The notes under the pieces were generated by a model. It worked only from the letters and a program-made list of their open reading frames with translations, made no database searches and was not told where the DNA came from. This document shows positions 1-64,000 of a stretch of 64,000 bases of DNA, piece after piece; positions within the stretch are counted from its first letter, which is position 1, and the number at the start of each line of letters is the position of its first letter. The position numbers were made by a program, and so were the translations under genes. The stretch lies in contig CM035350.1 of the NCBI GenBank assembly GCA_020137815.1, positions 7,316,001 through 7,380,000 on the forward strand, in the 5' to 3' direction. Origin of the DNA: Hormiphora californensis (taxonomy: Eukaryota; Animalia; Ctenophora).

Positions 1-24
1 AGTAGCATCAAGCTACTTCTCAAT

Positions 25-169
25 ATCCCTACTAAAATATAGTTCGACGCGACGCGACGCGCGATCGATGAACGATCGATAAACGATCGATAAACGATCG
101 ATATCGATCGTTTATCGATCGTTCATCGATCGCGCGTCGCGTCGCGTCGAACTATATTTTAGTAGGGAT
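25..169. mobile_element. Near-perfect palindromic MITE/foldback
   Basis: ATCCCTACTAAAATATAGTTCGACGCG... at 25 is the reverse complement of ...CGCGTCGAACTATATTTTAGTAGGGAT ending at 169; CGAT-rich core. Confidence 0.7.
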
Positions 170-171
170 TG

Positions 172-180
172 TCTCTCTCT

Positions 181-221
<41 letters not shown>

Positions 222-316
222 TCTCTCTCTCTGTCTCTCCCTCTTTCACTCTCTCTCTCTCTCTCTTTCTCTCTTTCTCTCTCTCTCACTATCTCTCTCT
301 CTCTCTCTCTATCTCT
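172..316. repeat. (CT)n microsatellite
   Basis: Visible dinucleotide run; similar runs near 26940-27147, 28750-28827, 34500-34560, 35684-35760, 48255-48328. Confidence 0.95.
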
Positions 317-1510
317 ATGCCGACTAATATAATATAATAGTGAGATAATAAACGTCAAAGAAAGAGAGAATTGTAATATTGTAGTGACACTGACAGATCG
401 AAAATATTATACGGAAGTTGGGATATTTTAGTGTGAGCGGACTTCCGCTCGGAGAGAAATTGGGAGAGAGCGTTATTGTTAGAGAGCGTGAAATATTAGT
501 TGTATTAGCTTCCTGTTTATTGCATTGCCGTCAAAAAATACACTGTGTTTTCTCTTCCGATTCTCTTCCGATTCTCTCCACTTTTTTTCTCTATTTTTGT
601 TTCCTTCGTTCCTTTCGATCGTGTTTTATTTTCATTGCTTTTTGAATATTTTCTGCATATTTATGTAACTTACATTGTAAGCCGGGAGTTTTATTCTTGT
701 TAGACCCTCTTCTTTGAAATTGAACAAAACAATTTAATTTAGTGTTTGGTGGCTAAATATTTTGATACCGCTCTGCAGGTCACCTCTCAGTGTATACTTC
801 CCTACCCCGTGAGGGAAGGGCAGCATATAAGTCGACCTATTACAATATAATTATTATCACTCAAATTTTAATCAGACTCCAGCTTATTCAGCCCCATCTT
901 TTTCGTAAGATGAGTCTGGGCCACACCACATTGCCATTTAACATGCCAGGCTGCATCTATACGTGCTTAGTAAACAGTAAAGTACCGCTATTGTACAACT
1001 CGAACTCGCACATGATATTCAGAAAAGACTGAGTCATTCAGACGAGTACAGCTGTTAAAACAAGATTCATACAGGATGTATTGGATGTTTTTAACAGACA
1101 ACAGATGATCTCTCTCCTGCCTACATTTTAGATGTTAATTGTGCGACCTTCAGATCAGATAGGAGGTCGACCTCCTATAAAGTTCTCAATACAAGGACCT
1201 ATTATGACTGGCATTGCCCTACCCTTGGAGTTAGCTCTATGCAATATTATGCTTGTAAAATGTCAGTAATAACGCTTATAAATAATAAAATGATGTTTGT
1301 GACCTATAATATTGGCATATTGTGAGGGATAGAACATATATTATTATTTTTACACTGCATGAGCAAAATGAAATATTAGCGGCGCCGACCTCGCCCAGAA
1401 TAGAACAATAGGCCTTCTATTAGCTCTTATCGATGGTCTAAAAGTTCTTTTCGATGATCTATTAGCTCTTAACTTATCGATTTGACGTCATGTTTGACGT
1501 TTTTGTAATA

Positions 1511-1608
1511 CAGTCGGACCCCGATTTAGTGGCCCCTGATTTAGTGGCACCCCGATTTAGTGGCAGGATTTTTTCCCCCGAGGATGCCATTAAATCGGGG
1601 CCCGACTA
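1511..1608. mobile_element. Tc1/mariner(pogo)-type MITE, family A copy 1
   Basis: TA|CAGTCGGACCCCGATTTA... with a degenerate inverted end TAAATCGGGGCCCGACTA; same termini at 9109 and 15445. Confidence 0.8.
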
Positions 1609-3497
1609 TGTAAGTATGTCTAAAACACTCTCGATTACTTGCAATGGCTGGTAAGAAAACAGAGCGTGATTTAACCGAATCACAGCTGGGAATTTGATTC
1701 GAGCTCAAAGAGCATACTTTTCAGCTATATGGGAGCTTAGTCGAGTATACCTCTACCTGCATATATAATACGGTATTCTGCAGTATTCCATTACAATTTT
1801 TTCACAGCTTTTAGTATATACGCGGATGCATAGCACTAGCAGCTTGAGGCGGGGGATGACCTAGCAATTTAATATAGCACTATGGTAATAGAGTGGTTGC
1901 TAAAATTGGTGAACTGCAGTCGACGCGTTTCTCCCACCATGGTCCAGGAGGTATAGGCTGTCTAAATTGCCGGAATTAGGCTATCTATACTATTTCCAGC
2001 CGAGCTAGTTGCATGTGCAGCAGGGGGCCATGTCGTGGTGGGTGTACAGCTGTGTGCAGTGTGCGAGAGGTAATAAAGCAGCTAATTAATCAAATAAATA
2101 TCTTTCACAATTGCACTTGTTATAATTCACCTGGGAGCTGCTGGCCGGGGCTGCATAACTTGTTCAATATTATATAGGCCTTAGTTTTGTTGTTCGACCT
2201 GACCAGTGGTGACCACACGTGATCATCCGTGATCCGCTAAAAATTACTAATAGCGTTTATGTATTGCCTCTCCATCATCTCTCCAAGTCTTTAGTTATGA
2301 TCTATATATTATTCTCAGCAAAGTCTTCATAGGTTATTATACCTCCTTTATTCCTCTCCCGTCCTGTGCAACTGCTCCCCAAATATCACTAAACAGGTAG
2401 CCCTTAATTCTCTATGATAAATCCCTGTTGTATATCTGTGCTATATTTTATCGCTAACGACCCTCTTACCCATTATATAGCGTATATGTGTGTGTGTGTG
2501 TGTTATGCGTCTCATGAGGCCTAACTTAGTTTATTAGGACTGACCTCTGATGTCGTATTATAACAGCTCCATCAACTAACCTCCAGACCTGAGCATTCGT
2601 CGACTAGCTCTCAGTCTCTCGATATATATCCTTTGATCCGTATCAATTAACTGAAGCAATTTCAGATAAAGATCTTGGTTAAATATCTTTTTGTGGGCGG
2701 ACACAATAATATCTCGATTTAATTGCTGTAACTGTTGTTTTGTAGGTGCGATATAACGCGTAGTTTAATATAGGCTTTGTATCCAGGCGCCGCAGCCTCT
2801 CCCAAGCACCCAATTCAATTGCCAATTAGTGCTATTCGCAGGGGCCTTTGTTCTGCATTATGTTGTGAAACAAAAAGAGAAGTAGTAATCAAAGTTACAT
2901 AAACTGCTTTCCCTCTCTTCTGTTAGTTACAACAGGAACTAGTGGGCTGTGAGAGCTCTTTAGCCTTTGTAGCGCTCTGAAGAACTCATGATGCCGCCCG
3001 CTGCAGAGCATGTTCCTACCCCTATAAATACTCAACTCAACAAGAGCATGCCGTGCACGGAATCTTTAATCCACATGGCCTAAAGACAAGTAAAGTCCTG
3101 CTTTGTCTCATTATGTTAACAGCTGATCGATTCTCATTACAATTCAAGGGTCCCTCCCACTGCACTACTCTCTTGCTTCAAACCTAATTTACATTTCCAC
3201 TCTCTGTATTGCTACTGCATCAGTGGTCCCCCTCTATTGCTCTCTCTTTTCTTGTTCATTATCTGAAGCAATGATCTGGTTCAGATTGTACCTTTGTTCC
3301 AGCAGTATATTGATGCCATGTGTGCCACCTGTAATATTGATCAAATGCCATGGCACCCTTTTTTTATGGGCTCCTAAATCAGTAACAGACTGCCTGGCGG
3401 CGCCAGACCTCGATTTGATTCTCAAGCGGGGTCCACAGCGCCAGACAGGTAACAGAGTGGTACACCTAATGATCCCTATCATATTTCTAGCAGTAAT

Positions 3498-6400
3498 ATG
3501 GGCCACAACACGACCCTCCTGGACTACAGTCATGGGTACAACAGGTCAATAGCCTTTCTGGAGGAGGACTTTGCCAGGTTTGATGTCCACATGGCAGTCC
3601 TGACCATCATAATGACACTCTTTGGGTTGCTCTTTAACATCGTTATATTCTATGTGTTCTGGGGAATGAGGAAGAGTCCCAATGCCCTGATCTTTCTGAA
3701 TCTGGCGGCTGTTGATGTCGTGCTGGCATGCCTCGTCATGCCCTTCTCCGTTACAATCCTAATATCCCGGGCTGTAGGGGTGGATGCCCCTCCTCACTAC
3801 CTCCTGTGTGCGGGGAGCGGCATTGTATTTGAGATGAGTGTGTTGTGTACCGTGGGATTCATCTTCCTTGCCAGTGCGGACAGGTTCCTGGGAGTGTTCC
3901 ACCCGGTCTTCCATAGGAAACACTTTTGCAGGGCTAACCTCCTTAAAATGGTAGGTGTGAAACGTAGAATTGCTGCGTAAAGAATCTCGGTGACCAAATA
4001 TTATATTTTTTTCGTCTATATGGCATGATCATATTCATAATGAGTACTTTTTTAACCTCTCTCTCTCAATCCTGTCTTTTCAGATAACAGGTGTTTGGGT
4101 TGTATCCCCAGTGATAATAATAATATTTGTATCCAGTTGGTTGATAGCATCCTCCTCATCTAACCACATATTCACTAACCTCGACCTCTTCACCGTGTGT
4201 ATGGGGGAATACTGGCTGCGACATGACGAACACTCTCTCCTCAATATCCCCTCCTACGTGACAGTAGTCTTCCTCTCTCTGTTAATGACTGTCATTGTGA
4301 TAGTCAACCTGGCCGTCCTGAAGCAGCTCTTCAGGAGCAGGCCCAAGGCCCGGCACAGCATCGCCAATGGCCCAGCAGCGGCGGATATTAAGAAGAGGAG
4401 GCGGAACAATACTACAATGATAGCCCCACCCATTCTGATCAACTCGGAATCACCCTCAACTAGGTCAGCCAAGAAGCATAATGCCCTGAAGAGGATGTCC
4501 ATGGCGGAGCAGGATGTAAAGGAGTCGGAGAGGATCTTCCACACAGACTCTAACGGTGACGTCACGGGCATCAATATCTCAGCCATTCTTAATCTGTATG
4601 TCAAGTCGACACGATGCCAACCGAAAGTCAAGACCAGGAAACCCAGTATCGCTATGCAAATGTGAGCCTTATATTAGTTTTAGATTTAGTGCAAGTTTTT
4701 CTTTTGCAGCTTGTAAACACATTTAACAGAATTGATCGTTTTTCAAACACTGAACTAAATTCCTCCAGACGTGATATCTTTTGCAGGTCCCGTCACAACT
4801 CGGACCCGAGTATAACAGTGGAGAGAGGGGAAGGACCCCTGACAGAGAGCACCTTGATTTCAGACAGAGGGATCACTCCCAACTCACTCCGACACAGTAT
4901 TGTCGTTGAAGAAGAGGAGAGAAGAGGAGGAGGAAGATGTGTTTACAGACGAAGATGATGAAGAGCTGGTTGAAATTGCAACAGTTAATAGTTGTGTGGG
5001 GAGTCCTAGAGCAACTGTTCCTAGGGGAGGCCGATCAAGTAAGATGTTTGTTAGTAAAGTGTTTGTTTGTAAGTGCTGCGATTCGAACTATGGCATGTCG
5101 CCTCAACGGTCCAAAGTTGTTGAGTACTCAACAACTCCAAAGAGTCTTACTCCCCGTTTGTCAGTTAACCCCGTTTGCTCCAGACGTACCCTCCTTCGCG
5201 TCGAATTCGCCTCTTTCTGTTGCTGAAAATAAAGTGGACGGGGAAATTGTCCGGGAAATGGACCGCAATTAAGTTGGCCTTTCAATTTCCCAGTTGCAAA
5301 AACTAAAAGTGTTTCCAAAAAAGGCCTCATTCCCATGCCAGCAGTTTCCCCGGACAGTGCAGTAATTATTTTATTTTCCAGAGACGTCATATTCCTTTGT
5401 CTGGGAACTAAAAATGCACCCTAACCACTACAAACCACCCACAGGTCTGGACATGGCAGATTTCGAGAGGTCAATATCCGTATCCACCATTGACAATGCC
5501 ACATGCACTGACTGCGATGATGATGATGATGATGACGATGATGACGATGATGACTTTGATTTAGACGATGAGGAATTCCCAGGAATCTGAGACCATCTGG
5601 AAAGTTGTGAAATTTGTAGCAGCTTTGAAACGAAACTCACGGAAACGCCAACTTTGGGTAAGCTGATAAAAACAATCAAGGAGCCACACATTGCATATAT
5701 ATAATTAGCTGTAATCGTATCCCAGCTCTCCTAAAATGATCCGTGACTCCTAAAATGATCCATGACTGAACCCCTAACAATGCAGCAGGAAAATAGTAGA
5801 GCAAACTTGCAGAGTAGGAGTTTGTGCCCTGATTTTGCTGAAACTGCTACCCCCGAGATCCGAACTAATTCCTTTAACAAAAGATCCTCCAAAATGGTGC
5901 GGTGATCAGCACTATATACCAGATCCCATCTGTGTTACATCATATGTTGCAAAGAGGCAGACCAAGATTACAAGAGCATAACTAGAGCATTGAAATACAT
6001 CCCTTGCTCCGAACTGAATCCCAGCTGTTTCGGGGGGCTATGTTAGAAGTTCTACTAGAACTGTCTGGCACCGCCACCCCATCTGAGAATCAAATGGGGT
6101 ATGGCGCCGCCATACAGTACTAGAACAAATACTACTATGTCAGAAGAAGCATATAATAAACTGGAAATCTTGTTGATCGTTGTTTTCAATTTAGAATTCT
6201 CATATAATATCTGCATCGAAACATCAGCATGAAGCCATGACCCCATTTCCCCTGGCCCCTACATATCTCATATCTCTCGTCCCTTCAGGAACTGGTCCGG
6301 AGCAGTAGTGACTCAGACCTGACCATGCTACGAGACACAGCCGAGCTAGATCTAGCAATACACAATGGTAACAGCACCCACGAGGTGAAATCACCCCGAA

Positions 6401-8070
6401 CCAGGCGTGTCCTAGAGAAGAAGGCGTCCCGGAAGTTCAGTGAGGTCACCATGGGCTCAGGAGGCCGGGGTGGTCCAGCGGAGGAAATCAGAAAGGCGCC
6501 CTACCAGCAGTACAGCTTTGATAGACAACAAATGATGAGCCCCTACTATGGAAGAGATTGATGAGATGGTAGGTGGTGGAGTTGGGGGTGTTACTATGGT
6601 AACCTTAGTTTCGGTACATACCGGAATGGTACTTGGTAGCTATGGCAACCTATACAATCTTTATTTACAGCATTCTGTTTTGTCTCAGGTGAATGGTGGA
6701 GAGCTGAGCCCATTGGTCCACAGAGCCAAGTATCCAGATATGGATACTCTGGTAAAGATGATCACCAACATCAAGAAGAAGTCCCTGGATGCTAAAACCA
6801 ATGTGGGAAGGTAAGGAGTTCTACCTATTTTCCAAACTCTTGTTTTAAATTTGAAATTTTAGTATGCCCGATCTAGTTAGATAAAATATCCAACTTTTTT
6901 AGGCGAGCTAGCAGGATATCAGTAATTCTCTCTCCTAATATCCGGGCACTTCGGAAGTCTGGTGAAAACCGTAAATCAAAGTCACCAAAGGTACGAATAT
7001 AACCTGCATTTTCAAGCCCTAATAATATTATGTTACCATGGTAACCATACTCTTTCCCTCTCACTTCCTAGGAACCAGAGAAGGTGGAAGAAGAGGCCGT
7101 TATGAGTTGGGGGACCCTTGCTGTGTTTGGGCGAATGAAAATGAAGTTCCGAGAACAGAGATCACGGATAGTGGAGGCACCCCAAGAGCCGACCGACTCG
7201 GAGACCCTTAGTCTCAGCTCGGATATTGTCGAGGAGATACTCACCCACACATTTGTCCGTCCAGCCCCGCTGGTCCAACAGGATTCTTTTGAAAAACGCC
7301 AACAACTCCTCAACACCATCACGGAGGAAGAGGACTCGCCCACAAAACCATTTCCAGTGCCGAGGTTATCAGCAGGTACTGCACCCCATCTCCAGGTACC
7401 TAGCCCCGGGGGCAGCAGTGCCGGAGACTCCTCCCGTCACGCCACACCAGCCGACCAAACCAGGAAATCATTCACCCGGACCAGGTCATTGGAGTGTTGC
7501 AGGGACAGTGTTAGCCCGGCAGCCATGAAACAGCCCATACGACGGAGAGGGGGGGTATTCATTAACCAGGAGGAACTCGCATCACCCTCACCCTCTGGGG
7601 CTGTTGATGCGTTTAGGAGTCCGATAGGAAGTATGAGTAGTGGGTCAGGTGGTGTGACCCTGAAACAGCGAGTGAGACAGAGCAGCGTGTATAGGATGGG
7701 AATGAGGAATAGCATGAATATTACCAGTATCACCCAAATGGTGTACAACTTCAATAAAAACTCCAGGAAAAAGAAAAAAGAAATCCGTGCCGCTAAAACT
7801 ATCATCATCCTTGTGTTTTACTACATCGTGACGCTCCTTGCATTCGTTATTTCATTCTATTGGGTGACGATGCTAAAAGAATCAGAGAAGTCCAATATTC
7901 CCTATATCTTCACATTTTATGCCTACATTATATACTGTAACGCAGTGTTTAACCCAGTAATTCACTTCTGGAGGAACGCCAGGGTGAGAGGAACTGTGTT
8001 AAGGGTGTTCTGCCCACGCTCGGTCAATGAACAAATAAAGAAATGGAAACTTAGAGGCGGTTTATGGTAG
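3498..8070 (+). CDS. Rhodopsin-family (class A) GPCR with very long ICL3; about 6 exons (3498-3950, 4084-4661, 4787-~5049, 6289-6568, 6689-6810, 7072-8070)
   Basis: TM2 NLAAVD, TM3 ASADRF (DRY-like), TM4 W, TM5, TM6 RAAKTIIIL, TM7 NAVFNPVIHFW; GT-AG junctions; about 3 apparent 1-nt frameshifts in loop exons. Confidence 0.85.
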
Positions 8071-8893
8071 TACAATGTGTGTATAATAGTATCTATAGAG
8101 TTTGTACGTTGTGCGTATGTATGTGTGCGTTTGTGTTTGTGTGATATTGATTTAATTATACCGTCGGCCAATTACAATAATTAACCAACTAGGGGCTGCG
8201 AAATAAAATCAGGGTAGGATGTTTTCTCCGAGAGTGTGACGTGTGTATTATATGCATGTTTTCCGTTATTTCTGGTCACGTACCTTTTCTTCTCACTGCA
8301 AGGATTTCCGTTTAATTGTGAACCAATTTGTTACATCTCTTCTCTCTATTCCTAATCTCATACGCCACCTGATAAGAAAGGGTGAGGGTAAATTAAGTTA
8401 ATTGGCCAGGGTTAATTGGCCAGAATTGACGAGCTCTTTTCGACGTTGGAAGTGGTTGTAATTAATATATAAAGCCAGAGGGGGGTTATATTCTAATTCA
8501 TGCGTGGTTGTGTAGCAAAGCCGCAACACTCCCACACGTCCCACCGGTTCAGTGAGTATAAATTGGGGCATGTATAACTATACCTGGGAAACAGCTCAGT
8601 TTTACAGCAAGATTCAGCCTGCGGTTCATGTGCAACTCAGCAAATGGTTCTGGGTACAGCACAGCAGTAAATGGTTCTGGGTACAGCAGCACAGCAGTAA
8701 ATGGTTCATGTTTCTAGTTGATGGGGGTGAGATGGTGTGAGGGGGGGGGGGGGGGGGGTGAGGGGGATTATAATATTAGTAATTTAATCCCAATTATTGT
8801 CCAATCTGAGGGTTTCATAAAATGTAGAATATTATCCCAAACAACACAATATAACTCAATATTAAGACAGTTCCACAATTATATATCCTCTCT

Positions 8894-10138
8894 CTATTTT
8901 CGTCCCTTTTTCTTCTTATTCTTGCCAGAACCACCCGCTTGCTGATTATCCCCGGCATTAGAGGACCGGGACTTTAGTTTGGGTATCATGCTACCACAGT
9001 ACTCCATCAGCTGTCGTTTTGTGTGAATTGACTCGTGGAGGGGATGTCCTTCTGCATCTGCTAGCTGTACTTTCACCTGGTGGTGGGGAGTACGTGTTAC
9101 ATGTGTTACAGTCGGACCCCGATTTAGTGGCACCCCGATTTAGGGACAGGATTTTTCCCCCGATATAGGTAATTAACCTTATTTAACCCCGATTTAGTGG
9201 ACACCCCGATTTAGTGGACAAGAGCCTTTCCCCCGAGGGTGTCCCTAAATCGGGGTCCGACTGTACTACAATCATCTCGTCTTGTTTTTAATTGGGTGCC
9301 CTTTGAAAGGACTACAGAAAAATATCAATGTCTGAATTGACGCCCCGCTGCACGGAAATCTTTAGTAAAAGGCGAAAGATTTATTCGTGATGCAGTGAGA
9401 CCAGACTACCGTTTCTACTGTTTTCATGGTATACAAATTTCAGTTTAGAAACAAACCTTGTGTTTTACTAAGACCAAACTATCTGTCCCCCACTTACCCT
9501 TCCTAGTTGCCATTTCTCCCTGTCAAGTTCCCGACAGTAGTGTTTAGTAGGTTGGAGTCTATGCTCTAGCCCCAAACTCTTAACAACGTCCCCTATTTCC
9601 TGGAATGTAGGATTCTCAACCCCCTTCTCCTTCGGTATCCTCCTACCTCTCTGGAATGGGAGGGTTAAATAGAGGGTAACTGAGAGCTCAAGTTGGTTTG
9701 TATCAACAGCCGCTTGATGTCTGTAATTTTGTGAATTCGTCTGTACACAAATTAGTAATGCTGTGAGCTGTCAAGCGTGCGTGTATCATATATCCGGCTT
9801 CACATATAATATCACCACTATAATAACAGAACACTCCAATTGATACATGTAAATTCTAACTTAGGGTGGAAATTGTGGAACTCAAAAACCGCACACACCC
9901 GGCCAGTCAAGTGTGTGCCGGCGGCGGTATTTGTACCAGGCATATATCAGCTGCCGCCTGCCGCTGTTATTATACTAACTGCTATCTCTCCCAAATAGTA
10001 CAGCGGCCGGCAGCCCATGCACAAGGGTAATGGGGACAGTGGGGGTTCAATTCAACTACGAACCTGTATGGATCGGTTGGAGTTAATGTAAGCAGGATAG
10101 ATGCACTTCCAATTCTTATCTTCACTGACGATATCCAT
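8894..10138 (-). CDS. SRP19: Signal recognition particle 19 kDa protein; exons 10138-10064, 9650-9498, 9077-8894
   Basis: WKCIYPAYINS, GRRIPKEKGVENPT, GRVKVQL, IPKLKSR and basic tail KKKKGRK. Confidence 0.93.
9109..9263. mobile_element. Tc1/mariner-type MITE, family A copy 2 (SRP19 intron 2)
   Basis: TIR CAGTCGGACCCCGATTTAG / CTAAATCGGGGTCCGACTG with TA on both flanks. Confidence 0.88.
9294..9409 (-). ncRNA. U5: U5 spliceosomal snRNA, copy 1 (SRP19 intron 2, sense to host)
   Basis: Minus strand reads ...ATAAATCTTTCGCCTTTTACTAAAGATTTCCGTG... (invariant U5 loop I GCCUUUUAC and its stem); Sm-like site ATTTTTCTG; 3' hairpin GTCCTTTCAAAGGGC; about 116 nt. Confidence 0.93.
9447..9475 (-). promoter_or_regulatory. 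PSE-like snRNA promoter element of U5 copy 1
   Basis: TAAAACACAAGG core at about -47 to -58, shared at the same spacing with copy 2 while the other flanking sequence differs. Confidence 0.7.
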
Positions 10139-10507
10139 TGCTAGCAGAGGGATTAGGGGGATTAGGGTTAGTTGTGGGGGGGGGGGGGGGGTACAAGAAT
10201 AAAGTGGGCTGGGGGGGGGGGTGCAAGAATAAAGTGGGCTGATATTCGAAAACAAAATGTTAAGCGATGACATTTTAAAAACAACAAATACAGTTATGCC
10301 ACCTTTGGCTTTAGAAGCTTGTGAATGTGTATTTTACATAAAAATTCACGGCCCTCTCTATTAATTAATTTGTCTGAAATGGAACACTTCAAACTGATAA
10401 AACACTCATATTATCACTAGCTCATTAGATCCAATGATTCGTATTCTTCAACTTCTAACTTCAACATATCACTCCCAACTTGATTTACAGGACGGTGTGT
10501 ACAGTAT

Positions 10508-12151
10508 TTAGGATTCAATGGGTTCGAGGTTAATCAGCCGGTTGCTTGCTGCTGCAATGTCTGATATCGATACCCTCCCGTTCTGGTTTATAAACCTAGA
10601 GGAGGAGGGAAGATTGGGAGGGAAATGGAGGAGGGAAATACTTTTAACGGCTAGTTAGTAAATGTGTACATTGTACTTTTTATGCAATGCAACATGAAGG
10701 ATCGGTATTTCTACACAGCGGACGGTTGAAGTATTATTGTAAAGAGTCGAATCTCTAATTGCGGATTCCCTCAAAGTAAACTCACTTTGCGACAGATTTT
10801 AACTCATCTTCAGAGATATAGATGAATTTTCCCCGGTCATCAATGACCCCATTAATAGTTCCCTCCTCCTGGAGACTTTCTATCCTCTCCACTACCTCGT
10901 GGATCTTCAGGTTGAAGTGAGCACCCAAATCATCCAATTGGACCACCTTCCGCCGCTTAATGAAATCTGTAGAGATATATAATACAGTTAGTAGAGAGGA
11001 TGAGTTAATAGAGAGTTAGACAAACTCCCCCCCCCTATCAACCCCACCTATCATCCCGATAAACTAACCGATAAACTCAAGGAGGAGGTTTTTCTGAGCG
11101 TCCTCATCGAGAGTTTCCTGTCCCTCCTCGTCAACTGCAAAGCTCTCCTTGAGCAGCAAGTATTCCTCGTGTTCTCTTCTCTCCTGTTCCTCTCTAACCT
11201 TCCTCTCCTCCTCCTTCTTCACTCGCTCCTCCTCCTCTCTCCTCGCTTCCTCTTCTTTCCTCATCTCAAGCTCCAGCTCCATCTGCTTCCTTTTTTCAGC
11301 CAGCAGGGCCATCTCCGCCTGGGAATTAGACGTTAATTAATTAATTAATTAATTAATACTTACGAAGCTGACTGATTGTTATGTTCTAACCCTCCTTTAC
11401 ATTTGTAAAGGGGGTCGAGCTAGGCAAACAATTGCTGTAGGCTCGTGATGAGTAGCGGAGTGAGTCACAATAACTGACCACAGGACTCCCCACCTGGTGG
11501 CTGGGCTAGGTTGGGTCGTTTTATTGTCCTTGTTTTTAATTGGGTGCCCTTTGAAAGGACTACAGAAAAATATCAATGTCTGAATTGACGCCCCGCTGCA
11601 CGGAAATCTTTAGTAAAAGGCGAAAGATTTATTCGTGATGCAGTGAGACCAGACTACCGATAACTTAACAGGAGGAGGAATATAAAATGTAGCCCAGAAA
11701 CTTTCCTTGTGTTTTAGTAGCACCTAAATATCCACTTCCTAACACTCAACCTCTCTCTGCTCTTTCCTCTCTGCTTTATCAGCCAACTTCTTTAACTTTT
11801 TCGTCCCGTGTTTTTTCTCCGGTTTATCATCCTCACTATCACTTCCGCCTCCACCACCACCAGCCTCCTCTGCCGCGCTATCTGAACTATCTCGTCCTGT
11901 TGACTCTGCGCCTCCTTCGTGCCCTGACCGGGGCCCCGTCAGATCTCACATGGTCCACTAGTACTCGGGGAGCTGTGTGAGGGAGAGAGGTTCACTTAGA
12001 AGTTAAGATTAGACGATGGTAAGAAAGGGTCAAGTAGGTACAAGTAAAGGAATCCTGTACCTCTTTCTTTGGGTGTTTTCTTCTGGCTGATAACAAATAG
12101 GACAAATCCCGCGACCAGGGCAATACCTGCATATATCCAAGAGGTATCCAT
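10508..12151 (-). CDS. DDRGK1: DDRGK domain-containing protein 1 (UFBP1), multi-exon
   Basis: N-terminal [22 protein letters not shown] coiled coil, [32 protein letters not shown]-terminal SNRLINL. Confidence 0.95.
11542..11657 (-). ncRNA. U5: U5 spliceosomal snRNA, copy 2 (DDRGK1 intron, sense to host)
   Basis: Identical to 9294-9409, including the downstream AATTAAAAACAAG 3'-box-like motif. Confidence 0.93.
11696..11724 (-). promoter_or_regulatory. PSE-like snRNA promoter element of U5 copy 2
   Basis: TAAAACACAAGG at about -48 to -59. Confidence 0.7.
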
Positions 12152-12597
12152 TGCTAGAGGGGTCAATAATTAGGTTATGATTGGGATATGTGTTGGGTAG
12201 TGCCTACAATTGTGTGTCTCATTTGATCGAGAGGGGCTGGGGTTGCAAAATACTTTGCTGGCACGCGTACCAAGGGAGAGTAATACGCGCGCAACAATGC
12301 CTTGCTTTACTGGATAAATGACACCGCGCCTTACTGCACAGACACAACAGCGGTCTCTGTGTCAACAGTAGGACCACATCGGCGGTGGGACAGGTCACAT
12401 GTTGTTAATTGGGGTTTGATTATATATAAATACATGATATAGAGATGGATCAGATGTTCAGTAATATAATCCTATAAAATAAGAAAGTATATAAACTCAG
12501 GCGAATCCATCGAACAATAAACAAGTAACGGGATAAAAACTAAGGACGACCAACAATCAGTCAACGAAAGTAGCGGAAATTTAGATTTGTGTAATCT

Positions 12598-13717
12598 TTA
12601 GTAGTGGAAATGTGAGTGGAGAGTCTGAGAGACCTCTACATACGAGGGTAGTTCATCTGGGGTTACATGTCCGTGTCGTATTAGAAAGTCAATAGCGATG
12701 GCAGCACAGTTGGATTTAAAGTTGTTCCCAACTACCATGTCTTTTACTTCTTCTATCCCGTGTAGCCCAAAACCTAGGTGAGAGAAATAAGTATAATTTT
12801 GTAACTTTTCTCTCACAAAAGACTGTACTCTCAAAACTGGGCCGAAGGCCCGGAGAGGAGAGGTAAAACTCTCGCAGCGTGCCATGCGTGAGGTTACAGT
12901 GATGCAGACAAGTAAGTTTAGGTTAGGAAACCATGATAATTGAGACATCAACTGAATTATAAAAACTGAATGGTAACAACTCCTACTCCTCAATCTCACC
13001 TGCGACTTCCCCATCCTTATTGCGGGGTACAAAGTCCTGGGGTAACTCCACATCATACACGAACTCAACCTCCGGACTAGTTCCATACTGGTTCACTACA
13101 GTGTAACTAATGCTCCCGGCTGGTATAGCCACCCCTGACAGATACTCCAAACCCATCCCTGCTTCCTCGTCCGCCTCCTTGACCAAAGTGTCCCAAACAC
13201 CGTAACCACTAGAAATCCCACCCGCAACTACATTGTCATGACAACCAGGGTATTTGGCTTTTGTCGGGGACCTCTTTCCTAACCACATTTTAATACTACC
13301 ATCCGACATCCTCACATAACCGTTGAGGTGCACCCCATATGATTTGCATCCCAGTATAGGCACAGCAGCCCGCTCAACATCAAACAGTACATCGGATTTA
13401 AAACCACCCCTGAAAACAGCATAAGTCTCATCTCGCCATCCCTTTAATGTGTGAGAGAACACACCATCGTCCCTTAATCGAGCAAAAAACTCGTTAACAA
13501 CCCGTGTCCTATCTTCTCTGTTTTGAAACTTTTCCAGTAAAGTAACGCCAGTGGTAGTGCACTGAAATATATCTGGCGAATTAGAGAAAGGTGGTAAATA
13601 ATCTCTGTATATCATTCCACATTGAGAGCCGTCCACAAAGAATGCAAGATAGTCAGATAGAGTTAGAGGTGTGTTTAGCTGACGGGTAAAACGTAGAATC
13701 TTCTCTGACCAAGACAT
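12598..13717 (-). CDS. Nudix hydrolase, YJR142W/NUDT20-like (DUF4743 + Nudix); 2 exons, intron ~12775-13000
   Basis: GWRDETY, VERAAVPILG, YGVHLNGYV, RSPTKAKYPGCHDNVVAGG, KEADEEAG Nudix box, DGEV, FKSNC..IDFLIRHG. Confidence 0.88.
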
Positions 13718-13850
13718 GACTACAAAATTACCAGCGTGAACAGAGGGGTAATTTCATTATCAGAGCGTGAACAGAGTGTAGCGACACTCGACTCTTACAC
13801 TGCCGCAGGAATTGTTTGGTACACCCGACTTTACGTAACGCACGGACGCC

Positions 13851-14063
13851 ATAGGGATCCCTAAAAAAGTTCAGTATTTACACAGCGTTTACACCAGTTA
13901 AGCCATTTCGGTTTTCCCACGGTAGCGTAGGGAGAAAAATTTTCCCACGCTTCGATTCCAACGCTGTGATTGGCTTAAATTTTCCATCGTCAGAAATTTC
14001 AGCCAATCACAGCGCACTGGTATAAACGCTGTGGAAATACTGAACTTTTTTAGGGATCCCTAT
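13851..14063. mobile_element. Palindromic MITE
   Basis: ATAGGGATCCCTAAAAAAGTTCAGTATTT ... AAATACTGAACTTTTTTAGGGATCCCTAT inverted ends. Confidence 0.8.
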
Positions 14064-14249
14064 CGTGATTCTTGGGGAGTCAGGAGATCTCGAGACCAGG
14101 AGCGTGCGACATCAAAGCGGGACATCAATTAAAAACAGGGAGGTGGCGTTGGAATTTTGTCAAACGGACTTCAGGTGCCGGAGATATATCGCCCGCCAAA
14201 ATCTCGACCGCAAAGTTATGTCGTGTTCTGATCGGCCTCAAAGCAAATG

Positions 14250-14560
14250 CTGCTGGCCCCCACAGTGCGGGATAAGGTTGGCAAACGCTGCTTAGCTGGT
14301 ATCTCCGCGGGATAAGGCAGCGCTTTTCAAGGGATAAGACAGAGCAGGGACGTCGCTGGGCCTTCGGCCCAGCGCGTCCAGGGGCCTTGGGCGGAAGCCC
14401 GGGTCAGGGGGAGTGGAACTTGGAAGCCCGGGGTCCAGGGGCGCAGTCCCGGCGGGGGTGTAGGGGGCAGAGCCCCCGCAAGTAGGGTCCAGGGGCTGGT
14501 TGGCAAACGTTGCTGGCCCCCGCGGGATAAGGCAGCGCTTTTCAAAGGGGCTGGCTGAGC
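14250..14560. repeat. GC-rich repeat with recurring GCTGG...GCGGGATAAGG units
   Basis: Three related units plus a GGGGTCCAGGGG-rich block. Confidence 0.55.
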
Positions 14561-15190
14561 TTTTCAACTTTAAAAAAGCTGGTTCAACATTTCTGAAATT
14601 AAAAAAAAAATTGCACATTCGATTTAAAATGCGCGGCTTTTGCGCGTACTATCGATAATGCAAATGTTCAAGTGTTGAAATTTTCGCCGCCGCCGCTTCG
14701 GCTCAAATAGGTAAATATCAGACCCAGGGATTTAGATTTGGGCGGAGTTGTCATTTTAGTGTCGTCCACTATTAGCAAATAAAACAAGACACTTAATGAT
14801 ATTTAATAGTAAGTAAAAGATGAATATAACAAAATAAAGAATACGTCAGATTTTTATAACACCACTCATTCAAGAGAATATTCAATAATATTTTAGGAAA
14901 CGCGTCAGTTTCAAACTAAAAAAAAGGATAATAAAGGTATCGACGTATCTGCCACGTCAAAGAGAACAGGCTATTATATAAAGATATGTCATTGTAATGA
15001 TATTGTACTTATATAAACTGAATGCTAAATATAACAACATGAACATTTACAAGCAAGTATAAAACATAGTGTACTGTCCCAATAGTGTGGCAGTGTGTCC
15101 CCAATATATAGTGCAGTTTGTATGTCACAACATTGTGTGTCACCCCTTCCCAATCAATAAGTTAGCTCCTCTTTCTCTCTCTTTCTCTCC

Positions 15191-17423
15191 TCACGGTCTC
15201 AGATAGACCTCCCAAAGTTGTGAAGACCCCTTCGGTATTCGGAGTGATGTACAGGGTCGGGCTATGTCGGACTTCTCAGCTGCGTTTAGGCGAATTTGAG
15301 GAAACAACCGACTGGAGGGAGGAAACAGATGTTAGAATACAATCTGCTAGAAACAGGTGTTAGAATACAATCTGCTAGAAACAGGTGTTAGAATACAATC
15401 TGCTAGAAACAGGTGTTAGAATACAATTTGCTAGAAAACATATACAGTCGGACCCCGATTTAACGGCACCCTCGGGGGAAAGGGTTTTGTCCGTTAAATC
15501 GGTGCGGGGTGTCCGCTAAATCGGGGTCAAATACTGTTAATTTCCTATATCGGGGGAAGATTTTGCTGCCGTTAAATCGGGGTGCCGTTAAATCGGGGTG
15601 CCGCTAAATCGGGGGCCGTTAAATCGGGGTCCGACTGTATATGGTTTTATGATACAGAACTGATGTAATACTGAATGGCACTAACCTGAGCCACTGTTCA
15701 AACTGTGTAAACCTCTCCGTTACGAATGATGGGTAGGCGTTAATGAAGAGGAGGTGGGGCATGTTCCCAGCCCACATCAGCATGTCCTCACTACTCAGGG
15801 GGTACACCCGGCTGCAGCTCAGCTCCATTAAACACGGACAGTTCTCTTGTAGCGCCGTCAATACTATGGGAGGGTGAGAGGGTTAGGAAGAAAGTGACTG
15901 GATAACACAGCACAAGGTGGTTAGTGAGAGGGTTAGGGAGGGTTAGGTGGTTAGTGAGAGGGTTAGATGGATAGTGAGAGGGTTAGGAGAGGGATTACTG
16001 GCGGATCATCCTGCACTTACCATCTCGGTCCAGTTTGAAGCAGTCACTGATATCGATAGTATCCAGGAAGGGTAGGTTGGTTGTCATGGTTCTAATGACG
16101 TCACTAGTAACAGTTTCCCTTCCTCCACTCACATTCAGCTTCTTCATACTCTCACACCGCTCTACAAGGGGGGGGGGGTGATAATGACAGTGAAATTAGG
16201 AACATAGATAAGCAAGCAGAGTGTCTAGAAAAGGCAGGCAATAGCATGTCACTTTATAGCAATCTCGGTAATCGGTATGGGGATACCTGGGGGGATAACT
16301 TACTAGGAAATAGACGGCTAAAAGTTTTGGTGCTGATTTTGCACCACGCCAGATTCAACTCCACCAGATTCAAACAGTTTTTAGTTATCGCAACAAGAGG
16401 GTCCGCTGATACACCGTTACACATGGCGAGATTAAGAATTTCTAAGTTTCTACACCCCGAGAGGGCCCTCAACAATGCAGGGGACAGGTTCATTGCCTCT
16501 AGATTCACCTTCCTCAGGTTGGGGGAGATCTCCAGCAGTCTCGTCATGAGATGTGTACTAATTGTACTCAACCCGAAGTCAACATGCGTGATCGCCAGGT
16601 TTTCTCCGCTAAATCGGTTTGTCATGGTGGCATCTCGGACCTGGACACATGCCAGGGAGAGGTAGCGGGTACCAAACCGGAGTCGTGCTACCAGCTGATC
16701 TATTGGGATGTTCCTATTTCGCAGGTTGATCTTCTTCCAAAGACTCTTGTCGTAGGATAACCTTCTCCAATAGGAACACACCTGATAAAGAGGGGGGCGT
16801 TAGAGCTACAGAATGCAGATGATAATGAGCGACATGGTTCATTATTCATGAATCATATTGTAACTAATATATACTGTACAACTAACCAGTGAACATCTGC
16901 AGAGGTCCTCTATTTTGAGGTAACTGAATATCTTGAGTGTTAGTTCTTCTGAGAAACGAGACCAGGGGTTTTCATCGATCTTCCCTTCTTTCCAAAATGG
17001 GGAGGATATCCATTCTGTATGGCAGATAGCTGAGGGGATGGGTGTTAGTAACAATTGGATGGGTGTTAGTAACAATCGGATGGTATGTAAGATGGTGATT
17101 AATCCCTGGTGATTAATTAATTGATTAGTTTAGTACCTGATTTGGGTGTACGAGGACTGCAAATGCTCTGCAAAATGTTCTGACTTGGGAGGCTATTCTC
17201 TTTACATTCTCCCTCTGCTATCCGTTCAGATTCTACCGGCGTCTTACTAACTGTAAACAAAGGAGGGTATATAAATGTTAGAGTAATGTAAAACTGGTAT
17301 TAGATTAAAGTTGAACAAATAAGATTGCAGCTTATAAGTACCATGTGTTCGAGGCCGTTTGTTGACATATTCAACTGGTAGCTCTGACAGCGGTTCCCGT
17401 GCCTGACTTCTTGTCAACGGCAT
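15191..17423 (-). CDS. SKP2: F-box/LRR protein, S-phase kinase-associated protein 2-like
   Basis: F-box WSRFSEELTLKIFSYL..VCSYWRRLSYDKSLW, LRRs (LNLAMCNG, LNLAWC), C-terminal FSSIARP..LWEV. Confidence 0.8.
15445..15637. mobile_element. Tc1/mariner-type MITE, family A copy 3 (SKP2 intron)
   Basis: Same TIR, TA flanks, internal TAAATCGGGG repeats. Confidence 0.88.
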
Positions 17424-17680
17424 GACTAAGTTGGAAGAATATGGTTTATCAGTAGGCTCTAGTGTTAGTTGGGGGAGGGATAGAGAAGGCATATATAACA
17501 AAACGACACTTAGTTTGTATAAAACTGTTAGATCTCTTTTAAAAAAGCAAAATAGACTTTTCTCTTACACACACGATCTGATAAACATAACGATTAAAAA
17601 CAAAGCGTGAATCTAGATGATCTATCTAAACGGGTTAGGCATGAGGGTTACAAAATAAACACTGCAGTAATGTGTTGAGA

Positions 17681-19096
17681 TTATTCAGATTCCAGGAATT
17701 CATCGTATGCAGCCTTATCCATGAGGTCATCAAGCTCCGAGGTATCGGTCAGCTCAATCTCACAGATCCAACCTGTAAATGGTGGTGTGTCTGACCGAAA
17801 GTCCTAACAAAAACAACTCAGAGAGTGCGCGCATTGAGCCGATACTGAAAAGTGTACTTCTCACTGTTTCAATCTCGTGCGCGCATCCTCGTCACAGAGG
17901 GAGGCGGATTTTGGGCGCCAAATAAAACCACATGTCTGCAACATGTGATTATCACATTTTCATATGCAGGATACATCAGCCATCAGCTTGAACATTGTGG
18001 GGGGGGGGGGGATAATTTATCCCGGATAAAATATTCTAACGATTTTTGGCAAACAATAAGAAAGTTCTAAATAAAGACATCTGAGCAAGAATTAAATAAG
18101 AAAGTTGTTGGACAAAGGATCGTGCCAAAGAGAGGTAAATTAGAGGTAAAAACTGGAATATTTGGGAGAGGTCGATGTAGTTATCTATCTATTATTATCG
18201 ACTCTACCAAGAGTTTAATAATAATAATAATAAATTATGACATCAATGTCATCTCATATATTTTCTCAAACTTTCTTAACCCTATTCAACTTCATAACCT
18301 TCAAAGTTATGATGATTGATGGTATGTGATGACGTACCTCCATCCTCTGCGGACTGGTTCACCAAGTTTGGTGTATCAGAGAGGGTATCGTTGACAGCTT
18401 TAACAATACCAGATACAGGCAGGGCAACATCGCCAACAGCCTTCACGCTCTCTACACTACTGACCTGCACATGAGTGTGTGAGCTGCCAAACAAAGTGTA
18501 TTACCTTCCACCCAAGAAAGGTAAGAAACATAACAAACAAGAAAAGAGTTGGCTGTATAATATCAAGTAAAAGCACGCACCTCATCCCCAACATCAAATT
18601 CTGCGTCCACATCGGGTAGGTCCACATATACGATATCTCCTAGAGCAGCCTGGGCGTGATCAGTGATACCAACACGACCTACTCCACCCGACACGTTCAC
18701 CCACTCGTGTGATTTGGTGTAGTACACTAGGGGGTGAGGGGGTGTGATTTATACACTGAACTAGGGTGGGTAATATGCACAGAACAGATGCACAGAGAAA
18801 GGGAACTGAGAAATAACGGAGGGGGGATGTATAAGAATACAATGAGATACAATGCTGTAAAACAAACAAAGAAAGTGGACACAATCATTAGCCGCCCATG
18901 TTACCAGACTATAGCAGATTAGAGCACAGCGGCGGGAAACAAAAGCTGGGCATTTAATTGGCTAATTGCCCAGTTATATGTGACTTTTAACACGCCAGCT
19001 GTCTGCCACTAGACACCTACTTGATAGAGGTCGGGTTGTAGAGAGAGCGGTGTTGAATTGCCGAATACAGGCACGGGATACCAAACGGAGCGCCAT
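17681..19096 (-). CDS. GCSH: Glycine cleavage system H protein, mitochondrial; 4 exons
   Basis: Transit peptide [37 protein letters not shown], lipoyl motif [17 protein letters not shown]. Confidence 0.95.
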
Positions 19097-19454
19097 TATT
19101 CAGACCCTATTAACTATTAGCAAGGGGGTGAGTGACAGGGTAACATGCAATTGGAAGAGATTAATATTTAGAGAGGGAGAGAGAGAGAGAGAGAAGGGGG
19201 AGATTATAGGGGGAGAGAGTTTAATATTCAAACATACACTCCGATGGAGGGAAAATCCTAATTAGACGCAAACCCAAAAACAATGGAGATTGGTACAACT
19301 AATTATAGCAAAGAAATTTGGTCACTGAACTCTTAATCAAAACACCATGCGGCATGCACTGTTCACAAGCTAAAGCAATAATATTAATTAATAATTTAAG
19401 ATTGAACAAACCCAATAAATAGGTGTCCTTGTATACAGAAGTGGAAAATATATT

Positions 19455-20136
19455 TCAATTTTCCTTCCTCCCGAGCGCCCGGACTAGTTCTGTTACAGCA
19501 AACTCAGCATCATCTAATGTTGAGTCTCGACCGAAACTTATCCGGATCGAAGATAGAGCATCTTCCACAGCTACCTGCATAAACATGTTGTTTTAACTTT
19601 CACCCTTAGGGGAGGTCACAGAGAGAGATAGCGAAAGAAACGGGGTCACAGAGAGACAGAGAAAGAAAGAAATGGGGGTCAGAGAGAAAGAGAGGGGGTC
19701 AGAGAGAAAGAAATGGGGGTGGGGTTGAAGGTAGGGTGGAAGTAAAAACACAAAATGAGCGTGCTCTGTGATGGTTTGATCACACTTACCCCAGAATGTA
19801 GTAATACTCGTGAGGGGGTCTCTCTATCACTGTGACATGCAGCTCCTCTGTAAAAGCTACACGAGACAACACGTCTCTGCTTCTGAAACAATGTAAGTGT
19901 TTAGCGTGTAACATTGGATTTCCGAGGTCACTCATTGGAACGAATTTATAATAGCCCCCCCCCACCTCTCTGCCCCTGTAGTATCATATCCCTCTCCCCG
20001 CTCCCTCTTTCTCTCTACCTCACTCTCCCTAACTATGTGTGTGGTGAGAATATGACTCAATATTCCAGTAGACCCCTCAATTTTCCCTCCACCCTCTGTC
20101 GGCTCATTAAATGTTGACGTGTATGTATAGGAGAGG

Positions 20137-20195
<59 letters not shown>

Positions 20196-23100
20196 GGGAC
20201 TACAGATGCAGTCTGGAGAGGGGAGTGAGAAGGAAGCACCGGACAAATATTTACATACGCCTGTCTGGTATTCTCTCTGGTAACATATTGTTTTCTCATG
20301 CTCTCCTAATGCGTTTCCGGGTTGTTTTATGCGGCTACCAGACTGCGGATTCGTCACATACATCAAGCGTTTATATGGCTTATTAAATTTGAAGGTATCT
20401 TTATATTTCCTAAACCCTCTCTCAAGTTTCCCTCCATTTCCTCCCTTCCTTCCCCCATATCACATACTTCGTTCCTCTGAGAGAAAAGTTCGACGTGTTG
20501 GGTAACCGGGGAGATGCGGACCCACAGTTAATCCTCACCTCCTCCCCTAGTTCCTTCAACAGCAGTCCCTCGAAATGGTCCCGGATTTCAGGGGACATTG
20601 TTCCAGCAAGTTCAGCTGCCTTCCCCAGACCTGTCACGTATAACTAGGTAGATATTAACCGTTATGGGACCACGAGAGGAAGTAAAGGAAATTCAGGTTA
20701 TAATACACCGGTTTAAAACGAAGACTTTACCTGCGATCATGGGGGTGTTCTCAGTGCCAGGTCGAAGCCCCCGTTCTTGGCCCCCTCCATACAGGAAGGG
20801 TCGAAGGGGCACACTTGCATAGAGAGCTCCAATTCGTGGCCCGTAGAACTTGTGACCCACAATGGTCAGGAAATCTACTCCAAGGTTTTTCACGCTCACT
20901 GGAATTTTACCTGCATTGGATAAATTTTCACACAAGCCATACTGACTAATGAGTTGTATCAATTAGTTGTATCAATTAGTTGTATCAATTAGGGCGTGCT
21001 AATTAGGGCGTGCTAATTACCTAGAGCCTGAGCTGCGTCTGTGTGTATGAGACAGTCTGGCCACTGTTCCCTAACTCTCCGTGCTATTTTTCCGACATCA
21101 AACACCACTCCTGTCTCATTATTTGCCAACATGATGGAAACTAGCCGGGTCTCGGGGGTACAGGCAGCCAACACCCGATCTGGGTTCAGAGTTCCATCTC
21201 TTTCCAATGCCACCTCACTCAGCCGCAACATGCCCTGGGTGTGTGAATTAGGGCCTGGCTCGAATTACACTTACACACTCATAACGGTCAGAATATCTGA
21301 GGGTCCTTAGAGATAATGATGAGAGAAGAATGCTGCAGAGATTAGGAAGGCCAAGGGTGACTGAAAAAATCAGATAAATAAAACTAGAAGGGAGAGAGAG
21401 AAAAAGAGAGATAATAACAATAAGTTAAGAGAGATTGTAAGTTATCTACCTGATCTCGAAGAGCACGAGCAGGAAGAGCCACTGAGTCATGTTCAACACT
21501 ACTGATAACGACATGTGGGATTTGATTATCCTTCCTCTCTATGACACTACGCAGGACCCAGTTGTTACTTTCAGTACCACCTAGAAAAGAAAGATAGGTT
21601 AATTCCAGACAGGTGTAGAATAACATACAGTTGTGCTGAACACTCTGTGAATAATATACAGCCGTGAACTGCCGTCTAACTCAGTGACAAATGTAGGGAC
21701 AATGAAGTTATAAAAAACTGCCGTCTAACACAGTGACAAATGTTGGGAAAATGAAGTTATACAAAACTGCCGTCTAACTCAGTGCAGAGTGTCCCTTGTA
21801 AACTCATACCAGGTAAAGGTGTCGCAATGACGTGTACAAGACTAACGACTTGTAAGACACACCTGGTTTGTAACTCTGTAATATTAAACCTCTCTGGTAT
21901 CCGAGTTTAGAGTGATTGGAGTGGCTAAAAGTTTATGAGGCGTATTAGTAGGAGTAGAAGAATGGAATACGGGGGACCTCGAACGGTGTGCACTTCTTCT
22001 ACCCTTATATTCCTCCCTGGTTTCCATGACTTACAAATAACACCATTTTATACTACTCAGAGCACGTTTTAGTTGATATTTGAGAAGGGTACCAGCCCAA
22101 TAGTATATCTTTCTAGCACACTTTATCCGATCAGATCATCACCATTATACTGGTCATCTCTCATCCTCTATCCCTCTCTTCTCATTCTCATCCCTATCTC
22201 TCTTCTCATCCCCGTTCAATCCATCCATTGAGCAGCAGTACCATGTACGTTGTTTTTCTATCGTTTGTTGTCCTACTGCAATGTTTCAGTTATGCAGACA
22301 CCGCCCGTAACTACAGGGGTTGTGTGAACCGGGGTTTGAACGATGAAGCATGCTCCAACTGGCTGGATGTGCTGAACAGGAAAGAAAGGGTCCTCTACCA
22401 GAAAGATGGTAAGAAAAGGGAGCGATGAAGAGTATGTGGGAGCGGGGGATGGGGCACACAATGTTAACCATTTAGAAATAATATCAGTGTGGTGTTTAAC
22501 CTCAACTAAACTCTTCCCCTCCCCTCCCACAGGGATAGGGAATCACACCTATTGCCGGAATCCGGGCGGAGTTGAGCGATGGCCTTGGTGTTATTGGAAA
22601 CAGATTAGGGTCCGATGTAAGATAGAGAGGAACAACTTTGATGATAGAGGGTGCGATATAAAGTACACACCGACTGAGACAACTTCACAGCCCCCTGCAG
22701 ATAACAAAACACCAGAAGCAGGGAAACAAGAGGGATCTGAGTGTAAGGACGAGGAATGCCTGGGGTACTGCAGCAAGAACTTTCTGAGTTGCGGTTTCCT
22801 GGGGCTTGGTGGGTTTGTAGTAGTTGCTCTTATTGGTGCAATGTTCATGTATCTCCATACTGAGTATAGGAAGGTTAAACCTGCTAAAAAGCAGTCGAAG
22901 AAAGTAGAGCCGCTATACGAAGAAAGGTGTGCGGTGCTGCCGATACAAATGGTGGAGTTTTCTCTACCTACTGGTACAACAAACACACTCCTCTCTACAC
23001 CACCCCAACAGGATCAACAACAAGACAGGTAAACATGTGCTTGCTAATTTAGATCAATAACAGGACCATCATCTTTGTAATTCACTTGTGTCAGTAATAA

Positions 23101-23671
23101 CTACTTGTTATTGTAAACATGTTTCTTGCTTTAGAGACGGTGTATATGTTGGAACATACGAGAAGTACTTCACCGATGAGTGGTCTGAATTTGATGAACA
23201 TGACGAATGTTATGGCGAGAGGTAGCTGAGCACTTCTGCTTTTTCTTAAAACAATTTGGCACACACTGTGGCACACAATGTGGCACACAGTACACACTGT
23301 GTACCACAAAGTAAACATTTAACAGGACATGATTTACCTGACTGTGAATATAATCTTCTCTGGATCACACGTATCAATCCAGGTTGCAATCTGACATCGA
23401 GCTTTCTCAATCACGTTTTTACTCTGAAAATGATTTACACGGTTTATAATTTGATAAATCAAGTTATGGACACATTTTTGGGCTTCCATAGATAATGTAA
23501 TAATGATTTTCAAGAAAGAGAACTTTAATTTGTTTACATTCACCTTACTTTGACAGCTGAGTCATATTGCTTGGAGCTAGGGTTTCCCCAACAGTCTACC
23601 AGTGCTTTAGAAATGACATCACACACTTCCTTTGTAATCGGCGTGGTACCATTGTAGTCCAAATAAAGCAT
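19455..23671 (-). CDS. SCLY: Selenocysteine lyase (class V PLP enzyme), multi-exon
   Basis: [62 protein letters not shown]; catalytic GAACHSD favours SCLY over NFS1 (GSACT). Confidence 0.9.
22243..23032 (+). CDS. Kringle-domain single-pass membrane protein (PIK3IP1-like), nested antisense in a SCLY intron; exons 22243-22408, 22533-23032
   Basis: Signal peptide, [49 protein letters not shown]. Confidence 0.8.
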
Positions 23672-23677
23672 TCTTAA

Positions 23678-24127
23678 AGGTTGACAAGATACCTAAAACT
23701 TTTCGTATATCGTCTTATTTTGATTTATCATTAATTTTCAGCATTTTTTCAGAATTTTTGGTCGGCTAGAAAAAAATTCGAAATAGGGGGTCTACCGATA
23801 TTGTCAGCACTGGTTTTACTGGGCACACTCACTGCGTCTCGCAAATTGAAATTCACGTTTCCGGTTCCTCAAAAGATAAAGACTTGATCTTGGTTGCGTT
23901 GGATTGGTCTCAATAAGACCTTTCCAACGCTACCAAAACGGTTTCTGTATCTCATCAGGAACCGGAGATATTACAGTATCAATTTTAAAAAAGGCACACT
24001 CATTTGTCAGTAGACCCCCTATTTTGCACATATTTCTAGCCGACAAAAAATTCTGAAAAAATGCTGAAAATTAATGATAAATCAAAATAAGACGATATAC
24101 GAAAAGTTTTAGGTATCTTGTCAACCT
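23678..24127. mobile_element. Non-autonomous TTAA-targeting DNA transposon (Kolobok-like) with long TIRs
   Basis: TTAA|AGGTTGACAAGATACC ... GGTATCTTGTCAACCT|TTAA; about 90 bp near-perfect TIR. Confidence 0.85.
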
Positions 24128-24238
24128 TTAAGACCAGAAAACAGTAAAAACATCGACTAAAGCGAGTCAGACCTCTTAGACGGAGAAAAATGAAGAAAAC
24201 AAAATCTTCAAAACTTTTTTTTTAAATATTTTATTTTC

Positions 24239-24390
24239 ATGAGGCCCCTCGGAAATGTTCAAGTCATGCACAATCAAGTCACGCCCACCAATCACAGCCC
24301 AGAACGCGCGGAGTGCTTTGCGCGTTCTGAGCTGTGATTGGTGGGCGTGACTTGATTGTGCATGACTTGAACATTTCCGAGGGGCCTCAT
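24239..24390. mobile_element. Near-perfect palindromic element
   Basis: ATGAGGCCCCTCGGAAATGTTC... / ...GAACATTTCCGAGGGGCCTCAT with a 10-nt loop. Confidence 0.75.
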
Positions 24391-24702
24391 CGGAAAACGT
24401 TAAAAACTGGGTGCCTTCCATTGCTAACATTTCATCGATTTTGGCGTTCGAGACGGGTTAGGGCTGTTGTTAGGGTTGGGTTAGGGTTTTGTTTGGGGTT
24501 ATGGGTTAGGGCTATCGATTCTCTATCAGATACCGTTTAGTTTACTCAAATCGGCCATGTGGTTGCGTGGCTATAGCCGTTTGAAAAAAGTCGGTCTAAG
24601 TGGTTTTAGGTGTACTTTTTTGGCAGCGCGCACCTGTAAACACGCTGCAAGGCACCCAGATTATAATCGCGCCCGGCCTCATCCTTATATATATTATATT
24701 AC

Positions 24703-24951
24703 CTGTCATATAGTCGAATTTTTTATTTAAGCGACAGGCCGCCGCGCACTCAATTAGTTAATTGGTCATATCTCCGGTTCCTGATAAGATAAAGACTTGA
24801 TCCTGGTTGCGTTGGAAAGATACAAATTTTATCTTTCCAATGGCACCAAGAAAAAGTCGCTAGCTTATCAGGAACCGGAAATCGATTCCAAGCGCTGCAT
24901 TTTGATGCGCGGCGGCCTGTCGCTTAAATAAAAAATTGGACTTTAAAACAG
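24703..24951. mobile_element. Palindromic MITE sharing an internal core with 23678-24127
   Basis: TTTTTTATTTAAGCGACAGGCCGCCGCGCA inverted repeat; shared CCGGTTCCT..AGATAAAGACTTGATC.TGGTTGCGTTGGA core. Confidence 0.7.
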
Positions 24952-25549
24952 TGCAGCGCTGTTTTGAATTTAAACGCCGCGCTTTGATTTTAAACGTAAC
25001 GCGCGGAAAGTAACTCGGCAGTAAAAGACTCAAATAAAAACTTTCAAAACTCTCTTTTTTATTTTATTTTTATTTTTTGTTTCTCTTCTTAAAAGTTAAA
25101 ACTCTTTCTTTAGTTTTTACGCTTTGGAATTTTGAATAATGCTAATCGGCCGCTGTCTTATTACGAGGCATGTGGACCGTAGGGTCGTGGGTTCTTTTTG
25201 GCCTGATATGTTCCTAATTTTTTGGCCGAAATGGCAAATGCTCCCCTTGCCCCTACTTTTTGCCAAAAAGTAGGGCCAAACAGTTTTGGCCCTCATTTTG
25301 TAGCCCAGATGGACCTTAGCACCGATAACTTTACTACTTACATAGTAAAAGTTAGCTTATAATCACCCAATCGACATAATATTTCGCCCAAGTGGCTCCC
25401 TGGTGCCAGGGTGGCAGGTGACCGGTGGCATTCCTGCGTCCAAATAATGTCCCTTAATCCGGGCGGTGGTGATTAGTGATATAGGTGATGTCCTGGTCCA
25501 TATTCAATAATAACATCTTCTTTAGAAAGGCGGGGGACTAAGACTCCGA

Positions 25550-28472
<2,923 letters not shown>

Positions 28473-28745
28473 AGTGAGGAGAATGGAAAAGAGACTGACG
28501 AAAAATAAAGAGAGAGATATCAATGTTGATTATTGACTAGTTTTTATCTAATCAGATCCTTTTACGAAGACAATATAGCCAGAAAGAGGTGTATCATATC
28601 TTTAGATAGTTTGTAGAGTGAAGATTTATCAACTGAAATCATTGAAGGGTAGAGTTTTTTATTCGAATGATATGTGGGCAAGTAATGCCTGGATATTTCG
28701 TGTGTAGATTGAGTGATCAGACAATATTTAGTTAAGCGAGAGTGG

Positions 28746-28830
<85 letters not shown>

Positions 28831-29054
28831 TGTGTGGATGCATGTAAGGAACAAGTTTTACTGTATTTCACATATACTTTGTACAAAATCCCTTGTATAT
28901 GCCTTTGTCCACCGCCCATTAAGATAAGAAGGACGATACAACATATTTGGGTTAAAAGCTAAAAGTAAAAGAAGAAACAATTTTAAAAACCCATTCCTAC
29001 CAGTACAAAAATTTCTACAACTTTTCTGTTTTTCTCCCTCACTCACTATCTCTC

Positions 29055-31488
29055 TCAATCGTCCACTTCATCCAGTATTGTGTATCTGGCAGAACCGCCC
29101 TTCCCACTTGTTGACTCACTCAGCAACTTTTCGCTGTCTCTCAGTGTCTCTTCCTGCGGGGCTGCATCCCCCTTCTTGCCAGGTCGACCCACCAATATCA
29201 CTGTTAGCACAGCCGCCACAATGAGTGCTGATCCAATGAGACCGTACTGGTTGGGGGTGTCTCGGAAGATGGCAACTTGGAACACCAGGGGTAGGACGAT
29301 GTCAAAATATTTCAGGAGGGACGCTTTAGCAGGCTTACCGAACCTAAATTATAGGTGGTTTAGTTGGAGTTATAGGGTTAGTTCAATGGGGATACTAGGG
29401 AAACAATCAGGGTGGGTGGTGTTATACTACGTGATTATATCTTCACACACGGTTCGTATTTTGTGAGACAAGTCACAAGGTGAGTGGAAGGTTACAAAAT
29501 GGGGAACAGGGTAGTAGTGGTGGTGGTAATACCCTACATCTACCGTTGTACTGTGTATTACCTCATAGCAGTACAGACACACAATTGTTGTAGGAGGTAG
29601 GATACAGACATCAACGAGATGTAGACACCATTCTGAGGAGGGAGAGAGAGGGTTAACTGGGGGGTTAACTGGGGGTTAACTAGGGAGAGAGGGAGGGGTT
29701 AACTAGGGGGTTAACTGGGGGGTTAACTAGGGGGTTAACTAGGGGGTTAACTGGGGAGAGAGGGAGGGGTTAACTAGGGGGTTAACTAGGGGGTTAACTG
29801 GGGGGTTAACTAGGGGGTTAACTGGGGGTTAACTGGGGGTTAACTAGGGGTTAACTAGGGGGTTAACTGGGGGGTTAACTAGGGGGTTAACTGGGGGGTT
29901 AACTAGGGGGTTAACTAGGGGGTTAACTGGGGGGTTAACTAGGGGGTTAACTGGGGGGGTAACTGGGGGGTTAACTAGGGGGTTAACTGGGGGTTAACTA
30001 GGGGGTTAACTGGGGGGTTAACAGGGGTATTTGGATCAACTTCTTACTTCGGTATGGTGCCCCCTACCCATTTTTAGCGCCCTGGCCAACACGGGGTCTG
30101 ATAGCCCCAGATATGTGAGAACTAGGGTTATGTGAGGGGGTGAGGGGTGCGACGTGCCCAAGAACTAGGGAGTCTACCGTCACAACCCCACAGATGAAGG
30201 GGTATGAAGAGGGGATATAGTCGGGATACTCACCAGAGTTGTGAGTGGTTGCAGGATTGGTTCTGCGCCCCCAGTTGACACACACTTTATAATGTTGAAT
30301 GTACTGATGCTCAGTAATCCCATCAGAGACAGATACACCACGATCACATGGGTCTCAATCTGAGAATCCGTCACGCTGACCGCCACATACTTTGCCGCTT
30401 TGAAGAACCCTCGACAAAGTGCTATAAATATCGCTATGTAATACACAACATGCTGACTTGTATTTGTATTGTCTGTTTCCCCGATATCAAATATAAAGTC
30501 TGGCTGGGCCACAAAGATCACACCCGCGGTGGCAACTAGGAGGGCGATGTAGTCGCACAGGACCAGCCTCTCTCCCAGGATTAGGGACGATAGTATCACC
30601 GTAAAGAAGGGTGCCGTGGTGAGGAGTAACGTTCCTTCTCCTATCGGTAGATGCCTGTAGTGGGGGGGGGGGGGGTGTCAAATACAGCAATGGGGAGTAA
30701 AGAGACTGAAGAAAGGAGGCCTGCTAGGATATAACAGATTCTCTAAATTATAGAAAAGGAGATTGATCTGTCAGAATTGGCCTGGCGGAGCTCGCGCGAA
30801 CTGTGCCTGTGGTCAGATCATTGGCCTGACAGAGACTGATTACCTCAGCCTCCAAACTCACCTCAGTGCAAATACAGTGCAGGAGGCGGTGATGGTGCCA
30901 AAAAGGGCGGTTAACATGAGACTCCTGCTCACTTTGAGCACTGCACTCGGGGTCTCTGTTATCTGGTTGTAGAGTACACCCAGGATAAATGTTATGAAGA
31001 ATCTCCACCATAGTATCTCATTTACAGGCATATCTTGTATAAAATCTGGGCAGGGGTTAGGGGTGTTACAGGGATATCTTGTATAAAATCTGGGGAGGGT
31101 TAGGGGTGTTACAGGCATATCTTGTATAAAATCTGGGGAGGGTTAGGGGTGTTACAGGCATATCTTGTATAAAATCTGGGGAGGGGTTAGGGGTGTTACA
31201 GGGACATTTGAGGGTGGGGATTAAACTGACGGAGGGGATCGGTGATCGACGCGAGTTTTGTATGATCATACAAAACTCGCGTCATATATGACTGTCAGTT
31301 AAAATGTTACCCGCCACATTGAGACAAGGATTTCAAATCCGATCTGTATAGCCCTGCATTTTAAACGAACCTGTAAAAAGGGAACAAAGGGAGAAGAACA
31401 AACATGAGGTGATGATTATTCCGTAGCATTTGAAATCACTAGACATCCAGGAACCACCCTTTATATCTTTATCCTCCTGCACACCCAT
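29055..31488 (-). CDS. EamA/DMT family transporter, SLC35G-like; multi-exon
   Basis: Many TM segments, LPIGEGTLL..APFFTVILSSLILGERL, GVIFVAQPDFIF, FQVAIFRDTP..LIGSALI. Confidence 0.8.
29648..30022. repeat. Intronic minisatellite (GGGGGTTAACT[A/G])n
   Basis: Tandem 11-13 bp units. Confidence 0.9.
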
Positions 31489-31760
31489 GTTACACCTGGA
31501 GCAGGCAGCAGCGGCTCCTTTTAGGGAGGGGTGGGGGTAAAAATTAAGATGTCAGAATATTATTATAACTACATGTTATAGTACATATGGTGTAGTCGAA
31601 CTATAGAAGGGATGACAAGAAAGAAACTCGCCGCAAATAAAAGTTCGATAGAACAAAGCAAAGTGTGGGGGTGCGGGCGAGCGAAGTAGTCCATATTGTA
31701 AAATATATATAAAATATATCAAGAGGTCCTTTGTGAATAAATAGGGCAGCATTCCCTATA

Positions 31761-31858
31761 ACGTACAAAAGGGACGTGAAAAGGGGGATTGAGTTGTTTG
31801 ACACTGTACGGTACAGTGTCAAGCCACTCAATCCCCCATTTAACGTCCCTTTTGTACG
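31761..31858. repeat. Imperfect palindrome (MITE-like)
   Basis: CGTACAAAAGGGACGT...ACGTCCCTTTTGTACG. Confidence 0.65.
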
Positions 31859-32437
31859 GTACAGTGTACCGCACGGTACACGTTTGTCATGTTGACATGA
31901 GAGCTAAAGTGAAAACAGACATCTGGTCTTGAAACCAGAGGAATCTCGATACCCCCATGAAGATTGTGCGATGAAAAACAGACAATGACAGGACCCTCAT
32001 ATAGCAAGTGGGCTCCAGATAGAACAATAGTCCGAAATAAGGGAGGAATAAGAAACAGACAGGGTCTAGATCTCCTGACAAAGCAACCTTTGAATCACGA
32101 TATCTACCTATATGAGGCCAGTCAGGCATCACGATAATATTATCCCTTGCTTCGAGCTAGTGGTCAGGCATTATGCTGACAGAATTAGGCCGAGTTCGAA
32201 AAAGAAGGAATTGAATCAAACTAAGCCCTGTTAGACCGATGTCAGGATTGGCCCTCATGGGGACATAATAACTGACCAGCAGCCGGCAAGATGGCCTCTC
32301 TGTGAGGTCAATGCTCTGACAGTGGCCTCTCAGCTGTGTCCTACTCACAGAGCTGTCAATATTTTACACCTAATTTATGGCATATAATGTACATACATTC
32401 ATTCTGTGAGGGACAGAGAGAAGGGGAGAGAGAGAAG

Positions 32438-32480
<43 letters not shown>

Positions 32481-34502
32481 TAAGTGAGTAGCGAAACGCC
32501 TTATGAGGAAGCCTATTACATCGGAATATGTAGAGAAATCCATTAGGGAGAATTTGGGAAGTATCATTCTGAGTATGTGACACTGACGGTGATGGCCAGA
32601 GAAGGAGCCATATCATAATGATGATAGAAAAATACAAAATGGCTCCCCATTGTCAGAGCATTGGCCTGACCCATTCTCGCGGAGCGCGCGAGAACTGTGG
32701 TCAGAGCATTGGCCTGACAGTCTCCCCATGTTGATGATGCTCTAACTTTGGATAAATTTACGAGGACGGGAGGTTTATCAACCGATATAATTCTACTTTT
32801 CTCCCCTACAAATATCAGGGTGATTACTACAAGTCTGATCGGTCTTATATGGACACGCGGTGCACACCTCTAATACTAATACAGAACTAGCAGTCGTCCT
32901 AAAACAACAAACTAGGGTATCGAGATAATGGTTATTATGAATGGAACGGCTTTGCAGGTAATCTGTCTACCTTGACTTGGTCACGATTCACACCTAAAGA
33001 CACAGGGCCGGGGCTACTATAAATAAAGACCCGTCTTGTTAGTAGTAACGGGGAGTAACTTCAAGTCACGGCTTTCATACTTATTACCATGGTAACCTAG
33101 CAGTATTGACTATTGACTCAATATAGTATTGAGTCTACGACAGTAACCTATCAGCATTGTCAGAAATCAGCCAATGTGTATAATAGCAGTCCTAATTATG
33201 GGCATTCTGGAGTGAGGTTTGGTAGACGTAACAAGTCAAGTCGTCATATGTTTAGGCTACTATTTAATTAAAACAAATAGCTGGTTTTACAAACATTAAA
33301 TTTATTTAAAAACTATATTGACGTAAACTAGTAAGGTTGTTTTATATTAAAATATTCAATGAGAATACAGTTGTCGTGCCACATACAGTTTATCAAACTC
33401 CATTCCATTTTTCTGAAAGCGGTGAAACGGGGTAGAGCACTAGGTAAGTACGTCCTGCACAAGCACACCCACCGTGCGAAAACCGCGACACATTGAATAA
33501 AAACTAAAATACGCAATACCGTGGAATACCGTGGCTAGATGCCGTCATGCATCCATATGGAGGAATGTTTATTAATTTCTTTATGTATCCCTCTTTTTCT
33601 CTCTCCCCTCTCTCTCTTCCTGTCTACCTGCCTGTGTCTAGCTGTCTGTCTCGCTGTCTATATGTTTCACGCCCAACCCCCCACATCAGTTCTGTAAGCC
33701 TTTCCGCCGTGTGGCGTGTGTTAGACTCTCAGTCTAACAGAATAATCACTATGTCACTGGTATGATATGAATCGGTAAGCTAATTCGCACCCCAAGGCTC
33801 CCTTGTTATTCGAATATTCACGTCCCACGCTCTGACACCTATGTGTATCGAACAGCAATACATACTATGTGATTGAGATTATGAGAATCATACATTTTGT
33901 CATTATATATATAGTCATAGGATATAAACTGATCCCTATAGTGCCAGAAGGGTCAGCGCGATCTTAGTTCATCACCACTTTAACTAAAACTATTCTTTGA
34001 GAATACCTAGATCTATTCGGGGAAAATAGTACTAGTATCATTTTCCCCGAAAAGATCCCCTATTAGATCAAAGAAATGGAGAATAAAAGATCTTAAATTC
34101 AATATAGTAAAAATCGTTTAAAATAATTTTCAGAAAATTGACCCTTTGAACATATAAAAGCTATGGATAAGATTCTGATGTGGCCAGCTACCCCTTGCAT
34201 TGCTAGTCCTAGTGCACCTGGTATTTATACGGTCCAATCGCCATACGTCTCGTTAGGTCTAAATTCAGAGAGATATATGGTAAAATTAAAAATCGAAAAT
34301 GGGGATCCTGTGGGAGAGATAGAGGAAGAGAGAGAGAGAGAGAGAGAAAGAAGGAGAGAGACAGAGATATTATAGATAGAGAGGAGCAGTGGGGCCCGCA
34401 GCTGCCTGGTTGACATAAACGCGTAGATTCCCAATATCCAGCACTACCCGGACTAATTCTGTGCTCCTCTCCACTCTGTGGTTCACGTGGCAGGAGAGAG
34501 AA

Positions 34503-34564
<62 letters not shown>

Positions 34565-34695
34565 CGAGAGAGATAGTCATAGGGAAAGAGATAAAAAATG
34601 GGTGTGGATGAAAATTATTTACAGCTGCCTTTGCCAGATTGCAGTAGCTCTTAACTCTAGGCTTCATTGCGATGTCTGTGAAAGAACTCATTCTA

Positions 34696-34765
34696 ATCAA
34701 ATGGAGGAGTCACCCACGCAGTACCAATTATAATTGATACTGCGTGGGTGACTCCTCCATTTGAT
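34696..34765. repeat. About 70-bp near-perfect palindrome
   Basis: ATCAAATGGAGGAGTCACCCACGCAGTA / TACTGCGTGGGTGACTCCTCCATTTGAT. Confidence 0.8.
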
Positions 34766-35683
34766 AAATACGTCCTGGGTACCGGGTACCCAAAGGCCAA
34801 ATGAGTAAGCTACCAACATGTGCTAGACATAGTAAATGAAACACTGCGGTTTAATTTTGCAACCGCTTTAAACACTCTCCTCCCCAATTCGACCCTCTCT
34901 AATCAAGAGCAAAGGTTTACTCCTGATGAGCTGCACGATTTGATAGGAAGAGGAATGAATGTTCCTGATATGAATGTTGAGGCCTTTGCTAGCAGGAAGT
35001 ACACGAAGAACAATTTAGCGTATTATTAATTTGTGGAAGTCATTCCCCTTGGGTAGTAGCTGAGACCGTCAACTACCACGGTTGAAGATGAACAGCCTAC
35101 TATGCAGAAGCTAGCTGATGCCCACCGAAAGATCATTGATCTTCAGGATCAAGTCATTGTGATCAAAAATCACATCGTATCTCCTCGCTCTGCTAACAGA
35201 GCGAGATAACGGGTTAGCAAGATGCCTGGCAGCCTGATAAGCCTCAACTTGAAAACTTTAATACCATATGAGCGGATATCTAGGGAGTAAGTACTAAATG
35301 AGGTGCACTACTAGATCAATTAGTTCCATTTCACAACATCATATTACTGGCCTATACTGGGAGACAGATGGCAGGTGCAAGACAAGTAATGTAGCCCTTC
35401 CACTGGAAGTTCCAGTACATTTCCAAACGTGTCTTTTGCGTGGTGATTGAATAAACACCTATACCGCAAATACAGGGGAAAAGTATACTCAAAACCACTG
35501 AGAAACCACTCAGATTCAGTTCTCTATCTCTGTGGATATTTAACCTCTTTCTCTCTATCTTTCTATCTTTCTATCTTTCTATCTTTCTATCTTTCTATCT
35601 CTCGCATTCTAGCTTTTAGCCACTGTCTCCCTCGCATACAAACACGGGCAAAACTAATAACGTCTATTGTAGCTAGAGTGGTG

Positions 35684-35763
<80 letters not shown>

Positions 35764-36311
35764 TGAAAATGTAAGTAATAGTATGTATTTAAAGGCAGAA
35801 CTAGGGAGAATCACACTGCGATTCTAGGGAACAAGCTGATGTGATTGTACCCTACCAACTTGTTATGTGCAAGGGAAGGAACTAAATACTTTTATGTTAT
35901 GAGGAGAGGGGCAGACGAGGGCGATAGAAATAAAGACCTTGGGGAGCAGGCGCCCACCCCGTTTTGATTCTCCCGAATCAGATCTGGTGGGCGCTGCCAA
36001 ACAACTCCAATCAATGAATCCATGTATTGATCAATCCGAGCGTTGCGAATTATTTGGTAACCAAGGTAACCATGGTACCCCCACCAGATAAGAAAACTAA
36101 AAAACATTGGTTCATTACAAAAAATCTCGGAGAATTATTACAATTGTAAACAGAACATATACACAGATTTATTTAACTCTCAGTAGAACGGAAAGAGTTG
36201 TGAGGGCATGCTGGGCCCCCCTGTGTAGAAAAAAAAAAAAAAAAAAAAACAAAAGGAGAAAAAGGGGAAAGGGGGAAAAGGTGGTGATCCCTTGTGTGTA
36301 CGCCCAGTTTT

Positions 36312-38517
36312 ATGTCAGGTAAATGATGGGTCCATTGTCAACTACTTTCGTAATCAACTGCTATCCTTACCAGCCCCTACTTCTGTTACAGCCCTTCTCT
36401 CCAACAAAACCCAGCTGTCCCCTAATTCTTGTTACGAGCTGGATGCAGTGTGGCTCCCTCTCACAGTAAATTGTTGTAAAATAGACCATTCTAACCCCAG
36501 TTGCCTTGCTCTAAACTAAACCCTCTCTCAGCCCCCTTTCCCGTACCCCTATACTAACCAAACAAAAAAAAAACGCCCTCCTACACATTACCAACAGGCG
36601 GAGATTTAGTGTGGTTGGACATTGATGAGAGCAGTCTCGGTAACTGGATCTTTGCTGGGCCCAACGGTACTCAATAACCTACGGAACTGTCAACATACTA
36701 TTGAAACATGGGCTGACCGAGGTGATAGATAGAGAGAGTAGAAGAGAGAAGAGAGAGATAGAGAGAGAGTAGTATATAGAGAAAGAGTAGAGATTCTATA
36801 GCTCCGAGACGCTCTCTCTCTCTCTTCCTCTCGCTGTCGCCTCTCTCTCTATCATCTCTTTCTCCCATTGCTCTCATTCCCCATCTAACTTCTCTCTCTC
36901 GCTCCCTCTCTCGCAGCTTCGCTCTACTTTCTCGCTTTCATTCTTCCTCTCTCGCTCTCTCTCTCTCTCTCTTCCTCTTCCTCATCTCGCGTGTCTTCTT
37001 TATCTACTCTCAATCCTTTATTATTATCAATAGCTATCTGCGTCAGCATCTCTCTCTTCTCTCTCTCTCTCTCTCCCCTTCTTCCTTCTTCCTCCGCTCC
37101 ATCCCTCCTTCGATTTCTCTCCCTTCCCGCTCTCACCATTATCGATGAACTGTCATTATCGACAAGATTCAGGATCTATACCAGTAGGCAAAATAACCGA
37201 AGTGCTTCTACCCCCTCTAATTATCATAATACAACGAAACCTTGGTATCGAAGACACCTCACACTCTGGTTAAGGTAGCGGAAGCGCTTACCATATTTTC
37301 TTACCGCTCCCAAACCGTCTACTGAGCACTGACAGTTGTAGTTCTATATCCTAACCTACATAGTTCTAAGCCTACGGGGTTTGAGGCGCGCGCACGAGGG
37401 CACACCGATACCAAATCTCGTTACTTTCGCTGATTCTTTGACACAACAAGTATTGCAGAGCGGCCAATACAGCTGGCGGTTTCAAAACTTCGTCCGTATT
37501 CGGAGGGATAGATTAGCAGTTCAGTGTTTCAAACCAGGTTTAATTTGGCAAAGTAGAAGCTGAGTTACAACATGTTTTGTACAAATGGTTCAACTTCAAG
37601 ACCTTTTTAATTTTGATGGCCAGACCTTTGAAGATAGAAACTTCAAACTTTGCCACGATCTTTGATATACCTGACCTACTTTTTCAAAAATTTTTTTCAT
37701 CATTAACACCTAAAACTGATTTCAAAACCAAGGTTCCGGGGATAATTTTTCAAATATGAGTACAGAATTATAATTTTCAGACAATTTGGTGGGGAATACC
37801 AAAATTTGGTGCATTTTCATCGAGTGGTTGAGGAGCTATTAATTTTTGAAGTGAATCAAAGCGGGTTTGTTACCCCTAACTCAGGCCGCATCGCGGCCTT
37901 CGTTTGGTGCGCTTTGCGCGCCGGCAAGGAAGGGGTAACTTCGTTACCAAAACGAAAACCAGCTGCTGTTGCACCACCACAGATGTTTAGGTGTGCAACT
38001 AAACATATCTCTAAATTGCTCGACCCTCTCTAAAAAGTTTCACATTCTCTGTTTCACAACGTAATTATACAGCTGTATATTCTCTGTTTCTTTCTAGGTA
38101 CGACCAGTTGTTCTACCTGTCAGAAAAGTTAATGAAAGGTATGGGAGTGACGATTGGGCAGAGGAAACGAATCATGTTGGCTGTCAATTGTGTAAATGAA
38201 GGTACCACTTTCCGCTAATGCACTTCCGTCGGTACTATAATTCTGGTGACGCATATATCTTCCACTTTCCAATCTTTCTGAATTCAATTGCCAGATAAAT
38301 TTCCCACCCTCATGTTAAGGCAGGACCCCCATCTCTACACAATATGTTAAGTCTGGACCCCCATCTCTCACAGGTGATGTCTGGAGAGCATTCTTCAAGA
38401 CGGTGCCGGCAGTTGAGGATAGGCCCACAGCGATGGATATGATAGACACTAGCATGCACACCAAGACACTGTGTAGGAATGTTAGTATGAAGGAGAAGCT
38501 GGTGAAAATACTCTGAG
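36312..38517 (+). CDS. Probable SAM-domain protein gene; exon structure uncertain
   Basis: Exon at ~38099-38201 encodes YDQLFYLSEKLMKGMGVTIGQRKRIMLAV (SAM C-terminal helices); flanking exons do not join cleanly in frame. Confidence 0.4.
37242..37950. mobile_element. Non-autonomous DNA transposon, 12-bp TIR, ~9-bp TSD (Mutator/Merlin-like)
   Basis: TTGGTATCGAAG...CTTCGTTACCAA flanked by AACGAAACC / AACGAAAACC; deleted copy at 58560. Confidence 0.75.
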
Positions 38518-38815
38518 ATAAGTACCGGCCCTGGGGGGGGGGGGGTCCAGGGTACCTTTAGCTTTTTTAGGGCTGGACCCCCCCCCCCCAGCCCTACATA
38601 ATATAACTTATAAGGTTCAAAGTTACTTTTTCATGCGACTCATGTACATGAGAAAGCCGGGAAACGAGAAAGATTGAGAGAAAGACTTGATAAAGATTGA
38701 GAGAAAGACTTGATAAAGATTGAGAGAAAGACTTGAGAAAGATTGAGAGAAATACTTGGAATCTTGTGTGTTATTGTGAACTGTATTACACCATTAAAAC
38801 TGTATTCGCTCTTAC

Positions 38816-40003
38816 CGGTGCAAGGAGAGGTTTCAAGTGAGGGTTGAGGTGGGACTTTACGGAGTTAGACAGTGCCGATACCGCTCTAAATGTCCCCTCG
38901 ACAACCTTTTTATCGGTAGACAACTGAAAAGGAAGGACGAGTTAGGGAACACAAAACGATGAGTTGTCGCCCCATGTTTCCATGGTGCCCCCCATGGTGC
39001 CCCATGTTTCCATGGTAACGAATAGGGTATAGTAAAAGGAACATAAAAACAAACTGTACTGTACAGTGCTAATACTGTAACTTCAGGGGAAAGATAGCAA
39101 AATCGTATCATATATCCGACTCATAAAATTCAAACAATTAATAATTATTGACCCTCTTTACAAAGCTCATTCCCAAACACATACCCGCCTGGCATTGTAG
39201 CTCTAATCACACCACACTAGAGGAATGCACTCACCATTGCCATTTTAACGGGAGGTATTAGCCGTGTCAGAATGGGTAACACCTTGTCTACCGATCCAGT
39301 CAGCTCACACAGCTCTATAAAAGCTTCACGTGCCACGAACGTGTACGGGTGTTGAGTTTCTTTGAGGCCCTGGGATTGGGGATGGGGTTTGTTAGTTAGT
39401 GGAGACCCTGGCAGTGGGGTAGGTGGGAGTGGACGGGGTTAGCTGGAACTTGTTGAGTGAAGGGGAAGCACAACAAGCTGGGACAGGAGCGAGTTGTTGA
39501 TTCTACACTGAGGCTGTGTGGTGGGGTGTGTCATGGTGGACCCAAATAGTACAATTTCATGAACTGCTTCCATTCACAAAACTGTGTTCTACTAACCTCA
39601 GCTAGGTGTATAAGAAGGGGGTCGTAAGAGAGTCTTTCCGGTGGTTGGCTCCATGTTAGACGGTGTGTCACGCTCCCGTGACTCAGCTTGCATGGTATAG
39701 CACCGTTATTATAGAGATTCCCAAACACACTTTGTCCGGATCGGTTAAACTGTAGCGGACCTACACGTTAGACAAGCTGCTAATACACTTGTTGTTGGGT
39801 GGACAAATTGGACAATACGGGGTGTAAGATTGCTAACCCTGTGTATTTAGGTGAAAACATTGAGAAACTAGACAGGGGTGGGGTGAGACTCACCTGATTA
39901 ACTGTTTTGGGGTTGAGTCGGTCAGATGGTTTTCCTCCCCCTGGTTTAGACATCTTGCTAGGAGGGACTGATTGTTGAAAGAGAGGGATTGAGACTTTGA
40001 CAT
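38816..40003 (-). CDS. PACRGL: PACRG-like protein; last exon(s) not located
   Basis: [66 protein letters not shown]. Confidence 0.85.
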
Positions 40004-40295
40004 CTTGTTAGGAGGGGACGATGGGGGAGGGATTGGGACGGTGGTTTGGGAGTTGAAGTTGGACTGGTAATTAATCAGACCTCAAGATTAATTGGAAGAA
40101 AACAAAATGAACAAAGAATATAATAGAACAGCAACTAGCCAGTGTCCACTGTCCAGACACAACAACCATGATAAAATAACTCCGTGTTGTGAGTATGCGC
40201 TCACCGAAACACTAAACTAACACCCCCAATACCCATTATTATGATTGAATTGTTCTGTACGTGATCTGAATTGAAATGTACGTGATCAAATATAT

Positions 40296-42810
40296 TTAGT
40301 ACATGATCATGAAATGAAGCTCAGTAGATTTCTCGACTGTGCTCCTCAGCTTAGCCAGATCCATTGTTGCTGAAACAGGGAAGCTAGGAAGGAGCCTCTC
40401 TCCATCATACATCACCAGATACCCACCAGTACCGGAGCAGGTCCTCACTCCCCTCTTTTTACCCGCAGGGGGGCCCTGAGGACCCCTTACAGTAATTACA
40501 GGTGCCTCAGGGTTCTTCTTATCAAGTGTTATCACATGTCCAGATGATTTAGTTGTGAGCACAAAGTTCTTCAATAGGTATATATCAGTGGGGGCCCGGT
40601 GTTGGGATATATTAGCACGTCTGGGTGTGCTGTGTGCAGGGTGTCTGATGCACTTTGTGTCGTTAGACATGTGACCCGCACGTGCCCGTGCATAGGGAAC
40701 TAAGACACTCTTTACGTAGGGGATGGGCAGGTTGATGACGCAAATCAGGGAGATGAGATCAGTAACAGTATCAGTATCGTAGGCATGAGCATCACACCAC
40801 CTCATTACAGCCTCAGCCACCAAGACCTCAAACCTCCCTGCCTCCACATGACATATCAGGGCCTTGACCACATGTCCAGGTAGGTCTTCCCACCTCACCT
40901 GGTGCATTCTTGTGATGATATCTTCGGATAGATACTGAGCACAGAGCACTGCTACGTTCTGGTGCTGTGTCACTACATAAGCCTGGACTACAGAGTTGAT
41001 ATTGTCAGCACAGAGCAGCCTGTTATCAGAAATGTACTCGACAAAACACTGCTTAGTGCTGGCTCCTGCCCGAGGGAATGTCTCTCTCAGCACCCTCACC
41101 AACTCATCAGAGTTACAGGGAGAGGAGGAGGAGGGGTTACCATTAGATAAGGGGTTCTGGACGGCGTCTACAATCATGTTTAACAGTGCCTCATCCTCGG
41201 GGCCAGGAGAGGGTCCTGTGGTGGAGAGGCCGTTAACTCTTCTCAGTAGGTCTATCTTGCTCTTATCGTCCAATCCTGTTGTGTTCACTATCCTGTTGAT
41301 CACACTAGTGGAGAGATCCTCTTTGCTACAGGGGAGGGTTACAATGACCAGGAGAAACCGACCATCACAGATAGTTTGGGGAAGGGATTGATTAAAACGT
41401 TTATTTTATGAAAAATGTACCTTATGAGATAGAAACGTGTTTTAGCGATGAGCCGTTGGAACTCCTCGACTCTCCCCTCTGTATCAGCATCGTACCACGC
41501 ACACACCAGTTCAAATATCTAGAGAAGGATGTTTTGAGGTTAAAAAATAACTTTTTTAGAACGCAACATTTTCTTTTTTCCGGATCTGTGAAAGTCCCTC
41601 GATAAAGAACGGAGAGGGGAGGACGGTCATGAGCCAGCTGTGACACATTTACTGTAACCGCTACCCCATGTGCAACTGTAAATATCAATATGTTCAGGTT
41701 CATAATAATCTGCAAATACCTCTATCTCAGTAACGTTGACGTCATTGTGTGAGGTAATCGCCTCCACACACCTCACATCCAGACTGCCCACCTCACCACT
41801 GAGGTGGAGAGATTTGAGAAGGGGGGAAGTCAGCTTCATCAGACACAGCGAGGTGAGATCCCGACATTGGATAGACAGGGCAAACCTAGGGGAGAGTGGG
41901 ATGGGCGTTACAGTCCGTCATACAGCTTTATAACACTCTTCCTGAAACCAGAGAGCAATTTCAAATTGACCGAACAGGGTGGACGACTATTAGTGCCTCT
42001 ACTGACTCACTGGAGGTAGTCAATAAAAAGAGTGGGTATTTCCTCTCCAAAGAGTGTCAGTGCCATATCCTTTATCCAGGTGACTGAGTAACTCTTGGCA
42101 AACTTGTATACCACCTTTAGGTCTCTGAGAAGAAATCAGGGGCTGGTTTGTTGAGTAAGGGGTGGTGCGAACTGTAAATGTTACAGAAAAAGGGGTGGTA
42201 GGAGCAAGGTACTGGTAGGGAATAGGTTAGTAATCCAGGTTATCTATTGAGGGTAAACAGCTCAGGCAATGATTTCCTAGGCAATACCTATTGATGGTAA
42301 CCATGGTTACCTAGTCAATATCTATTGATAGTAACCATAGTTACCTAGTCAATACCTATTAAGATTGAGTGTTCCAGTATAGAAGGAATGGATGATGTTC
42401 TTGATGGTAGCTGCGTGATCTGAGTACTCCATCAAATCAACAACCAGTCTGTCCTGCAGTGTGTACAATGAGGGGTGTAATCACTGCGCTGGAAAGCACA
42501 AAGAAAAGACTCTAAAACTCTCCCTCTTACCTGAGCTCGATGTCCCCCGCCACACAGTCCCACACTGTTCAACTCCAAAACAACAACATGCGAATACACC
42601 TCAACCCCGTTACCAAGCAGCACCACTGCATCTGAATTCTCTCGGCAGTTAAACAGGGTCCCAAGATGTGAACACTAGGTGGGCACGCCACTTCTCCCGC
42701 GCATTTTGTGTCGCCTTAGCAACTGCCGCCTTAGGAACACCCACAACTTGGGTCTGGGTGACTTTGGGCACCAGGGAGGATGTTTTGGGGTGTTTTCTAG
42801 CAGTTAGCAT
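40296..42810 (-). CDS. Divergent BTB/BACK-type protein, with apparent frameshifts
   Basis: SDAVVLLGNGVEVYSHVVVL, IIHSFYTGTLNL, YKFAKSYSV (BTB); EVLVAEAVMRWCDAH (BACK-like). Confidence 0.55.
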
Positions 42811-43139
42811 GTTGATCTACCCTCTCTCAAAGAAGGATGTTGAAGAACTAACACAAGGGAGCTAATCAGGGGGAATAACGTAATAAATAAGTAACTGTAC
42901 AAAAATGCAACATGCAAAAAAATCTGATCTGTATAAGAGTTTTTACTTGTCATGCTAGTAGTTGAGTGTCTACTTCAAAACAATAAGATAATCTTGGGGG
43001 ACGATCAACATCTCCCTATCTCTCTCTCTCTCTGATAAAATGACAGTAAAATCTGGGGTGGCCGGTCTGGGCACAGCAGATATAGTGCGGGGTGCCCTGC
43101 CAGTCAAGAAAGGGGTGCCAGTGAAAAATCTCCTCCTTT

Positions 43140-46100
43140 TTAGTAAACTGGAACTGAGTTCATGTACCTCTTTCCCAACACAGCATCCTGTACTCTCTGC
43201 AAACATAACATGACATAACTATTGGGTTACTAACAATCACCATGGTTACTAACAATCACCATGGTTACTAACAATCACCATGGTTACTAACAATCACCAT
43301 GGTTACTAACAATCAACATGGTTACTAACAATCACCATGGTTACTAACAATCACCATGGTTACTAACAATCACCATGGTTACTAACAATCACCATGGTTA
43401 CTAACAATCACCATGGTTACTTACAATCACCATGGTTTTACCTTGTTAAAAAGTTTAGCACGTAACCGATGAGTTTCCCGTTCCCTCTGAACTTTACCGT
43501 CCTTCCTTTTCTTCTCCACCTCCTCTAACCTGTTATAAATCCTGAAGATTGGGGTAAAAGTTAGAGGGGCTGTGCACTGGGAGTTCAAAGAGTTAGAAGT
43601 GTAGTCCTGAGAGTACTTAGAGTACTAGAGTGTACTAGAGTGATTGTGTCACAAAGGAAAATGGCTCGGTAGACTCACCTTTTTGAGTGTTGGACGGCAT
43701 CTCGGTGTGATATCGCTCTGTTATTGTGTCGTGGTGGGGGTACTGAAAGGGAGAGGGGGTTAGAGATGTAGAACACGCCATGTCTTGCCATGTAAAACCA
43801 TGCAGGTGAATAACGTACTATCGAAGGCGGCAAAGTAACGTGGATCGATGGTAGGCCGAGGTCTATCTGGAGGGGTTGTGGCAGCATATCGCTCTCTCGC
43901 TTCTTTACATAACTGAATCTGGAGGGCCCGCCTTCTTGAAGTCTGCAGAGAAAGAGGGAAGTTCATGGACAAACAGTTTAAAACAATTGAGTCCCTGCTG
44001 CCTCAAAGAAGGGTTGGATATCATCCTGTTCTATGCTACCTTTATGAATCGTTGTTTTCTGTTCTGGAATGCTTCCTGAAGACGACCCGTTTTGAAGATA
44101 ATGTTCGGGTACCCCGGGGCTCTATCAACATCCTCACTAGTCACACTGTTCTCATCCAAACTGAAGGGAGGGGTCGGTAACTAGAAGTGGGGTTGTTATG
44201 TGTTGCCATGGTAACTAGAAAAAGAGGTGGGGTTGCTATGTGTTGCCATGGTAACTAGAGAGAAGTGGGTTTGCTATGTTATCATTGTTTCCACATGGTA
44301 ATGCAAACCAATAGCGTTTATTATTGTGTCTACCTAATTTCGAATGCAACGGGTGACCGTCTAACTGGAGGTGGAGGTGGATCTTTTACAGGGACCCGAT
44401 CCAGCTCAGGATCTTGCTCCTCCACTTCCCTCTCTTCGTGTCTTTGTTTTCTCTCCTCCTTTTCTGTGTGCCTCTCTTCCTCCCTCTTCTCGTGTCTCTC
44501 TTCCTCCCTCTTCTCGTGCCTCTTCCGTCGCTCTTCCTCTATCTGGGAAAAGTATTGGGATTAGAAATAACACTACTTACTAAGTAAAATCCTACCATGG
44601 GGGGGGGGGGCTACCATGTACCCAATATATACCACCGCTTATAAAATGCGAACTTATGATACTAAATCATCATTCATCATACTATACCTCAGCGATGAGT
44701 CGTGTGATCCTTGCATCGCGACTATCAACAGATCGGTCATCTCGCATCCTGTAGGTACCCTTCAGCTCCCCGGGACTCAATGTAAAGGCCTCTGGAGGGG
44801 GTACTTTCTTCTTCTTCTTCTTAGCAGCACCATTCTCGGGTTGTTGTTGCCGTGGTGTTTTCTTTCCGTGGGTTTTATCACTCCTGTGACGGTGTCCTCC
44901 TCCTCCCTTACTATTGGTTTTCTTGGTAACCACTAGAAACTTAACAAATTCATCCCATAGAGCGTTGAGTGCCGCCACATCCCCCACACATGTCCCCTCA
45001 GTAAGGGTCGTGTCAGTGGAGTGGATGGAGGGGGGTGCTGGTGTGAAGGTGGCCCTCTGAGCTCGATGAGTATTACTCCCTCCCTTCTGGGGAGGTTGAG
45101 GTTTAGGGGTTGACGAGGTAGCGGGGGGTTTAGGGGTTGAGGTGTGGTTTACAACCTTCCTCTCATCCTCATCCATCTCAGCCTTCTTCCTCAGTATGTC
45201 CATGAATAACTCCCGTGTCGCCTGCTCAGCTGAGTCAAGGGAACTATCAGGGGGAGGGGGTGGTGACACAAACGCGTCTGCTGTTCTCTTCTGAGTTGTC
45301 TGGATAGACTTAGATGTGTGGAGAAGTTGCGGGGAGGACTGCTGCATCCGATCTATCTTGGAGACACCTGCAGGAGATGATTGTTGCATCCTGTCTACTT
45401 TTGATAGTGCAGGAGAGGATTGCTGCATCCTATCCACTTTAGTAGGGGCAGCAATAATACCAACATCAAGGGTTTCCAAACTTTTCTTTCTCCTTCGTTT
45501 CTCAAGTTCCCTTTCTAACTCTTCTCTCTGTCTTGATTCTATCTCACGTTCCAAATCCTCTCTTTTCCTTGACTTATCAGCCTCAACTTGTCTTTCCAGT
45601 TCTAATATCTTTTTCGCTTCAGCCTCGGCAGCCTTTGCCAGTTTCTCTCTCTGCTTCGCTTCCTCCTGTTTCATTACCAGTTTCTCTCTCTGTTTCGCTT
45701 CCTCTTGTTTCATTTCAATGCTCTTTGACTCCAGTTTCTTCTCAATGTCCTGTAGATATCGCTCGTTTGATTGCTCTCTGAGGGATCTCTGTAGAGCCTT
45801 TAGGGTTGCAAGTTGTCTATCGGTCTCACTATCACACTCGCTGTATGAGCTCTCAATAGTCCTCTGAGAAGCAGGGATAGGAGGAGGAGGGGAGTTCTCT
45901 TTATCTTGAAAGGCATCATGTCTCGCTTTTCCATGTTTCTCTACCAAGTTTTGGTAGTAAGCGTGTTTGAAATCAGTAAAATCAGCCCGGAGCTTTTCAG
46001 TACCCTCCTGTTTTTCAACGATTTCCTTTCGTAGCGCTGCAATGTCGGACATGATCGTGTTTTGGAGGGACAGAAAACTACTTTTTAGGTTTGGATAATC

Positions 46101-47871
46101 CTCAGAGTTTAGAGTGACGTCAGTTACAGCCTCAGCGGGAGGCTGGTGTTCGAACTTAGCAACTCGTTCCGAGGAGGGGGCAGTGAAGGGTCGGAACCGT
46201 CCCTCGTGAGGGCTGAGAACTGCAAAGGCGCTTCTTGGTCTAGTTCCAAGATCTTCTTCCAAGTGTGTTGGTAGCTCAGAAGGGGCCTTGGTTCGAGTTA
46301 ACGAGTTCTCAGTTTCAGAGTCTGTCCAGGCATGTCTCTTCAACACGCCCATACCCCCTGCAACGGGATCAGTGGTGACAGACATACTGGAGGTCTCGTC
46401 AAATGAACCCAATTCTGTGTTCCCTAGAAACTTTCCAGCTCTCACTCTGCAGCGTGCACCATCTTGTTGTTTCTACGGGGTGTAGGTTTCAGAAGATTCC
46501 GTGGTTCTAACTTCCTAATAACCCTGGGTGGGGTTGCAAAGGCCTTGGAGAGGTCTCCATCATCGTCAGATAGAGGGGTAAAGATGATGTCGTCGTCATC
46601 TGGAAAGTGGCCATCAGAGATGGTCTGTCCTCCGTCAGATCCCACATGGTCCGTTCTACTGTTAGCTAGGAGGTCCTCTGTGAGAGGTGTCAGATCAACT
46701 GACATAGAGTTTAGTCCGGGGTGCTCGTCTGCAGAGGAGGGTGGTTTAGCGATCTTTAGACGGGTCCTAGACTGTTCCTCCAGGAGGGAGTGAGAGAGTT
46801 GGTGGGAGGTATCGTGCCCCAGGGCGGTGGTACCCGCTGCATATGATGCCTTACTCTCGGATTGTATAATCTCTAAACTCCTCTGCCTAACTCTACTCTC
46901 CTCTTCGAATATCTCCTGTTTTAACCGGGCTACCCGATCCATCTGGGAGCTAGCAAAGCTATCCGGGGAGGATCTGTTATACCGGGGTGGTGTGGAGAGC
47001 TCCCCCAACCGAGCAGGCATGGAGGAACTTGGATACATGCCAAACTCTCCCTCCCTCTCCTCCTGGTCGAGGTATTGGGGCTGGGAGAAGTAGTCGAGGG
47101 GCTGCTGGACGAGGGTGTCCTGTGTGCTCTGGGTTGGAACAGGATCCTTAAAGTCAGGAGCAGACCGGGAGGCAGGGGTATCAGATCGGTATTTGTCAGA
47201 GAGAATGCCATCTATTTCAGACCAGGAGGGTGTATCGGCAGCCAGAAGCTCCGATGTGTTCACTTCGCCTTCACCGGACATTCTGAGAGGGGAGAGGGAG
47301 TGTGTGAACAAACAGAGGGAGTGTGTGAACAAACAGAGGGAGTGTGTGAACAAACAGAGGGAGTGTGTGAACAAACAGAGGGAGTATGTGAACAAACAGA
47401 GGGAGTGTGTGAACAAACAGAGGGAGTGTGTGAGCAAACAGAGGGAGTGTGAGCAAAATACAACAACTAGGTGAGACCTAGACAGAAGTTATTGTCCTAT
47501 TTGAGAGTAACAAAACTATCACAACAATTGCTTACCTGCGATCGAAGTAGAGATGATAGTCGGGGTATGTTTGGGGTAGGTCAGGGAATTTGGTTGGTGA
47601 GATGCAGTCCTGCAACGTTGCTAAATCGTCATTCTGTAAACAGAGGTATACGTATCAGGTTATAGTTTAGTTGGATTTGGTAAGGTTAAGCTGGGGGGAT
47701 AGGAGAGTTTGTTCTGAGATAGAAAGAGTTCGGAGAGTTTGTATTTAGATTTGTATTGGGTCTTGGGAGAGGGATTGTGAGAATATGCGTGATTTGTATT
47801 GGGTCTTGGGAGAGGGATTGTGAGAATATGTGACGTAAGGGTTGTGCACTTACGTAAAATTCGTACTCCAT
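43140..47871 (-). CDS. Large low-complexity coiled-coil centrosomal protein with C-terminal ALMS motif (ALMS1/C10orf90/CEP295 family)
   Basis: Spliced C-terminus LQEAFQNRKQRFIK..RAISHRDAVQHSKRIYNRLEEVEKKRK..ETHRLRAKLFNKRVQDAVLGK; one frameshift near 46450. Confidence 0.75.
43222..43438. repeat. 19-bp intronic tandem repeat CATGGTTACTAACAATCAC
   Basis: About 11 near-identical copies. Confidence 0.9.
47290..47452. repeat. 21-bp intronic tandem repeat next to a splice acceptor
   Basis: GAGGGAGTGTGTGAACAAACA, about 7 copies. Confidence 0.9.
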
Positions 47872-48252
47872 GTCCAGAACAGAACTCACTCAGCAAAGGG
47901 AGGACTCTCACAACAGTACACATACAAAGCACATAGGACTAATAAAGTGGTCTACAAGTTCAAGAGAGAGAGAGGGGGACCCCCACAACGAGACCACCTG
48001 CGGTACAAAGAGAGGGGCCAGAGGGAGAGAGAGAACCAACTATACAGAGAGATACAGATATACACACAGAGAGACAAGGTACAAATGTACAGAGATCGAT
48101 AGTACAAATGTACAGAGCACTAAATTCACAGCTAATATTACAAAGTTGTACATATGTGCAACTGACTGCTTGACAATATGGATGGCACGTGAAAGTACAC
48201 GTGACATGCAACTTTAGCTACTGAGAGGTGGAGAGAGGTGGAGAGAGGTGGA

Positions 48253-48335
<83 letters not shown>

Positions 48336-48674
48336 TAATGATCGGCTTTATTGCACCCCTGATAGAATATTACCTGCCTCTCCATACACACTGCTGGGAA
48401 CCCTTGTGTAATAAAGTGCTGGGAACCCTTCAGGGCGAGAAAGAGAGAGAAAGTAAGAACTACGGGAGTGTGAGGGAAGGGGGGGGGAGAGTGAAGAGAG
48501 AGTGAGGGCCGAGGGGGAACGGGAGAGGGGTTGGTAGAGGAGTAAATCAATTAACTAGAAGTCCAGTTAAAAGAAATGAATTCAATTTCAAACAGACATT
48601 ATCCCAAAATAAATACAAAAACAGACGATCGGATAAGTTAGTTAACAGCCATTTTAGTCAGGGTACCAAACATG

Positions 48675-51600
48675 TCAGTAGTCAGGTTTATGTCGCTTTT
48701 TCTTCCGGCTACTTGAGCTACTATCATCCGAGTTATACCGCTTATCATCATCAAATTTGGAAGTAAAGGACCGCATTGCAGAAGGTATACCCTGAAAACG
48801 GAAAGGGGTTGTTATTGGGGGAATCAAGTTTTGGCGGGAAAGTACAATATGGTTGAATTTAGAGGGTTAAGAAGTTAAAAGTGATCCAAGTCTGTCTTAA
48901 CTCTATCTAGAATTAATCTCAAGCATCCAATTAGTGAAACTAATTAGATGTCGTGCCCTAATTGACTTTCGTCACCCGGTTTAACTGGCATCAGCCCTAA
49001 TCCTGTGTATCCCCGGCCCTCACGCACTGCTAACCCGCTATACTCTCATCACATCACGCGCACTGCGCGCCCCATCTCCCTCTCAAACTTACCGGCATAT
49101 TCGACCTAGCAGTCTGTCCCTTGAGATCGATCACAACAGCACAGTTGTTGGTCGGCACACACGCCGGGGTACTCCGTCCATAGAGAGTATAGTACAGCTG
49201 GGCTAGTGAGCACCGGAGATTGGGGTCTACATGTTCGTTAAGTAGCCTCCATAACCGGTGCACTAGGTGTAGAGTGTTCAGAAGACAGTCTTGGTGGCGG
49301 GTGAAGAGGGGTAGTTTATAGAGCTGTTGAATAGCATAGCTACGGATCATAGCACTTGTATCAAACTCAACCAGAGAGAGAAGGGTGTTGAGGTCCCGTT
49401 CTGAGTTTTCATTCTGAGAGATGGTGAAATGGGTGAGTAGACTGTATAGAGATAAACAAAACCAAATCAACGACCCTTTCTAAATTCTCGTTCTGATTTC
49501 CTTACCTTAACAAATCTTGCAAGTTGTTGTATGGCAGTACACCGGACATGTAGACTCTGTCCCTTCTTCAAATGGGCACTAAAGATTGAGCTATCCTTGA
49601 GGTTATCCATTATGTGACCATGTCGGATTAGTTTGGCTATAAATCTCAGACAGGCACTGGACACGATTTGTTGGTAGGACGGCATCTTCTTATCGATATT
49701 CAGTAGGGACACTATTTTGGGCAGGATCTGTTTAACATGGCCCAGATGGGTCTCTGCCTTGGTGTCCACTTTGAGTGGTATTGTACTTGTCAGCCCATCA
49801 ATCTGTGAGAAATTGTGAAAATTAAATAATCACTTTGATGACCTGGACTGATATAAATCACAAATATCTAGACAATGTCTAGTAGACATATTGTACTGCA
49901 GTATAATTGGCATTTAAACCTTTCTAACTACTTACAATTGCGACAATAAGGTAACTATCGTCATATTCATTGCTCTGATTATCGTTATAGTGCAGTTGTG
50001 TGGAGAGAAAGTTGACTATCTTTCTAGTAGTCATCCCAGCCTGATCCTTAATATTCCCAACAGCCCTCATGAAGTCCTGTTGTAAGAAGTACTGGGGGAA
50101 ATCTGAGAAGTTGTTCATCCGCGGTATCGTCTCGTTATCTGCACTGCCGTATAGTTTCTAGAGGAGGGAGGGTGTTACCTGGGTGTTACACCATATATGG
50201 GCATTTGACATTTCATCAGGAAGAGACTGATCACGTGGCACACACCACCATATATGGGCATGTTACCTGGAAGAGACTGATCAGGAGGTCCTCATTAACA
50301 GTTGGGTCATTGTTCCCAGAAACGCACTGAGCTAGAGAGTGGAGGGCCTGGATTCGCACTTTATAGAAACACTTGACATCCATGATGACAGTAGACAGGG
50401 TGGAGATGGTCTTTTGGGTTGGGAAATTCACCAACGTCTGGGAAGAGGGAAAGATATGGGTTAGGGAATAGTACTGAACTTTGCTTACAGGAGGAGAGCA
50501 AATAGTGGTTAGTACAAGCAAAACCCCTCCTCCTTCTACCTCAGCAGCATGGTGTTGGTAGACGACATCACGTTCGTGTTGTAACAATGCATGCCAGGAG
50601 TAGTCAGGCATCTGTACATTGATCTTACACAACCATAACATCTCCGGGTCAACCTGGGTGGGGGCATGTTACTAGGGGGGGGGGGGGGGCATGTTACTAG
50701 GGGCGGGGGGGGGGGGGGGGGGGCATGTTACTAGGGGCGGGGGGGGGCATGTTACTAGGGGGGGGGGGGGGGCATGTTACTAGGGGGAGGGGGGCATGTT
50801 ACTAGGGGCGGGCATGTTACTAGGGACTGCATACCCCTCTTCATCTCTTGGTAACAAGCCCTTCCTAATCCAGGAACAGCACTGCCCTTCCGTGTGCCCT
50901 AATTCAATGGGTTTTTCAGTAGCTTATAACAGGAACCCGGTCTTCAATTCTTGGTATTCTAAGTTTTCCTATTGAATCTGACTGCTTATAATGTGTAGCT
51001 CATATTAACAGACATGTGCTAAGAGAGGGAAACATCGCTTAGCTAGAGGCACGATTATATATTCTATTACATTTTTATTGAAGAATAGATTGCCTTATAA
51101 TCTATTCTTCAATAAAAATAGATTATTATATGGTCACTGCCCTCTCTTTCACGATAATAGGAGAGCGAGATCATTGAACAGAATGATTGCATGCTGCATC
51201 CATTATTTTCCTGTTATTGCTCAATGAGGGAATGCGAGAGCAGAGACTAGCAGAGAATAGCAGAGAATAGCAGAGAATAGCAGAGAATAGCAGAGAATAG
51301 CAGAGACTAGTCAAAGCCATCAACTCAGTTGAGCCATTCTGCACTGAGCTTTTTGTAAGTTGGTCCCTAACACGCAAATGGTGGAAACACGGTTCCTTAT
51401 TTCCAACAGTTCTATAAGATTGCTCTCCACTAGAATGAAGATTGAAATTCCCTCAAGTGTCTTCAATCTTCTTTTATGATAGCATATTGGGGTGGTCTAT
51501 AATTGTCTCGGCTAAACTAACCCACAATTGAGGTCTAATGACCCTAATCCACACTTTTTAACCTTGACTAAAGAACTCCTACCATAGGGGATCTTTAGTC

Positions 51601-54600
51601 AAGGAAGATCTCTCTCTCACTCTCTTTTTTTTAAACTCTCACTCTCTGTATTCTCTTGCAATTTATCTTTTTATCTCTCCCTCTCATACTACGAATCCTG
51701 CAGTTATGTAACTCTTCAAGCACATCATCTATATCGAGGTTGGACTTTGATTGTAAATACCATATTATTTGTTTTTCATGGCTATGAGAAATAAATACAT
51801 GGTGCTTTTTCCTTTCTATTTGCACAATTCCGATATAATCTGCCTTGCTCGAACAAAACAACCCGATATGTATATTATATAGTGTTCTTATCATATCATG
51901 TTCATCTCATGTTTGATTTGATTTGAAAAGATATTATATAAACGTACAAATTGCACATTAAATAAATACCCGACTGACTCTTACTAATAGTTTAGCAGCC
52001 TAAGGCGCGAGTGCTTACGTCTTAAAAACCTCATTTAAAAATATTTAAAAAAAAGTAGCTATAAGGCTAAAACACACTCTTATACTAGTTGTAAGCTAAA
52101 TTTATTTCACTCATTAATAATAACAATTATACTTAATACTTACCCTTGATTCCCAATCCCCTACCTTCCTTCCCCCATGAACCATACCCCGAATTTAACG
52201 TCATGTCGACTGTTGGGTAGATGTTAAGATCAGTTATAATTCACATCTGTGGTGCGGGTCCACCATCTTGTTTCAAACTGTTCAACACCACTCCAAACCT
52301 TCAATTTGAGTACAATGTAAGCTATGTGCGGAAGAAGGACAGTTACTGTAAAAATAAAAGAAGAGAAAGGGGCCCACACCACAGCAGCGAATTAAGTTAT
52401 GTCGTGTAAGGCTTTCCAGAGATGGTCTTTCAGTCTAGAGGAAAATAAATGGTGTTCAGCTGTATTTCTCAGTTCTTTAGGAAGTAAGTTCCACTCAAGG
52501 TGGCAGCGATAAAAGTAACAGTTTTTGAACAGGTCTACTCTGGGTTGTTCGGTACATATAATGTCCGTACTGTCTCGTTTTGTTTGTTGTCTGGTGGCAC
52601 GTCTGTCATGTAATTCCGGATTGTATTTTTGTAGGAAAGATGGGAGTTTTATAGGAGACGTCTCATAGAATATTTTATGGAACAATTTAAGATCATTATA
52701 TTGAAATTTTTGAGTCATTGGGAGTACGTCAATCTCCCTGAGTTTCTTTATATACGTATCTAAACTATAACTGGTATCTGTTTCACCGAATATCCATTTT
52801 GTGGCACGTTTCTGGAGTCGTTCAAACTTAAGCAGACTTGACTCACTTTGTGGACGCCATATTTGGCTACAGTGTTCGAACAAAGATCTAACTAGACTAA
52901 TGTAGAGGTTCTTCTTTTTAAGGGGACATTTAACTAATACGCCTACACGCTTCACCAGTCCTAATCTTTGAGAAGCTTTGGAAACAACATTTTTCTGGTG
53001 TTCGATTGGCGACAACTTGTGATTAGTTGAGACTCCTAGATCAACTTCATTTTCACATAATTTGATTTCATCTCTGCCTAGGTGATAATTTAATTGACGT
53101 TGTTTAATAATTTTAGTACACCTAAGCAGCTTACACTTTTTAGGATGGAATATCATTTTATTATCCTTTGCCCATTCCACTAAACTATCGATGTCGGGCT
53201 GCAAACTATCTTCTTCACTATTTATAACCCGCCAAATTTTCAGATCATCTGCATATAGCCTAATTTTAGTTAGATTATCTTCTCTTAAAACATTAACAAT
53301 ATCATTTATGAATAACACAAACAAGAAAGGGCCTAGTATTGATCCTTGTGGAACTCCACTCCTAACCTCTACCCATTCTGAAAATTCCCCATCTAACACA
53401 ACCCTCTGTTGCCTACCAGATAAATAATTCATTAGGAAACGCAACATCTTACCTCCTAAATTAAACTCATTTTTCAGCTTATTTATTATTACATCATGAG
53501 ATACACTATCAAATGCTTTCTGAAAGTCAAAGTAAACTATATCAGTTTGATTTCGGTTATTTATGTTCAACGCTAATTCACAATTAAACTCAATCAGTTG
53601 TGACGTACATGATTTCAAGGGTACAAAACCATGCTGGTAGGGAGTTATTTTTTCTAGACAGGCTTTATACAGGCGTTCTCTTACTAATTTCTCAAAAACT
53701 TTCATAACAAGGCAAGTCAGGGATATAGGCCTATAATTCTCAACGCATGATCGTTCCCCTTTCTTGTAAACTGGGACAACGTTCGCGGTTTTCCATTCTG
53801 TTGGTATACATCCCTCTGAGTATGATTTATTAAATATAAGGGTGAGTGGATAAGCTAGGGATTTATGACATTTCTTTAGTACAACACCGTCAATATTATC
53901 TGGACCTGTTGCTTTTGACGCATCCAACTTTTTTAGAATCTTTAGAATCTCATCAAATCTAAATATCTCAGAGTTAAAATCATTAGTGTGATCTCTATCA
54001 ATATCAACAGTTTCTTTGTAGGTGCTAGATTCAGTGAATTGATTACAGAAAAATTCATTGAACATTTCACATTTACGACGACTCGAAGAGCTAAATTTAT
54101 TATTAAAGTATACTCTCTCAGGAATTCTAGTGCTATTAGTTTTGGACTTTACGTGTTTGAAAAATTTCTTTGATACATTAGCATTTGGTGTAAGTTCATC
54201 TATAGAGGAAAGCTCGAGAAAGGATGTTTCTTTCTCTATTGCTAGTGTTCTGTATTGATGTTCTTTGAGTTCGTATTCCTCTTTAGCAACAATACTATCT
54301 ATATTTTTCAAGAAGGCTTTTCTAGAGTTATCGAACGATTTCTTAAGTTGGCGTAGTTCTTCATCATACCAAGGTGGCTGTGATCCAATTTTTACATTGA
54401 CTAATGGTACATTATGACGTAGTGCAATGTCTAACCTAGACTTAAAGACTTGTAGGGACTGCTCTGCTGACAGATCCTTGAACTGTCCTAACCAATCAAT
54501 TCCTAAAAGCTCTTCATTTAGAGAGTCCCAATCAGCTCTTCTATAGGAGAATTTCTTACAATTTTTATACTTAGGGCGTGATTTTTTGAAATTTATCTCA

Positions 54601-57600
54601 CATTTTAGTGTAAGATGGTCCGACTTTACAAGACTATTCTCTTCGAGCAAAACATTAGAATAAGTAGTTTCTATGTTAGTAAGTATTAAGTCGAGAATAT
54701 TTCCATCCCTATGCGTTGGTACATTAACTAGAGATTTTAGGCCTAGAGATAAAAATAAATTGATAAAACTCTCATGAGTACTATTATTTGACACTGGGAC
54801 GTCCCAGTTATCCACCGAACTTAGGTTTAGATCCCCTATAATAGTGAGATTCTTAAACTTCTTGGCAAGATTAGTATAGTAACGTTCCGCCTCTTTGAAG
54901 TGTTCCGATCCAGAATAATCATATCTATAAAATGTCGAGATACAAATGGGTGCTATATTTTTATGCTTTAGAAGAATAGTAACTATTGGTAAATCGGTCT
55001 TCGTTTTAACTAACTCTGTCTCAACTCCAATATTGTTTTTACATAGTATTAAAACTCCTCCACCTCCTTTTTTACTAAAAGTTTTCATATCCTTCTCAGT
55101 GCTTACTTACTTGATACTTGGAACGGTCTCCTCAATCATTCGAGTGGCCGGCTTCCGGTATCCTCACTCTTAGCGTCGTAAGCTGTCGCCATTCGTTACG
55201 GTTCATTGCAGTCGTAGTAATTGTACGGATAGACTGGGATTTTCCTGTAGCGTCTCGATAGTCATTTAACACACAGGAGGACCAAGTTTTTCGTGGTCTT
55301 CCTCTGGATCGTTTTCCATGACTAGGCACCCAATGATAAAGTCTGTTGGGAACCCTATCCTCAGGCATTCTAATCATGTGCCCAAACCATCGGAGTCTCC
55401 CATTGCCAATGAACGCAGATAATGGTTCTATCCCAGCTCTCTCCAATACCTCCCTGTTAGACACCCGCTTATACCATTGTATTCTCAGGATTCTCCGCAG
55501 GCACCGTTGGTGGAATGCCTCCACGCGGCGATCTTGCACCTGGGTTGTTGTCCAGGCCTCACAACCATAGAGAAGCACCGTCAGAACAGCAGCTCTGTAT
55601 ATCCTGATCTTGGTACAGGTCCTGATGTTACGGTTGTACCAGATCCGACAAAGCATACTGAATGCACTGTAAGCTTTCCCTATCCTGATACCCAGCTCCT
55701 TGTCGATGGTACCATCAGAGGACAAAGCCGATCCGAGATAGGTAAAACTGGAAACCTGCTCAACCGGATTACCCTCCACAGAAATGCTGACCGTATCCGC
55801 CTCGGAAAATGGGCGCTGGCTAAGACCCTTTGAAAAAGCTACAACTTTGGTCTTCTTTGCGTTAATCTTCAAGCCAGCATACCCTGCGTATTTTACCAGC
55901 AAATCTGTAGACTCCTGGAGACCTTCCTCAGTATCATCCATAACAGCCATGTCATCAGCATAGTCGAGGTCCATGATCCATTCCCCACCCTCATCACTCT
56001 CAGCGCCGTGAAGAGTGAGACCCCTGGAGACAGTCTTGTTGGACTCAGCAAGCTGAGCCGCCCAGTTAATCACGATGTTAAAGACTGGAGGACCCTGGAT
56101 GTCGCCTTGACCAGTACCACTGAGAACACTGAACCAGCTGAACATGAACACGTTACTCGCTATCCAACCACTATCAGGTCTGAGAGGGATAACCGTAGCG
56201 AGAACGATCTCGGTATCCTCCCCAAACCTTCTCTTAACCTCCCTAACTAAATCTACATATGCCTTATACACACTCCCTTTTCCCTTACTCGACCTTACAA
56301 ACCCTCCCCAATATCTGATGTCATTAGTCCCAAACGCCAAAATAACCTTATTAACCTCTAGACATGGGTGCGTTACTTCCAGTCCTTTCAACATATCCAT
56401 AGCCAAACTCCCCCTCCAGTTCTCATTCGGCCTACAAAGTCTCGCCCCTGAAATCGAGATGTTCACTAGCGCCGGGTCCTCGTGGATCCACTTCGTCATA
56501 CTGGTTCCTAGTAGAAGTGTCCTTGGTGTCAGTCTGGGGTTCGGCAGTGTTGGTGTTGGTAGAAGGGGCGATCTGGTAGGGAGTACAAAGTTCTCTTCCT
56601 GATACCCATCTATGGCAGGCGGCGAGGTTGGCGACAAAGTCATCTGTGATGCTGGAGCTTCCATCCGAGACGGGTGTACTGCGAACTGGGGCACCTTCTG
56701 GGACTTAGCTGGGGTTGGTGCAGGTGGAGTTGGTTCTGGAGGCGATGTTTTGTGCCTCTTCCTAAAAGACAGGGCATATCTCACGCCATGCTCAACCTTT
56801 TGCGCACGGTGCTTAAAGTGCTCTTGGCACCCTGGCTTCATGGTGTACGCCTCACCATCCTTAGTGGTTATAGACAGCTTAGGCCGCATCCTGCCATCTC
56901 CAAGGTAGGGAATGAAATCTACAGCACCATCGTTGCCGACGGTCACGACGGTGATGGGTGAGTTGTCCACCAGCGAAGTCTCGAAATCTGAGTGGTATCC
57001 CACGCCGTCCCCTTTTCTGTATCTAGTGACTAGGCAGGAGTTAAACTCAGTCCCGTGTTCCTTGTTAATCCTCCCCATCAGCTTATCGATGTTCGGGTAT
57101 TTAGCTATGTCCTTGGGTGCCAGGTCCACATTGGCCCACCCGTAGGGACACCCAGTGTTAGTTAGCCAGGTATTCTTGCCAGTTAATCCTCCTACTTCCC
57201 ATTTCATCATCTCGAGGTCCTCATCAGAAACATATCTCCCGTGGTGGGTAACAAACTGATTCGGATCCTTTTCTGGTACTCCATCTCTCTTACGCCTCTC
57301 TAGCTCCTTTTGTACAATCTGTATAATCCTCTCCAACACGGGCGATGATACCCTGGTAAAGACTTCCTCTAGAGGTGTGTTGTCTAGAATCATGTTGGAG
57401 GCGTTGTTAACAACCATTCCTAAAACTCCATGGCTAAAACAGGCTGTTAATCCAAGAACATTGCGTCCTCAAATTAATTTGTTTAAAGTAGTGCCGAAAA
57501 GCCATTTTACTAAGTGATATGTGTGTTAACGTGATACGTCTCCTTCTCTTCACAGCTGCATTGTGTGCAACAGTTGTTCTCACAGCTATAGGTTCGTCAC

Positions 57601-60600
57601 ATAATATAATATCATAAATATTTGATGCTTTGTAGTTTATAAAATGTTCAATAAACGTTATAGTTTAATTTTAGTTTAATTTTAACTTAGTGGTCAGTGT
57701 CTTTATTTTGTTTCAGAGTGGAGAGTTATAGAGCGGGATGTGAAGATACCCTGGGACCTAGAGGGAACACCTCTCCAAATAAAGACGGACTCTACACTTG
57801 GTAGTAATGAGATAATAAATGTGGCAACGTTCGATAAGGACAGCAAAGTGATCGGTGGTATAAGCGTGAAATTCTCCTCCCCAATGCAGTATCATATAAA
57901 CTTCTGCCTAAAGAGCTTTATAGACCTGCCAGTACAACCCCCGGTCGAGGCGGAAAAGATCTGGATGATCAGCAAAACCGAGACCGCCCTCATTATCACA
58001 TGTAATAATGTGGAGGTGGTGAACTTCCTGTTCGCAGATAGTTCAAGGGAAAACTGTGTTACACAACGGGGTGGGGATATTGTGGATAAGATCTATTTTA
58101 GCATTTATGACACAGCATCCGACTACTTTACCAGAGCAGGTAAGGTCTAAATCTAATGTATGCCACTAATTACGGTACGTGGGTTTAGTAGTGTGTTCAT
58201 TGCTATCTGTAATTTAAATTTCATGAAATGATTTACTTTGCTGTTTTCTCAAAACATGTCGTGTTGTGCGTCAAACCCAGTGGTCTGGCGTTTTCACAGG
58301 TTTGTAAGGTACACCTTGAATGTCTTTAGATCAGGCCATGTGTTAGCTAGCAACTTTTCTAATTTGAATCTTGAATCTAGGGAACATTGCATACCATACC
58401 ATATATATCTACTGTCAGTCGACCCTTTTAAAAACTTTCTTGCAGGTAGAAAGAAAATAAAGCAATTTTTTACCTAGATTTTTATCTAGTCTAAACTAAA
58501 TAACTCAGATATCAGTTATAAACTCTCTGGTTGTGTAACAAATAACACAACCCACAAGGTTGGTATCGAAGACACCTCACACTTCGCGGCCTTCGTTTGG
58601 TGCGCTTTGCGCGCCGGCAAGGGAGGGGTAACTTCGTTACCAACCCACAAGGGACATCAGGGATTGTGTAACCATATCTTATAGTTATTATCAATTAATA
58701 ATTCCTTCTCTCCCCCTGATCTCACAGGCCTGACACCGTGTTGCAACGTGTACAACGTGTATTTACATCATCACGTGCCAAAAGTAGCGTGCCACCCTTT
58801 TTGTGAACTGTCATAGCTCCTTAATTTCAAATCCAATAAAAACCACGTTTTCGATATTGTAATTGTACTGGGTGTTCATTTTGGATCTTTACAAGCGTCG
58901 GGCTTCACCCAGAAAAAAGTTGACAAGATTAGGTCATGATACTTCATACTTGGACTATTCTATACCCTCATTCAAGGTTCCTGGGGGTTTTGGAGCTTTA
59001 GGACCCTGGGAAGTGTGTTTTTGGCATCAAAACTACCAGAAGGAATTTTTTGCTGGTGCTGAGACTTTGCTAAAATGTTTTTTGGGTATTTTCTATGTCA
59101 ATCCTAAAGTTTCATAGAGATTGGATGTGTTTTTCGGACTCAAAATTTCGATAAAAGTGGCTGGAAAGGCTCGAAAACAGCTCAAAAACGGCTAAAATTG
59201 AGTCTTTCCAGCCACTTTTTACGAAATTTTGAGTCTGAAAAACACATCCAATCTCCATGAAACTTTAGGATTGACATAGAAAATACCCAAAAAACATTTT
59301 AGCAAAGTCTCAGCACCAGCAAAAAAATTTCTTCTGGTAGTTTTGATACCAAAAACACACTTCCCAGGGTCCTAAAGCTCCAAAACCCCCAGGAACCTTG
59401 AATGAGGGTATAGAATAGTCTAAGTATGAAGTATCATGACCTAATCTTGTCAACTTTTTTCTGGGTGAAGCCCAACGCTTGTAAAGATCCAAAATGAACA
59501 CCGTGTACAATGACTAGGGGGGGGGGTGTGGCATATTACTAGGGGGAGGGGGGCATGTTAATAGGGGGGGGGGGGGGCATGTTACTATACTCGGGGGGGG
59601 GGGGGGGCAATGAAATGTATCACTATAATTAGTTGAAGTAGTAGTAGTAGGGGAAGCAAGAAATAGTGATCAAATTGGGGTGATGAAATATTAACTTTAA
59701 CAGATCTACATTGCATGTACTGATTGTACCTACCCGAAGCCAGATGAGGGGGCTATCCTGATCAGTGTGAGAGAGATCAATATCCACCTCCTCCCCTGTG
59801 AATAGTGGTATTTTCTTTTTCTTGTTTCTCCTGCTCTTCGACTGACAGACTAGCTCCTGCAGATCATCATTCTGCTCCACCTGGCGGGGGGGGGGGGGGG
59901 GGTAGATAAACCGGTGGAGGGGGGGGGTGTTAGGTAAACTGGGGGGTGGATGGGGTTGTTAGGTAAACTGGAAGGCAATGTAGTAAAATGAAATAAGTTT
60001 GAGGAGGAAGGTAATTGAATCCTGGTATGTTACCTGGTATGTTATTATTATTATTATTATTATGTTACCTGTAGAGTATTAGAGAATGACCCATCTATCT
60101 CCTGGACAAGTACCGTTAGTTGCCCAACATATTTATCACTGTCATGTAGCGGCTTCTGTTTTATTGTCACATCAGCCAGGTTTCGCTTCCGATTAAAAGC
60201 GAAACTAAAGTTTAGGATACTGAACCCGGGTTGATAAACGTATCTGTTTACAAATTCTGACAGATCTTTCCCACACTCCATCTGGATTGTATTGAGGAAG
60301 TCTTGTGCTGTTAGGAGGGCGTTTATACTGCTACTCTCACCCGAGGGGTTAGTCCACGCTAGTGCTAGCAACTTTTTAATAACATTTTGAAAGTGGATCT
60401 TCTCCCCCAACCTAGCCTCAACTATCCGCATCACTAACATGCTCTTTAGCTCCATTAGTTCCACGATATGGGGCGGGGTCAGGATGGGGTCCATATGGAA
60501 GGTCTGGGCGTTGGAACCCGAGGTCAGGGCATAACTCTGGGTTTTATCCTTCAAGTGAAGTGGGGGTAGGAGTTGGTTACACTCAGCCTTGTAGACCCTG

Positions 60601-62623
60601 TTTAGCTGCTCATATACCCAGAACCGGCTAGCGTTAAACCCAAATATCTTCCTCATTAGAACCAGGAACACAATATGTTTAATTCCCACAACTAGCCACT
60701 TGTCGTTAAACGACTCTGGGACAATAAACACCCCGAAATACTGGTCCGCAATGGCCAGACCGAGAACACGACGGGACACAAGAGTCTGGTCTATGATACG
60801 GGCCGAGTGGAGCAGAGTAACATTGGCAGTTGTTAGGGAAGCATAACTCTGGGTATCAGCCAGCATTTCCTCAAGGAATACTATCTTGTACTCCCCGTAG
60901 GGTAGGGACATGTTGAGGTACTCGATGTAGATGGGGTAGACCCTCTGGAGAAAGTCAGTAGTGTGTTGGAGGAGAGGGGACATGCCACGGGGGCAGAAGT
61001 ATGCTACATCAGGTCTCGTCGGTTCTGGGATGGTGTCGAAGTAGCCAATAGCAAAACCGATAGCTGGGAAACAGAGAGAGGGTGAGGGGGTTGGTAGCAG
61101 GGGTGTGTGGGCTGCGGGGGTGATTATAGGTATAATGGGGTTAGTTAATTAATTGGGGAATTAATTGTGCATTTTGGGAACAGGGGGGGGGTGTGTTTCA
61201 ATATAACACCTGTTGCAGCAGTTGGTATGTCTAATTTGAACATGTAATTCTTCTGCCGTTCATCTGAAGACAAAGTGTACTCCTTCAAACAGCCAGAAGA
61301 GACAACGGTTAGTTCTGAGTTGACGTTGAATTCTAACTGCCAATGGCATCGCGCCGAAACGGAGTCCAAACAGGGAAAACAGAACCGGGATGAGTTGGCA
61401 AACTGGGCCGTGTAGAGGTGGGCTTTTTCTATAGGGGGGTAATGGGAGTTAGAATGTGTTAAAGTTGGAATCGGGAAATCTACTTTTCAAAATCCCAACT
61501 ATTCCGGATTCCCCTCTCAAAAATTATTAATCCCGTCAGGTCCCTCTCAAAACTTATTAATCCCGTCAGGTCCCTCCCCCAACTTACTAATCCCGTCAGG
61601 TCCCTCCCCCAACTTACTAATCCCGTCAGGTCCCTCCCCCAACTTACTAATCCCGTCAGGTCCCTCCCCAACTTACTAATCCCGTCAGGTGCCTCCCACA
61701 ACTTACTAATCCCGTCAGGTCCCTTCCCCAACTTACTAATCCCGTCAGGTCCCTCCCACAACTTACTAATCCCGTCGGGTCCATCCCACAACTTACTAAT
61801 CCCGTCAGGTCCCTCCCCCAACTTACTAATCCCGTCAGGTCCCTCCCCCAACTTACTAATCCCGTCAGGTCCCTCGGGAACGTGGAAGTGTATGCCACAT
61901 AGAGGATCCTCCACAGCGAACTCGACCCTAACGTTGATTGTGGGACGGGTCGTGTTCCGAGATTGCAACTTCGCCTGAACCTCTCGCGGAATCTCAACCT
62001 TGAGCTCACCCTAAACACGGACTTGTTGATGTTATAATTATTATTGTGAACTAACAAGGGGTTGTAGAAATGAGCAATGCAAACCAATCTAACAATTATC
62101 AAAAGTGTCGGAAGCAAAACAAAATACCTGATTTTTGAAATCGTAGTCGTTTTTAAGGATGGCCTGTTGGTACTTTGTAAGGTAGTAGTCCAGTTTCCTC
62201 TTAGAGGGATCACCACACATCTAGTCAAAGGTGGGAATTATACATCTGAGGTAAAATCAAGTAAATAAATTTTAACAGAAACATTAATAAATTGTTAACA
62301 GCAAATTAAAAACAGACTAGAAAATTAAAAACAGCCTAGAACATAAAATAAGAAAAGACGAGAGAAAGGAATTTAAATACCTGAGTAAAAGGGTCATCCA
62401 TTGAAAACTTGACATCTTGACAACCATCCACCGATACATTATAGATCTTTATCTGCTGACAGTGCAGCGTCACATAGGGCAGGTGGTCTGTCTGGGGTCG
62501 AAGGGTGAGTTCGGTGTAACCAGCCAAGGATTTCCTGGAAAAGTTAACCGACCCAATCGATATGATCTGATGGACCACCTCATACTCATCCGTATCAGAC
62601 TTGTCTCCTCCGCCTCCACCCAT
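48675..62623 (-). CDS. TAF2: TFIID subunit 2 (M1 aminopeptidase fold), multi-exon with a ~9 kb expanded intron
   Basis: HQIISI..GYTELTL, GIHFHVP, SRFLFPCLD, FNRKRN, YVGQLTVLVQEIDGSF, KSRRNKKKKIPLFTGEEVDIDL, SPLIWLR, QLHYNDNQSNEYDDSY. Confidence 0.93.
52392..55088 (-). CDS. LINE ORF2 (APE endonuclease lacking its N-terminus + reverse transcriptase), CR1/L2 type
   Basis: GGGV, GDLN, LDL, SDH (EN); KATGPDNI, NYRPISLT, QHGF, YFDFQKAFDSV, SGVPQGSILGP, YADD (RT); 898 aa with no stop. Confidence 0.93.
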   Translation of the reverse strand: MKTFSKKGGGGVLILCKNNIGVETELVKTKTDLPIVTILLKHKNIAPICISTFYRYDYSGSEHFKEAERYYTNLAKKFKNLTIIGDLNLSSVDNWDVPVSNNSTHESFINLFLSLGLKSLVNVPTHRDGNILDLILTNIETTYSNVLLEENSLVKSDHLTLKCEINFKKSRPKYKNCKKFSYRRADWDSLNEELLGIDWLGQFKDLSAEQSLQVFKSRLDIALRHNVPLVNVKIGSQPPWYDEELRQLKKSFDNSRKAFLKNIDSIVAKEEYELKEHQYRTLAIEKETSFLELSSIDELTPNANVSKKFFKHVKSKTNSTRIPERVYFNNKFSSSSRRKCEMFNEFFCNQFTESSTYKETVDIDRDHTNDFNSEIFRFDEILKILKKLDASKATGPDNIDGVVLKKCHKSLAYPLTLIFNKSYSEGCIPTEWKTANVVPVYKKGERSCVENYRPISLTCLVMKVFEKLVRERLYKACLEKITPYQHGFVPLKSCTSQLIEFNCELALNINNRNQTDIVYFDFQKAFDSVSHDVIINKLKNEFNLGGKMLRFLMNYLSGRQQRVVLDGEFSEWVEVRSGVPQGSILGPFLFVLFINDIVNVLREDNLTKIRLYADDLKIWRVINSEEDSLQPDIDSLVEWAKDNKMIFHPKKCKLLRCTKIIKQRQLNYHLGRDEIKLCENEVDLGVSTNHKLSPIEHQKNVVSKASQRLGLVKRVGVLVKCPLKKKNLYISLVRSLFEHCSQIWRPQSESSLLKFERLQKRATKWIFGETDTSYSLDTYIKKLREIDVLPMTQKFQYNDLKLFHKIFYETSPIKLPSFLQKYNPELHDRRATRQQTKRDSTDIICTEQPRVDLFKNCYFYRCHLEWNLLPKELRNTAEHHLFSSRLKDHLWKALHDIT
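55104..56140 (-). mobile_element. 5'-truncated RTE-clade LINE inserted in the CR1/L2 element
   Basis: QGDIQGP, LDYADD, GLKINAKKTK, FTYLGS, LLYGCEAW, RLRWFGH, RGRPRKTW, then a very short 3' UTR ending in (TAAG)n. Confidence 0.85.
56141..57417 (-). CDS. LINE ORF1 with AlkB-type 2OG-Fe(II) dioxygenase, Pro-rich linker and truncated SGNH/GDSL esterase
   Basis: FNSCLVTRY..GYHSDFE...FKHR...RYALSFR (HxD..H..RxxxxxR); LLLGTSM, SISGARL, FGTND esterase blocks. Confidence 0.82.
57556..58139 (+). CDS. Fragment of a probably secreted protein gene, antisense in the TAF2 intron (exons ~57556-57591, 57718-58139)
   Basis: Hydrophobic mini-exon ALCATVVLTAI, clean AG/GT sites, and a ~140-aa beta-rich domain IPWDLEGTPLQIKTDS..DTASDYF; no clear ATG. 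Confidence 0.5.
58560..58643. mobile_element. 84-bp internally deleted copy of the 37242-37950 element
   Basis: Same two ends joined directly; perfect 9-bp TSD CCCACAAGG. Confidence 0.85.
58862..59511. mobile_element. About 650-bp foldback (arms ~310 bp)
   Basis: ORF track gives near-identical peptides on opposite strands (58863+ and 59310-). Confidence 0.85.
61528..61876. repeat. 30-bp tandem repeat spanning a TAF2 exon/intron junction
   Basis: Minus-strand unit GAGGGACCTGACGGGATTA|GTAAGTTG.GG, about 11-12 copies. Confidence 0.9.
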
Positions 62624-62856
62624 AGTTAGGACATAGTGTGCTAATCTGTGTTGGAGATATAGTTCGATAAAGAGTTGGGTGGGGTGGTATTGGGATTTGG
62701 GTAAGTGTCTGAAAAAGAGGAGGGAATCAAATAATTGGACACGGGTGTGTTTGTGATTGTAATGAGTTGTCAGATACAGTTCAATAATGCTATACAACAA
62801 GTCACATGTGCAACTGGTCCATATTATATAGGTACAAATAAAAACCACGTCAGACC

Positions 62857-64000
62857 TCAGTAATTTCGGACCTGAGCATCTTTCAGATAAGTCTGTAGAG
62901 CATCCAACCGTGCATCGATCTCTGCTATCTCAGAATCTTTAGTGAAACTCAGATTACTAACGTTGTTCAAGTATCTCCTGTTGTTGTTTTCCTTGTCACT
63001 CCCTTGGTTCACATACCTCCCCTCCTCCTCCTCATCCTCTATCTCACTCCCTCCTGCACTGCTACAACTCCCCCCTCCACGCACAAGATTATCCCGGATA
63101 ATATCCCGTACTACCCCAGAGGGCGGGCGGTTATGATATAAACTAGGGCTAGCCTTCCTCTTCTCCACGGGAGTTGAGCGTGCACGGGGTAGGTATGTGT
63201 TTGTACGGACTTCTCGAGCTTTCTTCGAACGATTCTCCTCTATTCTCCGCTGTTTATCTCTCACATAAGCACTCGGATCGAATCGTGGCCCTGGGGAGGG
63301 AGTTCTGACTCTCCTCCTACCTCCCCCCTCAGAACTAGCAGGTCTCCTTCTCTCCATGCTACCTGATCTCTCCACGCTCCCAGCTCTACTGCCTGATCTC
63401 TCCACGCTCCCAGCTCTACTGCCTGATCTCTCCACGCTCCCAGCTCTGCTGCCTGACCTTTCCACGCTCCCAGCTCTACTGCCTGATCTCTCCACGCTCC
63501 CAGCTCTGCTACCTCGTCCAACACTTCCCGTCCTGCTACCAGCACTGGTATTTCTGCTGCCACAACTATTGCGTGTGGCAGGTCTGTTCCTCTCAAAACT
63601 GTTTCGCCGGGGATTCCGCTCGAAACTGCCCGCTCGCGGATTTCGATCAAAACTGCTTTGTCGACTGTTGGTTCGGTTACGATCGAAACTACTCTGCCGA
63701 CTTCCTGACCGGTTTCTCTCATTTTGTCTGCCTGAGCTCCGTTTGTTGTTTGTGTTTCCTGGTCCGGGGCTACTACGAGGTGTACTGCTTCGGTACAATT
63801 TGTTCCGTTTCTCCACATTCAACTCTGTAGTGACACTCCTCAATTTCACAGTGAGAGCCCTGTTTTCCGTCCTCAAATTCTCAACCTCTAATACCAGTTT
63901 CCTGCACTCTACTCCCTTCTTGTCAAGGGCACGCTGGTACTTGTTCTTCTCCCGGATCATATCAGACTCAAGGTTGTGAAGTGCGTTTTGGAGGGTTTTC
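62857..64000 (-). CDS. CCDC61: Centrosomal protein CCDC61/VFL3, 3' part (runs off the window)
   Basis: Coiled coil, R/S-rich region with (SGSRAGSVER)n, RFDPSAYV, terminal EIAEIDARLDALQTYL. Confidence 0.85.
   Translation of the reverse strand, partial: KTLQNALHNLESDMIREKNKYQRALDKKGVECRKLVLEVENLRTENRALTVKLRSVTTELNVEKRNKLYRSSTPRSSPGPGNTNNKRSSGRQNERNRSGSRQSSFDRNRTNSRQSSFDRNPRAGSFERNPRRNSFERNRPATRNSCGSRNTSAGSRTGSVGRGSRAGSVERSGSRAGSVERSGSRAGSVERSGSRAGSVERSGSRAGSVERSGSMERRRPASSEGGGRRRVRTPSPGPRFDPSAYVRDKQRRIEENRSKKAREVRTNTYLPRARSTPVEKRKASPSLYHNRPPSGVVRDIIRDNLVRGGGSCSSAGGSEIEDEEEEGRYVNQGSDKENNNRRYLNNVSNLSFTKDSEIAEIDARLDALQTYLKDAQVRNY

What the first reader, a model, noticed from the sequence alone, without database searches (positions are those of the whole stretch)
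9281..11724. Two identical U5 snRNA transcription units nested in sense orientation in introns of adjacent housekeeping genes
Seen: a ~130-bp identical block at 9281-9411 (SRP19 intron 2) and ~11530-11659 (DDRGK1 intron) contains U5 loop I, an Sm-like site, a 3' hairpin and a 3'-box-like AATTAAAAACAAG. The flanks are unrelated except for TAAAACACAAGG at about -47/-59 and a TTT[G/T]TATA motif near -25, both within the ~90 nt after the host 5' splice site. Established: Pol II snRNA genes use a PSE near -55 and a 3' box recognised by Integrator, and are usually free-standing. Inference: these are independently promoted snRNA genes inside host introns, kept identical by selection or conversion. 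Sense nesting could also let U5 be made from excised introns, or let the 3' box attenuate host transcription.
Basis: partly seen in the sequence, partly recalled or inferred. Interest (0 to 1): 0.72.

Follow-up and report, generated by a model that had tools for sequence, protein, structure and literature searches.

The report
Comb-jelly U5 genes nested in introns
Two identical genes for U5, a small RNA of the splicing machine, sit inside introns of two neighbouring housekeeping genes of a comb jelly, each behind a shared upstream sequence that is likely its own promoter, an arrangement already well known from nematodes and so mostly ordinary.

Summary
The observation largely holds. Rfam U5 matches at 9297-9407 and 11545-11655 (minus strand, 77.1 bits each) lie in an exact 131-bp repeat, sense-nested in intron 2 of SRP19 and intron 2 of DDRGK1 of a pleurobrachiid comb jelly. 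The upstream likeness is larger than reported: a gap-free 43-nt block (31/43 identical) made of a 24-nt element at -63..-40 and an AT-rich box at -31..-21, the layout of insect PSEA/PSEB promoters. Contigs of a second sample confirm the junctions tested; a related species keeps U5's 3' part in the DDRGK1 intron and the promoter region in the SRP19 intron. It is neither a high-copy SINE nor an assembly artefact. Expression was not shown, and the '3' box' fits the human consensus no better than chance. The premise 'usually free-standing' fails: in C. elegans 47 of 120 snRNA genes and 10 of 12 U5 genes are intronic. Release from excised introns and host attenuation have no support here. What is new is a candidate ctenophore snRNA promoter, not found in my paper searches. 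The scan noted a similar nested U6 gene in another genome. Verdict: new member of a known kind, low interest.

The parts
9297..9407 (-). U5 snRNA gene, copy 1 (in SRP19 intron 2); true ends may differ by a few bases
   Evidence: Rfam RF00020 77.1 bits, model 1-117
11545..11655 (-). U5 snRNA gene, copy 2 (in DDRGK1 intron 2)
   Evidence: Rfam RF00020 77.1 bits, model 1-117; 3' part laid with DDRGK1 exon 3 on one contig of organism B (X12 record 11)
9281..9411 (-). 131-bp block identical between the copies (4 nt before the Rfam start to 16 nt past its end)
11529..11659 (-). second copy of the identical 131-bp block
   Evidence: two X5 contigs end 29-30 nt inside its edge, as expected at a repeat boundary
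9447..9470 (-). candidate PSE-type element of copy 1, -63..-40, 20/24 identical to copy 2
11696..11719 (-). candidate PSE-type element of copy 2
9428..9438 (-). AT-rich second promoter box of copy 1, -31..-21, 8/11 identical, same spacing from the first element in both copies
   Evidence: binomial p 0.002, window chosen after seeing the alignment
11677..11687 (-). AT-rich second promoter box of copy 2
9471..9483 (-). weaker upstream extension of the promoter likeness (9/13; counterpart 11720-11732)
9281..9293 (-). conserved downstream element, 3'-box by position only (copy 1)
   Evidence: inside the identical block; 4 mismatches to the human consensus
11529..11541 (-). conserved downstream element, 3'-box by position only (copy 2)
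   Evidence: lies inside the laid piece 11487-11584 of X12 record 11
9077..9497 (-). SRP19 intron 2 (421 nt, phase 0), host of copy 1
8894..10138 (-). SRP19 gene: coding exons 10138-10064, 9650-9498, 9076-8894
   Evidence: intron 1 spliced in RNA contig X10 record 1
11319..11750 (-). DDRGK1 intron 2 (432 nt, phase 0), host of copy 2
10508..12151 (-). DDRGK1 gene: coding exons 12151-12061, 11972-11751, 11318-11069, 10966-10786, 10595-10508
   Evidence: introns 3 and 4 spliced in RNA contigs X10 records 2 and 3
9107..9265 (.). MITE-like insertion with terminal inverted repeats just downstream of copy 1
   Evidence: arms 9102-9135 and 9237-9270, 88% complementary; related copies near 1511 and 15445
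11375..11427 (.). short, very high-copy repeat downstream of copy 2
   Evidence: summed contig depth 18,681-382,293 in bin 11324-11397 of the three DNA runs

Best explanation
These are two intact U5 snRNA genes nested in the sense direction in intron 2 of SRP19 and of DDRGK1, each likely transcribed by RNA polymerase II from its own two-part promoter inside the intron and likely cut at its 3' end like other snRNA genes, independently of the host mRNA. Shown: U5 identity, intron position, the shared upstream block at fixed spacing, the junctions tested in a second sample, and retention in a related species. Inferred: SNAPc binds the -63..-40 element; the -31..-21 box acts like the insect PSEB; Pol II rather than Pol III is used, because the T runs inside U5 would stop Pol III (established knowledge); Integrator cuts near the conserved downstream element; host polymerase reads through and the U5 letters leave with the intron. 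The sharp-edged 131-bp identity is likely kept by gene conversion among U5 copies plus selection on the RNA. The nesting itself is likely a tolerated landing place, not a function.
For: Full-length Rfam match with paired stems. Gap-free upstream block 31/43, its 24-nt part 20/24 at the usual PSE position; the 23-nt pattern occurs 2 times in the window at up to 3 mismatches and 0 times in 100 shuffles. Insect Pol II snRNA promoters are two-part (21-24 bp PSEA plus about 8 bp PSEB), align without gaps and are lineage-specific (PMC1761439 passages). Likeness stops between box and start (3/16) and right after the downstream element, the pattern described for human U1 family genes (PMC3874203 passage). 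Organism B: X8 record 20 lays 9425-9512 (exon 2 end, splice site, whole promoter block) with 8 other letters and no gap in 88, while listed pieces over SRP19 intron 1 have 16-18 gaps; X12 record 11 holds DDRGK1 exon 3 and 11487-11584 on one 447-nt contig. No poly(A) tail or target-site duplication (longest A run 5, longest shared flank word 4-5 nt). Precedent: intronic C. elegans ncRNAs with the PSE-containing motif UM1 are on average far more abundant than, and uncorrelated with, host mRNA (PMC1474057); 8 of 10 intronic C. elegans U5 genes need Integrator for 3' processing.
Against: The promoter rests on two copies; no other snRNA gene of this genome was available (no whole genome; 0 hits in metagenome and viral contigs; 0 related DDRGK1 loci). 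The block does not resemble the human PSE (5-6 mismatches of 13 fixed positions) and the downstream element does not beat chance against the human 3' box. The first 15 nt of the element also occur antisense in a GPCR exon at 7823-7809 with no snRNA behind it. U5 itself in organism B's SRP19 intron is implied by the contig (41 unlaid letters on the U5 side), not shown. Conversion is not shown, since organism B's U5 letters were not listed.
Confidence: 0.85

Rival explanations
1. One or both copies are silent: recent or conversion-maintained duplicates or pseudogenes that look intact.
For: [quoted passage not shown]
Against: Both copies keep the promoter block at fixed spacing while the spacer between box and start has diverged. 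Both positions appear occupied in organism B, which differs by about 7-9% in laid pieces. No poly(A) tail or target-site duplication.
Confidence: 0.07
2. The nesting is regulatory: the U5 unit attenuates or interferes with its host gene, or its read-through is spliced or trans-spliced onto the next host exon.
For: Both promoters start 27-31 nt after a 5' splice site of intron 2, a parallel geometry. In C. elegans, failed 3' processing gives chimeric snRNA-mRNA transcripts of sense downstream genes (PMC6390993). Leader trans-splicing is common in this family (PMC8527503 section 37). DDRGK1 exon 3 has an in-frame Met at codon 3, kept in 3 of 3 ctenophore homologs.
Against: Human 3' boxes are ignored by polymerase from mRNA promoters (PMC5493778). 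U1- and U2-derived chimeras were not translated in C. elegans. Spliced SRP19 and DDRGK1 RNA contigs exist. In an unnamed, more distant ctenophore the first 189 nt of SRP19 intron 2, seen as read-through translation, show no U5-like signal (scores 14-19 against shuffled means 17-19), so the arrangement seems lineage-limited.
Confidence: 0.06
3. U5 is released from the excised host intron, like an intronic snoRNA.
For: Both copies are in the sense direction in housekeeping genes.
Against: A conserved promoter-like block at -63..-21 would be unnecessary. PMC1474057 states that no release mechanism from lariats was known for snRNAs and that the intronic fly U7 gene has its own active promoter (the U7 paper itself was not available). 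snRNAs are capped, exported and cap-trimethylated (PMC5493778 legend); a lariat product has no cap (established knowledge).
Confidence: 0.03
4. The repeat is an assembly artefact or a high-copy U5-derived SINE.
For: Perfect identity over 131 bp; both host introns also carry true mobile repeats.
Against: A second sample (X5) has contigs across the copy 1 upstream junction (record 12, 9400-9463, 1 other letter) and the copy 2 downstream junction (records 17, 19); organism B has the copy 2 junction in two samples (X8 record 27, X12 record 11). Summed depth over U5's 3' part is 347-955, against 18,681-382,293 on the true repeat 200 nt away (depth is no copy number and some records are filtered). 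The copies are full-length and tail-less.
Confidence: 0.01

Closest known systems
Intronic U5 and other UM1/PSE-promoted snRNA genes of Caenorhabditis elegans (PMC1474057 passages; PMC3342880 passages and section 10; PMC6390993 passages and S1 Table)
   Same: snRNA genes wholly inside introns of protein-coding genes, with their own upstream motif; 10 of 12 U5 genes intronic, some on the same strand as the downstream gene; gain and loss without change to the host gene.
   Different: Different phylum and promoter sequence; here two adjacent host genes each carry one copy close behind the 5' splice site of intron 2; expression and Integrator dependence are shown in the worm, not here.
Insect Pol II snRNA promoters, PSEA plus PSEB (PMC1761439 passages)
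   Same: Two conserved blocks, a 21-24 bp upstream element and a short downstream box, at fixed gap-free spacing; sequence specific to the lineage.
   Different: The second box here is AT-rich and TATA-like rather than the fly PSEB sequence; no binding or mutational test exists; based on two copies.
Multi-copy snRNA families under concerted evolution, including Drosophila and mouse U5 paralogs (PMC4291461 passages; PMC3874203 passage)
   Same: Copies are alike in the RNA-coding part and diverge right after the 3' box.
   Different: [quoted passage not shown]
Nested intronic genes of pleurobrachiid ctenophores (PMC8527503 section 38)
   Same: Nesting, often parallel to the host, is frequent in this family (2357 nested genes in 1654 hosts).
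   Different: That survey counted annotated transcripts; the passages read do not mention snRNA genes.

Membership tests
U5 spliceosomal RNA (Rfam RF00020) | Score above the family's gathering threshold over the full model | tested here: met
   77.1 bits against 40, model 1-117, both copies
U5 spliceosomal RNA (Rfam RF00020) | Long 5' stem with the conserved loop I | tested here: met
   loop I letters match the consensus and the stems pair, with one non-standard pair marked
U5 spliceosomal RNA (Rfam RF00020) | Single-stranded Sm site followed by a 3' hairpin | tested here: met
   A-U5 run aligned to the model's Sm site, followed by C where the consensus has G; the site is unpaired and the 3' hairpin forms in both MFE and centroid folds of the 3' part, z -1.35, not significant alone
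U5 spliceosomal RNA (Rfam RF00020) | Expressed as a TMG-capped, Sm-bound small RNA | not testable with these tools
   only RNA contigs were available; depth 0 on the laid 3' part is not evidence of absence
Pol II snRNA gene (PSE / SNAPc / Integrator type) | Conserved upstream element near -55 shared between copies | tested here: met
   24-nt element at -63..-40, 20/24 identical; 2 window matches, 0 in 100 shuffles; region kept without gaps in organism B
Pol II snRNA gene (PSE / SNAPc / Integrator type) | The same element upstream of other snRNA genes (U1, U2, U4) | tested here: inconclusive
   no whole genome; 0 hits in public contig scans; weak hints of further copies: raised summed depth in bin 9400-9473 in all three DNA runs and an X12 joint ending at 9470
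Pol II snRNA gene (PSE / SNAPc / Integrator type) | 3' box downstream of the coding region | tested here: inconclusive
   16 nt past the Rfam end are identical in both copies, but 4 mismatches to the human consensus, reached by 69% of random positions
Pol II snRNA gene (PSE / SNAPc / Integrator type) | SNAPc binding, Pol II transcription, Integrator cleavage | not testable with these tools
   needs ChIP, RACE or knockdown; presence of these complexes in ctenophores was not checked
Nested (intronic) snRNA gene | Wholly inside a spliced intron of a protein-coding gene | tested here: met
U5-derived SINE or retropseudogene | High copy number, poly(A) tail, target-site duplication, truncation | tested here: not met
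   no tail or duplication; full length; depth far below the neighbouring true repeat
Intron-processed small RNA (snoRNA-like biogenesis) | No promoter of its own; output tied to host splicing | tested here: not met
   a promoter-like block is conserved upstream of both copies; dependence on host splicing itself could not be tested

The most novel reading that the evidence does not exclude
The nesting is functional: the strong U5 promoter just behind the intron 2 splice site doubles as an internal promoter, so uncut read-through is trans-spliced to exon 3 and yields a DDRGK1 form lacking its N-terminal hydrophobic anchor (Met at codon 3 of exon 3, kept in three ctenophore homologs), or the downstream element throttles host transcription, tying ER-targeting genes to snRNA 3' processing.
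Probability: 0.06. Interest if true: 0.7.

Novelty: new member of a known kind. Interest (0 to 1): 0.2.

Why it matters
Modestly. It gives a first candidate sequence for a Pol II snRNA promoter in comb jellies, a lineage at or near the base of animals. My searches listed no paper on ctenophore snRNA promoters, though only the top 9-20 rows of each were seen and most subscription papers are not held. A two-part promoter with an AT-rich second box would bear on what the ancestral animal snRNA promoter looked like, and the 24-nt element is a handle for finding unannotated small-RNA genes in these genomes. The nesting itself is ordinary. Only a functional link to host expression would be surprising.

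Tried and rejected
Whole-genome scan: no genome held. Promoter pattern in JGI metagenome contigs: 0 hits; in viral contigs: 0 hits. DDRGK1 relatives in metagenome contigs: 587 pattern matches, none confirmed. So no further snRNA loci or orthologous introns could be fetched as DNA. Rfam at E up to 5 over the window: 32 rows, only the 2 U5 hits reach a gathering score; no tRNA genes. The exact spliced-leader motif at 57468-57488 was checked as a possible second promoter test, but it heads a retroelement-like ORF, has no GT after the leader and no match to the element upstream. Matching to the human PSE and 3'-box consensus: no better than chance. RNA run X10 shows no cover over the laid U5 part or promoter: not used as evidence of silence. 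Of 14 runs listed, 4 were laid (X5, X8, X10, X12); X1-X4 were left out as the possible source sample, X13 and X14 held next to none of the words. Table 3 hid 94 rows, so organism B's differences inside U5 could not be read. A gapped alignment of the upstream regions gave no convincing likeness beyond -76 (6/24), so the idea that one copy was duplicated together with host exon sequence was dropped. Similar intron lengths (421, 432) and distances to the 3' splice site (220, 226) were set aside as coincidence, since each intron has a different repeat insertion. Papers not held: four look-ups failed; supplements of PMC3342880, which may give strand of nested genes, could not be read; the Trichoplax PSE table came through empty. 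A search for sense-nested U5 with all five terms gave 0 papers.
Full report
Observation. The two blocks are exactly identical over 131 bp, 9281-9411 and 11529-11659. Rfam finds full-length U5 on the minus strand at 9297-9407 and 11545-11655, 77.1 bits each against a threshold of 40; they are the only two gathering-level hits in the window. The alignment shows the long 5' stem, loop I matching the consensus, an A-U5 Sm-type site and a 3' hairpin.

Organism and hosts. The neighbouring NUDIX protein is 90% identical to a cluster that holds a Pleurobrachia bachei protein. The only named hit for SRP19 exon 2 is Mnemiopsis (82%) and the best hit for DDRGK1 exon 4 is Bolinopsis (88%). A 21-nt leader motif published for this family matches exactly at 57468-57488. 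The window is from a pleurobrachiid comb jelly. SRP19 has coding exons 10138-10064, 9650-9498 and 9076-8894 and translates without a break (PF01922). DDRGK1 has five coding exons from 12151 to 10508. U5 copy 1 lies in SRP19 intron 2 (421 nt) and copy 2 in DDRGK1 intron 2 (432 nt), on the host strand, starting 90 and 95 nt after the 5' splice site. The exon joints across both introns agree with spliced homologs. RNA contigs of run X10 show SRP19 intron 1 and DDRGK1 introns 3 and 4 spliced; the SRP19 contig stops matching at 9499 and continues with 154 letters that do not lie on the stretch, as expected if intron 2 is spliced.

Promoter. The likeness is in fact a gap-free block from -63 to -21, 31 of 43 identical: a 24-nt element (20/24), an 8-nt spacer (3/8) and an 11-nt AT-rich box (8/11). 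The 13 nt above it are 9/13 alike; the 16 nt between box and identical block are 3/16. The segment borders were drawn after seeing the alignment, so the p-values are guides only. Of 20,000 random window pairs drawn, 2 reached 31/43. The 23-nt pattern occurs twice in the window with up to 3 mismatches allowed and never in 100 shuffles. This is the layout of insect Pol II snRNA promoters, PSEA plus PSEB at fixed spacing and specific to the lineage (PMC1761439, passages). Against it: the block is unlike the human PSE (5-6 mismatches of 13 fixed positions); the motif TTT[G/T]TATA fits copy 1 only; and the first 15 nt recur antisense in a GPCR exon near 7820 without the rest of the block, which I cannot explain beyond coincidence. 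In vertebrates a TATA box behind the PSE selects Pol III (PMC5493778), but the T runs inside U5 would stop Pol III (established knowledge), so Pol II is the likely enzyme. The downstream element is identical in both copies but has 4 mismatches to the human 3'-box consensus, which 69% of 5,000 random positions equal or beat; it is a 3' box by position only.

Other samples. Four of 14 listed runs were laid on 9400-11590, all as contigs. In X5, a second sample of the same organism, one contig crosses the copy 1 upstream junction with 1 other letter, and two end at 11557-11558, 29-30 nt inside the identical block, as assemblies do at a repeat edge. In organism B, about 7-9% different in laid pieces, X12 record 11 carries DDRGK1 exon 3 and 11487-11584 on one 447-nt contig, and X8 record 27 crosses the same junction. 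X8 record 20 lays the SRP19 exon 2 end, splice site and whole promoter block with 8 other letters and no gap in 88; its 41 unlaid letters lie on the U5 side, so U5 there is implied, not shown. Summed depth on U5's 3' part is 347-955 in the three DNA runs, against 18,681-382,293 on the short repeat in the same intron; depth is no copy number and some records are filtered, but a high-copy SINE is unlikely. There is no poly(A) tail or target-site duplication. X10 has no cover on the laid U5 part, which shows nothing either way. Raised depth at 9400-9473 and an X12 joint that ends at 9470, the element's upstream edge, are weak hints of further promoter copies. In an unnamed ctenophore whose SRP19 exon 2 is 80% identical, six predicted proteins read 63 codons into intron 2; their translations score 14-19 against the three U5 frames, like shuffles (means 17-19), so U5 is probably not within the first 189 nt there. 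This is indirect.

Mechanism. Most likely each copy is a self-contained gene: SNAPc on the upstream element, Pol II start near the Rfam start, 3' cut near the downstream element, then export, Sm assembly and cap trimethylation as for other snRNAs (PMC5493778, passages). Host polymerase would read through and the U5 letters leave with the intron; in human cells the 3' box is only read by polymerase from an snRNA promoter. All of these steps are inferred. Identity that runs through the 3' hairpin and 16 nt past the end, in copies that seem older than the split from organism B, points to gene conversion, since fly and mouse U5 paralogs vary at the 3' end (PMC4291461, passages); it is not shown, because organism B's U5 letters were not listed.

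Comparison with what is known. Nesting is common. In C. elegans 47 of 120 snRNA genes are inside introns and only 17% of nested snRNAs are shared with C. briggsae (PMC3342880, passages and section 10). In the S1 Table of PMC6390993 (read whole) 10 of 12 U5 genes are flagged intronic; 5 of the 10 are on the strand of the listed downstream gene, 2 opposite, 3 have none listed; 8 of the 10 need Integrator. The listed gene need not be the host. Intronic ncRNAs with the PSE-containing motif are expressed far above, and independently of, their hosts (PMC1474057, passages). Nested genes, many parallel to the host, are frequent in this ctenophore family (PMC8527503, sections 37-38). The supplements of PMC3342880, which may give orientation, could not be read.

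Novelty. Searches (listings seen) showed no paper on ctenophore snRNA genes or promoters, so the candidate promoter seems undescribed within the held library. The arrangement is a new member of a known kind. The boldest reading left open is a functional tie to the host: read-through trans-spliced to exon 3, where DDRGK1 has a conserved in-frame Met that would give a form without the N-terminal hydrophobic stretch (its role as ER anchor is recalled, from no call), or attenuation of the host. C. elegans makes such chimeras only when Integrator is disrupted, and the U1 and U2 ones were not translated (PMC6390993, passages). I give it 0.06. Overall interest 0.2.

Noticed in passing
window about 11890-11895 (-), DDRGK1 exon 2: Apparent one-base frameshift against three ctenophore DDRGK1 proteins: the exon starts in one frame and continues in another. 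Assembly error or a real allele; outside the laid stretch.
   Followed up: partly
window 7809-7823 (-): The first 15 nt of the copy 1 promoter element recur antisense inside the coding exon of a rhodopsin-family GPCR (7072-8070 +), without the rest of the block or any Rfam hit behind it. Unexplained.
   Followed up: partly
window 57468-57510 (-): Exact spliced-leader motif directly ahead of a long ORF, followed by a reverse-transcriptase-like ORF (52392-55106); looks like a leader-capped LINE, as other notes of this scan describe for this genome (ORF labels from reading the translation).
   Followed up: partly
window 10139-10144 and 12152-12157 (-): SRP19 and DDRGK1 both have an AG two bases before the start codon, and the SRP19 RNA contig stops matching at 10142 with 8 letters left over: likely leader trans-splicing. 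NUDIX, DDRGK1 and SRP19 are close and on one strand, possibly an operon.
   Followed up: no
window 9107-9265; related copies near 1511-1600 and 15445-15640: MITE-like element with terminal inverted repeats, inserted about 16 nt after the end of the identical block of copy 1.
   Followed up: partly
window 11375-11427: Short repeat with very high summed depth in all three DNA runs; X12 record 11 has 88 letters where the window has 162, so it seems absent at this place in that sample.
   Followed up: no
SRP19 and DDRGK1 introns: Three of six 5' splice sites start GTT rather than GTA or GTG (intron 4 border).
   Followed up: no
window 58859-59514 and 23672-24133: Long inverted repeats (193 and 127 nt arms, 94-96% complementary), probably foldback transposons; they cause the sub-threshold microRNA hits in Rfam.
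   Followed up: no
window 12983-13753 (-): Single-exon DUF4743/NUDIX gene; beyond three close hits (90, 52, 50%), many of the best matches at about 40-45% are bacterial.
   Followed up: no

Follow-up and report, generated by a model that had tools for sequence, protein, structure and literature searches.

Why would a LINE in a comb jelly encode an AlkB-type dioxygenase fused to an SGNH esterase, and does this two-enzyme protein belong to the element in which it is found? The question is raised by a 64,000-nucleotide stretch of the Hormiphora californensis genome (contig CM035350.1, positions 7,316,001 to 7,380,000; hereafter the window, with positions counted from its first letter), where an open reading frame on the minus strand (ORF1, 57417-56140) joins an AlkB domain through a Pro-rich linker to an SGNH esterase, and is followed in the same orientation by an EN-RT ORF (ORF2, 55106-52392) that we take, from its motifs, to be of the CR1 group.

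The element lies in sense orientation within a ~9.1 kb intron of the host TAF2 gene (50654..59733, minus strand), a gene model that we infer, with TAF2 Pfam matches on both sides and GT/AG boundaries. Here a single minus-strand frame is open from stop to stop between 57468 and 55132 (778 aa), in which Pfam identifies 2OG-FeII_Oxy_2 (PF13532; aa 96-228, E 3.5e-12), a weak match to Lipase_GDSL_2 (aa 335-431, E 0.0014) and RVT_1 (aa 446-580). Downstream, on the same strand, lie a remnant of the CR1-group ORF2 (52392..55100; RVT_1, 2.3e-31), made up of the C-terminal part of EN, the RT and the C-terminal region, and a 3' UTR (52100..52391) with an AATAAA near 52106-52101, the 3' end being approximate. 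The best candidates for a target-site duplication are 7 nt long and not flush with the ends of the element, and an Rfam search of 51800-58600 returned no match.

The window copy is a broken CR1-group LINE that has been damaged by a fragment of a second LINE. At 56140, the esterase ends after 'VFMF' and the frame goes on into the 335 C-terminal residues of another RT, a piece that is at best ~25% identical to the CR1-group ORF2 set and ends near 55102 in a short tandem tail. This secondary insertion (55102..56140, minus strand; RVT_1 and DUF6451 in Pfam) is a 5'-truncated, ~1 kb C-terminal fragment of an RT that is presumably RTE-like, to judge from its motifs. Compared with intact relatives, it has replaced ~60 codons of ORF1, including block V of the esterase, together with the 239 N-terminal residues of ORF2. 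An earlier note on this DNA, made from the letters alone, had placed the end of the feature at 56141, where the frame instead continues into the unrelated RT fragment as far as 55132; its co-oriented CR1/L2-type EN-RT ORF is indeed found downstream, but in truncated form.

Contigs assembled from sequencing runs depart from the window at 56139/56140 on both sides. Contig 7 of run X1 (1077 nt, 5 differences) matches 57042-56139 and then carries 173 other letters; loose ends at 56139 in X6 and X8, read by hand, continue the esterase as in the protein P0003; and contigs of the inserted piece have other sequence beyond 56140. The depth of X1, which we use as a pattern only and not as a copy number, was ~48-51 in a flank, compared with 348-487 across ORF1; within ORF2 it rose from 345-505 at the 5' end to 1389 at the 3' end, and the inserted piece stood at 2400-4200. 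The climb along ORF2 is that of interspersed copies with a 3' excess, and the pattern as a whole agrees with a 5'-truncating family into which a more abundant one has inserted.

The 5' end of the element is formed by a sequence of the host. Positions 57501-57468 (minus strand) match the spliced leader published for Hormiphora (PMC8527503) over its final 34 nt, with 32/34 identical, and the next-best leader match in the window reaches 21/34. Because GA rather than a GT donor follows the leader, we take this to be a retro-copied leader and not an SL RNA gene; a 50-nt 5' UTR with two short upstream ORFs of 4 and 3 codons (57418..57467) then leads to the ATG of ORF1. ORF1 and the leader are joined without a branch in a unitig of X1 covering 57114-57493 (depth 454, 0 differences) and, since this unitig has family-level depth, the leader is probably common to copies of the family. 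The presence of leader sequence at the 5' end in turn makes it most likely that the element was copied from a trans-spliced RNA. In flatworms, the accessible text of PMC12582326 describes 597 loci of leader-headed retroelement copies, where, as here, part of a spliced leader stands at a locus associated with a LINE and is read as retrotransposition of a trans-spliced RNA; the window element differs in that its leader stands 50 nt before the start of ORF1 and in that contigs suggest family-wide sharing. Both the leader and the RTE-like insertion had been overlooked in the earlier note.

Within ORF1, the AlkB-type Fe(II)/2-oxoglutarate dioxygenase domain spans aa 51-222 (56752..57267, minus strand; residues numbered from the ATG at 57417) and is recognised by PF13532, by Foldseek and in an AlphaFold model. 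As the earlier note had read from the sequence, its ligands are intact: iron would be held by H142, D144 and H203 (HSD at 56994-56986, second His at 56811) and 2-oxoglutarate by R213 and R219 (RYALSFR at 56781-56761). The model, with pLDDT mostly 73-95 across the AlkB block, is a double-stranded beta-helix with a nucleotide-recognition lid, whose aromatics in the window copy are W84, Y92 and W94, positions 92 and 94 aligning with the lid of ALKBH2. Foldseek placed ALKBH2 at the top (E 7e-13, TM by target 0.71) and ALKBH3 second, followed, at E-values between about 1e-10 and 8e-9, by ALKBH6, ALKBH5, E. coli AlkB, ALKBH8 and FTO. With family profiles, E was 1e-18 to 1e-12 for ALKBH3/2 and 3e-4 for E. 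coli AlkB, and neither ALKBH5 nor FTO was among the family-profile matches at E≤0.01. The domain is therefore nearer to ALKBH2/3 than to ALKBH5/FTO/ALKBH8, in a comparison of similarity only, at ~20% identity. Human ALKBH2 and ALKBH3, which give the best matches by both sequence profile and structure and share an aligned Y-x-W/F lid motif, are stand-alone cellular enzymes, whereas the domain described here is part of ORF1. An AlkB-only alignment, used to look for donors that stand alone, retrieved 2 fragments, 66% identical to the window domain; in the Atlas, the domain has AlkBs of phages, giant viruses and Bacteroidota as neighbours, with PHROG 21963 matched, and these are leads only. We predict that the ORF1 AlkB is, very probably, an active dioxygenase.

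The remainder of ORF1 resembles a known type of LINE protein. Two N-terminal helices (aa 16-45, 57283..57372, minus strand; H16-22 and H25-45 in the AlphaFold model) are conserved in relatives and form a possible oligomerisation element, the second of them (aa 25-45) being what the model offers before the esterase where a type IV coiled coil was sought. Between the AlkB domain and the esterase lies a disordered linker (aa 223-296, 56530..56751, minus strand; pLDDT <50), which is Pro-rich as previously noted (19 Pro in 74 aa) and fast-evolving: synonymous changes account for 8/11 substitutions in AlkB vs 1/10 in the linker (Fisher p=0.008), in a test of selection on a small sample, the 21 substitutions listed for two short contigs of X9. 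The esterase (56140..56529, minus strand) retains blocks I-III, with the Ser of GTS at 56502 (S306), Gly at 56448 (G324) and the Asn of GTND at 56325 (N365). The blocks reported earlier are thus in place, but block V (D-x-x-H), which full-length relatives possess, is absent from the window copy, having been lost at the 56140 junction. In the relative P0289, the complete esterase domain is predicted to fold as an SGNH domain (pLDDT 95), and the esterase family profile matches the ZfL2-1 ORF1 esterase (4c1b) at E 1.8e-12, ranked behind bacterial SGNH enzymes. ZfL2-1 ORF1p, an esterase-type (type IV) protein of a CR1/L2 element (PDB 4c1b), also has a C-terminal SGNH esterase with an intact active site, as described in the accessible text of PMC3905857, PMC4120745 and PMC13343379, and in both types of ORF1 a helical region and a variable linker precede the esterase, with EN-RT downstream. 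The ctenophore proteins differ in having an AlkB domain, or two in some members, ahead of the esterase, and in their host range: in the CR1/L2 set of PMC4120745, as far as its available text goes, esterase ORF1s are restricted to vertebrate subgroups.

The AlkB-SGNH arrangement is not confined to the window. A search with the single sequence yielded 13 proteins, 25-86% identical, 11 of which have both Pfam domains, and two of the resulting clusters include Pleurobrachia bachei models. A profile search across 1.84 billion 50%-cluster representatives gave 327 matches at E≤1e-30, and 117 of the best 150 of these carry AlkB followed by SGNH at >40 bits each; the other 33 are mostly short or one-domain proteins, with at least three full-length sequences whose esterase scores <40. 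In the 117, with each site scored over the rows that include it, the iron ligands are conserved throughout (H 114/114, D 114/114, H 117/117), as are, nearly so, the 2-oxoglutarate arginines (R 114/116, R 113/116) and the esterase residues (S 110/111, G 116/117, N 115/117, H 104/108), figures inflated by a profile that rewards conserved residues in picking the 150 representatives, with neighbouring columns varying freely. This contradicts a loss of catalytic residues among copies, which the earlier note had named as grounds for abandoning its reading. The lid aromatics are likewise retained in relatives (position 84 aromatic in 94/94, position 92 Tyr in 86/94, position 94 aromatic in 88/94), and the median pairwise identity of AlkB among two-domain representatives is 31%. 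Given the domain E-values and more than 100 diverged relatives that share the layout, chance is excluded as an explanation for it. Tandem AlkB domains occur in seven proteins, including KAL5265523.1 of Mnemiopsis leidyi. Atlas clusters with both domains have 103, 61 and 66 members, the few that are named by taxon being mostly Ctenophora; named members of the family are ctenophores, and family contigs are of LINE size (5-7 kb). Metagenome scans returned 0/57 candidates with a single protein query and 2/108 with an alignment query, and a scan of prokaryotes 0/24; contigs from the RNA runs X7 and X10 are short, low-depth pieces that may be DNA. The AlkB-SGNH family is large, old and diversified, and has so far been seen in comb jellies.

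Does this type of ORF1 travel with CR1-group ORF2s? The ORF2 remnant of the window is 92.8% identical to the intact protein P0159 and 90.4% to P0038. DNA context comes from two loci, the other relatives being proteins without neighbours. At L001, an AlkB-SGNH ORF1 is followed ~130 nt later by the start of an ORF2 (NPGP, YYQN); this start shares 47% identity with P0123, a homologue of the window ORF2 (E 2e-46). L002 is a complete element, in which an ORF1 with a PHD, a coiled region, AlkB and an SGNH-like tail (motifs by eye, without a Pfam match) precedes a PHD-EN-RT ORF2 that is more distant, at 25% identity to that of the window. In P0038, the first 38 residues of an ORF1 replace the normal ORF2 start seen in P0159, and since this head shares 89% identity with P0004 but 76% with the window, the link runs through a sister subfamily. 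P0275 and P0300 join AlkB and a partial esterase to EN or to linker/RT parts of the same ORF2 clade. These three fusion proteins could be products of assembly or deletion; at the P0038 junction, for which a spliced subgenomic ORF2 mRNA is another candidate, no clear canonical splice signals were seen, judged at the protein level. Among contigs from the sequencing runs, none spanned a complete ORF1 and ORF2 of the window's exact subfamily, and four metagenome runs examined for a bridging contig gave short pieces only, with no joint. A further pair across the ORF1 and ORF2 homologue lists, P0032 and P0078, both on 5893-nt contigs, was rejected as a link, being compatible with chance. The concern raised in the earlier note that the AlkB segment might be single-copy or unlinked to ORF2 is contradicted by L001, L002, P0038, P0275, P0300 and the contigs of other copies. 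Its central proposal, a CR1-group LINE ORF1 with AlkB and an SGNH esterase, is upheld by the domains and by this recurrent linkage, and we regard the AlkB-SGNH architecture and its membership of a LINE as almost certain.

Two other origins need to be weighed against this one. ORF1 is fused in frame to the RTE-like piece, and RTE/RTEX elements can carry esterase ORF1s (PMC3905857, in its accessible text), so that the AlkB-esterase ORF might belong to an RTE-like element, an internally deleted RTEX-type LINE, with the CR1 ORF2 as a chance neighbour; 5' truncation would also give the higher depth at the 3' piece. However, the two loci and three fusion proteins above tie this ORF1 type to CR1-group ORF2s, and the RTE-like piece has no match in the ORF1 set of proteins, which leaves such an origin very improbable. 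We give still less credence to a host gene family, unrelated to LINE replication, that spread as processed retrocopies. A processed host mRNA would likewise be marked by a 5' leader, and some members are annotated as host proteins in P. bachei and M. leidyi, but the position of ORF1 upstream of EN-RT in both L001 and L002, the fusion proteins, the LINE-size contigs and the existence of more than 100 clusters under 50% identity all argue the other way. Even taken together, a non-CR1 or host origin has only a slim chance of being correct.

The earlier note had also likened the domain to the AlkBs of plant RNA viruses, a closeness that our comparisons do not support. In a tree of 60 AlkB domains (54 from ORF1s, 25 of them drawn at random from a larger set, 4 plant-virus-like and 2 giant-virus, with no cellular rows), 53 of the ORF1 rows form one branch (98/92) and the four RNA-virus rows a separate one (100/98), with long branches; the AlkB of L001 nests inside the ORF1 clade, while that of L002 falls outside it on a long branch. 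Against the ORF1 profile, plant-virus AlkBs score 32-38 bits vs 82 and 50 for two giant-virus AlkBs. We see no sign of direct transfer between the two groups. Plant-virus AlkBs likewise reside inside the replication protein of a parasite with an RNA stage (PMC2553587), and they have in common with the ORF1 domain an NSCL-type strand, an HxDxE motif and, putatively, the m1A/m3C repair class. The accessible text of the same source describes viral AlkBs of this broad class as repairing, and preferring, RNA, and the class as reversing m1A and m3C.

What, then, might a LINE gain from such an enzyme? m1A and m3C block reverse transcriptases, and we propose that the AlkB domain likely strips base-pair-blocking methyl groups of the m1A/m3C type from the element's own RNA, enabling full-length reverse transcription; we hold this with moderate confidence, and a nucleic acid with m1A/m3C-type methylation is the putative substrate with slightly better than even prospects. 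The host leader would be added to the element RNA by trans-splicing, and copying back would reach up to the leader. ORF1p would assemble on this RNA, in line with the presumed role of LINE ORF1 proteins in packaging element RNA (PMC3905857), and the AlkB lid might double as a folded module for binding nucleic acids, which is otherwise missing from the esterase-type ORF1 proteins in RepBase, according to the accessible part of that study. Brought to the RNA via ORF1p, the AlkB domain would use Fe/2OG-dependent oxidation to clear the RNA template, or single-stranded cDNA, of blocks before or during target-primed reverse transcription, while the esterase would take the membrane/lipid role proposed for ZfL2-1.

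The same enzyme could act instead as a counter-defence, erasing a host-written regulatory mark, m6A or another, from LINE RNA or cDNA. An AlkB from an orchid Gypsy element demethylates m6A in vitro (PMC9289625, in its accessible text), the substrates of AlkB-family enzymes can shift (PMC4738411, likewise), and a lasting conflict would fit both the retention of the domain in more than 100 lineages and the one tandem duplication. Since profile and fold lie nearer to ALKBH2/3 than to ALKBH5/FTO, and human L1 retrotransposition is helped by m6A and suppressed by ALKBH5 (PMC7873242, as far as its available text goes), such an eraser is less favoured than m1A/m3C repair, and we consider it unlikely. 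We are equally hesitant about a broader version, in which an old epitranscriptomic arms race would have the demethylase of a ctenophore LINE packaging protein, doubled in one lineage, erase host methyl marks that bring reverse transcription to a halt, and the elements, having no promoter of their own, start out from read-through transcripts by taking the host spliced leader. The low identity of the domain to all solved AlkBs also leaves room for a different dioxygenase target (target-site DNA lesions, a protein, or a cap/tRNA-type modification) or for a fold that mainly binds RNA, which would suit an esterase ORF1 protein that has no other folded RNA-binding domain (PMC3905857, from its accessible text). 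The invariant metal and 2OG ligands argue against a role in binding only, however, and the conserved lid aromatics align with the lid of ALKBH2, making this a rather improbable reading.

A precedent for a retrotransposon-borne AlkB is provided by orchids, where Ty3/Gypsy elements of Phalaenopsis carry an AlkB ORF. There too, the dioxygenase has been proposed to act on element RNA, but, from what the available text of PMC9289625 describes, it is an ALKBH5-like m6A demethylase encoded by a separate ORF of an LTR element, and is recent and found in orchids only. By contrast, the ctenophore domain belongs to a non-LTR element, is fused into ORF1p, is ALKBH2/3-like, and is old and highly diversified. 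Among the open full-text papers listed by the searches, titles and abstract openings name no LINE-encoded AlkB, although subscription papers, supplements, Repbase and Dfam may hold an annotation; the word AlkB has 0 occurrences in two ORF1/CR1 surveys (PMC4120745, PMC13343379) and in PMC5563155, and the accessible text of PMC4738411 makes no mention of a LINE-encoded AlkB.

With two enzymes in one packaging protein, the family represents a new LINE ORF1 architecture, found in an animal lineage that was among the earliest to branch off. It is not a one-off, as the active site is retained in more than 100 lineages that share less than 50% identity. The family also suggests a way in which esterase-type ORF1 proteins could hold RNA. 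Through a single small, soluble domain, it opens two questions to experiment: does methylation of the template RNA restrict full-length retrotransposition, and do hosts turn RNA methylation against LINEs? Ctenophore genomes contain hundreds of leader copies, some of which may come from elements headed by a leader, and many annotated ctenophore 'AlkB genes' are probably transposon ORF1s.

Seven of the ORF1 homologues (P0250, P0254, P0260, P0261, P0263, P0264 and P0271) have an AlkB-AlkB-SGNH organization. In the AlkB domain tree the first and second AlkB domains of these tandem proteins fall into separate groups, which suggests that the tandem arrangement goes back to one old duplication. The giant-virus contig L004 carries two stand-alone AlkB genes (1516-2238 and 6248-6856), which score 82 and 50 bits against the ORF1 profile, higher than the plant-virus AlkBs (32-38 bits).

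In 120 of the 124 long ORF2 homologues (N-termini of P0038-P0196), a hydrophobic N-terminal region is followed by an NPGP motif that precedes the endonuclease domain; the motif also stands in L001 (1910-2464), a contig carrying the AlkB-SGNH ORF1 and the start of ORF2. The motif is similar to the 2A-like peptides of LINEs (PMC3708506). Separately, P0038, P0275 and P0300 are in-frame fusions of ORF1 to ORF2 from which either the bulk of ORF1 or segments of each ORF are absent; these proteins may be deletion derivatives, products of spliced RNAs or assembly products.

L002, which holds a full element with a more distant ORF2, has a leader-like sequence at 160-193 (27 of 34 positions matching) that may belong to this element; it lies about 1.1 kb upstream of the ORF1 frame and has no GT directly after it. 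A second subfamily, with an ORF2 identity of about 90%, is visible in contigs at window positions 57446, 57463 and 54042-54903, and in sequencing run X1 it stands at about one third of the depth, a measure that gives no copy number.

The TAF2 intron that houses the LINE copy also contains a near-perfect (93%) inverted repeat of 657 nt (58859-59514), probably a foldback/MITE element. A repeat of high depth at 57686-58150 includes a plus-strand frame of 154 aa with no Pfam match, and the same G-rich minisatellite is found at each end of the intron (50646-50825 and 59513-59608).
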